This document shows, one piece after another, positions 1 to 64,000 of a stretch of DNA of 64,000 nt. The notes below the pieces were generated by a model, which worked only from the letters and a program-made list of their open reading frames with translations, did not search any database and was not told where the DNA came from. Positions within the stretch are counted from its first letter, which is position 1; each line of letters starts with the position of its first letter. This DNA is from Hormiphora californensis (taxonomy: Eukaryota; Animalia; Ctenophora): the NCBI GenBank assembly GCA_020137815.1, contig CM035355.1:186001-250000 (forward strand). Reading direction: 5' to 3'. Both the position numbers and the translations under genes were made by a program.

Positions 1-88
1 CCGCAGTTTTTTTTCACACAACTATCACCGTTTTTACGTGACAGCTCGCCAACCGACCCGGAGAATATATGGGACACCCTGTATATAT

Positions 89-128
89 ACACCAGAGGAT
101 TCAGATTGACTGATGAAACTAGTTGTGT
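89..128 (+). ncRNA. Degenerate minimal hammerhead (Penelope-type; CAGAGGA instead of CUGAGGA)
   Basis: acac-CAGAGGA-uucag/auuga/cugau-GAAA-CUAG-UU-gugu: stem I acac/gugu and a palindromic CUAG loop. Confidence 0.5.
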
Positions 129-308
129 TTTATTAACCCCTCGTCTCCCTCCTTCACACATATATATATATCTGGAATCTGGAGCACCAACCTGACACTC
201 TCTGTCCTTGGATGTCGCCAGGTTGATGCTCCAACATTCCTACGCACCGGGAAACTCGTGCGGAATTATCTTCGACCGTGTCAAAAACCGTGTCACACAT
301 TATCATAC

Positions 309-383
309 CGAGCAATAGTTTAGTATATCCAGAGTATCTAACAATACTTCTTTCGTATGTAGTTCGTATCGCATCACCGACAA
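309..383 (-). CDS. SNX25: SNX25-like exon 12, coiled-coil start (LSVMRYELHTKEVLLDTLDILNYCS); gene continues beyond the window
   Basis: Acceptor ttaatttcag|, donor TCG|gtatga; 75 nt, phase 0 to 0. Confidence 0.72.
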
Positions 384-453
384 CTGAAATTAACGCTTAA
401 TATTAATAGGGCCAGATAGAGGTCGTGTTGACTACATTTTGGTGGGTGCTGAA

Positions 454-1459
454 GGTGACCTACAACTATGGCTCATGCAACTATAGCTCATAGAATCTAT
501 GAGCCATAGTTGTATGCAACTATGGCTCATAGATTCTATGAGCCATAGATGTATACAACTATGGCTCATAGTAATTTGATATTAAAGAAAACACGGTGAC
601 TTTTGGGGCTGTGGCATTGCCACCACAGTTGAATTTAATTCGAATGGCTCATTTCCCCAATACAATAAGCATCCTACAACACATTTGGTTAGAATAAATC
701 ATACAGATAAGTAGCTAACTAATATATCTAGGATTATGATTATTAATAGAAAGATAGATCGATAGAAAAATAGAGATATGTGTATTGAGTATAGAACAAG
801 AATTATTTGCATTATGTATCCATAATGCTACGTTTCCCTGCCCTCTTCGATTTGCCATTCAACTAGCCCAACAAGTAAGCTGTCCGCAAAATGAGGATTT
901 GTGTTTTTCGAATTTTTGAACAAAACGCAGAACAGATTTTTCAATTTCTCCATTTTCCCCAATCAAAACGTGCGGCCGATATAAAACAAATTTTGCCGCA
1001 CATTACAGTTTATAGCCGCACGCCCCTCATAAAATTTCAATTGTTTGCACGTGCGCATGTTACTCCGCAAGTGTCAGATAGCGCGCCGCGAGGTTGCCCC
1101 TCGCAACGAAAGTGTGACCAAAAAGGTCCCTCTACCGATTAGTTAGTTCGTTTTCGAATTCTAACCCTGCTATGCCTTTTTACAAAGTAAAAAGGCATCC
1201 GGGTGAATGCCTTCGGCATTCACCCGGGCAGGGAAAAAATAAACGAGATATGCCATCATTTATGACAGTAGCCTAAAGGTTTTACCCCTGGGACACCACA
1301 TGGGCCCGGGCCCGGGCATCCAAACTAATTTATTAAATTAGTTTTAGGACTAAATCAGAACACATTTCTATGAACCAATGAGCTATAATAGTTGTATGAG
1401 TCTATGGCTCACAGAATCTATGAGAGCTATAGTTGTGTGAGCCATAGCTGTAGGTAATC
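454..1459. mobile_element. MULE-like element with CAACTATGGCTCAT subterminal repeats; contains a nested HINE
   Basis: Termini ggtgacctac../..gtaggtaatc; 9-bp flanks ggtgctgaa/agtgctgaa. Confidence 0.65.
795..1239 (-). mobile_element. Helentron-associated (HINE-like) non-autonomous element
   Basis: On minus: 5' ttttttccctgccc subTIR plus hairpin ccgggtgaatgcc-gaa-ggcattcacccgg; 3' subTIR gggcagggaaa, then hairpin gcattatg..cataatgc and terminal tcttgtt. Confidence 0.75.
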
Positions 1460-1729
1460 AGTGCTGAAAACCCATAATAGCTTTATTAAAGAGAGAGATT
1501 AGTTCTATGCGCATTTTGCCTTTTTGCCGCTCAAAATCGACCCATCCATCACTGAGATATTTTTGTTACTCTCGGGGAATCAGTACTAGTAAACCCGTTC
1601 GCCCTACGGGCGAATTTCGGGGAAATGGTAGCTGGGTTAGGGAGCACTGACATCACCAGTCGACCTGTTGACATCCTATCTTAAGTTACTGTATCGTAAA
1701 AGGAGCGCAGGCGGGATCGCTGCGAGTTT

Positions 1730-2905
1730 CAGAACGTCAGCCACCAATGGGACCCCATCCTCCCCATTGTTGCATCCTCCTTCAACCCCCGTAGTGCCAA
1801 TATCCCCGGGTTCCAGTCTCCCTCCGTTCCCACTCCCCCTGCCACTAACCCGTCTCACGTATCACAGCTGTAGCCCCCCCCCCCTCTCCCTCCCTGCTCT
1901 CACCCCCTCTCATCCTACCACAACAACCCAGCTCACCACCCTATCTCATCTCCACCCTGTCACCCAATCCAATCACACCCTGGGTATTTATACCCACCAC
2001 ACAACCCATTCACTCTCTCCGCTGATGAAGATTACCCAAGTGTAATTGAAAGCTACGGTTAATTATATGTCGTGTTTACCTTGTCTATTGTTTCCTGGTA
2101 CTATCAGCCCTCTATGGATCTACAGCCTCCAGGAGACTCAGCATCCAACAGCCCACCCTCCATTTCTTCTTCCCCATTCTGCTCTCCACACCATCTTCCT
2201 TCCTCCATCTCCAGCGTAGAACGCCTCTCCTTCTTTCAATCCCTTCGGGAGACATGTGGTGTCCAAGCTGCTACCTCTACCAAACTTCTTCTCAAACTCC
2301 TGACGACCCTAGCGATCACCTCGTGCCACATCGCCTTCCTCAAATCTTGCAAGGACCATGGGTTCATAGTTCATACCCAAAGGTTTGCGCATACAGGACC
2401 CAGTTGGCACTCCACGTTCGACAGAAATCATGTTCAAGGCCTCCTCGCAGTGTTCATTCAACACTATCATGCTCCTTTTCTCAACCCTTACGATGTTCTT
2501 GTAGACTTTCACTTTACCCACCCTACTATCTCTGGACCCCTTCCCAAAACCCAACCCATCTGTCCCTCCCTTGACCCCTCCAAACTCGTAATCAATCTCC
2601 CAGGTACCGCCCTTAATCCAGGAGAAACTGAACTCCTCTCTCAAGGACTCAAGTTCACACCTTCTCCTACCTCCCATCCTGCCATCGACATCGCTCCCCG
2701 CATCCAACCCACCACCCAACGCCTCCCTCCCGGCATGAAAGCCGCTGCATCATGGGAGATCTCCCACATCCTATCCTCCTACACTCCTCCCTCTAAATCT
2801 TCGAACCTCACCACCAGCCAGCAAGAGGCTATTCGCACCCTCAAACAGAAACGTGGCACTCTTCGCATCCTCCCTGCAGACAAAGGAAATGCCACCGTAG
2901 TCATG
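1730..2905 (+). mobile_element. Penelope-like element fragment (pseudo-LTR plus N-terminal RT region, truncated after the DKG motif)
   Basis: ORF 2072-3025 contains VINL..LSQGLKF.P and NLT.SQ..A...LK....I.PADKGNATVVM, characteristic of the PLE N-terminus. Similarity stops at ~2905. A hammerhead lies upstream of the ORF. Confidence 0.88.
2019..2058 (+). ncRNA. Minimal type I hammerhead ribozyme of a Penelope pLTR
   Basis: ccg-CUGAUGA-a-gauuac/ccaagu/guaauu-GAAA-GC-UA-cgg: stem I ccg/cgg, 6-bp stem II, palindromic AGCU mini stem III. Confidence 0.8.
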
Positions 2906-3149
2906 TTCACGAAACATGGTGAACAGATCAAATCGAGCAAACGATCACACAACCGGCAGAGAGATGAATCAAGGATGCACGTGCAGTTTAAGGCTCAAGC
3001 TGGCAGGTTGCCAGGGTCCCTCTAGGGACAACACGTGCAAAATGCCATTTCCAGGAATTTCCAGGAAATAGGAACACTATTTGCCATATTTGGTAAAAAA
3101 ACGGGACACATCATTTCCCTATTTGCTTTAATAATAGTTTGATGTACTA

Positions 3150-3606
3150 TATCAACCACGTCCGAATCGTTTATCGAATCTTATCGCATGTCTTGCTGCT
3201 AATTAGACGGTTCGAAACGAACCGATACGTGATACCATGCCGAATCGGGGCAATTTCAGCGGGGTGAGGAGGAATTTGAATTTCAAAATATCTTTTTGTC
3301 TGAAAATTCATTGGGAGCACCGATCAAAGCATTTCCAATCATTCTGTAAAATTTTGCAAAAAAAAGTAATCAACCACGTCTGAATCGTGTTTCGAATCAG
3401 TACATCTTATCGCACGTCCTGTCGCTAATTAGACGGTTCGAAACGAACCGATACGTGATCCCCATGAAGCCAGTTTAACAAGTGTCAAAATTGCGATTCG
3501 ATGTGCCTCATGGGATCACATATCTGTTCGTTTCGAACCGTCTAATTACCGGCAAGACATGCAATAAGATGCACCGATTCGAAACACGATTCGGACGTGG
3601 TTGATA
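3150..3606. repeat. Foldback MITE (tatcaaccacgtccgaatcg ends) with a duplicated left arm
   Basis: Left arm at 3150 and again at 3369; inverted copy at 3510-3606. Confidence 0.65.
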
Positions 3607-3770
3607 CACATTTGAAAAATTTTCAAAAAATCCCAAAAAAAATTTTTGGGAAAATTCTTTGGGGGAAATTTATCCTGCCGTTAAATCGGAGTGCCGCTAA
3701 ATCGGGGGCCGTTAAATCGGGGTCCGACTGTATACAATAAGTTAACAGTAAAATAATTTAGATGTTTCAC

Positions 3771-3882
3771 CTTCTTACACTCTTCAGAATAGAGTACTCC
3801 TTGGCTTCCTGGGTATATATTTAACAGCTTCTTTTCGTTTCCTCCCCCCTCTGTTTCACAAACACATTGCATATACTGAGAA
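3771..3882 (-). CDS. SNX25: SNX25-like exon 11 (SSQYMQCVCETEGGGNEKKLLNIYPGSQGVLYSEECKK)
   Basis: TACTAAC branch-site match then catttttag| acceptor; donor AAG|gtgaaa; 112 nt, phase 2 to 0. An alternative GTAAG donor 8 nt upstream would break frame with exon 12. Confidence 0.8.
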
Positions 3883-6106
3883 CTAAAAATGAGCCTTCGT
3901 TAGTAGATGGAGTGTTACTGCTTTACTTATTATCATATACTGTCAGTCGGCAGTATTTTGCCCGGTAATTCACTAAAGCTTGTCAGGCACTGACTGCACA
4001 TCGCACACCCTCGATGTACACTGTACATTGTACAGTCAGGCCCCAAACTTTCCTTTATCACACGCAAAGATGAACACACACGCAAAGATGAAAACACGAT
4101 TTCAAAAATGAACATACGATTTCAACTCTTCAGAATTATTTGTTCTTGTAAAAAAAGACTCGCACGACTTTCCCACGGCGTGTGGGAAAAGTGAGAGACG
4201 TTTTTAGACTAACGACGCAACAGTACTTGGCTTGCGTGGCGCAACCCTTTCATCTGAGCTTAAAACTCAGATCTAAGTAGACCCTTTGGGGTAAGACCGT
4301 CCTCGCTACGTGGCCTAGGGTTCTCTTTCTCGAAATTTAACTGTTTTCGACGAGATTTTTCGGGGCGTCTGCGCCAATTCCATGAAGCAGTTTAAGTGAT
4401 TTCCAAACAATCAGGGCCTAGAATAAGGTCTAGTCTATCGTTCTAGGGGGGCTCTTTTTTGAATTTTTATCTCACCAAAAGCCCTTATGCAAAAAAGTGA
4501 TTTCAAAGCGATTTTTCGGGGCGTCTGCGCCAATTCCAGGAAGCAGTACAAGTGATTTCCAAACAATCAGGGCCTAGAAAAAGGTCTAGTCTATCGTTCT
4601 AGGGGGGCTCTTTTTTGAAATTTTTTTCCACGAAGAGCCCTAACGTGGCCTCACGTAGCCACACTGGGCCTTCGGCCCGGTGCGAAGAGGACGGTCTTAT
4701 ATGAGACAAACTAAAGCATGATCATCATCATCATCAGCACGGATTTTGTGATGTTTATATATCTCGACTAAAACGCGGAGTTTTTACGTCAGCCGACACG
4801 AAACCGGATTAAATTTTGCCACCCGCTGGTCTCAGGGCCTCCAAATATGTCAAAATATGTCTGAATTGTCATTTGGGGTCATTTAGACCTTTTAATTACA
4901 TGTAATTACCCTTTAATTACATGTAATTACATTTTAATTACATGTAATTACTTCCAATTACATTCCAATTACTTCAGCACCTCGAGAGCTTTCGAACGCA
5001 CCCTAGAACACCTTTCTACTCCTTCTAATTGCCGAGTTCTGTATACCCCTTATTTAGACTGTTTTTCGCGTCCTACCCCTTATAGGTTTGGGTATGGCCC
5101 AAGATCAGAAGCAGTCCCTTTGGTTGAGGAGAATTCGTTGAGCTCCCAGCCCCGACCAGGAGTAAGCGGACGACTCCCAGTCAAGACTGGGAGCTGTAAG
5201 CCGCTGCGCCACGTCAAGGCTTCCCCTCATACGAGCGGCCTGGTGCTGTTGGTGGACTTCATTGATTACTTTTTAGATGGCTAAGAGGGTGCAGAGAGGG
5301 TCCCCCCTCTCAGGTAGGCATTAATAGCACCCTCCATAACCGATGATGCCGCGCCACTGGTCCATTACCGGAAACCGTAGGATCTGATCCAACCCCAAAA
5401 GATAAATCGGCCTCTCTCACCAGAACCAACCGTGATAACGTTCCAGGAGAGACAGGAGTAAGCAGGCCGATACGGTACGGGAGTTTGCTAAGCTCCCGAA
5501 ACGGATTGTTTTTCAACCTTTACTGGTTTAGTACCGTGGTGTTCCGTTTCGCTTATCGTTTAGTCTGGTATCACCCAGGACAGAATAGCGATTAACAGTC
5601 GCACCTTGTGAGGGATGTGATTCCGTGGCTCAGAGCCCTTTCTAGTGGACAGAAAGACCGCTACCGCCACCAACAACCCAATCAAAATACGTGTGGCGGT
5701 GGCGCGCGGGTTAGTTTACCCCAAACACATAAATACCCGAACTTTTTTGTAAGTTGCTCTGTAATGCGCCAGTGGCGAGCAGTGCCACTGGCACGCTCTC
5801 AATGGCAGCTGCACGGCGGTTTATCTTCCACTGGCTGGCAGTTTATTTTTAACCCCTATGTTACATTCAAAGTCTGTGTAAATGATCAGTTCTTACTGAA
5901 ATACAGAAACAACTCATTCCTTCAATTACTTTCTCTTTATCGCCCTTTCTGTCTCACTATTTCAATTCCTCTGTGTCATGTCTAACATGCCCCTTATTAT
6001 GTTATTTATGTTATTTATGTCATGTTTTTCTCTCCAAACAATATATACACTCAATTTTGAGCTGATTTTGACTGTTTCTCAGTTCTTTTTGTGTGTTTTG
6101 GTAAGT

Positions 6107-6155
<49 letters not shown>

Positions 6156-6733
6156 ATAGTTTTTGTTCCAAACCCTTTATGGTCCAGCGAGACCAGATCA
6201 CCAATCCGAAGATGAGATCAAGATTCATAGACACATAGAAACCCGATAGCTGATTTAATTTTTGAACATTTTGCGCGCTCATGATAACTGCTAGCTGGGA
6301 GATTTAACACCCTGCTCGCGTTTTAACAGTCCTGCTCTCTTTTTCACGCATTTCTCTTCATTTGAATAACATGCGTGTAAAATTTAGAGTAATTAAAATG
6401 TGTGTAAACACACAGTTCTGTCAGCAACAGAGAGGGGAACACATCCGCAACACTTTTCAACGTTATCTCTCTCATAAAAAGTCAAAAGAATCGCATTCCT
6501 ATCTCTTCTCTCTCTCTCATTCTCTCTTTTACTGTTCAATATCTCTCACTGTGTGTATTGGCCCCAACCTTGCTCTCTCTTACTCAAAAATGTTAGGGAC
6601 AGTTAGTCTACACACAGTTTGGGGACGTCTGTTGACTATTTGCCAGTACTCCTAGTGTGTTTTACCTTGTGTTGTGTCTCTTGTTAGTGTGTAATTGCTA
6701 TCGGGTTTCATAAACTATGAAAGTTTGTTAGCT

Positions 6734-7368
6734 CAGTGGTGGCCCCAGCCTGGGGTGGTGGGGGGGGGGTGGCCACCCCCCCAAAACTTTTCAAACAGGG
6801 GTTGTTGGGGGTGGTAAAATAGCTTTAAAAAGTGTTCTAAATCGCTTTAAATTGATCAAAATCTAAAATTTTCCAGGGGCTTCGCTCCTAACCCACACCT
6901 AGGGCTGAAAATCGTTAAAATATTGTTCTAAATTGCTTAAAATTGATCAAAAACTAAAATTTTCCGGGGGCTTCGCCCCTTACCCACACCAGGGGCTGAA
7001 CATCATTAAAAAATTTGCCCCCACCAAGGGCTAAAAAATTGATAAAATATTGTTCTAAATTGCTTTAATTCATTAAAATTTCCAGGGGGCTTCGCCCCTT
7101 GTGACTGAAAATCGTTGAAAAAGTTTTCTATAAGGGCTGAAAATTCTTAAAAAAATTGTTCCAAAATGCTTAAAACTCATCAAAAACTAAAATTTTCCGG
7201 GGGCTTCGCCCCCTAGCCCCCACCAAGGGCTCCCGGATCTGCCCCTGGACCCCGTTGGGGGGCTGCGCCCCCAAAACCCCCTGCCGCAGCTCCCTCGGTC
7301 GCTAGGTTTGGACTTGAAGTGTGGCCTTCGGCCACCCCCCCAAAAAATCCGTGCTGGGGCCACCCCTG
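6734..7368. mobile_element. hAT-like MITE
   Basis: 16-bp TIR cagtggtggccccagc (15/16); 8-bp TSD tgttagct; internal ggggcttcgcccc hairpin repeats. Confidence 0.85.
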
Positions 7369-7395
7369 TGTTAGCTTATCGCGTTATAGGTTTAA

Positions 7396-7798
7396 AGTGA
7401 GAGTGGACAGAAAGCTATGATCCTGAGAGTAATGGAGGTTATAAGGGACGGCAACCTGAGTAGAATGCTGTTTTGGGCATCTCCAACCGACCACAGCTGC
7501 CTGAGTTATATTTGGTACTTGCGCCCACGCGACGCAACGTAGGGCGCCAATAAATTTCACATTAACCTGCGCGGCGTCAAAAAGCCGCACAAAAATGCAA
7601 ATTAGCTACAAAAAGTTTTAAAATTTTATTTTGAAATTTTTTTTTCGAGTTTTTAGCCGCGTCGCGTGGGCGCAAGTACCCAATATAACTCAGGCAGCTG
7701 TGATCGGTTGGAGATGCCCAAAACATCATTCTACTCAGGTTGCCGTCCCTTACAACCTCCATTACTATCAGGATCATAGCTTTCTGTCCACTCTCACT
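7396..7798. mobile_element. Kolobok-like palindromic MITE
   Basis: AGTGAGAGTGGAC termini; TTAA TSD; empty site at 32657-60 in the paralog. Confidence 0.8.
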
Positions 7799-9335
7799 TT
7801 AAATCACCTCCCCCTCACCCTCGGCTGGCGCCTCGGGATCGGCGTCGTGATTTAAACCAGTTTAATCGCCCTGCCGGGCGATTAAACTCCAGTTGGCTCT
7901 CCCCAGCTCGCGCTGGGAAAAGCCAACTTCATAACGTGCCAACCTACAAACCTTCATAGTTCATGTATCCCAGAACGATCAGCTTTCGTTTCCGGTGGCG
8001 TGATACAAGGTATCATTTCCCCGGATTCGGAGCGTACCACTCCATGACCTCTGGATCAAAAAACATGATGCTGTAGGTTTGCACCCGTACTTAAATGTAC
8101 AGGTCTTGGGTTTCACTCATAACGGTGGTTCCCTTTATAAGAGATGTAGCTTTGGAAGGGAAGAAACCGCCCTCTCTAGGACTCAGGAGTCAGGGTCGTT
8201 TCGTTTTTGGCACTCCTACCCTCTGGTTTATTGAACCAGTACATACCGTGTGGGTTCACGGAACAAGGGGTTTAGCCCCTGCAGGTATAGCGTCCCCTCC
8301 GATCCTTGTTGTGTTTATTCGAGTTCCGTTCCTCCCCATCTTTAGTGGAATCGGTTGCTTCTCTTTATTAGTTTTGTGATTTTGCTTAGGTTGAGTGTCT
8401 CGTCTCGTATATTTCTTTTTTGATTGTGAGGTATCCGAGTCTATATTTTGCATCGTCGAGATCTGGGCGATACATGAGGACTCTATCTTGTTAGTGTGTA
8501 ATACTATAAATAATAACCTATTAAACTCTGACCACTGGTACTCCTCCGCCTCTCCTCCGACGACGCTTTCAAAACGGATCGGTTGTCAGCCGTTGTCCGT
8601 GACGGACGGAAGAACGGACACATTTAGTTAACTCCACGATCTGCTGATTTCTAAAACCTGAATGATCTTTTTAGCACGTGCGTGCTAAAAACATCATCCC
8701 GGGTGAATGCCCGAAAGCTGAGCTTTCAACGCCTTTAAGTTTCAATTAGATTTACAAAGAAGTTAAATCAATTCGAGCGTTATTCTGTAACGCACAGGGA
8801 AAAAATAATGATGATTTGATCATTATTATAATGAGATCTGATCAGGATTAAATAGGGAGGAAACAACCTCGCGAGGTAGCTCAATAGGTTAGAGCAATGT
8901 ACATGCAGAGGTTGTCCTCTTCCTATTTAATCCTGATCAGATCTCATTATAATAATTAACAAATGACCCTTCCACCCTGAGATCTGCCCGCTGTATGTTT
9001 CCCCTTCACTGTTGTACAGTAGGGCGTGTTGTGTGAGAAAAGAGAGAAACGTGAGAATGCAGCGAGTGAAGATACTATCTATCTTGTTCCGATTTGATCA
9101 TTGTACTAGTTTTCCTGGCGTAAAGTTTGAAAATGTTGCTGGTTATAATCATGGAAACCCCAGGCCCCGAAAGTCCATGTATCAAAACATTTGCACGTTT
9201 TTTAATTTCTGCGGCCGTTAGCCTATCACCCTATCGGACATGCGGCCCCGGCTATCCACCAAACTGGTTTTTGGATCTAGTTTTACTGTTATCGTTTTTA
9301 AGGCGGCAGGAGAAAACCAAAGGTGTGGTACCAAC

Positions 9336-9469
9336 CTGATAAGAAATTGTTTGTGGTATTGTTCTAGTAGTATGTTGTATGCTTCTTCTTGAATCTCCGA
9401 GACAAACTTCCAATACCTACTGTCCCCTTCAACATACGCCTCAGCCATTAGAACTAAGTGCCGTGATAT
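9336..9469 (-). CDS. SNX25: SNX25-like exon 10, end of RGS (ISRHLVLMAEAYVEGDSRYWKFVSEIQEEAYNILLEQYHKQFLI)
   Basis: Acceptor acttctctacag|, donor AG|gttggt; 134 nt, phase 0 to 2; IQEExYxxLxxxYxxxFLxS RGS C-terminal pattern. Confidence 0.9.
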
Positions 9470-10266
9470 CTGTAGAGAAGTATGGATTGCATTAACCGAC
9501 TTAAAAGAACTAAAAGAACCAGGGGCGGCCACACCAAGGACGTGTTTGCCAGAAATGACTTCGCGATTAAGTGAGAATGGACAGAATCAGATTTGGACAA
9601 GTTTGTTGGAGGTTGAAGAGATTAGTTCTATGAGTACTTTGCCTTTTTGCCGCTCAAAATCGACCCATCCATAACTGAGATAATTTTGTTACTCTCGGGG
9701 AATTCCCGTTAAACAGAAAAGAAACAATCGTCGTGTTTTACTAACACATTCTGAATATAAGCAGTGAGGTTGACATGTCCATGCACAGAAGCAGAGCAAT
9801 GCAAGTCAGCATATTAACAATTTAAAGAATGTGTTAGTAAAACACAATGATTTTTTCTATCCTGTTTGATAAATATTGATCCAGCAGGAATTCCCCGAGA
9901 GTAACAAAAATATCTCATTGATGGAAGCTACCTTTTTTACCTAGGCATGTTTTACCGAATTTTCACCTAGGTAAAAATGCGGTGCACCATCTCATTTAAA
10001 CCACGTTTTACCTAGGAACTCTACCTGATTTTCACCTAATGTGAAGTTCGCCTCGAGTCACGTAAAATGAGGATTAAATGAGATGGTTCGTTTGATGAAA
10101 GTTTAGTAGGGCATCAAGTCGGAGGGTCCTGTAACGGCTTTACCCTCCTCCCACACCGTCCTCTGATCAGTGATCACCCTAACCTCGCTGTTCGGAGTAA
10201 GGTGCTCGCCAGCTATTTAACAAACATTCGGCTTAAGATAAATAAATGTAAGTCGCCTGGTATTAC

Positions 10267-10428
10267 CTGGTATGTCCTATAAGGAGATGCAACTGTAAGG
10301 TGGTCATGGTACATCTTGTAAATCAGGGAATAAAGTAAGTCTTCCTTATTTCCACTTGCTGCAACTCTACATTCCTCTATTAACAGCCATAGCTTTAGTG
10401 TTCCATAATCCCCCTCTTTTTCCAAAAA
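10267..10428 (-). CDS. SNX25: SNX25-like exon 9, RGS domain (FLEKEGDYGTLKLWLLIEEC..IYKMYHDHLTVASPYRTYQ)
   Basis: Acceptor ttctccactcag|, donor CAG|gtaata; 162 nt, phase 0 to 0; RGS FL..W..E pattern. Confidence 0.9.
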
Positions 10429-10479
10429 CTGAGTGGAGAATAATATAGGGTATTCATTTGGTGACATTGACACCTAGTG

Positions 10480-11120
10480 CGTGCGAGATCGAGGTCGCAC
10501 AGCGACCGAGATCGAGCTCGCACATAGGTGTCCGCTCCGCCCCCTAAAAAAGGGTCGTGTCTTTCAAGCCAAATTGCACGTGATCCACTGGACCGATTTG
10601 CATCCGGTTTGTCGCAAAAGACTACAAATTGGTCCTAGTTTACTGGAAAATACCCGAGAAGTTTGTCTGTCAACAGGAAGTGGGTCAAAATTGACACTGA
10701 AGTCAAATCTATAATCTGGCTTCCGAGCCTTTTTGCACCACTCCCAGACGGTGTAGAATGAATCTGAGGGTATCAGAAGATAGGTTGAACTCTTGTGAGT
10801 ACTGGAAAATACCCGGCATTAATAGCTGATGCTAATTGCATCAACATATCTCCCAATATCTTCTTAATCGCATGGGCGTAGTGCAGAAACTCTCGGAAGC
10901 CAGATTACAGGTTTGACTTCAGTGTCAATTTTGACCCACTTCCTGTTGACAGACAAACTTCTCGGGTATTTTCCAGTATATTAGGATCATTTGTAGTCTT
11001 TTGCGACAAACCGGATGCAAATCGGTCCAGTGGATCGTGTGCAACATCCCTTGAAAGAAACGACCCTTTTTGAGGCGGAGCAGACACCTGTGTGTGAGCT
11101 CAATCTTGGTCGCGCACGGT
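10480..11120. repeat. Palindromic repeat (related fragment at ~18490-18700)
   Basis: ORFs 10481+ and 11087- end in the same peptide because the arms are inverted copies. Confidence 0.7.
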
Positions 11121-13209
11121 GTCTATGTCACCAAGGTATTCATATGGGATCTTTCCAAACGTTTCGGTCTCCAAATTTCGCAAAAAGTGGCTCAAAAGAT
11201 CTGAAGATCTAAATTGAGAGCTGGAGCCCAAAATACCTCGGATCATCATGGAACTCTCAACTAAAAACCATTTTAGCAAAGTCTCAGACCCAGAAAACAA
11301 GAATTATCACTGCGCTGGCAAGCGCAAAGGTTGCCATCCCCCCCCCCCAAAGCGCCGCCAGAAACGCAGCTATACGTTTTATGGGTGTTTTGGCTGAAAA
11401 TCCAGATTTTAGAAGGCTATAGCGTGGCTCCCTTTCATGTCATTTGACTTGAAATTTGGAATGTATACCCGGCTTGGGGTCTTTGACTCAAGTTTAAAAT
11501 TTCAAGTCTCTATCTCATCCTAGAATTGAAGTTACAGATAGGTCCCATTTGCCATGAATTCATGTAACAGTGCTGCTTGTAGTCAAAATACCGTAATGAA
11601 AATACAGTAAGGAGACGCGCACGGTGCATAACACACGGCAAAAAGTTCATGTGTAAGCACGTACTAGCGCCCTGATTGGTCACGGTTGCGCGTCGTCTTA
11701 CTGTATCTTCGTTTTCCATTACCGTTTTCCCACTACAAGCGACCGTGTAACACACGTATACGCGTGTGCGTAGGAGAGACGCTTTTTATAAACCATATTC
11801 ACGCCAAACGAAAAGAGATAGAAACTTCTCGTTTTCACAGCTGGTAGATCTACTGGATGTGTGTGCATTAGTCGATATGTGGTCTCTTTTAATCGCCAGG
11901 AACGTCCCACAGAACGTCTTAAAGTCGTCATTTTTCAGACTCTGACCAAAATTCTTTGAGGATTCTAATCGAAAAACGAAGGTTGTTCCACAATGATCGG
12001 GACTGTTATAGGTGTAGCTAAAAAACTAGACAACTTAGGGAAATTCTGCCGACAGCATCGTGTTTTTGGGATCATTTTCTCTTATAAGAAGCTTCGTTAA
12101 GATCCTGTTGCGTTTTTATAGTAGGAACCAGGAAGTGTACTTTACAAATCTCACTTTTTTCGCCGCTGCAAATGAAAAAAGTGACTTTTTTCAAGAAGCT
12201 CTGAGGTCCCTTAAAATTCATTAATCAATAAAATAAACAGTGCTAGGTGTTCGGAAATTGTCTGGGCTTAAACATAAGCGGATTATTTTTTCATGAAGTT
12301 TTAATTTGTGCGGCGCAGTAGTCATTTCCTGTTGAACCTTAAAATCCGAATTTTCAAGAAACTGTGGCCCTTGCCAGTACATTATAGAGGTTCCAAAACA
12401 CAATCTTGATAGCTAAAAGTATAATTGAAACGATTATCTTTGTGAATCCATTCATTTAAAATCTTTAAATGGTCATTTTGATACCTTTTTTGGGGTTTTA
12501 AAAAAGTTGCCCCAAAATCGCCACTGTTTTTAGTCATTTTTAGTCATTTTTTGGGAACTTTTGCCGATATTGAACAACTAAACCGAATTTTTCCAACGAA
12601 TTTCACACAAATGACTCAATTAGGTCCAAGTCTAACCCCTCACGGCGTAAAATCAAATGTCGGTCATAATAAGGTACCTTAATTGGTCGATAATTGGTCG
12701 GGCAGCGGAGGATATTTCGAGATGTTGAAAATTGGCCCTAAATCCGGAACCAAACAGTTAGCGACAAAACTAATACCAGTTTTTCTCTTTCAAATTAAGT
12801 AATTGACCCAGTTTGATTCAGGGGCTTGCATAGCGTGGTGTATGGCCCAAGTCCCAATCATTGTGGAACAACCTAATAGAAAGAAAATTTTCGAAACTTT
12901 CAGAAACTATATTGTGAATTTTCAAAACTACATGTATAAGGGTCTTAAAACGCGTCTGAAGTGTTATGACTGTTTAAAAATAGATATGACGATATGGGTT
13001 TTTTCGCCATAGCGGACTCAAATCTCATCCAATCGATCTCAAACTTGGTCAGTATCTTTATCTAGGTAATCCCGATGATATGACGCTTTAATTGTGACGT
13101 CATGATTAATTAGATTTAGTTGTTAGATTTAGTTGCACCATTTCGTCATATCTTCGTATCTTGGACATCTAGATTCCCCTGTTTTAAAGTACTTCAACCA
13201 TTTCCCTTT

Positions 13210-14544
13210 TAGTCAGGGCATATGATGTCAATTTCATGGTGATTTTCGGCATAATTGTTATAAAGCTAATTCCACTTCTAGGAGGTCCTATTAGGCCCCT
13301 AGAACCACCAAAAAAAATGTTCGCGATCTGGTGGATGAAGAACTGAAGAAGTTGGGTTTCCGGGCCACGCCCTTCTACTAACTTTTTAGCCTAAGGCTTA
13401 AAAATGCCAAAACTGTGCTTAGGGTAGGAGTAGGGACAAAATCAAAGGCACTAGAGTGCTCAGCGTCCTCGCATTAGTGGGGGTAGGTGCTGAAATTAAG
13501 TCTCTATCTCATCTGGTTAATTAGATAATTGGATAATTAGCTCTGTGCATAGCCGTTTTTGGCCATATGGATATAGCCATATTAGGAAAGGAGTAGAGAC
13601 AAAACCGAGGGCACTAAAGTGTTCAGCGTCCTCGAATTAGTGGGGGTAGGTGCTGGAATTAAGTCTCTATCTCATCTGGTTAATTAGATAATTGGATAAT
13701 TAGGTCTGGGCATAGCCATTTTTGGCCATATGGCTATAGCCACTTAGGAATGGTTTATCGACTTTTCATTGGTGCCATTTTGTTCAGAAAAAAATTTCAA
13801 TCTAAAAGTTGTGGAAAAATTTAGAGCCTATCTCTTACCGTTTTGGCGTTATTTGCGGTCAAAGTAGGCCAATTAACTAATATTTTTGGCTTTTTCGGCT
13901 GATTTGGCATACTTTGACCGCAAATAACGCCAAAACGGTAAGAGATAGGCTCTAAATTTTTCCACAATTCTCATATTGAAATTTTTTTCTGAACAAAATG
14001 GCACCAATGAAAAGTCGATAAACCATTCCTAAGTGGCTATAGCCATATGACCAAAAATGGCTATGCCCAGACCTAATTATCCAATTATCTAATTAACCAG
14101 ATGAGATAGAGACTTAATTCCAGCACCTACCCCCACTAATTCAAGGACGCTGAACACTTTAGTGCCCTCGGTTTTGTCTCTACTCTTTTCCTAATATGGC
14201 TATAGCCATATGGCCAAAAACGGCTATGCACAGAGCTAATTATCCAATTATCTAATTAACCAGATGAGATAGAGACTTAATTCCAGCACCTACCCCCACT
14301 AATGCGAGGACGCTGAACACTCTAGTGCCTTTGATTTTGTCCCTACTCCTACCCTAAGCACAGTTTTGGCGTTTTTAAGCCTTAGGCTAAAAAGTAGAAG
14401 GGCGTGGCCCGGAAACCCAACTTCTTCATCCACCAAATCGCGAACATTTTTTTTGGTGGTTCTAGGGACCCAATAGGACCTCCTAGAAGTGGAATTAGCT
14501 TTATAACAATTATGCCGAAAATCTACCATCATATGCCCTGACTA
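13210..14544. mobile_element. Academ-like palindromic non-autonomous element (TAGTCAGGGC termini; two tandem core modules per arm)
   Basis: Near-perfect ~650-bp inverted arms; TAG..CTA termini; flanks ttt/ttg. Confidence 0.75.
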
Positions 14545-14685
14545 TTGTTGGAATGTGTAATCTGTATTCCATTTTGATCATTGTTCCTCAAAACCAGACG
14601 TCGTACGTGTCCTCAGATCCACAATTATTGCATTTGGCAGGTCGGAATAATCTCGACACCGAAATAAACATTTCAAATATATATA

Positions 14686-14857
14686 CAGTCGGACCCCGAT
14701 TGAACGGCACCCTCGGGGGAAAGGGTTTTGTCCGTTAAATCGGGGTGTCCGCTAAATCGGGGTCAAATATGGTTGATTTTCTATATCGGTGGAAGATTAT
14801 TCTGCCGTTAAATCGGGGTGCCGCTAAATCGGGGGCCGTAAAATCGGGGTCCGACTG
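14686..14857. mobile_element. pogo/Tigger-like MITE
   Basis: TA|CAGTCGGACCCCGATT..AATCGGGGTCCGACTG|TA; internal AAATCGGGG repeats; further fragments at ~3660-3730 and ~58810-58880. Confidence 0.85.
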
Positions 14858-15219
14858 TATTATCTTACTATATAATGCAAAAACACCCGAAACTTGATCC
14901 CACCCATGCATGTTTGGTGGTCCCTAAATCGTCGTCATCAAGATCAGATCACATCACCCAACATGCATGATCAGATCACCCTACTGAGGATCAGATCCCC
15001 CCACCCAAGATCAGATCATACCATTGAGGATCAGATCACCCCACCCATGATTAGATCACCCCAGTGAGTATCAGATCATCCCAGTGGTTATCAGATCCCA
15101 CATTTCACCCAGCAGTCCACTGTGCGTGATGAGATCCCCATATAGAGTAGAAAATAGACAAAGACGACAGAGAAATTGAGATAGAAATGGCCATCCGTAG
15201 GATGGCCTGGGTCCACTAG

Positions 15220-16110
15220 TATGTATTTCAAATACACATGTCTATTTCAACTGAAATATATATGTATTTCAAATATATATATGTATTTCAAATGCTAATA
15301 AGGGGGTTGGACATGTGATACGATTCTGGGACGCCTAGGAGACGATCCGAGATATAATGGAACATGATTCGGGGAAGCCAATCAAGAGTGTTAGACGATA
15401 TGAGACACGATTCGGGGAAGGTTTCTATCGCTTTCCATCCCTATGACCCTATCTACATCTCTGTGTCTCTCTATCTGTCTTGCTTTCTTTCTCTATCTCC
15501 CTCTTTCTCTATCACTTTCTCCAAGGGAGAAAGGGAAACATGGAGAAAAAGAGATACCCATAACTTTTTACCGAATGAGAAAAGACAGTTGAGCTCCGTG
15601 GTTTGTATAGGTTTCGTCGCTTTCCTAGCAGGTAGATGTAGGCGCCTAGCCTCTCGTTCGTTTCTCGCAGATTGTCGGTTTAGCTAGAGAAACCGGATTG
15701 GAAGGAGGTGGCGGCATTGAAGGACTAATGGTCAGGGAGGTCAAGAAGATATCCTCCATTCAATTCGCATGGCTAAACCGTGTCTTCTCATTCGGTTAAA
15801 AGTTATGGGTATCTCTCTTTCTCCATGTTTCTCTTTCTCCCTTGGAGAAAGTGATAGAGAAAGAGGGAGATAGAGAAAGAAAGCGAGACAGACAGAGAGA
15901 CACAGAGATGTGGATAGGGTCATAGGGATGGAAAGCGATAGAAACCTTTCCCGAATCGTGTCTCATATCGTCTAACACTCTTGATTGGCTTCCCCGAATC
16001 ACATGGTTCATAACCCGTATTGTCTCTCACTGCTAATAAGGCGTCCCAGAATCGTATCACATGTCCATCCCCCTCATTAGCATTTGAATTTCATATTGTA
16101 TATATTTGAA
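15220..16110. repeat. Palindromic element with the gattcggggaag module (also at 42285-42960 and 53770-54000)
   Basis: Near-identical ORF translations on opposite strands (15364+ and 16011-). Confidence 0.75.
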
Positions 16111-17464
<1,354 letters not shown>

Positions 17465-17508
17465 TACATATATATTTCAGTTAGACATGTGTATTTGAAA
17501 TACATATA

Positions 17509-17680
17509 CAGTCGGACCCCGATTTACCGGGATGCTCGGGGGAAAGGGTTTTGCCCGGTAAATCGGGGTGCCCGGTATATCGGGGTGATATTCCATTAAT
17601 TTCCTAAATCGGGGGAAGTTTTTCCTCCCGGTAAATCGGGGTTCCGGTAAATCGGGGCCCGGTAAATTGGGGTCCGACTG
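17509..17680. mobile_element. pogo/Tigger-like MITE
   Basis: Same TIR; TA TSD. Confidence 0.85.
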
Positions 17681-17904
17681 TATATTTGAAATACATATAT
17701 TTCGGTGTCGAGATTCTTCCGACCTGCCGTTGAGTTTGGTTTATATTCGGGTAGGGGGGCCTTGCCAGGCCCCGAATGTTTTTTATCTGGTATTAAGGGC
17801 CTGTCGGCTCGGCCCCGTTGATCTTAGGGGGGATGGGTTGAGTTTGGTTTATATTCGGGTCGAGGGGCCTTACCAGGCCCCAAATAACTAGTAATAGTTA
17901 ATAC

Positions 17905-18060
17905 CTGTACAAAAAATGGGAGAACGTAGGGTGAAGTAAGAATTTCATCGAGTTGTAGCAACTTATCGGTATGGTCACCAAACAATGCAGGATCTCGTTT
18001 TCTTCTTAGTTTAGTTACCTCTTGTATACGTTTTTCACATGCAGACTTGGCTACTTTGCA
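17905..18060 (-). CDS. SNX25: SNX25-like exon 8 (CKVAKSACEKRI..LQLDEILTSPYVLPFFVQ), start of RGS domain
   Basis: Acceptor ttttgttccag|, donor CAG|gtatta; 156 nt, phase 0 to 0; VAKxxCEKRI motif then RGS helix 1. Confidence 0.92.
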
Positions 18061-18958
18061 CTGGAACAAAATTGATTAACAGTTTTCAGTTTTCACACTG
18101 CTCAAAACTTAGTGCCAAGCATGAACCATTGCCACCTATTCTTGCTTCGCGAGTAATTATACCTTAACCCGGTAGGTGCCCGCCCCGTTGAGAGGAATTC
18201 CCGTGTGTGTAACAAAAGTACGCGTTTTACTAGCTCTACTAAACCCCTAATTATCGCCTCAATTGGGATCATGATATATTGTATGGGTGCCTGGTGGGTA
18301 TTTTCCCATACTCACAAAGCCATGAAGATTCACCCAATACCCGCAGATTGTCCCAGGACCGAATAGGAACTAAGAGCTTGAAGCCGAGTTTAAAAAAAAG
18401 CTCATGGCAATTTTGACCCACTAATCCCCAAATAAATAGCGCCGTACAGGTTAACTAGCCCATGCAGTTGGTCACACTGATACCTGAGTGAGATCGACGT
18501 CGTGCGCGACTGAGATCGATCTCACATACAGGTCTCTGCCCCGTTATTGATTTTAGAGCAAACTTTTTCAAAGACCTGGCTGCAAGGAACTACTGAACCG
18601 ATTTGCATCTCGTTTGTTGCCCCTGGCAGATAATTATCTCTAATTTTACGGAAAATACCCGCGAGTATCAGTATTTGAGGAATAGTGGGTTAAAATTGAC
18701 TCTAAACATGGGCAATTCTTTAAAGACCTGGAGCCAACCCGTGCAGCTCGTACAGTTGAAACAATACTAACAACCCATTCAAAAGAGGTGTGGCGCCGCA
18801 CTTCGGTACTTTTCGTTAAATAATTGCGGATTTATGGTGCAAAAATGCGCGTTTTCGCCATATTTTGACGAATTTCAAATCATTTCACTGCCAGGCCAAT
18901 GTTCTGACCACGGTTCTCACACACTATAAAGTCGAATTTTTTGAAGTTTTCACCCCCT

Positions 18959-19961
18959 TAGTCAGGGCATATGATGCCAAAATAAATTAAAAATGGGCAT
19001 AATTGTTATCAAGCTAATTTCACTTCTAGTAGGCTCTATTAGGTCCCTAGAAACACCAAAAAAATTGGCCGCGGTTTTATCAATGAAGAAGTTGGGTTTT
19101 TGGGCCACGCCCTTTTACCGATGTTTTTAGCCTTCTGGCGAAACCCAAAACGGGGCTTAGGAAAGGAGTAGAGACAAATCTAAGGACACTAAAATGTGTA
19201 GCGTCCTCGCATTAGTGGGGGTAGGTGCGGAAATTAAGTCTCTATCTCATCTGGTTAATTGGATAATTGGATAATTAGATATGCGCATAACCGTATTTTG
19301 GATAAATGGCTATAGCCACTTAGGAATGGGTTAGAGACTTTTCACTGGTGCCATTTTGTAGGCAATAGCCAAGTTATGGGGGGTCGACGTCGAACTTTTA
19401 AGCTCTATCTCCAACCGTTTGACCGCTATTTGGCATTAAAGATGCTCAAAATGAGCAAAAAACGGTAAAAAGCCCGATTTTGAGCATCTTTAAAGCCAAA
19501 TAGCGGCCAAACGGTTGGAGAAAGAGCTTAAAAGTTCGACGTGTACCCCCCATAACTTGGCTATTGCCTACAAAATGGCACCAGTGAAAAGTCTCTAAAC
19601 CATTCCTAAGTGGCTATAGCCATATAGCCAAAATACGGTTATGCGCATATCTAATTATCCAATTATCTAATTAATCAGATGAGATAAAGACTTAATTTCC
19701 GCACCTACCCCCACTAATGCGAGGACGCTACACATTCTAGTGTCCTTAGATTTGTCTCTACTCCTTTCCTAAGCCCCGTTTTGGTTTTCGCCAGAAGGCT
19801 AAAAACATAGGTAAAAGGGCGTGGCCCAAAAACCCAACTTCTTCATTGATAAAACCGCGGCCAATTTTTTTGGTGTTTCTAGGGACCTAATAGAGCCTAC
19901 TAGAAGTGACATTAGCTTGATAACAATTATGCCCATATTTTGTCATCATATGCCCTGACTA
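18959..19961. mobile_element. Academ-like palindromic element (TAGTCAGGGC termini)
   Basis: 3-bp TSD cct/cct; TAG..CTA termini; whole element is a hairpin. Confidence 0.8.
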
Positions 19962-20326
19962 CCTGGGTAGCGAGTGAGTATTTATTTGCGCGCCGGAAAC
20001 TTGCTTTTGCTCTAACGATTTTGTTTTTTTAACCAATTTCGTCAAAGAAAACTTCTACGGACTCACAAAATTATGCTCTTTCCCGTGATATGCGGTTATT
20101 TGTCGTAAAGTGAAAGCAAGTGGGGGCCGTCACGCACAAATACGACGCTGCGCATGAAAAGGGGGGTGGCAACTTCAAAAAATCCGACTTTAAGAAAAGC
20201 AATATTTTCATCTATGGAAATGGCTTGGTGCCGTCTTTCTAATGATCATGCAATTTGGTCAAGAAATGGCCCTGGGGCAAATAGTTGATCATCTGTATGC
20301 CGACTGGCAACGAAAGTGGTACAAAC

Positions 20327-20471
20327 CTGTTTGATGTAGCGATTAAGGTTCCTGTTTGATAATCGGTTACTTTTGCTGTTTATCTGGGTAGTAATACCTA
20401 ATTCAAAGTCGTCGCCTTGTTTTATACTATCAATTGTTATCGCTTGCATGATTTCAGCAATAACTTTATAC
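20327..20471 (-). CDS. SNX25: SNX25-like exon 7 (YKVIAEIMQAITIDSIK..RNLNRYIKQ)
   Basis: Acceptor aaactcag|, donor CAG|gtttgt; 145 nt, phase 2 to 0; EIxQAxTI and RNxxRYIxQ resemble SNX25. Confidence 0.9.
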
Positions 20472-23400
20472 CTGAGTTTATGAGAAATTAATGAGTTCAA
20501 TTAGCAAGGCATTATATAGTACATAACCTTCTGCACGCATTGCAAGCGCACCATATACGCACAGCAGAGCGTATATGGAGGTGAAATGCATTATACGGGC
20601 TAATAGTGGCTAGATGTTGTATATCTAGTTTTCAATATAAACTGTAATCGGGGGGGGGGACATGTTAATTTTGTTAACTTTGTTAATATTAACATCGAGA
20701 AAACAGGTGATTTATTAACAAAATTAACAAAAAGTTAACAAACGTTAACAAATGCCATTTATGCCATCTAAATCCCCTTTAGCACGTATTTTTAGTATTT
20801 AACACTTGTTCTGCGAGCAAAGTTGTTCATTCTGTACGATTTACATACCCCTATTACCTCTACTACGGCTTTTCTACAGCGATTTATTCCATTTTGTAAT
20901 TGTTAATAAATACTAGCCAAACTAAACCGCAATTGAAGTCAAATGACACTAATCCACATTTTCGCGCCCTAAAAACTAAACAAGACTCATGAATTTACCT
21001 TAAAACAAAAATATCCCAAAAATCAATTTTTCTAAAAAAACACAAGGATTTGTAGCGAAGCAAATTTTCAATCCTTGACCAAAAAATTGATTTTGGGAAA
21101 ATTTTATTTCTTTTTTCAACAGAAACGTGTACATCATCTTATTACGTCCAAAGAATCGATTACCAATTTAAAAATTACGTTAAAGTGAGATTTTATACGC
21201 TAAATTGAAATATTTGTAACATTTGGAATTTTGTCGATTTTGAGCCAAAAAACCTGTATGTCGGACTTTGGTTATCGGAAAAGGCCTTGTATGTGTAAGA
21301 TAATTCATTAAACTATAAAATTAAACCAGTTAAAGTCGTATTATCAGCCAATATTGTTAATTTGTTAATTTTGTTAATTTTGTTAATTAACGTTAATTAA
21401 CAAAATCGAAAAAAAGAGGTGATTTATTAACAATTAACATGTCGTCCCCCCCAGTGCATTTCACACCTATATTGCACGAATGTAACGAGTGCGATATAGG
21501 AGCGCTTGCACAAGCCGTGCAGAAGGTTATCACTGCACTGGCAAGTGCCCCGTGGCCTTAGGGGGGTCTGGGGGCACAGCCCCAGTCATAACAAAACATG
21601 ACTCTGGAACAATTAAGTCCGGCGCGAGAAATTCATTTACCCCCCCCCCCCCAGTGGGGGCCAGTGCAGTATACCATACGGATGCGACAAACGCCCTTTT
21701 TGAGCGCCTGTTTGACCATGTTCCCGATAAACTAGCGAGCTAAAATTTTGTAGTTATAAGTATCTCTACCATTACTGTTAGTGATATAAATTTCAAGTGA
21801 ATCGGTCGTTTCGTTCAAAAGTTACGAGGGTGATCCCAAACACACCCTGTGTAGACACTATTTAGGTGCCGGCAGGCACCTCCGACCCGAAGAAAACAGC
21901 AAAAAACGAAAAAAAGAAAAAAAATTTTTTGCCCTTGCACAAAAACCCAAAAATGCCGGCCCTATTAAGAACAAAGAAAGGTCTTTTTTTTGGGGGGGGG
22001 GGGGGGGGGCAAAAAACATGTCAACGATTGTGGCCACACCGTTTGAGATATCGACTTGAAATTTTGTAGGCATGTTCTTGTAGTATTCCTTTGTGTCATG
22101 ACGTTGGCGGATTTTTGAATTTTTAATTAATTTATTAATTATAGGTAATTAAAAATGGTGCAAGGGCACCGTGCCCTTGCACATTGCGTGTTCTGTCCCT
22201 TGCACCGCGCCCTTGCACCAAATTCTATTTTCCGTTCTGCTTAAAATATCGACTTGAAACTTTGTAGGAATGTTCTTCAATCATAAAAGATGATGTTCGA
22301 AAAGTGGGAATAGTCAAAATTAATTAATTAGTTAGTTAGAGCCGTGCAAAAAATGGAATTTGGTGCAAGGGCAGGCAATGTGCAAGGGCAAATGGTGCAA
22401 GGGCAGCCCTTGCACCAATTTTATGATCGAACTGTGTCCACACCGTTTAATATTTTGACACGAAACTTTCTATGCATGTTCTAGTAGCATAACTACGAGT
22501 ACTAGAAGAGCCGTATGATTAATATATCAATTAGGTAATTAATTATAGGCAAATTAATCAAAATTTGCCCTTGCACAATTTGTGCAAATTTCCCCTGAAC
22601 ATGTGCCCTTGCACCATTTTGTTTGCCCATGCACTAAATTATATTTTCCGTTCTGCTTAAAATATCGACTTGAAACTTTCTAGGAATGTTCTTCATGCAT
22701 AAAACATATAATATAATCTACAGAAAGTGGGAATAGTCAAAATTAATTAATTAATTACTTAGAGATTAATTTTGGGGTGGCCCCTGCACAATTTTGGCAA
22801 ATTTGATATTCAAACTTTGAGCCTTTGTGAAAGTAATGAAAATTATTTATTTCAGGTTATGATGAACAATAAGCTATAAAAACGCCCCTTTTTGTTACAC
22901 AAGCCTGTGCTTGGTATCGAAGACACCTCACACTCTGTCGCCGGGCGACCTTCGCGTGCACACGCTGGCAAGGGGTAACTTCGTAACAAAAGCCTGTGCA
23001 TTGTGCATAATGAAATGGATAAATTTTCATCCAGTTGCTGGCGATAGAACTCGATAGAGTTCGATTGATTTACCATGACAACGGAGTTGGTTACCATACT
23101 AACCAGAGAATTCGTTGTAAAATAGTCCTTTCTTGCTATAAACTCGGCCTTTAGATAGAAAATTGATTTTATTCTACTCGCACTAATGCAAGGGCATTTC
23201 ACAGTTTGGTGCCGTTATTTTTGTCTCTATTTTTAATAGGATTTTGGGATTAGACTGAAAGTATGGGATCATTTGAGAAGTAGTGAAGATTTGAAAATGT
23301 TAGCAACTCGCCGGTTCGACAAACTAAACCCATATGATTCCAACTTCGGGTCGGACGAGGGGAAGCTTGCCTTTTGCGAACATACTATACAATGTATGTG

Positions 23401-23872
23401 GATACTAACCACCCAAAATTTGATTGTTTTGCTTGTCATGTGTTTTCTCGCTGAATATATACTCAATAACGTCCTGCACGGCATGTGCAAGCGCTCCTAT
23501 ATCGCACTCGTTACACTCGTGCAATATAATAGGTGTGAAATGCACTCCAGCTTCGCTGTCGTGCATTTCACCTCCATATACGCTCTGCATGATGACTCAA
23601 CTAACTACTATTAGATAGTAGTGGTACTGAAGCTGAAGTCTAAAGGATTGTTTCTATTCGGTTTGAGTACTATATAAGTGATTGTGAAACAGTAGTATTG
23701 AGTACTTATGTGCCTCGCCCGGCTAATCTAGTGAATCTCCTTGCTGTACAGCTTGTTAAACAAGGAAGTGAAACTAGAGGGTTCTGTACAGAGTTTCTCT
23801 TTACTATTCACATATTCTAAAAATATGGCACGCTTGCACTGCGTGCAGAATGTTATGTACTATATATATATA

Positions 23873-24872
23873 TAATCCGAGGAAATCGTGCTTTGAACAT
23901 AAAATTTATAGGGGCAATGTAATTCCTTCACTAAATGGTACTAATAGGTCCACCCTACCACCAAACGAAAGTTTACCAACCAACTCCATGGGGGGAGGTC
24001 CGATAATTGGCCTTAATTGGCACCTGTATTTTCAGTATGGGTCCAAAAATATAAATTCTCTTAGAATAGGAGTAGAGAAGAAAATAAGGGCACTAAACTG
24101 TGTAGCGTCCTCGCATTAGTGGGGGTAGACGCCCGTGAAAAGTCTCTATCTCATTTGGTTAATTAGATAATTGGATAATTAGATCTGCGCATAGCCGTTT
24201 TTGGCCATACGGCTATAGCCACTTAAGAATGGTTTAGAGACGTTTCACTGGTGCCATTTTGTAGCCAATGGCCAAGTTATGGGGGGTCGACGTCGGACTG
24301 TTAAGCTCTATCTCCAACCGTTTAGCCGTTATTTGGCTTTAAAGGTGCTCAAAATGAGCAAAAAACGGTAAAAAGCCCGATTTTGAGCACCTTTAAAGCC
24401 AAATAACGGCTAAACGGTTGGAGATAGAGCTTAACAGTCCGACGTCGACCCCCCATAACTTGGCCATTGGCTACAAAATGGCACCAGTGAAACGTCTCTA
24501 AACCATTCCTAAGTGGCTATAGCCGTATGGCCAAAAACGGCTATGCGCAGATCTAATTATCCAATTATCTAATTAACCAAATGAGATAGAGACTTTTCAT
24601 GGGCGTCTACCCCCACTAATGCGAGGACGCTACACAGTTTAGTGCCCTTATTTTCTTCTCTACTCCTATTCTAAGAGAATTTATATTTTTGGACCCATAC
24701 TGAAAATACAGGTGCCAATTAAGGCCAATTATCGGACCTCCCCCCATGGAGTTGGTTGGTAAACTTTCGTTTGGTGGTAGGGTGGACCTATTAGTACCAT
24801 TTAGTGAAGGAATTACATTGCCCCTATAAATTTTATGTTTTGTCAAATTTTATACACGATTTCCTCGGATTA
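23873..24872. mobile_element. Academ-like palindromic element (TAATCCGAGG termini)
   Basis: 3-bp TSD ata/ata; ~480-bp arms; shares the inner core with 18959-19961. Confidence 0.8.
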
Positions 24873-25272
24873 ATATGCATTCACCCAGGCAGGGGAAAAA
24901 TTGAAGCCAACTAGCTTGAAACCCAAAATCAACACCCCCATGAAGAAAACGCCGACTTTTTTGGCTCAAAAAACCTAAAAATTTTCTTAGGCTCCGCTGT
25001 CGCTCCGCCGGATACGCTGGTATAGGTTACTAAACCATGCTCCCAAAAACTTTTCAGCGCTATAATTAGTCACCTGACACCCCCACTACATCCCTGGTAT
25101 AAATATTTGTTTTACTTCTTATTGGACACCAAAGACTATTATGACCGAGTTTCGTCTAAATCGGGACTGTTCTCTCTCGCAATATGAAAAAAATAACCGA
25201 TGTCGTAAATACTATACGTTTATGTACATCACCACACAGACTCAAAAGTTTATAACTCAGCCAATTATTTAC

Positions 25273-25378
25273 CGAAGATTTCGTAGTTTGGCAATATCGG
25301 TCTCCTTATTTATCTTTCTCACAAAGTCCTCATATGTCTTTGCTTGATTGAATACTTTCAATTCTTTCGTAGTTGGTC
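25273..25378 (-). CDS. SNX25: SNX25-like exon 6 (GPTTKELKVFNQAKTYEDFVRKINKETDIAKLRNLR)
   Basis: Acceptor catttacag|, donor CG|gtaaat; 106 nt, phase 1 to 2; AxxYEDFxxxIN resembles the post-PXA segment of SNX25 as I recall it. Confidence 0.9.
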
Positions 25379-25556
25379 CTGTAAATGTAGATTGTATTTA
25401 AGGGTACGACGACCGAAATGTTTTTCGAGTGCAGGGCAATCGCTCGTATTTTAGGGATTCTTGACGGTCTTTACACGTTCTGCTACGATCATAAATGTCT
25501 TACGTCGTATTTCACATCAGAAAATACCAAAAATAGACCTAATGTATGCCAAAAAC

Positions 25557-27197
25557 GGTAATATGGTAGTTCTGGGCTGAACTTTTTCGACCGCTTTAAA
25601 GCGCTTTAAAGCGTTTGAGAAAGCGCTTTAAAGCGCTATAAAGCGCTTTAAAGCGGTACCGCTTTAAAGCACACCGCTTTAAAGCGCTTTTAAAGCGCTA
25701 AAAGCGCTTTAAAGCGATTCTTGTCGCGATTTAAAGCGCTTCCGAAAGCGCTATAAAGCGCTTTCGCAAGCGCTTTAAAGCGCTACCGCTATAAAGCGCT
25801 TTTTTTGTTCAAAATCCAAAAATAAAGCGCTTTAAAGCGCTTTAAAAGCGCTTTAAAAAGCGCTATAAAGCGCTTTTAAGAACGCTTTATAGCGCTTTAA
25901 AGCGCTTTTAGCGCTTTAAAGCGCTTTAAATCGTACAATAGCGCTTTAAAGCGCTTTTTAAAGCGCTTTTAAAAGCGGTCTAAAAAGCACTTTTAAAAAG
26001 TGGTTTAAAAAGCGCTACAAAGCGCTATAAAGCGCTTTTTAAAGCGCTATAAAGCGCTTTATAGCGCTATAAAAAGCGCTTTTGAAAGCGCTTTTAAGCG
26101 CTTTACAGCGCTTTAAAAAGCGCTTTATAGCGCTATAAAAAGGGTAGAAGGGCCACGGCCCTTGAACACCGCCACGTGGCGGTTTTAACCGCCACGTGGC
26201 CCCTGGACGTGGCGTCAATTCTCAGGACGTGGCGCCAATGAGCCTTTTTGGCGGTGTTCATGTGGCGTTAATAGTCGAAATTGGCGCTTCGAATTGGCGC
26301 TATTTTTCTATGGCCCCAGGGACGTGGCGTTGGCCCCACGACGTGGCGTCAATTTTTGATTGGCGGAGATGTCAAATTTTTTTGGCGCTTTCGGATGACG
26401 CCACACCCGAAAAATTCGAATCGCCAATTTGTTTTTTTGGCCTATCATTTGGCGCTAATTTTTGGCGCTAATTTTTTGGCGCCATGTAAATTGGCGCCAT
26501 ATAAACTGATACCAGAAACCCCCTAGTGGCCCCTAGGGACCCCCAGGAGGCGCTAGAGTAACCTAAAAGCCCCTAGAAGGCTCCAAGAGACCCCTAGAGG
26601 CCACTAGAGTTGATTAGAGTCCCTCAAAAGCCCAGAAAGATCGAATGCAGCCCCAGATGAGCACACAAGGCCCCCAAAAAGCCACTAGAGTTCTCTAGAG
26701 TCCCCTGAAACGCCCCAAGAGGACACCAGAGGTCCCTGAATGCCCGTAGAAGTCCCTAAAGACCCACAGAGGCATCAAGGATTGAACAGTTAAAAAAGAG
26801 CTGTGTTTATGTAAATATATCGCCTTGGCGCTTTCGAAAGCGCTTTTAAGCGCTTTAAAAAGCGCTTTAAAAAGCGCTTGATAAAGTGCTTTTTAGCGAA
26901 AGCGCTTTATAGCGCTACAAAAAGCGATTTATTTTTTGATTTTGAACAAAAAAAGCGCTTTATAGCGGTAGCGCTTTAAAGCGCTTGCGAAAGCGCTTTA
27001 TAGCGCTTTCGAAAGCGCTTTAAATCGCTACAAGAATCGCTTTAAAGCGCTTTTAGCGCTTTAAAAGCGCTTTAAAGCGGTGCGCTTTAAAGCGGTACCG
27101 CTTTAAAGCGCTTTATAGCGCTATAAAGCGCTTTCTCAAACGCTTTAAAGCGCTTTAAAGCGGTCGAAAATGTTCAGCCCAGAACTACCATATTACC
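25557..27197. mobile_element. Merlin-like element with AGCGCT/TTTAAA repeat arms
   Basis: TIR ggtaatatggtagttctgggctgaac; 8-bp TSD ccaaaaac (25549-56, 27198-205). Confidence 0.8.
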
Positions 27198-28229
27198 CCA
27201 AAAACTAACAGAAATTAGTTGGCTGGAGCCCGCTGGCTACTGAGCGAGCCTGCGGACAATGTAGTTGTACTTTTGGGCCGAGACTGCGAGGCTTAAAATT
27301 GAAAGAATCTATCGCATTATTGTTGTGTAATAAAGCACGTAAAAAGCTGTCATTTAACAGTATATAGCCTACTGTGGGTTAAATTTGCCCACACGCATAT
27401 AAAACGGTATCTGTAGGCCATAGTTTTCATTCAATCTGCCTAGCATTTCTTAAGTCTTACTTTTTGACAATTATCTCTCTGATGATATGAATAATGAAAA
27501 CCAACTGTATAAGGCGATTGATTTATTAGCGATTTGTCAAGCGTTACTCATGGTGGTGACATCTCATTGGCTGAAAAACACTCACATGGGAAGGGTTCAC
27601 ATGTCATAAATCGAACACGTGATATGGTTTCACCACCTGTCATCGTCCAATGGTCTGTAGTGCACTACCCATGTGATAGGGGCCAGGATGGGGAATGGGG
27701 GATGCACTGATCACGTGTACTAAGAGGTGTTGACATCTTGCCCTGTCACGTGATAACTGGTGCTCTATAGTGCATATTTGAGTGAGCTGTATAAAATGCA
27801 AGCAAACCCCATTAAGATCACTGATTATACAAATTATCATTTGTTCATGTGAGAGACAAGTGTTATGGCTATCGTTAGATATAAGTTTTAGATTGAAAAG
27901 TCAATCCAAAAGCGAAATATGGGCCTTAGAGTGTCATGTGGGCAATATTAACCCACAATAGGCGGCTCTTATACCCCTGCGGCTGGATACTGTTAATTAT
28001 GAACCCCGATAGCTGTATTATCAGCCGTTTGAAGAATTTACACGCACATGATAACTGCCAGCTGGGGGATTTAACACCCTGCTCGCAGTTTGACAGACCA
28101 GTTCCCTTTTTCACGTGTTTCTCTTCATTTGATCAAATAACATGCGTGTAAAATTCTAAGTACATTGAAAATGTGCGTAAACACACAGTTCTGTCAACAA
28201 AAGAAAGGGGAAACATATCTGAAACACGT

Positions 28230-28646
28230 GTGTGTGTGTGTGTGTGGCTCTAGGTTATAGCGTACCAAACTCTGCCGCACGACAGAACGGTGTTGCAACC
28301 TGTCATAAAGTCTGTGGTCTGTATGAAAGATAATAGCTAAAATATCACGCTCAAATTTACTCCAATCAAACAAATTTCTCTGATATTTTAACTGTTTGTG
28401 GTCTGTATTGGGGCACTCTCACGCAAGCTTTTTGTCTTGTCAGCTTTTTGGGTCAGGAACAAGGTAACGTTTTGCCTTTGAGAGAGTCTTGTGTTTGGTT
28501 TACTTTCAGTCTGGAACTAGGTAACGTTTTGCCTTTGAGAGTGTCTTGAGTTGGGTTAGTTCTGGATCTCGTTGTTGCCATGGTTTTGTTACTTTAGCAT
28601 GTCTCAAATTAATTTGTTTAAAGTAGTGTTGAAAAGTTTGAAACTC
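28230..28646 (-). mobile_element. 417-bp retroposed insertion with a (CA)n tail
   Basis: 13-bp TSD atctgaaacacgt (28217-29, 28647-59); (GT)n at the left end; empty site in the paralog at ~6440. Confidence 0.75.
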
Positions 28647-28776
28647 ATCTGAAACACGTTTGAACAATGTTATCTCTTTCATAAAGAGTCAAAATAATCA
28701 CATTCCATTCATTTCTCTCTCTCTCTCATTGTCTCTTTTACTGTTCAAACCTCTGACAGTGTGTACTGCCCCTAAT

Positions 28777-31700
28777 TGGGAAGTGAACGCGGAGGTGAAC
28801 GCGGAGGCGTTTAGATGTGTTTGTGGGAAGGAGTTCACGAGTCAGCGAGGTAGGAATATTCATCGGGGGAAGATGAAGTGTTTATTGAAGGTGGATGGGG
28901 CACCGCAGGGACCTGGTCCTGTAAGCTCGGGTGGGGAATTTGGCCCGGTCGACAACCACAGTGCTGAAGATACCACAGCCCTACTGAAGATGAACACTGA
29001 ATTAGTACCACCTACCTCAAGGAATAGACGAGTGAACTGGCCATCGGGGACAGATAGTAGATGGAAAGAGTACGAGGATTCGGTCTCTGAAAGGTTAAGG
29101 GATGGGCAGGCTGGCTGTTTGTACCAGGATAAGATGGATGTTCATTGTACGGTTGTGTATGAGGTTGGCCTAGAGATGTTTGGTCTGGTGGAGGTGAAGA
29201 AGGGTGGCCGCAAGGAACCCTTTCGGAGTAGGAGGTGTAGGTTGATTGAGTCCCTGGTGGCGGAGAGGAGAGTTGTGAGGGCGGAGAGGACGGTAGGTTG
29301 GGAAGGTAAGGTGAGGGAGATTGCTTCCCAGTTATCCAAGCTGAGGAATGCAGAGAGAAGGAGAGAGAACGAGAGAGAAAGGAAGCGACAGAGAGGTCTG
29401 TTCAAGAGGAGCCCCTTCAAAGCTGTGAAGGAAATCCTAGAGCCGAGTCCAGTTGGGGAACTGCACTGCTCGAAGGACCAGCTAGATCAACATCTCCAGA
29501 CTACCTACGGAGACCCTGAGCGGGGGAAGGCCCTCGGGGTACTAGCTGGGCTCCCAGACTTTGCACCTGAACCAGAGGTCGCTTTCAACATGAAGCCTAT
29601 CTCCTGGAAGGAACTTGTGGAACTTGAACAAGTCTGCTTTTAAGTACCGGAGATATCCAGAAAACTGTCGGTGGTTTGAAGGAGTGTACATTCCCAAGGG
29701 GGAAGGGGATTTCACTCCGGCGACTGGTAGACCGATTTCCTTAGGTAACGTCCAGGGAAAGATCTACCTAGGGACACTTGCGAGGCGTTTAACAGAGTTT
29801 GTGGTAGAGAATGGGTACGTGGATAGGCGGATCCAGAAAGGTGGTGTTCCGGGGGTAAGTGGATGTGTGGAACACTTCGGGGCTATGTGGGAGACCTTGA
29901 AGGACGCAAGGATTATGAGGCGCAAGGATTATGAGGCGGGACCCGATCGTGGACATAGTCCTGAGTTACTTTTCTGGAGTCTTTGGTAGGTTCAGTTCAA
30001 GGGAGGTAACATCGAACTGGCAACAGTTCGAGGTTGGAATATTCATGGGGTGTGTCATCTCCGTTATTTTGTTTGTACTGTTTATGAACATGGTATCGGA
30101 GTATCTGGCCATCAAAATACCGCGTAGTGTGGCCTACGTGAAAGATGGCACACCGGTCCCTCCTTTGAAGCTGTTCATGGATGACAGTTGCCTCGTCACT
30201 GCCACACAGAGTGACATGCAAGTTATGTTGTCGGTGTTTGGAGAGTTTGTGGAGTGGGCGAGATTTACTGTTAAGTCATCTAAGTCTCGGGCCCTGGTGT
30301 TGGAGGGAGGTAAGGTGGTGGAGTCGGTGAGTTTGTCGTTTGGGGGTGAGACGATCCCGAACGTTACTGAGAAGCCGATTAAGTTCCTTGGTCGGTGGAT
30401 TCGGGCTGATGTAAGGGACACCGTCGCCATCGAGGAAACAGCTCGCCAGCTGAAGTTGTGGATGGGACGGTTGGACGAGAGTGGATTATCGGGTTTGGAG
30501 AAGTGCTGGGGTTACCAGTATCTTGTTCTGCCTAAGATGAAGTGGCCTCTGGCAATCTACGACACCCCGTTGACCACCGTAGCAGCCTGGGAACAGTCAG
30601 TAAACAGTTTCCTGCGAAAGTGGTTGGGTGGAGGTCACACTCTTAGCAGACTTTGTCTGTTCAACTCGGAGTCTTCTGTACGGCTCCCGTTGAACAGCCT
30701 CCTTGACACCTGGAAAGTGGAGAAGTGTAGACTGCAGCAGACTTACAGTTCTTCACAGGATGAAGTTATCCTAGCGCTTCAGCCTCTTGTCAGGTCTGGT
30801 AGAAAGTGGAAAGCAGGGGAAGAGTTAGAGGAGGCAGTTAGTGATGTTCGGTGTGATGCAGTCCGCGGTATGATTCCTCCATACCCTAGGGCAGGGATTG
30901 GCTTCGGTGAGTGGCGAAAGCCTTGGGAGAAGCTGTCGGACAGCGAGAGGAGAGGTGTTGTGATTGAGCGAGTTCGAGAGAGGTTAGACCAGGTGAGGAC
31001 TGTAGAGACCATGCAGTTAGAGGTTCAGGGGATGTGGTTAGCTTGGAGGGAGGATGTGGTCTCGATGGAGTTAAGCTGGAGAAGCCTATTCGATATGAAG
31101 GAGGGAATGGTTGGCTTCATCCTAAGAGCAGTTTATGGAACCCTTGTCGTGCCGTCGCTTGCAAAGAAGTGGAAGGAAGGGGAAGACGGTCTTTGCAAGC
31201 TGTGTGGTGATGCTCCAGGGAGTATTCGCCATATTCTAACCGGCTGTAAGGTGGCTCTGGGTCAGGGGAGATACCGGTGGCGGCATGACAAGGTCCTGCG
31301 GCAGATAGGCGAGCAGGTAAAGTTTCACTGCGAGGTCCGTGCTAACGCTGCATCGAGGTCCACGAGAGGGTCCCGGAGTATCGAGTTCGTTGCAGAGGGT
31401 AAGAAGGGGAAGAAGAAGGGGAAGAAGAGGGTTAGTGGGTGTGGGATCCTGTCAGGCGCTAAGGACTGGGTTGTCCTCTCTGACATCGGAGGTCAGCTCA
31501 AGTTCCCGGCGGAGATCGCCCAGACCAGGTTAAGGCCTGATCTTGTTGTCTTCTCGCGAGAGGTAAAGACGGTGATCTGGTGGGAGCTCACTTGCCCTGC
31601 AGAAGAGAGAATAGGGGATGCCCATACTCTCAAGATTGAACGGTACACGGACCTTGAGAGGGAGTGTGAGTCTAATGGGTGGAGGTGTTTTAATATGGCG

Positions 31701-31883
31701 GTAGAGGTTGGGGCTCGAGGGCAGGTCGCGGATAGTCTGGTTAGAGCAGCTTCTCGTCTTGGGTTTAGAGGGAGGGGTCTTAGGAAGCTGGTTAAGGATA
31801 CGGGGAAAGAGGCTGCTCACTGTTCCATGTGGATCTACTTCCATTCGGCGAAGAAGGAGTGGGAGTACAGGAATGTGGAGTAG
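28777..31883 (+). pseudogene. Broken RT-RLE polyprotein ORF of the HERO-like element (frameshifts/deletions near 29620 and 29905-29945)
   Basis: Three track ORFs (28660-29643, 29615-29989, 29931-31883) are consecutive pieces of one protein: RPISLGNVQGKI, IQKGG, GIFMGCVIS, LFMDD, IKFLGRW. The SAPGP-type segment and RT motif A (first catalytic Asp) are missing; a short tandem duplication (cgcaaggattatgagg) lies at 29904-29938. Confidence 0.88.
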
Positions 31884-32023
31884 TGGAGGCAGTGAAGTGG
31901 TTCAGACTCGCCCTCGCAGTGGAGTGTGTGTTTGGTCGGGTGTACCCTTACTGTCATAAACCTGTCAAAGGGGGAGGCAGTGAGGGACCCCAGTCGACAC
32001 ATTCATTCCGGGCAACTGGGTAT

Positions 32024-32143
32024 AGATCGAACGGTGGTCTCAGATTATCGAGATTGCCGGGGCGCCTGACTTAGTACCTTGTGTACCCGTACCGAATTAA
32101 AGCCCCGAAACGGTGTCAGGTTTACGGCTGATGAGTTCGATCT
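32024..32143 (+). ncRNA. Candidate non-circularly permuted (pseudoknotted) hammerhead ribozyme in the retrotransposon 3' UTR; predicted cleavage after GUA at 32091
   Basis: CUGAUGA 32128-34; GAAA 32107-10; stem III ccgu/acgg; stem I ccg/cgg; accessory helices agaucgaac/guucgaucu, gguggucuc/gagauugcc, ggggc/gcccc, ccugac/gucagg. Pairings were found by eye. Confidence 0.7.
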
Positions 32144-32264
32144 GAGTCTCGGTTTCTGGCGAGTGTCCACATTTACCATCTTAGTGGACGGAGGGTCTCG
32201 GTCTTTCCGCTGTTCCGGATCTCTTGGTGTTTGGCGGAGTTAGGTGTGATTTGGTTGCGTTTAG

Positions 32265-32395
32265 GTTTGGAGGTTTGGAGGTTGGTGGAGGTTTGGTGGA
32301 GGTTTGGAGGTTGTTGGAGGTTTGGAGGTTGGTGGAGGTTTGGAGGTTTGGTGGAGGTTTGCTGGTTGTTTGGTTTGGAGGTTGGTTTTGCGGGG
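32265..32395 (+). repeat. G/T-rich (TTTGGAGG / TTGGTGGAGG)n tract in the 3' UTR of the retrotransposon
   Basis: Direct reading of the sequence. Confidence 0.85.
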
Positions 32396-32727
32396 TTTGT
32401 CTCGGTTCTTTGGGTTTGGTCTGGCAGCATGATTCATGTTCTCAACTTACTTACTGCCCCTAATCTTTCTCTCTATTTCTCAACCATGTTAGGAACAGTA
32501 GTATAGACACTAAGTCTGCACACATTTTGAGGGTGTCTGTTGACTATTTGCCAGCAGTCCTAGTGTGTTTCACCTTGTGTTGTGTCTCTTATTTGTGTGT
32601 AATTACTATCGGGGTTCATAAACTATGAACGTTTGTTAGCCTATCGCGTTACAGGTTTAAATCACCTCCCCCTCACCCTCGGCCGGGCGATTAAACTCCA
32701 GTTGGCTGGGAACAGCCAACTTCATAA

Positions 32728-32986
32728 GGGGAAACTCTAACTGAATGGCATCCCATTAATGAGGTCCCATCAACAGTAAAACTCTAACTGATAATGGACC
32801 ACAGTGATGGTTCTTTCTCTGTATTCTCTCTGTAGGCAGTACATTGGGCATGCCCGGGAATTGATTGATTGGGCGCACACACAGAGAGAATACAGAGAAA
32901 GAACCATCACTGTGGTCCATTATCAGTTAGAGTTTTACTGTTGATGGGATCCCATTAATGGGATGCCATTCAGTTAGAGTTTCCCC
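32728..32986. mobile_element. PIF/Harbinger-like palindromic MITE
   Basis: GGGGAAACTC termini; TAA TSD; empty site cttcataacg at ~7927. Confidence 0.8.
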
Positions 32987-33820
32987 TAACGCGCCAGTCT
33001 ACAAACGTTCATAGTCACTGCGCTGGCAAGCGCAAAGGTGACCACCACCTCCCCCAGCCGCGCGTGCCAGAAAGCAGTAATAAGTTTTTTCAGTTTTTAG
33101 CCAAAAATGGCATTTTGCGACGCCCATAGCGAGGCCCCCACTGCACCAATCGGTCTGAAATTTGGTATACAGTGTTTTAGTTTTAGAGTTATGACATTGT
33201 GAAAAAATCAATAAATGTCCGTGTCACCACACAGCAAAGTTAAAATTAAAATTAAAATGTGACAGTGAAAATGTGAAAACAGTTTGTGAAGAAGTAACAC
33301 CTGTTTAGAGGTCGTGTCGAGGCTCCAAACAGATGTAACAAAAACTGGAACAATTGGGAGGGGTCGGTGTAGTTATCGACTCTATTAATAGCGAGTTTTA
33401 ACTTTAGTGTTGCGTCCGCCGACACCATGACAGAAAGTAAAAGATAAGGATTAGGGCATGTTTAGTGTTTATACTGTACTGTATGCGAAAGAAAGTCTTC
33501 AATTTTTAATAAAGCAATACAAGCCGTGCATCAATTCTTGATTAAGCTAAAAGCACTGCAAGCGTTGCATTATGAAAAATTAATGTAAATTAATTTTAAA
33601 TGGCCGCTCAAAATTATTCAACGCACTCAGTAATAGTTCCATTCGCGCGCGACAGAGCCTATGACAGTGTCGTCGCGCAATACGTTTAAACATTTATGCA
33701 GTTTTTTTTATAAAAAACTTCCTACCTAACGGGATCCCAAATTTTAGGTGTTGTCTCGTGAAGAGATGGTGATATCTCTCCAGAGTTCTCCCCTCTGTCA
33801 AAGAAGAGCTAAAGTGCTAT

Positions 33821-35338
33821 CATAGCACTGGTAAGTGCCCCGGGCCCAAAAGGGGGGTGTGGGGGCACAGCCCCCACCATAAACGGAGGTGTGGGGGCAG
33901 AGCCCCCACCTTAGAAATACCCTCTAACTCAAAAAACAAAAGAGAGAGCACACGCAACACTTCTACACACAAGCGCGTGAAAACCTGCCAGTGCTACTAT
34001 ATACCATTGCAGATTTCGGGGTTTTTGATGCTTTAAAAAAGCATGTTCCAGATGAAGTAGAGAGCTGAAATTTTGTACTCTGAGGGCCCTCATATAGGAG
34101 AAGAGGCATACAAATTTTCAGAACGATCGGATGTAAGGTAAAAATTTGCCAGAGGGGTCCCAAAATGCAAAAATGTAAGGAGGGGGAGGGGGAGGGGGAG
34201 GGGAGGGGGAGGAGGACGCTTTTTTATCTTTGAGTGTTCTCCTAAACCACAAATAGTAGAGACTTGCCGTTTGGAACAGTGGTTCCTTACATCATTGCGC
34301 TCGGTAATAGCTGTGTGAGAACTTCGAAATCGCCATGGTTCATTAATTATTCATTAATTAGTCATTAAATATTCATTTAAACTATGGTTGCGATATGGCA
34401 CGACTCGAAGGTCATAAAGAATTAAAACCGGTCTTATTCGACGCGGAATGGTCGATTTATGGGGGGTCTTACTCGGGACAAAAATCTCTATCTCGCCACG
34501 TTAAGCCGTTATTTGCATATTTATGCACCAATTCACGATTTTATGCATATTTTCAATATTTTCACTTCGGCTGGTCCTAGAACGTTTTCATGGACATATT
34601 TCGACGCAAAATAGTCAATTTATGGGGGGTCGTCCCCCGGACAAAAAGTCGTATCTCGCACCGTTAAGCCGTTATTTGCATATTTATGCACCGATTCATG
34701 ATTTAATGAATATTCTGAATATTTCCAGTTAGGCTAATCCTAGAACGTTTTCATGGACATATTTCGACGCAAAATAGTCGATTTATGGGGGGTCTTACTC
34801 GGAACAAAAATCTCTATCTGGCACCGTTAAGCCGTTATTTGCATATTTATGCACCGATTCATGAATTAATGCATATTCTTAATATTTCCACTTCGGCTGG
34901 TCCTAGAATGTTTTCATGGACATATTCCGGAGCAGAATAGACGATTTATGGGGGGTCGTCCCCCTGACAAAAAGTCGTATCTCTCACCGTTTAGTCGTTA
35001 TTCGCATATTTATGAACTATTTAAATTCTAAAATATGCAGAAATCATAAAAAATAGCTTTTTCTATTTAACACCAAAAAGAACAGAAATTAAGTCCAAAA
35101 ACCAATTAAATAAATTAGTTTGGATGCCCGGGCCCATGTGGTGTCACGGGGTAACACCTTTAGGCTACTGTCATAAATGATGGATATCGAGAGAGAGATA
35201 AAGGCAAAGGAAATTAGGATAGAAAGAGAGATATAATCAGGAAAGACGGAGAGATAGATTAGAGGAGAGAGAAAAAGAGAGATATAGTGAAAGAAACAGT
35301 GAGAGAGAGAAAGAGAGAGAGAGAAATAGTGTGTGAGA

Positions 35339-35418
<80 letters not shown>

Positions 35419-35554
35419 AAGATTGAAGGATAATAACAATTAAAAATTAACGAGATATGCCGTTAATTATGGCAGTAGCCTAAAGGTGTTACCCCGTGAC
35501 ACCACATGGGCCCGGGCATCCAAACTAATTTATTTAATTGGTTTTTGGACTTAA
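33821..35554 (-). mobile_element. HINE-like element with ~170-bp internal tandem repeats and a (GA)n-filled terminal stem-loop
   Basis: Hairpin gcact-ggta-agtgc plus subTIR gcccgggccca, recurring in arms 35089-35180/35460-35554; tandem units at 34430-35010. Confidence 0.55.
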
Positions 35555-36505
35555 TGCTATTATATACCCTGCTAACTTAAATAACCCGCCAGCGGCGAGA
35601 AGTCCCACTGGCGCGCTCTCAATATACAGCCAGTCCAGCGGCAGATTATTTCCCGCTGGCTGGCTGTTTATTATTAACTCCTATGTTACATTCAAAGTGT
35701 GTGTAAATGATCAGTTCTTACTGAAATACAGAGGGAACACTGTTTGCAAGAGTTACACACTGCATTGGAGAGAAAGAAACAACACATTCCGTCAATTTCT
35801 CTCTCTCTTTATCTCCCCTTTTGTTTCACTATCTCAATTCCTCTGTGTTATGTCTGGCATGCCCCATATCTTGTTATTTCTTTCTCTCTCTCCTTAGTAA
35901 CTGTTACCAAACAATATACACTCAATTGAGAGATGTTTTTGACTGTTTCTCAGTTCTCTTTGTGTGTTTTGATTAGTGTTCTCTCTCTTGTTAGTGTGTA
36001 ATACTTGAAACAAACAACTAAAGCAGGGTATAACCCATAAACTCTGACCAATGGCACGTTATTGGTTTAAACCCCTCTGCCTCTCCCTCGGCTACGCCTC
36101 AGGATCGTCGTCGTGATTTAAACCAGTTTATCCGCCACTGGCGGATAAACTACAGCTACCTTCTCCCAGCGGCGCGCTGGGAGAAAGGTATCTGAAATAA
36201 CGTGCCAGTGGCCAGAGTTTATGCCTCATATAGACCCCGCTGGCTCAAATAGACGCCCGCCCCGCGCGAACAATTTGCACTGGTCTATTGAGCCGTGCAC
36301 TGCCGTGAGTTTGTGTCTCGATAGACGCACGCCCTCGTACAGATTGATATGAAGATCACAAAGAATCACTGAAAACACGATAAAATGACTTGATAACACA
36401 AGAGGGAGTGTGTGTACAACCTTCTCTACCAAGAATTGACGCCAGCCAGTCTGTCGCTCATGACTACAATTCATTGGTACATCTCTCTGCATTCCACCCT
36501 TTTAA

Positions 36506-36974
36506 AGTGAGAGTGGACCGGATCAGAATTGGACAAGTTTGTTGTAGGTAGTAGAGAATAGCTCTCTGAGCATTTTGCCTTTTGGCCGCTCAAAATCGAC
36601 CCACCCATCACTGAGGTATTTTTGTTATGTTGGGAGAATTCCTGCTGGATCAGTATTTATCAAACAGGATAGAAACAATCCTTGTGTTTTACTAACACAT
36701 TCTTTAAATTTTTAATATGCTGGCTTGCATTGCCCTGCTTCTGTGCATGGACATGTCAACCTCACTGCTTGTATTCAGAATGTGTTAGTAAAACACTACG
36801 ATTGTTTCTATTCTGTTTTATACATACTGATTAAACAGGAGTTCTCCCAACATAACAAAAATATCTCAGTGATGGGTGGGTCGATTTTGAGCGGCAAAAA
36901 CGCAAAATGCTCAGAAAGCTACTCTCTACTACCTACAACAAACTTGTCCAATTCTGATTCGGTCCACTCTCACT
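36506..36974. mobile_element. Kolobok-like palindromic MITE (related fragments at ~1495-1580 and 9570-9920)
   Basis: Same AGTGAGAGTGGAC termini; TTAA flanks. Confidence 0.8.
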
Positions 36975-37687
36975 TTAAGGGTACGCTAACCAAAATTTTT
37001 CTGTTACAACGATAGTTATGAGTGTGTAGGAAGGTAGAGAGGCACTCTGTAGCTTCATTTCCAAATGTTTGACCCTTTTTATGCGAGATCTCTCTGTGTG
37101 AACCTAAATTGTGCTTGTTTTGCTTCTAGGTGCTTGCCAGCGGGGTCTATAGAACATAACTCCCTCCCTAGCTTGCGTGCAGATATACCTGTAAACCCCT
37201 CGCTAACGCTTGGGATTTACATAGTACATAACTCCCTCCAGCGCGGGCATCTATTCATCTATTGAGCTGTAATGCACGGGTCCCGAAGGGACCGTGCATT
37301 ACAGCCCTGTAAATCCCGAGCGTCAGCGAGGGGTTTACAGGCATATCTGCACGCAAGGGAGGGAGTTATGTTCTATAGACCCCGCTGGCGGGCACCTAGA
37401 AGCAAAACAAGCCCAAATTAGGTGGTTGACACACAGAGAGCTCACACAAAACGGGTCAAACAGTTGGAAATGAAGCTACAGAGTGCCTCTCTACATTCCT
37501 ACACACTCGTAACAATCGTCATAACAGTTTCAAAGGGTGGAATGCAGAGAGAGATTACAGTTAATTGTGGGTCATGAGCAACAGTTGCAACAGACTGGCG
37601 GGTGCCAAATCTAGACAGAGAGCGTTGTAGGTTGTACACACACTCCCTCTTGTGTTACCAAGTCATTTTATCGTGTTTCCAGTGATT

Positions 37688-37971
37688 ATAGTTGATAGAA
37701 GTTTATGGACAACTGAGACAATTATTTTATTCCAGGAAATAAATCACACGACGGTTTCGTCGAACATCGACATCATCAGGCTGCTCAAATTAATTTGTTT
37801 AAAGTAGTGTTGAAAAGTTTGAGCAGCCTGATGATGTCGATGTTCGACGAAACCGTCGTGTGATTTATTTCCTGGAATAAAATAATTGTCTCAGTTGTCC
37901 ATAAACTTCTATCAACTATTGAAGATGAGACTCATATCAAGCGTGGCAACACATGAACTTTATAACTTTAA
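37688..37971 (+). mobile_element. Penelope-like pLTR insertion with an inverted 5' copy and a degenerate hammerhead (37824-37860)
   Basis: 12-bp TSD tttccagtgatt (37676-87, 37972-83); empty site in the opposite arm at ~36360; ~100-bp inverted arms; CUGAUGA-u-gucga/ugu/ucgac-GAAACCGUC. Confidence 0.75.
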
Positions 37972-38109
37972 TTTCCAGTGATTCTTTGTGATCTTTACAC
38001 AAATCTGTCGAGACACAAACTCACGGCAGTGCACGGCCCAATAGACCAGTGCAAATTGTTTGAGCGCACCGTGCGTCTATTTGAGCCGGCGGGGTCTATA
38101 GGGCTGTAA

Positions 38110-38176
38110 CCCCCTAGTTCCATGCACCGAGATTCTGCAAAATGCCTTGCAAAGTATTTGCTCAATAGTAGCACAG

Positions 38177-38221
<45 letters not shown>

Positions 38222-39189
38222 ACTTCTGTCTTTGTTGGACTTGGTATACATATCAAATGTGTACGGTTGCATTGTCCGTTCATTTTCAAATTTAAGTTCC
38301 ATCCCAGTTTTGATCCCAATCCGTCCCAATTTGGCTTTAACTTTTTTTCTGTTTTCTTCAAATCTGGGGCAATATCATTTTTACGCTGTCCAATGGCTCA
38401 ATGCCCGTATGAAACTGATGACCCTTCAGTGTGTAACCCCATATAAGTGTGGTTGCACCCCCTTTCGCCTGCAACTGACAGACTGGGCGACGTCTATTTT
38501 GCAGATATCTCCAAAACTGCAGATATTCGGCTAATTCAGGAGCTTGGTTTTTCTGCGAATACTTCGCAAAAAAATCCAAAAGATTTTGTGAAGTATCTGC
38601 AGTACCTATCTCTATTATAATTTGGAGATGAACGTCGTCGAAGTGGCCGTTCGTTAGGCGGTATCTAAGCGACAGTCTGCTCCTTCATAAAACACTTTAT
38701 AGGCCAAAAGCTGTAAAGCTGTTATTCACACTTTTGGAACTTCCAGTGGAAGTTAATTTATATTTTCGAATGACTTTTAACATGCCAGTCACCATGTTTA
38801 CCAATTCAGTTGCCATGGCAACCGTGTTATTGACGTTGAAAGGGGCGAAAAGAACCACCCGGCGAAGCCGGGTGTTTTATCAAAAAGCCCTTACTTGAGG
38901 CGCACCCAATGGGTGCGCTATCTCTATTATAATTTGGAGATGAACGACGTCGAAGTCGTTCGTTCAGTGCGTTTCTACGCGACAGACTGCTCCTTCATAA
39001 AACACTATGTGCCCAAAGCTGTAAAGCTGCTGTTCACAGTTTTGAAACTTCCAGTGGAAGTTTATTCATATTTTCGAATGACTTTTAACATGTCAGTCCC
39101 CATAGTTACCAATTCAGTTGCCATGGCAACCGTGTTATTGACGTTGAAAGTGACGAAATGAGCGTGGAACGGTGCATGGAACTAGGGGG
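38110..39189. mobile_element. TIR element (ccccctagttccatgcaccg) with TAA duplication
   Basis: 20-bp perfect TIR; taa on both sides; empty site gagctgtaatgcacgg at ~37265; internal ~330-bp tandem duplication. Confidence 0.7.
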
Positions 39190-39523
39190 TAATGCACGGT
39201 CCCTTCGGGACCCGTGCATTACAGCTCAATTGATTATCTGCCTGGAGGGAGTTATGTACTATATATACCCTGATTTAATTGTTTGTTTCAAGTATTACAC
39301 ACTAACAAGAGAGACAGAACACTAATAAAAACACACAAAGAGAACTAAAAAACAGTCAAAACACCTCACAATTGAGTGTATATTGTTTGGTAACAGTTAC
39401 TAAGGAGAGAAAGAAAGAAACAACATGATAAGGGGCATGTCAGGAATTAAGATAATAGTGAGACAGAAGGGGAGATAAAGAGAGAGTAATAATCGACGGA
39501 ATGTGTTGTTTCTTTCTCTCCAA

Positions 39524-40347
39524 TAGTCAGGACCACTATTGGTGCGTGGTCGTGCCCACGGAAGGAGTGCTTGGATCATCTTGAAACCGGTTTTAAGTTC
39601 ACTAATGCATACCCGAAAGTGTCTGTAGCCATTTGGGTGATGTTCTGACAATTCAATCACGAGTGATGACCGAAAAACAGTCAAAAAAGACGTTTTAAAG
39701 TGACAAAAAGGAGGATCTGAACACAGCCCTTATATGAAGGGCTGGGGCTATGAAACTTCTTGTGTGGACAGAGAATCGTCCAAATTTGCAGTGCCAACTT
39801 TCAGATAGTTGCTATCTTTTATAGTTATCTAATTAGAGCCATTCAAACATGCGAGACGATCTTTATGACCCTGCAAAACAGGGTGATTAGGTACTACTTC
39901 CATCTCATATTGCTTGCTCTCACCGCTTGTATGCTTTAATCCGCTCTCTAATTGGGCAAATCTCGTCAAGTGATCACTTCACAAGCTGCAGTATTATAGG
40001 CCCAATTAGCAATTTCTCACATGTTTAAACGACTCTAATTAGATAACTACAAAAGATAGAAACTATCTGAAAGTTGACACTGCAAATTTGGACGATTCTC
40101 TGTCCACACAAGAAGTTTCATAGCCCCAACCCTTCATATAAGGGCTGTGTTCAGATCCTCCTTTTTGTCACTTTAAAACGTCTTTTTTGACTGTTTTTCG
40201 GTCATAACTCGTGATTGGATTGTCAGAACATCACCCAAATGGCTACAGACACTTTTGGGTATGCATTAGTGAACTTAAAACCGGTTTCAAGATGATCCAA
40301 GCACTCCTTCCGTGGGCACGACCGCACACCAATAGTGGTCCTGACTA
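39524..40347. mobile_element. Academ-like palindromic element (TAGTCAGGAC termini); partial second copy at 58923-59480
   Basis: 3-bp TSD caa/caa, confirmed by the empty paralogous site at ~35765; ~330-bp TIRs. Confidence 0.82.
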
Positions 40348-40678
40348 CAATGTAGATTGTAGTGTTAACTCTTGCAAATAGTGTTCCCTCTATATTTCAG
40401 TAAGAACTGATCATTTACACACACTTTGTGTGTAACATAGAAGTTAAAAATAAACAGCCAGCCAGTGGGAAATATACCGCCGCCCAGCTGGCTGTTTATC
40501 GAGAGCGTGCCAGTGGCACTGCTCGCCACTAGCATGGTATATAGATTTGTACATGCTTAGCTGAAATGTTTCTAGCTATCAAGAGCTAATTTTACCTATT
40601 GCAGCTAATTCAAAAAGTAAAGTGGTCTTAGACAAAAATTTTAGCTCCATTTGAAAAATCATCACTTGGGCTGATACA

Positions 40679-43536
40679 CACGGCGTGCCCCATAGTAGTT
40701 TAACATTTGTTAATTGGCTAAATTAGAGCAATATTCACTTTCTTTGAAAGTAAGCGGAGAATAGGCGGCAGATCGGTAGAACTTCGACAGAATTTAGGGC
40801 AGGTCAATTTAGGGCAGGTCTAAATTTAGGGCAGGTCTGAATTTAAGGCAGGTCTGAATTTAGGGCAGGTCTGAATTTAGGGCAGGTCTGAATTTAGAGC
40901 AGGTCTGAATTTAGGGCAGGTCTGAGTACTAACAGGGGGACCCTACCCCCCTCTGTTCGCTTAGCAATCTTCAAGGGTCCTTATTTCTGAGCGAATAGGG
41001 GAACCTTACTCTTGACTGAGAAAGCACTAGGAATTATAGATGTAGGGGCTATTTTAGCGAAGCCGTATGAAAGCATGTGAGCTCCTCCTGGAAATTGTTT
41101 ACGCAGCGTTCCCAAGGAGATGCGCCTCTCGGTCGGGGTGCTAAATTAGTCTCTTCTCCTCCGGTTAAAAAGAGGCTACATCTACATTTCCTACCTTTTC
41201 TGGCAGTCAAAGGCTTAAGGCTTAATGTTTAGAGACTTCATGGGAATTTGAGAATAGCCAATAGGGGGTCGAGTCGGATTTTAAGCTTACTTCAACCGTT
41301 AGGCGTTTTTTTGGCTTAAGGCTGAAAATGCAAATCGGCTTTACCGTTTTGCTAATTTTGAGGCTTAAACCAATAACGGCTACGGTTGAAATAGGCTTAA
41401 AGTCCGACTGACCCCATTACTTGCTATTGCCTACAAAATGGCACCAATGAAAAGTCTCTAAACCATTCCTAAGTGGCTATAGCCATATAGCCTAAAAACG
41501 GTTATGCGCAAAACTAATTATCCAATTATCTAATTAACCGGATGAGATAGAGACTTAATTTCAGCACCTACCCCCACTAATTCGAGGACGCTGATCATTT
41601 TGGTGCCCTCGGTTTTGTCTCTACTCCTTTCCTAACATGGCTATAGCCATGTGGCCATCAAACGGCTATGCGCATACCTAATTATCCAATTATCTAATTA
41701 ACCAGATGAGATAGAGACTTCATTCCGGCATCTACCCCCACTAATGCGAGGACGCTGAACACTTTGGTGCCCTTAATTTTGTCTCTAATCCTTTCCTAAG
41801 GGTAGATACAGCTTTTTTTCCCCTTATGCTCAATTACCAATCAATTAGGGGCTAATTACACACCTTCCCCCAAATAATTGAGACTGACATTTTGGTTTTT
41901 TATGTTCAGGAGACCTATACCTAGGATGTACAACCGGAATTGGCTTGCCTCTCGTGACTTCTAGGTTGAAACACGTTTTGACAGGCTTAGTATCTCATCA
42001 GGAACCGGAGATATTACGGTATCAATTTTAAAAAAGGCACACTCATTTGTCAGTAGACCCCCTATTTTGCACATATTTCTAGCCGACAAAAAATTCTGAA
42101 AAAAATGCTGAAAATTAATGATAAATCAAAATAAGACGATATACGAAAAGTTTTAGGTATCTTGTCAACCTTTAATTAGCTAAATTAGAGCAATATTCAC
42201 TTTCTTTTAAAGTAAGCGGAGAATAGGCGGCAGATCGGTAGAACTTCGACAGAATTTAGGGCAGTCAATCAAATCAATCAATAAGCATGTGAATGCGATT
42301 CGGGGAAGCTTATTAGCGGTGTGAGACGATACGAGATATGGAACATGATTCGGGGAAGCCAATCAGGAGTGTTAGACGATATGAGACACGATTGGGGAAG
42401 GTTTCTATCGCTTTCCATCCCTAGACCCTATCCCCCTCTCTGTTCGCTCTGTCTCTCTTTCAATTTCTCTTACTTTCTCTGAGGGAGAAAGGGAGATACC
42501 CTTAACTTCTTGACTGCTAGGAAAGCACGTAGGAATTGTAGATGTAGGCGGCTCTTTTTACCGAGAGTCGAGATAGAAAGACTGTTGAGCTCCTCCGTGG
42601 AAATTGGTTTCGCAGCTTTCCCATCAGGTAGATGTAGGCAGCTCTCGGTCGGTGGCTAAACATTGTCTTTTCTCTCTCGGTAAAAAGAGCCGCCTACATC
42701 TACAATTCCTACGTGCTTTCCTGGCAGTCAAAAAGTTAAGGGTATCTTCCTTTCTCCCTCAGAGAAAGTAAGAGAAATTGAAAGAGAGACAGAGCGAACA
42801 GAGAGGGGTCTAGGGTCTAGGGATGGAAAGTGATAAAAACCTTCACCGAATCGTGTCTCATATCGTCTAACACTCCTGATTGGCTTCCCCGAATCATGTT
42901 CCATATCTCGTATCGTCTCACACCGCTTATAAGCTTCCCCGAATTACATTCACATGCTTAGTACTTAGTCCTGCCCTAAATTCAGACCTGCCCTAAATTG
43001 ACCTGCCCTAAATTCAGACCTGCCCTAAATTCAGACCTGCCCTAAATTGACCTGCCCTAAATTCAGACCTGCCCTAAATTGACCTGCCCTAAATTCTGTC
43101 GAAGTTCTACCGACCTGCCGAATAGGCATTGTACTGGATTTTCATAAAACGCTGCTTCTAGGGCGAAAAGGACCCAAAAAATCGATTTGTGATATTTTGG
43201 GACCCTATCTTATGAACCAGTACCAGTTTGGACGTTTTTTCACCAAAAAACACCTAAAAACGCGACTTTCTCCATTTTGCCTACATTTTAAAGATTTGAA
43301 TTCAGCGGCATTCGATTCTACGTGCAAAAATAGGTCGGGGACAACCACATCTTGTAGAATTTCTTATTTTCAAAGTGAAAAAAAGATAGCTATCTTTTTC
43401 TCAATTTTCTGAAGCCGCAGCGGGTCTACATGATTATTCCCGCTCCGCCACGACCTTCAGGGAGGCCCTCCCGACCAGTTAAAACCGGAATTGGAGGTGG
43501 TCACTCAAATGTTAAACTACTCTGAGGCACGCCGTG
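40679..43536. mobile_element. Chapaev-like element with nested insertions
   Basis: TIR cacggcgtgcc..gtagtttaacatttg / caaatgttaaactac..ggcacgccgtg; TSD taca/taca. Confidence 0.75.
40767..43119. mobile_element. TIR element with 17-bp subterminal repeats (atttagggcaggtctga)n, nested in the Chapaev-like element
   Basis: TIR ggcagatcggtagaacttcgacag / ctgtcgaagttctaccgacctgcc; 8-bp flanking repeat gaataggc. Confidence 0.65.
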
Positions 43537-44674
43537 TACACCTTGTTAATTGGTATCCTCTAAAAATCCTCAAAATTTCAGCCTTCTAGCCCTAAAATTA
43601 AAATTTAGGGACCATTAAAATTTAGGGACCGATTTTTAGGGTCCTCTTTTTTCCAACTTTGAGGGGCTGTAGCAAAAATATTGCATATTTGAGGTCATGG
43701 ATTCTATGAGCCAGAGTTGCATGAGCCAGAGTTGTAGGTCACCATTTGAGGTCCCCTTGGTATGCCCTACAACCCCATTATATGCATGACTAGCGCACCC
43801 ATTGGGTGCGCCCCAAGTAAGGGCGTTTTGATAACCCACCCGGCTCCGCCGGGTGGCCTTCTTTTTTCCAAATATGTCACCAATTCAATGGTTGCCATGG
43901 CAACTAAATCGGTAACTATGGAGACTGAATTGCTAAATTATGTTCCGAAATGATCTCAAACTGCCAGCAAAGTAAAAACAACTGCTCCCAAAAGAGGGGC
44001 GGGTGTTACACGTAACGCTTTGGGTTTGACATCTGATTTAGAGTTCTATTCGACTCCCATAATAATGGGTGTGGTAATTAAACATGTGACACTGTGCAGT
44101 GTACTGAGCTGATGACTGTGAGATATGTGACACTGACAGGGCCTGGTTTCTGATGAGATGAAATGTGATCGGATAGCAGGAGCAGTGAGCACACATCAAG
44201 AGGACCCAAAACAATTTAAATCAGTGCCATAGCAACATGAAGTGGTCATGACAGGAAGTTATCATTCCAGGAACGCGCGCAGCGGAAGGAGAAGTTAAAG
44301 CAGTCGCTGTTAGTAGCCACTGTGTGCGCGCGGCTCAACTTCCGCCATAGTTACGTAATTTTGGTCACTGCACCACTGCAGGACGCCATTGAAATTCTTA
44401 ATGAAGGAGCAGACTGTCGCTTAGATACCGCTGAACGAACGACCACCACGTCGTTCATCTCCAAATTATAATAGAGATGGGCTAAGCGGGCACTCGAGCT
44501 ATTCCCTTAAGTGCTCATTCGGTGAGCCTGCCTGGTTCTCGTGGGTACATAATATTGTTTCGGTATTCATTTGAATGTTGAAAATCAAAATCAAATATAA
44601 TGCCGATTTTCTATTTGGAATTATACATAACATGTATAAAAAAGAGCTCAAAATAGTTGACGGGAAAACTGTAC

Positions 44675-44822
44675 CTAGTGATTCGATGTTGTTTAGAAGT
44701 ATACTGTAGAGATAGGACGGGTCCAACATAGACTGAATAAGATGATGTATCTTTTGCGATAAGATATCTCCAATTAGCTCACAAAATAGTTCAGCTCTCC
44801 ATAGCGATGAAGGTGTGATCTC
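44675..44822 (-). CDS. SNX25: SNX25-like exon 5, end of PXA (EITPSSLWRAELFCELIGDILSQKIHHLIQSMLDPSYLYSILLNNIESL)
   Basis: Acceptor gtttttag|, donor G|gtacag; 148 nt, phase 0 to 1; DPxY motif at the PXA C-terminus. Confidence 0.88.
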
Positions 44823-46724
44823 CTAAAAACGGGTTGATCAATTTGCAACATTTCTATAAACATCTACATGGGGCAGAAAAAGGCCCTCCCTAGATAATTG
44901 TATAACGCAAAAACTTGAACCAAAACCAAACACGTTTGGTGGATTTCCCGGGGCATATGAATGGCCATATGAATGGGCATATGAATGGCCACAGTTTGGA
45001 AAACTCAGGTGTTTTATGCAATGATATAACTTTTATTTGTTTTCTTTCATTAAGAAGTGATTGGACAGTTTGTGAATAGCGGACTTGACAGCACCCCGGC
45101 CCCCGGGCGTCTCCATATCATTTATTTTCGATATAAAATATTTTCACGTTCTGTTGCCCCGGGAAATCCACCAAACGTGTTTGGTTTTGGTTCAAGTATC
45201 ATGTGTTTTGGTTTTACCACAGATTCATTTCTCGACCAAATTGAGCCGGCCTGAAGTTTATCTAAAAGCGGTAGACACTCGCGATATACATATATTGAAA
45301 ATCGTCCTAAATTTTAAGACCGTCATAACTCTTGTTATGATTGACCAATTTACACCATCTCGCTTTAAAACACGGCCAAGCGCTAGCACTAAAAGATGTT
45401 TTTGGAATTGTGCAGTTACTGTTTACCGTTTTTGAGAAATCGTGTTTCTTAGAAATCGTCTTAATTATTTAAGACCGTCATAACTCTTGTTATAATAGAC
45501 CAATTTATACCATCTCGCTTTAAAACACGGCCAAGCACTAGCACTAAAAGATGTTTTTGGAATTGTGCAGCTACTGTTTACCGTTTTTGAGAAATCGTGT
45601 TTCTAAGATTGACTTGGTTACGAAGTCACCCCTATTACTGCATATAGGGGTGACAATACCGCTTACCTAAAAATGAGAATTTACAGGACCTTCTCATGAA
45701 AAGTTATCGAAAAACTTGTATAAAACCTATCTAAAACGTATGGTACTAGTTTGTATAGTAACCAGGACCTGAATTCTACAGAAAGTAACGACCGGTAGCG
45801 ATTACACCACATGTTTAACAACAGAGGTGTGTCGCATAACTCCTTATATGGGCATAAAATTCCAACCTTGTGGAATTTATTCTGACTCGACTATAGCTTA
45901 GTTATCAATGAATCCACCTCTAATACCTTTGGAATGGCATTTTGCACATTTCTGAAGCTTTTTGTAGCCAAATTCCAGCATCTTCATAGTTTTCCAAAAA
46001 GAAAAACAGTGTTAATGGCCAAAATATCGAAAAATTCCGGTATGTAATGGTAGCTCAGACAATTTCCTCGGTATGTTCAAAAAATTAGAACTTTCTGTTT
46101 TGTAGTTTGGACACAGGATTTTTTTTCCCGCCGTACAAGCAATATTATTACCCCTCCGTGAGCTAGCGCAGAGGGGGAATTTCATTACCAAAAGATTGAC
46201 GCAAAAATCTGTAGCTATATACCTACCTATACGAAAACCAAAGAAAACGAATTTTCTATGTATGTACATATATCGATCGATATATCTTAAGTGTGCGAAA
46301 ATTGAGCCCTTCATAACTTGTGAAGTACAAACGCTAGGAACGTGAAATTTTTACACAACAAAGTTCCGTAGTTGGCAACTCTTAATACAAAATTTGAGCT
46401 AGATTGGAAAAATGGAAGTATGTTTTTTAGCCGCTTGAAAAGGGCCTATCTGTAAAATAAGTATATAAGCGCTGGCCCGTAAAGGGGTGTTGACAGCCAG
46501 TTCCCCTCTCTGCTGTGGGTGTCAGGTTACACTTTACTACTCCTGCATACTACTGCTGCAGTAATGGCACTACTTTCACCACAATTGTGTTTCTTGGCCT
46601 GGGGTTGGCCCCGGGGCGCTTGCCAGCGCTGTGATTTGACACAGTCTAATATATAGGTTGAGGAATGTTGAGGACTTTTAGAATTTGACAAGATACCTAA
46701 AACTTTTCGTAATACATATCGTCT

Positions 46725-47247
46725 TAGAGGAAGTAATTTTGATATCTCCTTCTGGTGCTGATACACACTCACACGCCCTCCGTACAACAGTTATATAGGG
46801 GAATCTCACACACACACGGGCAGATCTCGGTCAAGGAGAGATTAATTGATTATTCAGAATAAAGAGATCTGAGCAAGAATTAAATAGGGAAAAAAATCGA
46901 AAAATACTAGGTTCGACCAGGAATTGAACCAGGGACCTCCAGAGAGACGCGCTCGATGCTCTACTACTGAGCTACCGAACCCCTGTACAGATCGTATTTC
47001 TTCACACTATATTCAAGCACATGCCCTTAGCTAGACACCATGTGATAGAGGAAGTAATTTTGATATCTCCTTCTGGTGCTGATACACACTCACACGCCCT
47101 CCGTACAACGGTTATATAGGGGAATCTCACACACACACGGGCAGATCTCGGTCAAGGAGAGATTAATTGATTATTCAGAATAAAGAGATCTGAGCAAGAA
47201 CTAAATAGGGAAGAAAATCGAAAAATACTGGGTTCGACCGGGAATTG
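46725..47247 (-). mobile_element. tRNA-derived repeat in a partial tandem (period 321 bp); tRNA-like cloverleaf at 46910-46981
   Basis: Minus strand GGTTCGG-TA-GCTC-AGTAGTA-GAGC..CCTGG-TTCAATT-CCTGG-TCGAACC; A/B-box-like motifs; defective anticodon arm. A related body occurs at 8825-9000. Confidence 0.7.
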
Positions 47248-47909
47248 CATTATGTATTCATAATGCGGTGTTTCCCTGCCATAAATGGGTCTAAAATTGA
47301 TGGCTAAGCTTTAAAATCGGATTTCCCGATGAATTTTGCACTCAAAGAGCAATTTTTGGCTGATACAATGTTGGTTGCTATGGTATCCAGACATATCGTC
47401 TTATTTTGATTTATCATTAATTTTTGTCGACTAGAAGTATTTAAAAATTGATACAATAATATCTCCGATTCCCGATGAGTTACAGAATCCTTTTTGGTAG
47501 CGCTGGATAGGTCTTATTGAGACCAATCCAACGCAACCAAGATAAAGTAGCTATCTTTTGAGGAACCGGAAACGTGAATTTCAATTTGCAAGACGCAGTG
47601 AGTGTGCCCAGTAAACCCAGTGATGACAATATCGGTAGACCCCCTATTTCGAATTTTTTTCAACCGACAAAAAATTCTGAAACAAGAATTATTGCATTAT
47701 GTATTCATAATGCGGTGTTTCCCTGCCATAAATGGGTCTAAAATTGATGGCTAAGTTTTAAAATCGGAATTCCCGATGAATTTTGCACTCAAAGAGCAAT
47801 TTTTGGCTGATACAATATTGGTTGCTATGGTATCCAGAATTGTTGCTATGGTAATCAAAGCAGTTGCTATGGTAACTAAGACAGTTGCTATGATTACCAA
47901 TGCAGTTGG

Positions 47910-50450
47910 AAGGTAAGGTAGCTGAGAGATGGAGTAAATGGGAGGTAGGGAAGCTGAGAGATGGAGTAAATAGGAGGTAAGGTAGCTGAGAGATGGAGTA
48001 AATGGGAGGTAGGGTAGCTGAGAGATGGAGTACTAAATGAGATGTAGGGAAGCTGAGAAATGGAGTAAATGGGGAGTCACCCCTCCCTGCCGACGTGGGT
48101 ATGTGGGTATAATGTCCTACGTGCCGACGAAATTGGGATGAGATCGCCGTCGGCACGTAGGACATTATAATGCATTATATAATGCATTATACCCCTATTT
48201 TCTGCCCTCCCTGCCGACGGACCTCCCTACCGATCGGCAGGGAGGGCCGTCGGCAGGGAGGACATTTTACCCCTCCTTTTACCCTCTGTACCGACGATCG
48301 GCAGGGAGGACATTTTACCCCTCCTTTTACCCTCTGTACCGACGATCGGCAGGGAGGACATTTTACCCCTCCTTTTACCCTCTGTACCGACGATCGGCAA
48401 GTAGGGCCGTCGGCAGGGAGGACATTTACCCCTCCTTTTCAGCCTCACTACCGACGATCGGCAGGGAGGACATTTACCCCTCCTTTTCACCCTCTGTACC
48501 GACGATCGGCAGGGAGGACATTTTACCCCTCCTTTTACCCTCTGTACCGACGATCGGCAAGTAGGGCCGTCGGCAGGGAGGACATTTACCCCTCCTTTTC
48601 ACCCTCTGTGCCGACGAAACCATAACCCAAACTTAGCCCAAACCATCGCCCTAACCATCACCCTAACCACCGCCCTAAGGCCTAACCACCACCCTAACCC
48701 TAACCCTAACCACCGCCCTAACCCTAACCCTAACCCTAACGATACTCAGAGGAACAATACACAGTTAACTCTTCGTATTTGGCCTGCTGGCCAAATTCTC
48801 GAGCTCACAGAAGGAGTGAAACGCCCTCCCTACCGATCGTCGGTACAGAGGGTAAAAGGAGGGGTGAAATATCCTCCCTGCCGATCGTCGGTACAGAGGG
48901 AGAATAGGAGGGGTAAATGTCCTCCCTGCCGAATACTCTCTCGGAGTCAGTTTTCGGCAGGGAGGGCGGAATATAGGGGTCAAATGTCCTACGTGCCGAC
49001 GGCGATCTCATCCCAATCTCGTCGGCACGTAGGACATTATACCCCTATATCCCGCCCTCCCTGCCGAATGACCTCCCTGCCGACCCGTCGGCAGGGAGGT
49101 CCGTCGGCAGGGAGGGCGGGTACCGGTGGTTAGGGCGGTGGTTAGGGTGATGGTTAGGGCGATGGTTTGGGTTATGGTTTCGTCGGCACAGAGGGTGAAA
49201 AGGAGGGGTAAATGTCCTCCCTGCCGATCGTCGGTAGTGAGGCTGAAAAGGAGGGGTAAATGTCCTCCCTGCCGACGGCCCTACTTGCCGATCGTCGGTA
49301 CAGAGGGTAAAAGGAGGGGTAAAATGTCCTCCCTGCCGATCGTCGGTACAGTGGGTAAAAGGAGGGGTAAAATGTCCTCCCTGCCGACCGTCGGCACAGA
49401 GGGTAAAAGGAGGGGTAAAATGTCCTCCCTGCCGACGGCCCTCCCTGCCGATCGGTAGGGAAGTCCGTCGGCAGGGAGGGCAGAAAATAGGGGTATAATG
49501 TCCTACGTGCCGACGGCGATCTCATCCCAATTTCGTCGGCACGTAGGACATTATACCCCCATATCCCGCCCTCCCTGCCGAATGACCTCCCTGCCGACCC
49601 GTCGGCAGGGAGGTCCGTCGGCAGGGAGGGGGTGACTCGTAAATGGGAGGTAGGAAAGCTGAGAGATGGATCAAATGGGAGGTAGGGTAGCTGAGGGATG
49701 GAGTAAATAGGAGGTAGGGAAGCTGAGAGATGGAGTAAATGGGAGGTAGGGTAGCTGAGAGATGGAGTAAATGGAAGGTAAGGTAGCTGAGAGATGGAGT
49801 AAATGGGAGGTAGGGAAGCTGAGAGATGGAGTAAATGGGAGGTAGGGTAGCTGAGAGATGGAGTAAATTGGAGGTAGGGAAGCTGAGAGATGGAGTAAAT
49901 GGGAGGTAGGGTAGCTGAGAGATGGAATAAATGAGAGGTAGGGAAGCTGAGAAATGGAGTAAATGGGAGGTAGGGTATCTGAGAGATGGAGTAAATGGCA
50001 GGTAGGGAAGCTGAGATATGGAGTAAATGGGAGGTAGGTAAGCTGAGAGATGGAGTAAATGGGAGGTAGGGGAGCTGAGAGATGTAGTAAATGGGAGGTA
50101 GGGTAGCTGAGAGATGGAGTAGATGAGGAGTAGGGTAGCGGAGAGATGGACTAGATTAGGGGTAGGGTAGCTGAAAGATGGAGTTGATGAGGGCTAGGGA
50201 AGCATAGAGATGGAAACGATTATGGATAAGGATTCCCTAATCGTTTCCATCTCTATGCTTCTCTAATAGGGAAGCTGAGAGATGGAGTAGATGAGGAGTA
50301 GGGTAGCTGAGAGATGGATTAGATAAGGGGTAGGGTAGCTGAAAGATGGAGTAGATGAGGGGTAGGGTAGCTGAAAGATGGAGTAGATGAGGGGTAGGGT
50401 AGCTGAGAGATCGAGTTGATGAGGGGTATGATAGCTGAGAGATGGAGTAG
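47910..50450. repeat. 32-bp tandem satellite (gggtagctgagagatggagtaaatgggaggta)n, interrupted by the 48074-49638 element
   Basis: Units visible at 47910-48073 and 49639-50450. Confidence 0.9.
48074..49638. mobile_element. MULE-like foldback element with CCCTGCCGAC repeats and a (TAACCC)n tract, inserted in a satellite array
   Basis: TIR gagtcacccc..ctccctgccgac; 9-bp flanks gtaaatggg; telomere-like repeat at ~48620-48740. Confidence 0.72.
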
Positions 50451-50653
50451 ATCAAGATTAAGAAATATTTGATTCGGCACCGACCCTCTCTCTACTCCTC
50501 GATGTTTCCCGCCATGTAATATATAATGTTCTGCAGCTGCTGTGTGAGAGTTGAACGCGAGCGTGTCAATAACATGACACGACATGCAACACGACATGCA
50601 ACACGACATGCAAGATGCGAGATGCGAATTTCATTATTTTGAAGTTTTGTGGG

Positions 50654-51995
50654 CACGGCGTGCCTGGCGAAACTTTAACACGACCTAGCATGCTACGGGA
50701 AACCACCACTTGTACGTGGTAGCTGAGGGTCTACAGAATGGCGCTACGGTGCGGGAAAAAACATTCCATTGCCTAAAATCTTTTTTTTTTACTTTTATTT
50801 GATTTGGGTCAAAATTGGCTATATTAAACGTGGTCCCGAAAAATCCATAATGACTTAGCACACAAAATTTGTCACCCCCACCTATTTCTGCACGTAGAAT
50901 CGATTGCCGTTGAAGTCAAATCTCTAAAATGACTGTAAAATGGTCAAAAGTTGATTTTTTACCATTTTTTGGAGGTTTTTGGCCCCTAAACCATTGAAAA
51001 CGTTGAGATAGGAATTTGAAACTAGTGCCAATCGTTAAAATGGTCATTTTTCTACCAAGAACCAAGTTTTCGTGTATATCCGATTTATGGTTAGATTTGG
51101 GCAAATTGTTGAAATCTGCCAACTAGGAGAACCGTAACTTGATTTTCTTGTTTTTTGGATTTTGGCATTTTTGACAAACTTCTGATTGAAATGGTCAATC
51201 GGGACCATGCTTAAGTTGTTTATGGGACAATTTTCGACTAAAATCCAAGATTTCATACCAATCCAATAACAGATCGTTGATTTATAGAAAATTTAAGTAG
51301 GCAAAACGGTCAAAATAAGCAAGAAAAGTTGTCATTTTGACCGTTTTGCCTACTTAAATTTTCTATAAATCAACGATCTGTTATTGGATTGGTATGAAAT
51401 CTTGGATTTTAGTCGAAAATTGTCCCATAAACAACTTAAGCATGGTCCCGATTGACCATTTCAATCAGAAGTTTGTCAAAAATGCCAAAATCCAAAAAAC
51501 AAGAAAATCAAGTTACGGTTCTCCTAGTTGGCAGATTTCAACAATTTGCCCAAATCTAACCATAAATCGGATATACACGAAAACTTGGTTCTTGGTAGAA
51601 AAATGACCATTTTAACGATTGGCACTAGTTTCAAATTCCTATCTCAACGTTTTCAATGGTTTAGGGGCCAAAAACCTCCAAAAAATGGTAAAAAATCAAC
51701 TTTTGACCATTTTACAGTCATTTTAGAGATTCGACTTCAACGGCAATCGATTCTACGTGCAGAAATAGGTGGGGGTGACAAATTTTGTGTGCTAAGTCAT
51801 TATGGATTTTTCGGGACCACGTTTAATATAGCCAATTTTGACCCAAATCAAATAAAAGTAAAAAAAAAGATTTTAGGCAATGGAATGTTTTTTCCCGCAC
51901 CGTAGCGCCATTCTGTAGACCCTCAGCTACCACGTACAAGTGGTGGTTTCCCGTAGCATGCTAGGTCGTGTTAAAGTTTCACCAGGCACGCCGTG
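50654..51995. mobile_element. Chapaev-like (CAC..GTG, 4-bp TSD) foldback element; near-perfect ~660-bp arms
   Basis: CACGGCGTGCC termini; TSD tggg/tggg; identical ORF translations on both strands in the track. Confidence 0.8.
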
Positions 51996-52713
51996 TGGGG
52001 TTGCGATTTTTGTTTTAGGTCGGAGAGTGAAACGGCCGGTACAGTGGTAAACTAGATTAAAAACTGTACGCCTCGTTAGACGCGATTTTTCCTATCTTGT
52101 CTGGTTCCTGAGATATGGCCCCCTAAAGAGTTGGTGTCTCAAACTGCTGAATCGGGGTCACGCGAGGAAAATGGGCATCAGTTTGCGTGTACTGCTCCGT
52201 TTTTCACGGGACTTGAACGAGGGTGACGGCAAGAGTCTCACCTATTACATGGTATCCTTACATTGTGTATTAAATCTAAAATGACTGAGCAGCATGCTTG
52301 TTAATGAACCTTGACGTGTTTGCTTGTCTCGCAAGAGCGCTTGCGACTAGCAAACACGACATGCAGTTCACACCCTGTTTACAGCTTTGGTCACATAAAG
52401 TGTTTCATGAAGGAGCACTGTCGCTTAGATACCGCTGAACGAACGACCATCACGGCGTTGGAAAGCTAATCGATAGCCATAGACAATTGTTTAAATTTTA
52501 TACCGAAAATTATGATTTCTGGGGGAGGGGGTCCAGCCCTAAAAAAGCTAAGCCATCGGCCAAAATTAGGGTACCATTAGCTTTTTATAGGCTAAAAAAG
52601 CTAAAAAAGCAAGCAGCTGTGGGTCGAAGTGCCAACGTGCCAGAATACAGTAAGAAGTATTTTTTAACCAAAATTGGCATTTTGCGAGGTCATGTCCACA
52701 TGCAATTAATTAC

Positions 52714-52777
52714 CTGTAATACAATTATTGAAACCTTTTTCAAAAATATTTTTTCTTCGGAGAAGTGATAGCAAAAT
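52714..52777 (-). CDS. SNX25: SNX25-like exon 4, PXA (FCYHFSEEKIFLKKVSIIVLQ)
   Basis: Acceptor ctcatcttttcag|, donor CAG|gtaatt; 64 nt, phase 2 to 0; ExxFLxxxS PXA motif. Confidence 0.85.
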
Positions 52778-52887
52778 CTGAAAAGATGAGAATGTTAGAA
52801 TTACTATTATTATATCAGCTTTATGGTAACGAAAAGGTCAAAAGGGCACGGCATTCGCAGCTGGCGTGGGGTATATTAGGTATATAA

Positions 52888-54781
52888 GGTGACCTACAAC
52901 TATGGCTAATGCAACTATGGCTAAAAGAATCTATTAGCCATAGATGTATGCAACTATGGCTAAAAGATTCTATTAGCCATAGATGCATACAACTATGGCT
53001 AAAAGAAATGTGATCTGATTGGGTTCTATTAGCCATAGCTAATGAGCGTGAGAGGGACGTGCGAGGGGTATGAGAGGGACGTGAATTTATGAGTGATCGA
53101 ATCATCCCACGAGGGATTCGGATGGTGGGCCCACCATATAATTGAACTTGATAATCATAATGGGCACAAATCTAAACAATTTACATCATAATAAACCCAA
53201 TAATATACATCAATTGGAATTACACAATCAGTTCATTTTCGATATAATGATAAAACACGTCCTTCTTCAGAGAGTTTATAAACTTCATAAATGGAGTTTT
53301 TCAGGGTGATTAAATAGCTCCTTATTATGAAAATGTTTAGACAGATCAGTGAATTCGGGTAGGCACGGAAAAGCCTCCGTGCATTATTAGGATCCACAAT
53401 AAACAACTCCGCAACAGGTCTGATTTTCGTGAAAGTAGAATATGATGCTGCTCCCAGAAGCTGTCTGGCTGAAGTTTGTCTCCTTGCACAGTCTTCTAAA
53501 ACTTCCCGGTACTCATTGTAGTAGACTTCAACTGATGATATGTTTCTCCTTTTTCTAGACTCGGCAGATGCAGCAGGATGCCTCTTCCTTTTTTAGGTTT
53601 GGGAGGTGACGTTTCACAAGGACTCGTGAGGTTAGTTATGGGGGTACACAAGGACTCATCAGGTTAGTTGATGGGGGTACAGGGGGGTACACAAGGATTC
53701 CTCATGTTAGTTGATGGGGGTACACAAGGATTCATCAGGTTAGTGGATGGGACAAAAAAGAGAAAGAGCAATAGAAACCTCATCCGAATTGTGTCTCATA
53801 TCGTCTAATAAGCTTCCCTGAATCATGTTCCATTATATCTCGTATCGTATCACACTTCTAAAAAGCTTCCCAGAATCATGTGTCATGATTCGGGGAAGCT
53901 TATGAGAAGTGTGATACGATACGGGATATGGAACATGATTCAGAGAAGCTTATTATTAGACGATATAATGAGACACGATTCGGAGGAGATTTCTATTGCT
54001 CTTTCTCTTTTTTGTCCCATCCACTAACCTGATGAATCCTTGTGTACCCCCATCAACTAACATGACGAATCCTTGTGTACCCCCATCAACTAACCTGATG
54101 AGTCCTTGTGTACCACCATCAACTAACCTGATGAGTCCTTCTGAAACGTCACCTCCCAAACCTAAAAAAGAAGAGGCATCCTGCTGCCTCTGCCGAGTCT
54201 GGAAAAAGGAGAAACATATCATCAGTTGAAGTCTACTACAACGAGTACCGGGAAGTTTTAGAAGACTGTGCAAGGAGACAAACTTCAGCCAGACAGCTTC
54301 TGGGAGCAGCATCATATTCTACTTTCACGAAAATCAGACCTATTGCAGAGTTGTTTATTGTGGATCCTAATAATGCACGGCGGCTTTTCCGTGCCTACCC
54401 GAATTCACTGATCTTTTAAACATTGTCATAAGGAGCTGTTTAATGACCCTGAAAAACTCCATGAACTCTCTGAAGAAGGGCGTGTTTTATCATTATATCG
54501 AAAATGAACTGATTGTGTAATTCTGATTGATGTATCATTGGGTTTAATATGATGCAAATCGTTTATATTTGTGCCCATTATGATTATCAAGTTCAATAAT
54601 ATGGTGGGATGATTCGATCACTCATAAATTCACGTCCCTAGCAGACCTAATCAGATCACATTTCTTTTAGCCATAGTTGTATGCATCTATGGCTAATAGA
54701 ATCTTTTAGCCATAGTTGCATACATCTATGGCTAATATATTCTTTTAGCCATAGTTGCATTAGCCATAGTTGTAGGTAATC
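52888..54781. mobile_element. MULE-like ~1.9-kb foldback element (same termini as 454-1459)
   Basis: 9-bp flanks ggtatataa/ggtatatat; ~900-bp inverted arms with a 33-bp internal tandem repeat. Confidence 0.72.
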
Positions 54782-55170
54782 GGTATATATAATGGGATGT
54801 ACACACTTTTTCTTCAAATGCCAGATACCACTTTGGTTTCTATTGTATCTTTCTCCAATTTTTCTAAAATGATTGGCTCTCTAGCCCCACTACCCCCCGG
54901 AGATAAAGTTTTGTGCCAGCCCTTTGGCGCTAGTTGGCGCCAAAAATCCCGCTTTGTGAGCACACCCCAACTGATGGAAATCCGGGGATACATGCATACA
55001 CACCCTAGTGAGACAATAGAATACGTGTAAAAAGGATCGCACTCGACATTTCGTCATTTTTCAACCGGTTTCAATGAAAAATGGTATAGTTCATATTCAA
55101 CCCAATATTTGTTTTGTTCAAACCCGGGGCGCGGGGAGGGAGGGTCGAACAAGGCAACCCAATATCTCAG

Positions 55171-56173
55171 TAGTAAGGGGATTTAACTAAGATTTTAGCC
55201 CCAACCAGAAAAAAATTTGTTACAAAGGATTTCCACCTGAAACGTACTCCTAAGGGCCCCCTCTATCGATTCCAACCAATGCTCATATTTGCTCAGGGGT
55301 GCTAAGGCCTCATTTCCGGGTGGGCGTGGTACCTGTATTTTCAGCCTGAGGCCAAAACCATAAATACCCTTAAAATAGGAGTAGAGACAAAACTAAGGGC
55401 ACTAAAATGATCAGCGTCCTCGAATTAGTGGGGGTAGGTGCTAAAATTAAGTCTCTATCTCATCTGGTTAATTAGATAATTGGATAATTAGTTTTGCGCA
55501 TAACCGTTTTTTGGCTATATGGCTATAGCCACTTAGGAATGGTTAAGAGACTTTTCATTGGTGCCATTTTGTAGGCAAAGTGAAATTATGGGGGGTCGAA
55601 GTCGGACTTTTAAGCTCTATCTTCAACCGTTTAGCCGTTATTTGGCTTTAACGGTGTTCAAAATTGGGCTTTTTACCGTATTTTGCTCATTTGGAGCATC
55701 TTAAAAGCCAAATAACGGCTAAACGGTTGAAGATAGAGCTTAAAAGTCCGACTTCGACCCCCCCATAATTTCGCTTTGCCTACAAAATGGCACCAATGAA
55801 AAGTCTCTTAACCATTCCTAAGTGGCTATAGCCATATAGCCAAAAAACGGTTATGTGCAAAACTAATTATCCAATTATCTAATTAACCAGATGAGATAGA
55901 GACTTAATTTTAGCACCTACCCCCACTAATTCGAGGACGCTGATCATTTTAGTGCCCTCAGTTTTGTCTCTACTCCTATTTTAAGGGTATTTATGGTTTT
56001 GGCCTCAGGCTGAAAATACAGGTACCACGCCCACCCGGAAATGAGGCCTTAGCACTCCTGAGCAAATATGAGCATTGGTTGGAATCGATAGAGGGGACCC
56101 TTAGGAGTACATTTGAGGTGGAAATCCTTTGTAACAAATTTTTTTGTGGTGTTCCTGGTTTATCACCTTACTA
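55171..56173. mobile_element. Academ-like palindromic element (TAGTAAGG termini)
   Basis: 3-bp TSD cag/cag; shared inner core. Confidence 0.8.
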
Positions 56174-56896
56174 CAGAGCCTCCAAAGTGGTTTGTTGATT
56201 GGAGCTCCGGTTCAAAAGTTGAGAAAATTATTTTGAGAACGGGATATCCATGTCAAATTTCAAAATCCTTTTGGAGGCTTTCGATATAATACATAATCAA
56301 CATGATCTGCACAAAATTTGATGGCTCTATCTATTAAGATACTGCGGATGCGATCCATACATTTTAAAAGACCCGTTCTTTTAGATTTCAGCAAAGCGAG
56401 AATTTAGAGGATGCCACTGTCGTTTTTGCGGTGCACACAGCTCACGGGAAAAGTGTGTATACTCCAGTATATAATAGTGCCCAACCAGGAATCATTATAA
56501 ATTCGAAATGAACTATCTAACTTGATAAGAGAGTGTGTAACAACGATCTTTGTTTCAGATAGTTGTATTATGAGTTGCCGCTGGGGGTTTTATACGAGGA
56601 AAGATCCTTTCAGCTGTGCTGTCGGGATCTTTCCTTCAATAACAACCTGCTCACACGGGATTTTATTGAATAACAGTCCAGCGTGCAAGAACATAACCAG
56701 TAACCACTATGTATCACCTCCTCCTCAACCTCAGCTGGCGACTCGGGATCGGCGTCGTGATTTACACCAGTTTGGGCGATTAAACTCTAGTTGGCTGTCC
56801 TCAGCTTGCGCTGGGAACAGCCAACTGTATAGTGTATAACGCCCCAAACTACAAACGTTCATAGTACATATGAAAACGAGTGTATGTTTGAATTAC

Positions 56897-57024
56897 CTGT
56901 TGTGACTACATCGGATATCTTCACATTCAGGCATCATATATCCTTTTGAGGTACGCTTTTCCATTTTAAAATAGTTATGAAGTTTGATCATAACATCTTG
57001 TGACACATACGTAATAAAATCCAT
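56897..57024 (-). CDS. SNX25: SNX25-like exon 3, PXA (MDFITYVSQDVMIKLHNYFKMEKRTSKGYMMPECEDIRCSHN)
   Basis: Acceptor gtcctttcag|, donor AG|gtaatt; 128 nt, phase 0 to 2, open frame. Confidence 0.85.
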
Positions 57025-57119
57025 CTGAAAGGACATACTGGTCACGGTCAAAAAGTCTGAGATTTTTGGGGTTAAAAAAATCGACCAAAATTATTAAAAC
57101 TAATTTATATAAAGTCGGA

Positions 57120-57718
57120 TTTTTTATTCACCCGGGATGATGTTTTTAGCACGCACGTGCTAAAAAGATCATTCGGGGTTTAGAAATCAGCAGATTTTGT
57201 AGTTAACTAAATGTCCATCCGTCCACCGTTACACATAGTAACAAAGTCTGCTCCTTCATAAAACTTTCAACTCACACTTTGATGATGCAACAAAGGAAAT
57301 GATTAACATGCAATGTGACGTGCAATTATTCACTCGTATCACTTCCTACTTTCACGTCAAATCACTTTGGGTACCCTACATGGTAGCAAGTCTTCCAATC
57401 ATGAAACTACTATCACACAATAATTGCAAGTGATATGACTGGAGTTAAGATGAGCGAGGGTAAAGTTAAAGCACTTGGTAACCAACCAAAGGGTCTCCTA
57501 AGCAACTGCCTTGGTTATCATAGCAACTGTCTTGGTCATCATAGCAACTGCTTTGATTACCATAGAAACAACCCTGGATACCATAGCAACCAACATCGTA
57601 TAAGCCGAGTGAAAAATTCATCGGGAAATCCGGTTTTGAAGCTTACAGTAATCAATTTTACACCTATTTGTGGCAGGGAAACACCGCATTATGAATACAT
57701 AATGCAATAATTCTTGTT
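57120..57718 (+). mobile_element. HINE-like element (same family; other ends at 8560-8810, 47246, 47681, 60174-60250)
   Basis: 3' ggcagggaaa-caccgcattatgaatacataatgc-aataattcttgtt; 5' ttcacccgggatg. Confidence 0.7.
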
Positions 57719-58368
57719 TGAAGTTGTCACCCCCCCCCCCCCCCCCTTTCACATGCGGCGTCGTATTTGCACGTGACAGCCCCCAGTCCCCACTTACTCT
57801 TACTTTTCGGCAAAAAGCCGCATATCATCGGAAAGATGATAATTTGATGAGCCCGTAAAGTTTTTGTTTGACGAAATTGGTCAAGAAACAGAGGTGTGAG
57901 AGCCAAAACAAGTTTCAGGCGTGACAACTTCAAAAAATCCGACTTTACCACACCTTCTAGACACAAATTTTGTAACCATGTCAAAGTATGTTTAAATTAT
58001 ATTAATTTTGAATAGTTATATCGATTGCTCAACCAGTGTGGATAAAACACAAGGTTTATGAGTATCCACCTGGTTGAGTTATCCTTGTATCCTTGTACTC
58101 CTTGTATCGTTGTACTCCTTGTATCCTTATGCCTCCATTTTGTGGATAATTGCAATGATAATTGTTGTGGAAACCGGGCGGAAACCTCGTCACATACGGT
58201 TGAGCAACTTTTACTCAACATTTGTGGATACACAGCCTCGCAAACTATCCACAATTTTGGTTACTCCGCTTGCTGTGCCAACCTTGAACTGGTCTCGCTT
58301 GTGTTAGCGTGGCGTCAGGCATTCAGGAAAACGACGTTGATTCAGGTGTTCAAATCAAATTGCTAATA

Positions 58369-58424
58369 TAACAAACGTTTCGACGCAAACTTGTACTCAT
58401 CAGTGTTAAGCTTAACACTGATGA
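58369..58424 (-). ncRNA. Degenerate minimal hammerhead at an inverted PLE-like junction
   Basis: Minus strand uaaca-CUGAUGA-(imperfect stem II)-GAAA-CG-UU-uguua; 28-bp palindrome tcatcagtgttaag|cttaacactgatga at 58397-58424. Confidence 0.55.
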
Positions 58425-58498
58425 TCGGTAGTTCAAATGATAGGGCAACCTTTCCGGCCTACTAATTTCAATTAATTATCGTATAATTATTGCTATAC

Positions 58499-58734
58499 CT
58501 GCTGCAGTCTTTGTTGAGCTGAGTTAGCAATATCCGATGCAAGACTTGTCCCAATATCAGAAAGGTTCTGAGTTTTAATAGCTATCGGGGGTGCAAACCA
58601 AGAAAATATAAACTCCTCAAGTCCAAGAGAAACAATTTCTTGAAATAGAGAATCAACTTTTTGATGATGAAGAGGTGGTACATTAACTGTTAGGTTCGGA
58701 GAAGGAATCTTTCGAGACAGGAAACTTCTTTGCA
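58499..58734 (-). CDS. SNX25: SNX25-like exon 2, start of PXA domain (..KVDSLFQEIVSLGLEEFIFSWF..SAQQRLQQ)
   Basis: Acceptor ctactttcag|, donor CAG|gtatag; 236 nt, phase 1 to 0; VDxxxxE..FIxSW matches the PXA N-terminal motif. Confidence 0.88.
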
Positions 58735-59863
58735 CTGAAAGTAGAATAGTGTTAGAATCATTGCCCTGGCGAGCGCAAAGGTGGTTCCATCCATTCCCGA
58801 AAAAATTTCCCATATTTACCGGGATCCTCGGGAGAAGCCATTTTTTCCCGGTAAATTGGGGTGTCCCGTATATCGGAGTGATGAATTTTTGACACTTTTT
58901 CGATATAATTTTCGCGTCCATATAGTTAGGAACACTATTGGTGCGCGGTCGTGCCCACGGAAGGAGTGCTTGGATCATCTTGAAACCGGTTTTAAGTTAA
59001 CTAATGCATATCCAAAAGTGTCTGTAGCTATTTGGGTGATGTTCTGACAATCCAATAACGAGTTATGACGAAAAAACAGTCAAAAAAGACGTTTTAAAGT
59101 GACAAAAAGGAGGATCTGAACACAGCCCTTATATGAAGGGTTGGGGCTATGAAACTTCTTGAGTGGACGGAGAATCGTCCAAATTTGCAGTGCCAACTTT
59201 GGAATAGTTTCTATCTTTTGAAGTTATCTAATTAGAGCCGTTTAAACATGTGAGACGATGCTGCAGGGGCCTCTAATACTAGGTATTTTTGCTTGTGAAG
59301 TGATCACTTGACGAGATTTACCCAATTAGAGAGCAGATTAAAGCTTACAAGCGGTGAGAGCAAGCAATATGGGGCGGAAACAGTACCAAATCACCCTGTT
59401 TTGCAGATCGTCTCACATGTTTGAACGGCTCTAATTAGACAACTACAAAAGATAGAAACTATTCCAAAGTTGGCACTGCAAAGGCTTTGGAATAGTCCAA
59501 ATAGATTACATCGACTTCGTTCCCGCTGTTTAGCTCTCGAAAGATTCCGTCAATGTGATGGAGTAACTGTCTGTACCCCGTGAATGTTACGGTGGCAAAG
59601 GTAGCTCAAATCATAGGGCAACCTTTCCGGCCTACTAATTTTAATTAGTTTTGGTATAATATACAATAACATATTAGCCAAAAGATAATTTTTACTTACT
59701 CACTTAGGGAGTCGTTCAAATTTGCAATTATGTCTTTGAAATCGCTCGTTATGTTATAAAAATGCAAATAATTTTTTATCAGTATAATTTAGGAAGGGAA
59801 AGCCACCTTTTTATACTTACATGTTAAAAAGAAGTCATCGTCATCCACAATAAAAATCCGTAC

Positions 59864-59984
59864 CGTTGTCAGAATAACTAAACTGGATGGTTCCACAGAT
59901 AAGGCTACATAAAATCATCGGGGACTTCAGGAAGATCGAAATTAGACATATCACAATTGAACTGGTATTGAAGTCAATGTTCAT
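59864..59984 (-). CDS. SNX25: SNX25-like gene, probable first coding exon (MNIDFNTSSIVICLISIFLKSPMILCSLICGTIQFSYSDN; hydrophobic N-terminal anchor)
   Basis: ATG at 59984; donor G|GTACGG; 121 nt ends in phase 1, matching the next exon. A hydrophobic N-terminus is expected for the SNX13/14/19/25 group. An additional upstream exon cannot be excluded. Confidence 0.6.
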
Positions 59985-60543
59985 CCTCCATCTAGCTAAA
60001 AAATATTTTTGTTATGTTCTAACCCTCCTTTACATTTCAAATCTCTATCTCATCATGGTGGTGTAGTGGTCATGATCTCATCAGGGAGTGGAGCTATGAC
60101 CGTAGGAAACTTCACAAAACAAGTGAGAGCCATAGTAGTTTGTGTTTACCTTTAAGTATGTGTAAGGGTGCGATTTTTTTCCCCGCCCGGGTGAAGGCCG
60201 AAGGCCTTCACCCGGATGCCTTTTGCAAAAAGGCATAGGGGTTTAGAAATCTAAACGGATATAGTGACTATGTGTAGCAAGTCAGCTCTCATGTCCCGTT
60301 TCAGGTTGCGAGGGGCAACATGTAGCAACTAGAGCCGTGCACACAACAACAACCTGCTCCTTCATAAACCACTTCATTGAGACGTTTTCAGGAATTGTGT
60401 GCCGCACAATTCCGCAATGTGGCGCACAATTTATTGCTACTAAAACACAAGGATTTGTTCTATACTGTTTGCTTGATTTATAAATGATCCGAAATGTCTG
60501 TCCCGCCTTCGTGTTAGAAATGAAAGGTTGGCGGGGAAACATA

Positions 60544-61578
60544 TAATCCATGGAATATGGGTATCGAACCCTTCATAGTGGAAGGGCAAAGGTTTCTTTT
60601 CACCAAAGTGTAGTCTAAGGGGTCCTTAATCACCAAAAAAAAAGTTTACATCCCAGAAGTGGGGGATAAGGGTCGTAATTGGCCATAATTGGGTACCTGT
60701 ATTTTCAGCCTGAGGCCAAAACCATAAGTACCCTTTAAATAGGAGTAGAGACAAATCTGAGGGCACTAAAGTGATCAGCGTCCTCGCATTAGTGGGGGTA
60801 GGTGCCGGAATTAAGTCTCTATCTCATCTGGTTAATTAGATAATTGGATAATTAGGTTTGCGCATAACCGTTTTTAGGCTATATGGCTATAGCCACTTAG
60901 GAATGGTTTAGAGACTTTTCACTGGTGCCATTTTGTAGGCAATGGCCAAGTTATGGGGGGTCGACGTCGGACTTTTAAGCTCTATCTCCAACCGTTTAGC
61001 CGTTATTTGGCTTTTAAGGTGCTGAAAATGACCAAAAATCGGGCTTTTTACCGTTTTTTGCTGTAAAAAGCCCGATTTTTGGTCATTTTCAGCACCTTAA
61101 AAGCCAAATAACGGTTAAACGGTTGGACATAGAGCTTAAAAGTCCGACGTCGACCCCCCATAACTTGGCTATTGCCTACAAAATGGCATCAATGAAAAGT
61201 CTCTAAACCATTCCTAAGTGGCTATAGCCATATAGCCTAAAAACGGTTATGCACAAACCTAATTATCCAATTATCTAATTAACCGGATGAGATAGAGACT
61301 TGATTCCGGCACCTACCCCCACTAATGCGAGGACGCTGATCACTTTAGTGCCCTCAGATTTGTCTCTACTCCTATTTAAAGGGTACTTATGGTTTTGGCC
61401 TCAGGCTGAAAATACAGGTACCCAATTATGGCCAATTACGACCCTTATCCCCCACTTCTGGGATGTAAACTTTTTTTTGGTGATTAAGGACCCCTTAGAC
61501 TACACTTTGGTGAAGAGAAACCTTTGCCCTTCCACTATGCAGGGTTCGTCAAAAATTTGACCCAGATTCCATGGATTA
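60544..61578. mobile_element. Academ-like palindromic element (TAATCCATGG termini)
   Basis: 3-bp TSD ata/ata; shared inner core. Confidence 0.8.
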
Positions 61579-61869
61579 ATAGCATTATGATACATAATGC
61601 ATTTATTCTTGTTAATAATTAACGGCATGTCCCCATCCAGGGAGCATTTCCCCTTTCTTCCTCTCGTCAGGAACAGCATGGCTGGTTCTGTTAATAGAGA
61701 GGGATCCAGGTTCGATGCAACCCCGGCTGGGGACAGGCCGCAGCTGTGTGCGAAGAGGCCTTAAACTATTCTCTGTTTGCGGTTCTCTTTATTTACTGTT
61801 CTCGTTTGTCAGATTCCTATTGCCTCAGGTTCAGTGTTTGTTGTTTCCAGGCTATCTTTATATATATGT

Positions 61870-62558
61870 ACCTTATTCTCGTTAATTAAGCTTGTATATT
61901 TCAAGAAACTTTCAAATAATAAACTTTTTTATAAGAAATCCCAAAAATAAGAAACCCCAAAAATAAGAAACCCCACAAATATGAAACCCCAAAAATTAGA
62001 AACCCCAAAAATATTAGGGTGTTCCATAATGATTTTCGCTAGGTACTTCCTGATCGCTAGTGATGATAGAGACCAAAAATTTCTACAGGATCTTTTAGTT
62101 TGGACTATTTGTTAACCCTAAGACCATGTTTAAAGTTTCTAAACAACATTTACCTAGTTTAAATTGCCTTATTTTGCCGCGTTTCCATTGGTCTGTGTGG
62201 TCAAAAATGTCCATTTTAGGGCTTTTTGAGGCCCTCCCCCTAATTAGGTTTCTTATTTTTGGGGTTTCTTATTTTTGGGGTTTCTTAATTTTGGGGTTTC
62301 TTATTTTTGGGTTTCTTATTTTTGGGGTTTCTTAATTTTGGAGTTTCATATTTTTGGGGTTTCTTATTTTTGGGGTTTCTTATTTTTGGGGTTTCTTACT
62401 TTTGGGGTTTCTTATTTTTGCGTTTCTTATTTTTGGGGTTTCTTACTTTCTTGGGGGAGTTTCTTATTTTGGGGTGTATTATTTAATGTGTTTCCACATT
62501 TCCCGTTTCTTATAAAAAATTCTTCCTAAAGCGTTTCTTAATTAGCGAGAGTAAGGTA
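61870..62558. repeat. Palindromic element with 16-17-bp (aagaaaccccaaaaat)n arrays
   Basis: Arrays at 61930-62015 and, inverted, at 62245-62470; outer IR ccttattctcgttaattaag / cttaattagcgagagtaagg. Confidence 0.7.
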
Positions 62559-62729
62559 ATAGCTTATTTTGGCTGGTTAATTAACGGGTGGCTTGTGACT
62601 TCACTATTATCTTGAGAGATCTTCTGCCCGGTGCCCAGATATTGCAAATACCCAAGAGATTAATGCCCTTAATTTGGCAGCAAATTAAAGGCGAGGCAGC
62701 ATATTGGACAAGCTGCCTAGTAGTCAGCA

Positions 62730-63375
62730 GTTCAATAAATATCGCTGTCGGCAGTAATAAATGTACTGGGGGCCAGGGCTTAATCTTTATAAATCATTTA
62801 GAAAGTTTTAAAAAAAGTGTCCCACCCGGGATCGGTCGGGAATCGAACCCGGGCCTCACGCGTCAGAGTGGAGGCAGCACAGGCAGCACAAATTTACCCC
62901 ATATTTACATAGAAAATTTAGCCTCATTTTATGCAATATCAGTTTTACTTTTCCGGCTATTATATTCGAAGAAGTATTCCAAACACGAATATGAAGGAAA
63001 TAAACAAATTGAACGTCACAAATTTTCTTAATCCTTCTGCTGCCTCGGGTACCATTATTTACCGATTTTTTGGCTATTCCCGCCCTTCTACCCATCCAAT
63101 TTGGTAATATTCGGTGCAGGGACATCCACAGTATCGATAAACAAGTGCCTAAACCGATAAACGGGGAAAACGGTAAAACTTAGCATGATATAGAAGGCAG
63201 CACGTATTTAGCTTAATTAAGATAGATCCGTGCTGCCGGCAGCACGAGTTCGATTCCCGACCGGGCCCGGGTGGGACAATTTTTTTTAAATTTTTTCAAA
63301 CTTTATAAATGATTTATAAATGATTTCTAAAAACTTTCTAGACATTTATTTTACTAGGCAGCAAAATCGTCGATT
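62730..63375. repeat. Inverted pair of tRNA-derived (B-box GTTCGATTCC) segments
   Basis: gtcccacccggg..ggtcgggaatcgaac (62817-62850) is the inverse of gttcgattcccgacc..cccgggtgggac (63248-63277). Confidence 0.6.
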
Positions 63376-64000
63376 TTTGGGACAAAGTTGGCAGCATATT
63401 TGACTTTTGAAAATCGTATTTATCTAAAATTTTGAAAATCCGGGCACCGGGATCTTCTGACATGCTCACAAATTGTAGAGTATGATACTCGCAATGTACA
63501 GAAGTCCGATTTTTAATAAAGCGAACCGCTAAACTTTCCCACGCACCGTGGGAAAGTTTTTTCGTGTTTGTTTTGATCATATCTCTGGCTCCTGATAAGA
63601 TAAAGACTTGCTCCTGGTTGCGTTGGAAAGAGAAAAATTTTATCTTTCCAATGCGACCAATGAGAAGTCTCTATCTTATCAGGAACAGAACTTAGCACGC
63701 ACAAATCGAATTATGTGTGCGTCAGCGGTTCGCATTATTAAAAATCGCACTTCAGTATGATGCAGATAAGAGTGAATGTATCACATTAAATGTGACTTGT
63801 TACACGCGATAAGCGACTTAGCGATTCAAAACACAATGTTTGTCTCTATTGTCAACTGTTTACCAAAGTCCTTTACTTTGGGACGGGTGAGGTGGGGGAG
63901 GCGGGTGGATCGGAGGGGCGGGGTGGCGGGGGTGGTCAGAGGGTAGTACGGATTAAAAAATATCGGAGGTTTATTTTAGATCTAGATCTTGAAATTGTTA

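Follow-up and report, generated by a model that had tools for sequence, protein, structure and literature searches.

Positions 32023-32144 of the 64,000-nt stretch of DNA analyzed here (the window) hold an RNA module that, as judged by sequence comparison, is real, conserved and family-wide in HERO-like retrotransposons. The module joins a hammerhead core in S-G-C block order to an upstream splint that replaces stem II, and is predicted to self-cleave after A32091, likely as part of a Penelope-like cycle; taken whole, this reading has an even chance of being right. Cleavage by hammerhead chemistry, predicted from the letters, is by itself very probable. If the module cleaves, it would overturn the assumption, found in the accessible text of Eckert et al. 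2023 (PMC10085705), that hammerhead wiring is fully covered by three blocks in six orders; it would also extend the tolerance of the core to a missing 10.1-11.1 pair and to strands crossing over at A9/G12, and would explain why descriptors and Rfam missed a ribozyme common in animal repeats.

Architecture of the splinted module

The window copy is ordered S-G-C, with the cut-site strand followed by the GAAA strand and the CUGANGA strand (Table 1). A preliminary description had proposed a non-circular hammerhead order, which the S-G-C arrangement bears out and which is the block order of type SGC of Eckert et al. The seven pairings it placed are all found there with zero mismatches: helix A (32024-32/32135-43, 9 bp, or 10 bp counting one G-U); the splint hairpin (32033-41/32050-58, 9 bp, three G-U among them), which is the sole separator of the two bridge arms; helix B (32059-63/32102-06); the extension helix (32065-70/32115-20); stem III (32087-90/32110-13); and stem I (32092-94/32125-27). 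Its assignment of the core letters, CUGAUGA at 32128-34, GAAA at 32107-10, U32090 and A32091 as H17, also holds.

Table 1. Coordinates of the splinted module and of its host element in the window
Feature	Position	Strand	Remarks
Splint 5' arm (helix A)	32023..32032	+	Pairs with 32135-32144 directly after CUGAUGA
Splint hairpin, 32033-41/32050-58	32033..32058	+	No spacer to helix A or helix B
Splint 3' arm (helix B)	32059..32063	+	Pairs with 32102-32106 directly before GAAA
Extension helix of stem III, 5' strand	32064..32070	+	Partner is 32115-32121
Extension helix of stem III, 3' strand	32115..32121	+	
Variable loop, extension helix to stem III	32071..32086	+	Sister clade has a k-turn-like loop instead
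Block S	32087..32094	+	Stem III 5' strand, H17 = A32091 (predicted cut 32091/32092), stem I 5' strand
Block G	32102..32113	+	Helix B 3' strand, GAAA 32107-32110, stem III 3' strand
Block C	32125..32144	+	Stem I 3' strand, CUGAUGA 32128-32134, helix A 3' strand
HERO-like (R2-superfamily, restriction-like endonuclease) non-LTR ORF, 5'-truncated	28777..31883	+	Zinc finger, RT, zinc knuckle, endonuclease
Target-site duplication, left copy, 13 bp	28764..28776	+	Identical to 32452-32464
Target-site duplication, right copy, 13 bp	32452..32464	+	
G/T-rich tandem repeat in element tail	32261..32386	+	
Conserved 3'-end motif TCTCAACT	32440..32447	+	L002-L006 end at the same motif

Helix B may take over the position of stem II by stacking on the G12-A9 pair, and helix A may stack on the splint hairpin, with A9 crossing over into helix A to give a four-way junction. 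If this arrangement is true and the module is active, a four-way junction suffices for a hammerhead core with no strand pair forming stem II. A ribozyme of this splint-dependent kind would be a ready-made switch, its cutting requiring a separate upstream strand.

Two competing registers pointed out in the preliminary description, 32087-91/32123-27 and 32091-94/32111-14, both exist. Stem I measures 3 bp in the window lineage, and the competing hairpin wins in the energy model; the minimum-energy fold, computed by a program that cannot fold pseudoknots, takes a hairpin of the 32087-91/32123-27 type over the crossing stems. This fold forms helix A, the hairpin and helix B and scores z = -2.1, with 6 of 200 shuffles equally stable. 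An Rfam search over 32024-32143 returned no match at E-values up to 10.

A one-pair direct stem II, G32135-C32106 (and C32032-G32059), can form in the window copy. Conservation of this 1-bp direct stem II at G32135-C32106 was considered and rejected, the pair being possible in just 2 of the 22 distinct relatives; as far as these sequences indicate, its availability to the window copy is incidental.

Conservation and covariation among relatives

The search descriptor, comprising the core, stems I and III, helices A and B and the hairpin, was written after the window site was seen. Because it was composed with that site already known, the independent evidence comes from the relatives, which are 79 metagenome loci collected via a C-terminal-region profile (the best 80 of 285 confirmed stretches). 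Within the window the descriptor matches once, at the module site, compared with 0 matches in 100 dinucleotide shuffles of both strands. Among the relatives' tails it matches 25 of 69, compared with 2 weak matches in 200 shuffle rounds; together with the window these make 26 matches, all on the coding strand and downstream of the ORF, and the opposite strand of the loci gave 0 matches in 314 kb. G-rich DNA commonly forms short helices, which would favor a chance pattern within one sequence; the shuffle counts and the covariation described below refute that reading at the level of sequence, and its probability is practically nil.

A sequence-only model built from 19 rows, with a cut-off of E <=0.0005, recovered 35 loci plus the window, and adding L001 brings the module to 36 of the 79 loci (drawn from the best 80 of 285 stretches). 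Both CUGANGA and GAAA are kept in 15 of the 17 non-training loci found by this model, several of them near-copies of training rows. Core changes occur in two loci (L068 and L077), and the module is cut short or interrupted in two (L028 and L044).

Across 19 of 19 aligned rows, which were chosen by a descriptor demanding the core and have a mean identity of 51%, C3-G8/A9, G12-A15.1 and U16.1 are invariant. Position N7 is U in 16, C in 5 and G in 1 of the 22 distinct matches, and H17 is A, C or U at about equal frequency in the distinct descriptor matches. With N7 free, H17 limited to A, C or U and the other core letters fixed, the pattern is the one that hammerheads allow.

This letter pattern bears on whether the module cuts at all. 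In R2-type elements, 3' UTR structures serve template recognition. A hammerhead-derived or hammerhead-like fold that does not cut, acting as a binding or packaging structure for the element's protein, would suit such a use, which the accessible text of PMC12222951 also describes, and would agree with both the lack of a direct stem II and the inserted copies being all intact across the site. We consider it distinctly improbable, since the fixed and free letters match hammerhead chemistry letter for letter, a pattern that a binding structure would have no reason to keep.

The covariation alignment was fitted to sequence, not structure, takes its columns from L040 and includes 8 partial or junk rows. 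The splinted structure is paired in 89.7% of 759 cells, compared with 65.6% in shuffled and 35-41% in slid versions, and double changes are found in 25 of 29 pairs; shuffle tests of this kind are inflated by relatedness, the changes still being many, of several pair types and among proteins of 32-60% identity. Helix A has double changes in 8 of 8 counted pairs with 91% of cells paired, the splint hairpin in 6 of 7 counted pairs, and helix B in 4 of 5 pairs, with G-C or G-U as its first pair in all 31 rows that have letters there. The first pair of stem I forms in all 31 rows and shows 14 double changes, and stem III is 95.8% paired with double changes in 3 of 4 pairs. Pairs within the descriptor minimum are paired by construction; those beyond it also hold. 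Positions 6-9 of helix A are paired in 20-22 of 22 matches and position 5 of stem I in 21 of 22, and the extension helix, although the descriptor does not demand it, reaches at least 5 bp in 20 of 22 distinct descriptor matches.

A direct stem II is paired in 43.4% of cells, compared with 41.1% after shuffling, with its first pair in 2 of 34 rows. The earlier proposal that an upstream bridge supplies both halves of stem II is thus upheld, every helix being backed by covariation and the direct stem II rejected (43% versus 41% shuffled); the homolog alignment suggested with it likewise retains CUGANGA, GAAA and UH, with helices that covary across relatives. Among the 22 distinct matches, 13 have U at position 10.1, 6 have C, 2 have G and 1 has A; at 11.1, 21 of the 22 have C, whose partner is a splint G. 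The G10.1-C11.1 pair of published hammerhead patterns is missing in most copies of the module, so the core may not fold actively.

In a quick tree, from which 3 of the 79 loci with short matches (L036 among them) were omitted, the module occurs in two well-supported sister clades (support 100 and 95) and in none of the 23 outer-group rows. Six loci of the window's clade (L008-L011, L015 and L024) have no module in 281-1004 nt of tail, where most of these tails are too short to judge, the module lying up to 760 nt out in relatives. Ctenophore-named proteins fall in the window's clade, which is placed with weak support (75) as sister to a clade that includes proteins of fish and crinoids. Among named proteins, the closest, at 57% identity, belong to the ctenophores Bolinopsis and Mnemiopsis. 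Rfam searches at E 0.05 on 20 loci, 4 of them with the module, gave neither a hammerhead nor any other relevant match. The viral_contigs set yielded no related ORF, and 0 of 52 pattern matches there were confirmed, the patterns being narrow and their failure not proof of absence. A further narrow pattern picked up 5 prokaryote and 2 viral sequences; they showed no HERO ORF, and against the module they scored 13-17 bits, in partial matches driven by the pattern, or gave no score.

A k-turn-like GA/GA loop on stem III occurs in 11 of the 16 rows of the sister clade and in none of the 6 from the window's clade; the features of a k-turn (a 3-nt bulge, then tandem G-A/A-G pairs) are absent from the stem III extension of the window copy. 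The ctenophore-associated branch is characterized by the missing k-turn, a short stem I and a long tail leading to a distinct end motif. Variation was read from contigs of four public runs (two organisms and two metagenomes), counting letters at >=5%. Of 31 variable places in 31700-32300 (601 nt, four runs), 0 fall within 31995-32170, where the sole listed indel is a 9-nt loss in the variable loop (two runs); in single low-depth X9 contigs the module is replaced or skipped. L036 shares the short stem I, which likely has a bulged A, and we therefore regard that stem as a lineage trait. The preliminary description had called this copy possibly weak, and was right about the short stem I; decay does not follow, the short stem being a trait of a sub-lineage that includes L036 and 31995-32170 carrying no listed substitution in the four runs.

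Several outer-clade loci that have no hammerhead (L043:3478-3612, L046:1505-1639, L061:3259-3393 and L064:3190-3324, + strand) have a different common multi-stem structure just 3' of the ORF, composed of a closing helix, a GCAUAG motif, a long hairpin and further hairpins. It has no Rfam match at E 0.05 in L043, L046 and L061, and may be another ribozyme or a 3' signal in the same place. In one outer sub-clade (L059, L060, L062, L074 and L075), the DNA 3' of the endonuclease match is coding-like rather than UTR-like and is 66% similar over 248 nt between L060 and L074, which hints at an extra C-terminal domain in the proteins of this sub-clade.

Host element, its ends and the predicted cut

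With a single ORF, a target duplication and 5' truncation, the host is an R2-superfamily (restriction-like endonuclease) non-LTR retrotransposon. The window ORF starts inside the N-terminus at 28777, is interrupted twice, near 29613 and at 29923-29943, by internal deletions that change the frame, matches Pfam RVT_1 (RT) and is 95-99% identical in three pieces to the intact near-copy P0050. P0050 matches R2 and LINE proteins among PDB structures in the RT region only, R2 being the nearest solved relative. Two further motifs in the ORF were recognized by eye and are those we take to be a zinc knuckle and a PD-(D/E)xK-type endonuclease. The HERO label is plausible, drawn from the motifs and from named fish and echinoderm neighbors; HERO hosts listed in the accessible part of PMC9004415 include fish and crinoid.

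The 13-bp repeat flanking the copy is taken as host DNA because close intact proteins have another N-terminus. An alternative in which the repeat is element sequence and the copy is circularly permuted in the ORF start was rejected, as four near-identical intact proteins differ N-terminally; the in-frame continuity of ATG 32429 with the 5' end across the repeat was likewise dismissed as a chance frame match. Tandem duplications of 12 and 16 nt, at 28779-28807 (the 5' junction) and 29905-29938 (the internal deletion), are consistent with slippage or template switching at insertion.

In the window copy the module lies 140-260 nt past the ORF stop. The TCTCAACT motif is likely the start of reverse transcription; the four letters after it match the beginning of the target duplication. 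L003, L004, L005 and L006 are alike up to the end motif and then diverge four ways, and in each of the pairs L026/L027, L020/L022, L042/L053, L040/L077 and L013/L014 the two loci are likewise alike up to a fixed position beyond the module. The predicted cut site is spanned intact in every genomic copy. A role in 3'-end processing, as the preliminary description had supposed, does not agree with these ends: the inserted window copy extends about 355 nt past the cut to the conserved end motif and the 13-bp duplication, and 7 of 36 module loci (L001, L006, L018, L033, L038, L040 and L052) run on head-to-tail into the N-terminus of the next ORF.

L065 shows the start of the same head-to-tail junction by eye, and the other module loci (29 of 36) have no downstream ORF match, several being too short to tell. 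Over 230-620 nt, the junction regions of L038, L052, L040, L033 and L018 align at about 70% between families, and L001 and L006 have a common motif right after the element end; the junction thus behaves as inherited element sequence. The run-on contigs could also come from repeat assembly in the metagenomes or from insertion of the element next to itself, both of which are possible. Among the sequences compared, none began exactly at the cut, and neither a circle nor a ligated junction turned up. A scan of the window revealed no second copy of the element and no solo tail.

A short, conserved inverted-repeat stretch is found about 55-90 nt after CUGANGA in L018, L033, L038, L040, L052 and L065, and just after the end motif in L001 and L006; it marks the start of the 5' UTR after the junction and is a candidate promoter or protein-binding site. 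L013 and L014 share a 3' UTR of 700-780 nt with several hairpins, 50-420 nt past the ORF end, which contains a second CUGACGA followed by a short hairpin, with no GAAA.

With the cut placed between the ORF and the start of copying, the core conserved and the copies whole, the template must be uncut, rejoined or bridged. A Penelope-like cycle is preferred because it is the simplest reading of whole copies across a conserved cut site. Transcription would run through a head-to-tail master, two successive ribozymes would cut the transcript to unit length, and the unit-length RNA would close into a circle by ligation. Target-primed reverse transcription would then start at the internal end motif, cross the rejoined site and enter the ORF; more than one round would renew tandem masters, and less than one round would yield 5'-truncated copies such as that in the window. 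Given cleavage, ligation to a circle and copying from the end motif are slightly favored, and the cut-circularize-copy cycle as a whole is evenly poised. For the wider claim that HERO-like elements from the ctenophore-associated clade to fish share an active four-segment hammerhead, a four-way junction and circular-RNA replication with internal priming, our confidence falls a little short of even.

Precedent for these steps comes from Penelope, for which a cut-circularize-copy cycle was proposed (Cervera and de la Pena 2014, PMC4209133) and for one element of which internal initiation of reverse transcription was shown in vitro (PMC11167929). A circular-RNA life cycle has so far been proposed only for Penelope-like elements and retrozymes. 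An R2-superfamily LINE would gain a ribozyme inside its inserted sequence together with a testable circular-template cycle, which bears on start-site choice by R2-type proteins, now used for gene insertion.

Bridging could instead occur on a linear template: the module would cleave, the helices would hold the pieces, the reverse transcriptase would jump the nick, and tandems would arise by end-to-end template jumps. Template jumps usually add or lose letters, and the S block has no such added or lost letters in aligned copies; nick-jumping also offers no clear benefit that would keep a catalytic core selected across clades. Stems I and III, helices A and B and the extension helix all join the pieces flanking the cut, as this reading needs, and the title of Bibillo and Eickbush 2002 places the R2 reverse transcriptase on non-continuous templates. 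On balance, we judge it quite unlikely.

The run-on loci, where the start of the ORF that follows is 170-1000 nt downstream of the module, would also fit cleavage that sets the 5' end of the next unit, like the R2 HDV-like ribozyme. An upstream copy in a tandem master would free the element from read-through RNA, while slow or protein-blocked cutting would leave the downstream copy whole often enough for insertion. R2 and L1Tc have 5' HDV-like ribozymes (PMC6765202), and type-SGC ribozymes are slow, at 0.007-0.13 per minute (PMC10085705). Such a role is unlikely, as it asks two identical ribozymes on one RNA to act differently and still requires internal initiation at a fixed site.

Comparison with known ribozymes and other features of the window

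The module has the CUGANGA, GAAA and UH letters of hammerheads beside their stems, with stems I and III covarying. It lacks the direct stem II (10.1-11.1) of the class, both strands pairing with the splint instead, and belongs to none of types I, II and III, its S-G-C order being non-circular and matching no Rfam model. Type SGC (HRIMA-1 and variants) was defined, with cleavage validated, by Eckert, Friedrich, Weinberg and Weinberg 2023 (PMC10085705). The preliminary description had cited an Eckert report in NAR 2023 of non-circular permutations in eukaryotes; the paper and the permutations exist, and the accessible text derives the non-circular forms from metatranscriptomes and metagenomes rather than eukaryotes, with none in the genomes of known organisms bar one bacterial GCS candidate. 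Type SGC itself is reported there only from metatranscriptomes, as presumed circular RNAs.

Type SGC and the HERO module share the S-G-C order, all core letters, the crossing of stems I and III and a short linker from stem I to the strand before GAAA. In type SGC, stem II is direct, between blocks G and C, whereas in the HERO module both arms pair with a fourth, upstream segment. The published type-SGC patterns demand a direct stem II (CUGAUGAG, CGAAA and 2-6 further pairs) with G-C at 10.1-11.1, and position 10.1 in the HERO module is mostly U or C. The module is not filed as type SGC because the direct stem II required there is absent here. An extra helix in type SGC ties the free sides of stems I and II, a job that the HERO splint and extension helix may do. 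The module likely works like type SGC. The two also differ in setting, a eukaryotic retrotransposon with a module of about 120 nt as against metatranscriptomic sequences. Relative to the accessible text of PMC10085705, the splint and the eukaryotic retrotransposon setting are new.

Penelope-like elements and retrozymes resemble the HERO element in having a hammerhead in a retroelement terminal repeat, head-to-tail copies, a proposed cut-circularize-copy cycle and an internal RT start (PMC4209133, PMC6765202, PMC11167929, bioRxiv 10.64898/2026.07.22.740005). Their hammerheads, in contrast, have a normal stem II and follow the circularly permuted order of type I (or III), many of them acting as dimers, and their hosts encode a GIY-YIG nuclease or no ORF, unlike the R2-type RT and restriction-like endonuclease of HERO. 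The HDV-like ribozymes of R2 and L1Tc (PMC6765202) are likewise a self-cleaving RNA class, as predicted here, in a non-LTR element; they are of another class and lie at the 5' end, where the cut defines the element end, whereas the cut predicted in HERO falls inside the inserted sequence. Ribozyme-bearing elements named in the accessible parts of reviews and papers are R2, L1Tc, schistosome SINEs, Penelope and retrozymes, with no mention there of HERO. A literature search, of incomplete coverage and mostly without subscription journals and Repbase reports, found no ribozyme in HERO elements and no such splinted wiring.

Elsewhere in the window, a self-complementary repeat of 10-22 nt based on AAAGCGCTTT forms arrays at 25592-26142 and 26828-27162; these give many spurious Rfam hairpin-RNA matches and are likely a MITE or satellite. 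Three stop-free long frames, at 2063-3025 (+), 48405-49133 (+) and 49172-50155 (-), have strong GC skew and no Pfam match and are probably low-complexity or repeat DNA. To the right of the insertion, an imperfect inverted repeat of about 260 nt (32727-32987), with an 85% self-match, is probably a non-autonomous DNA transposon.
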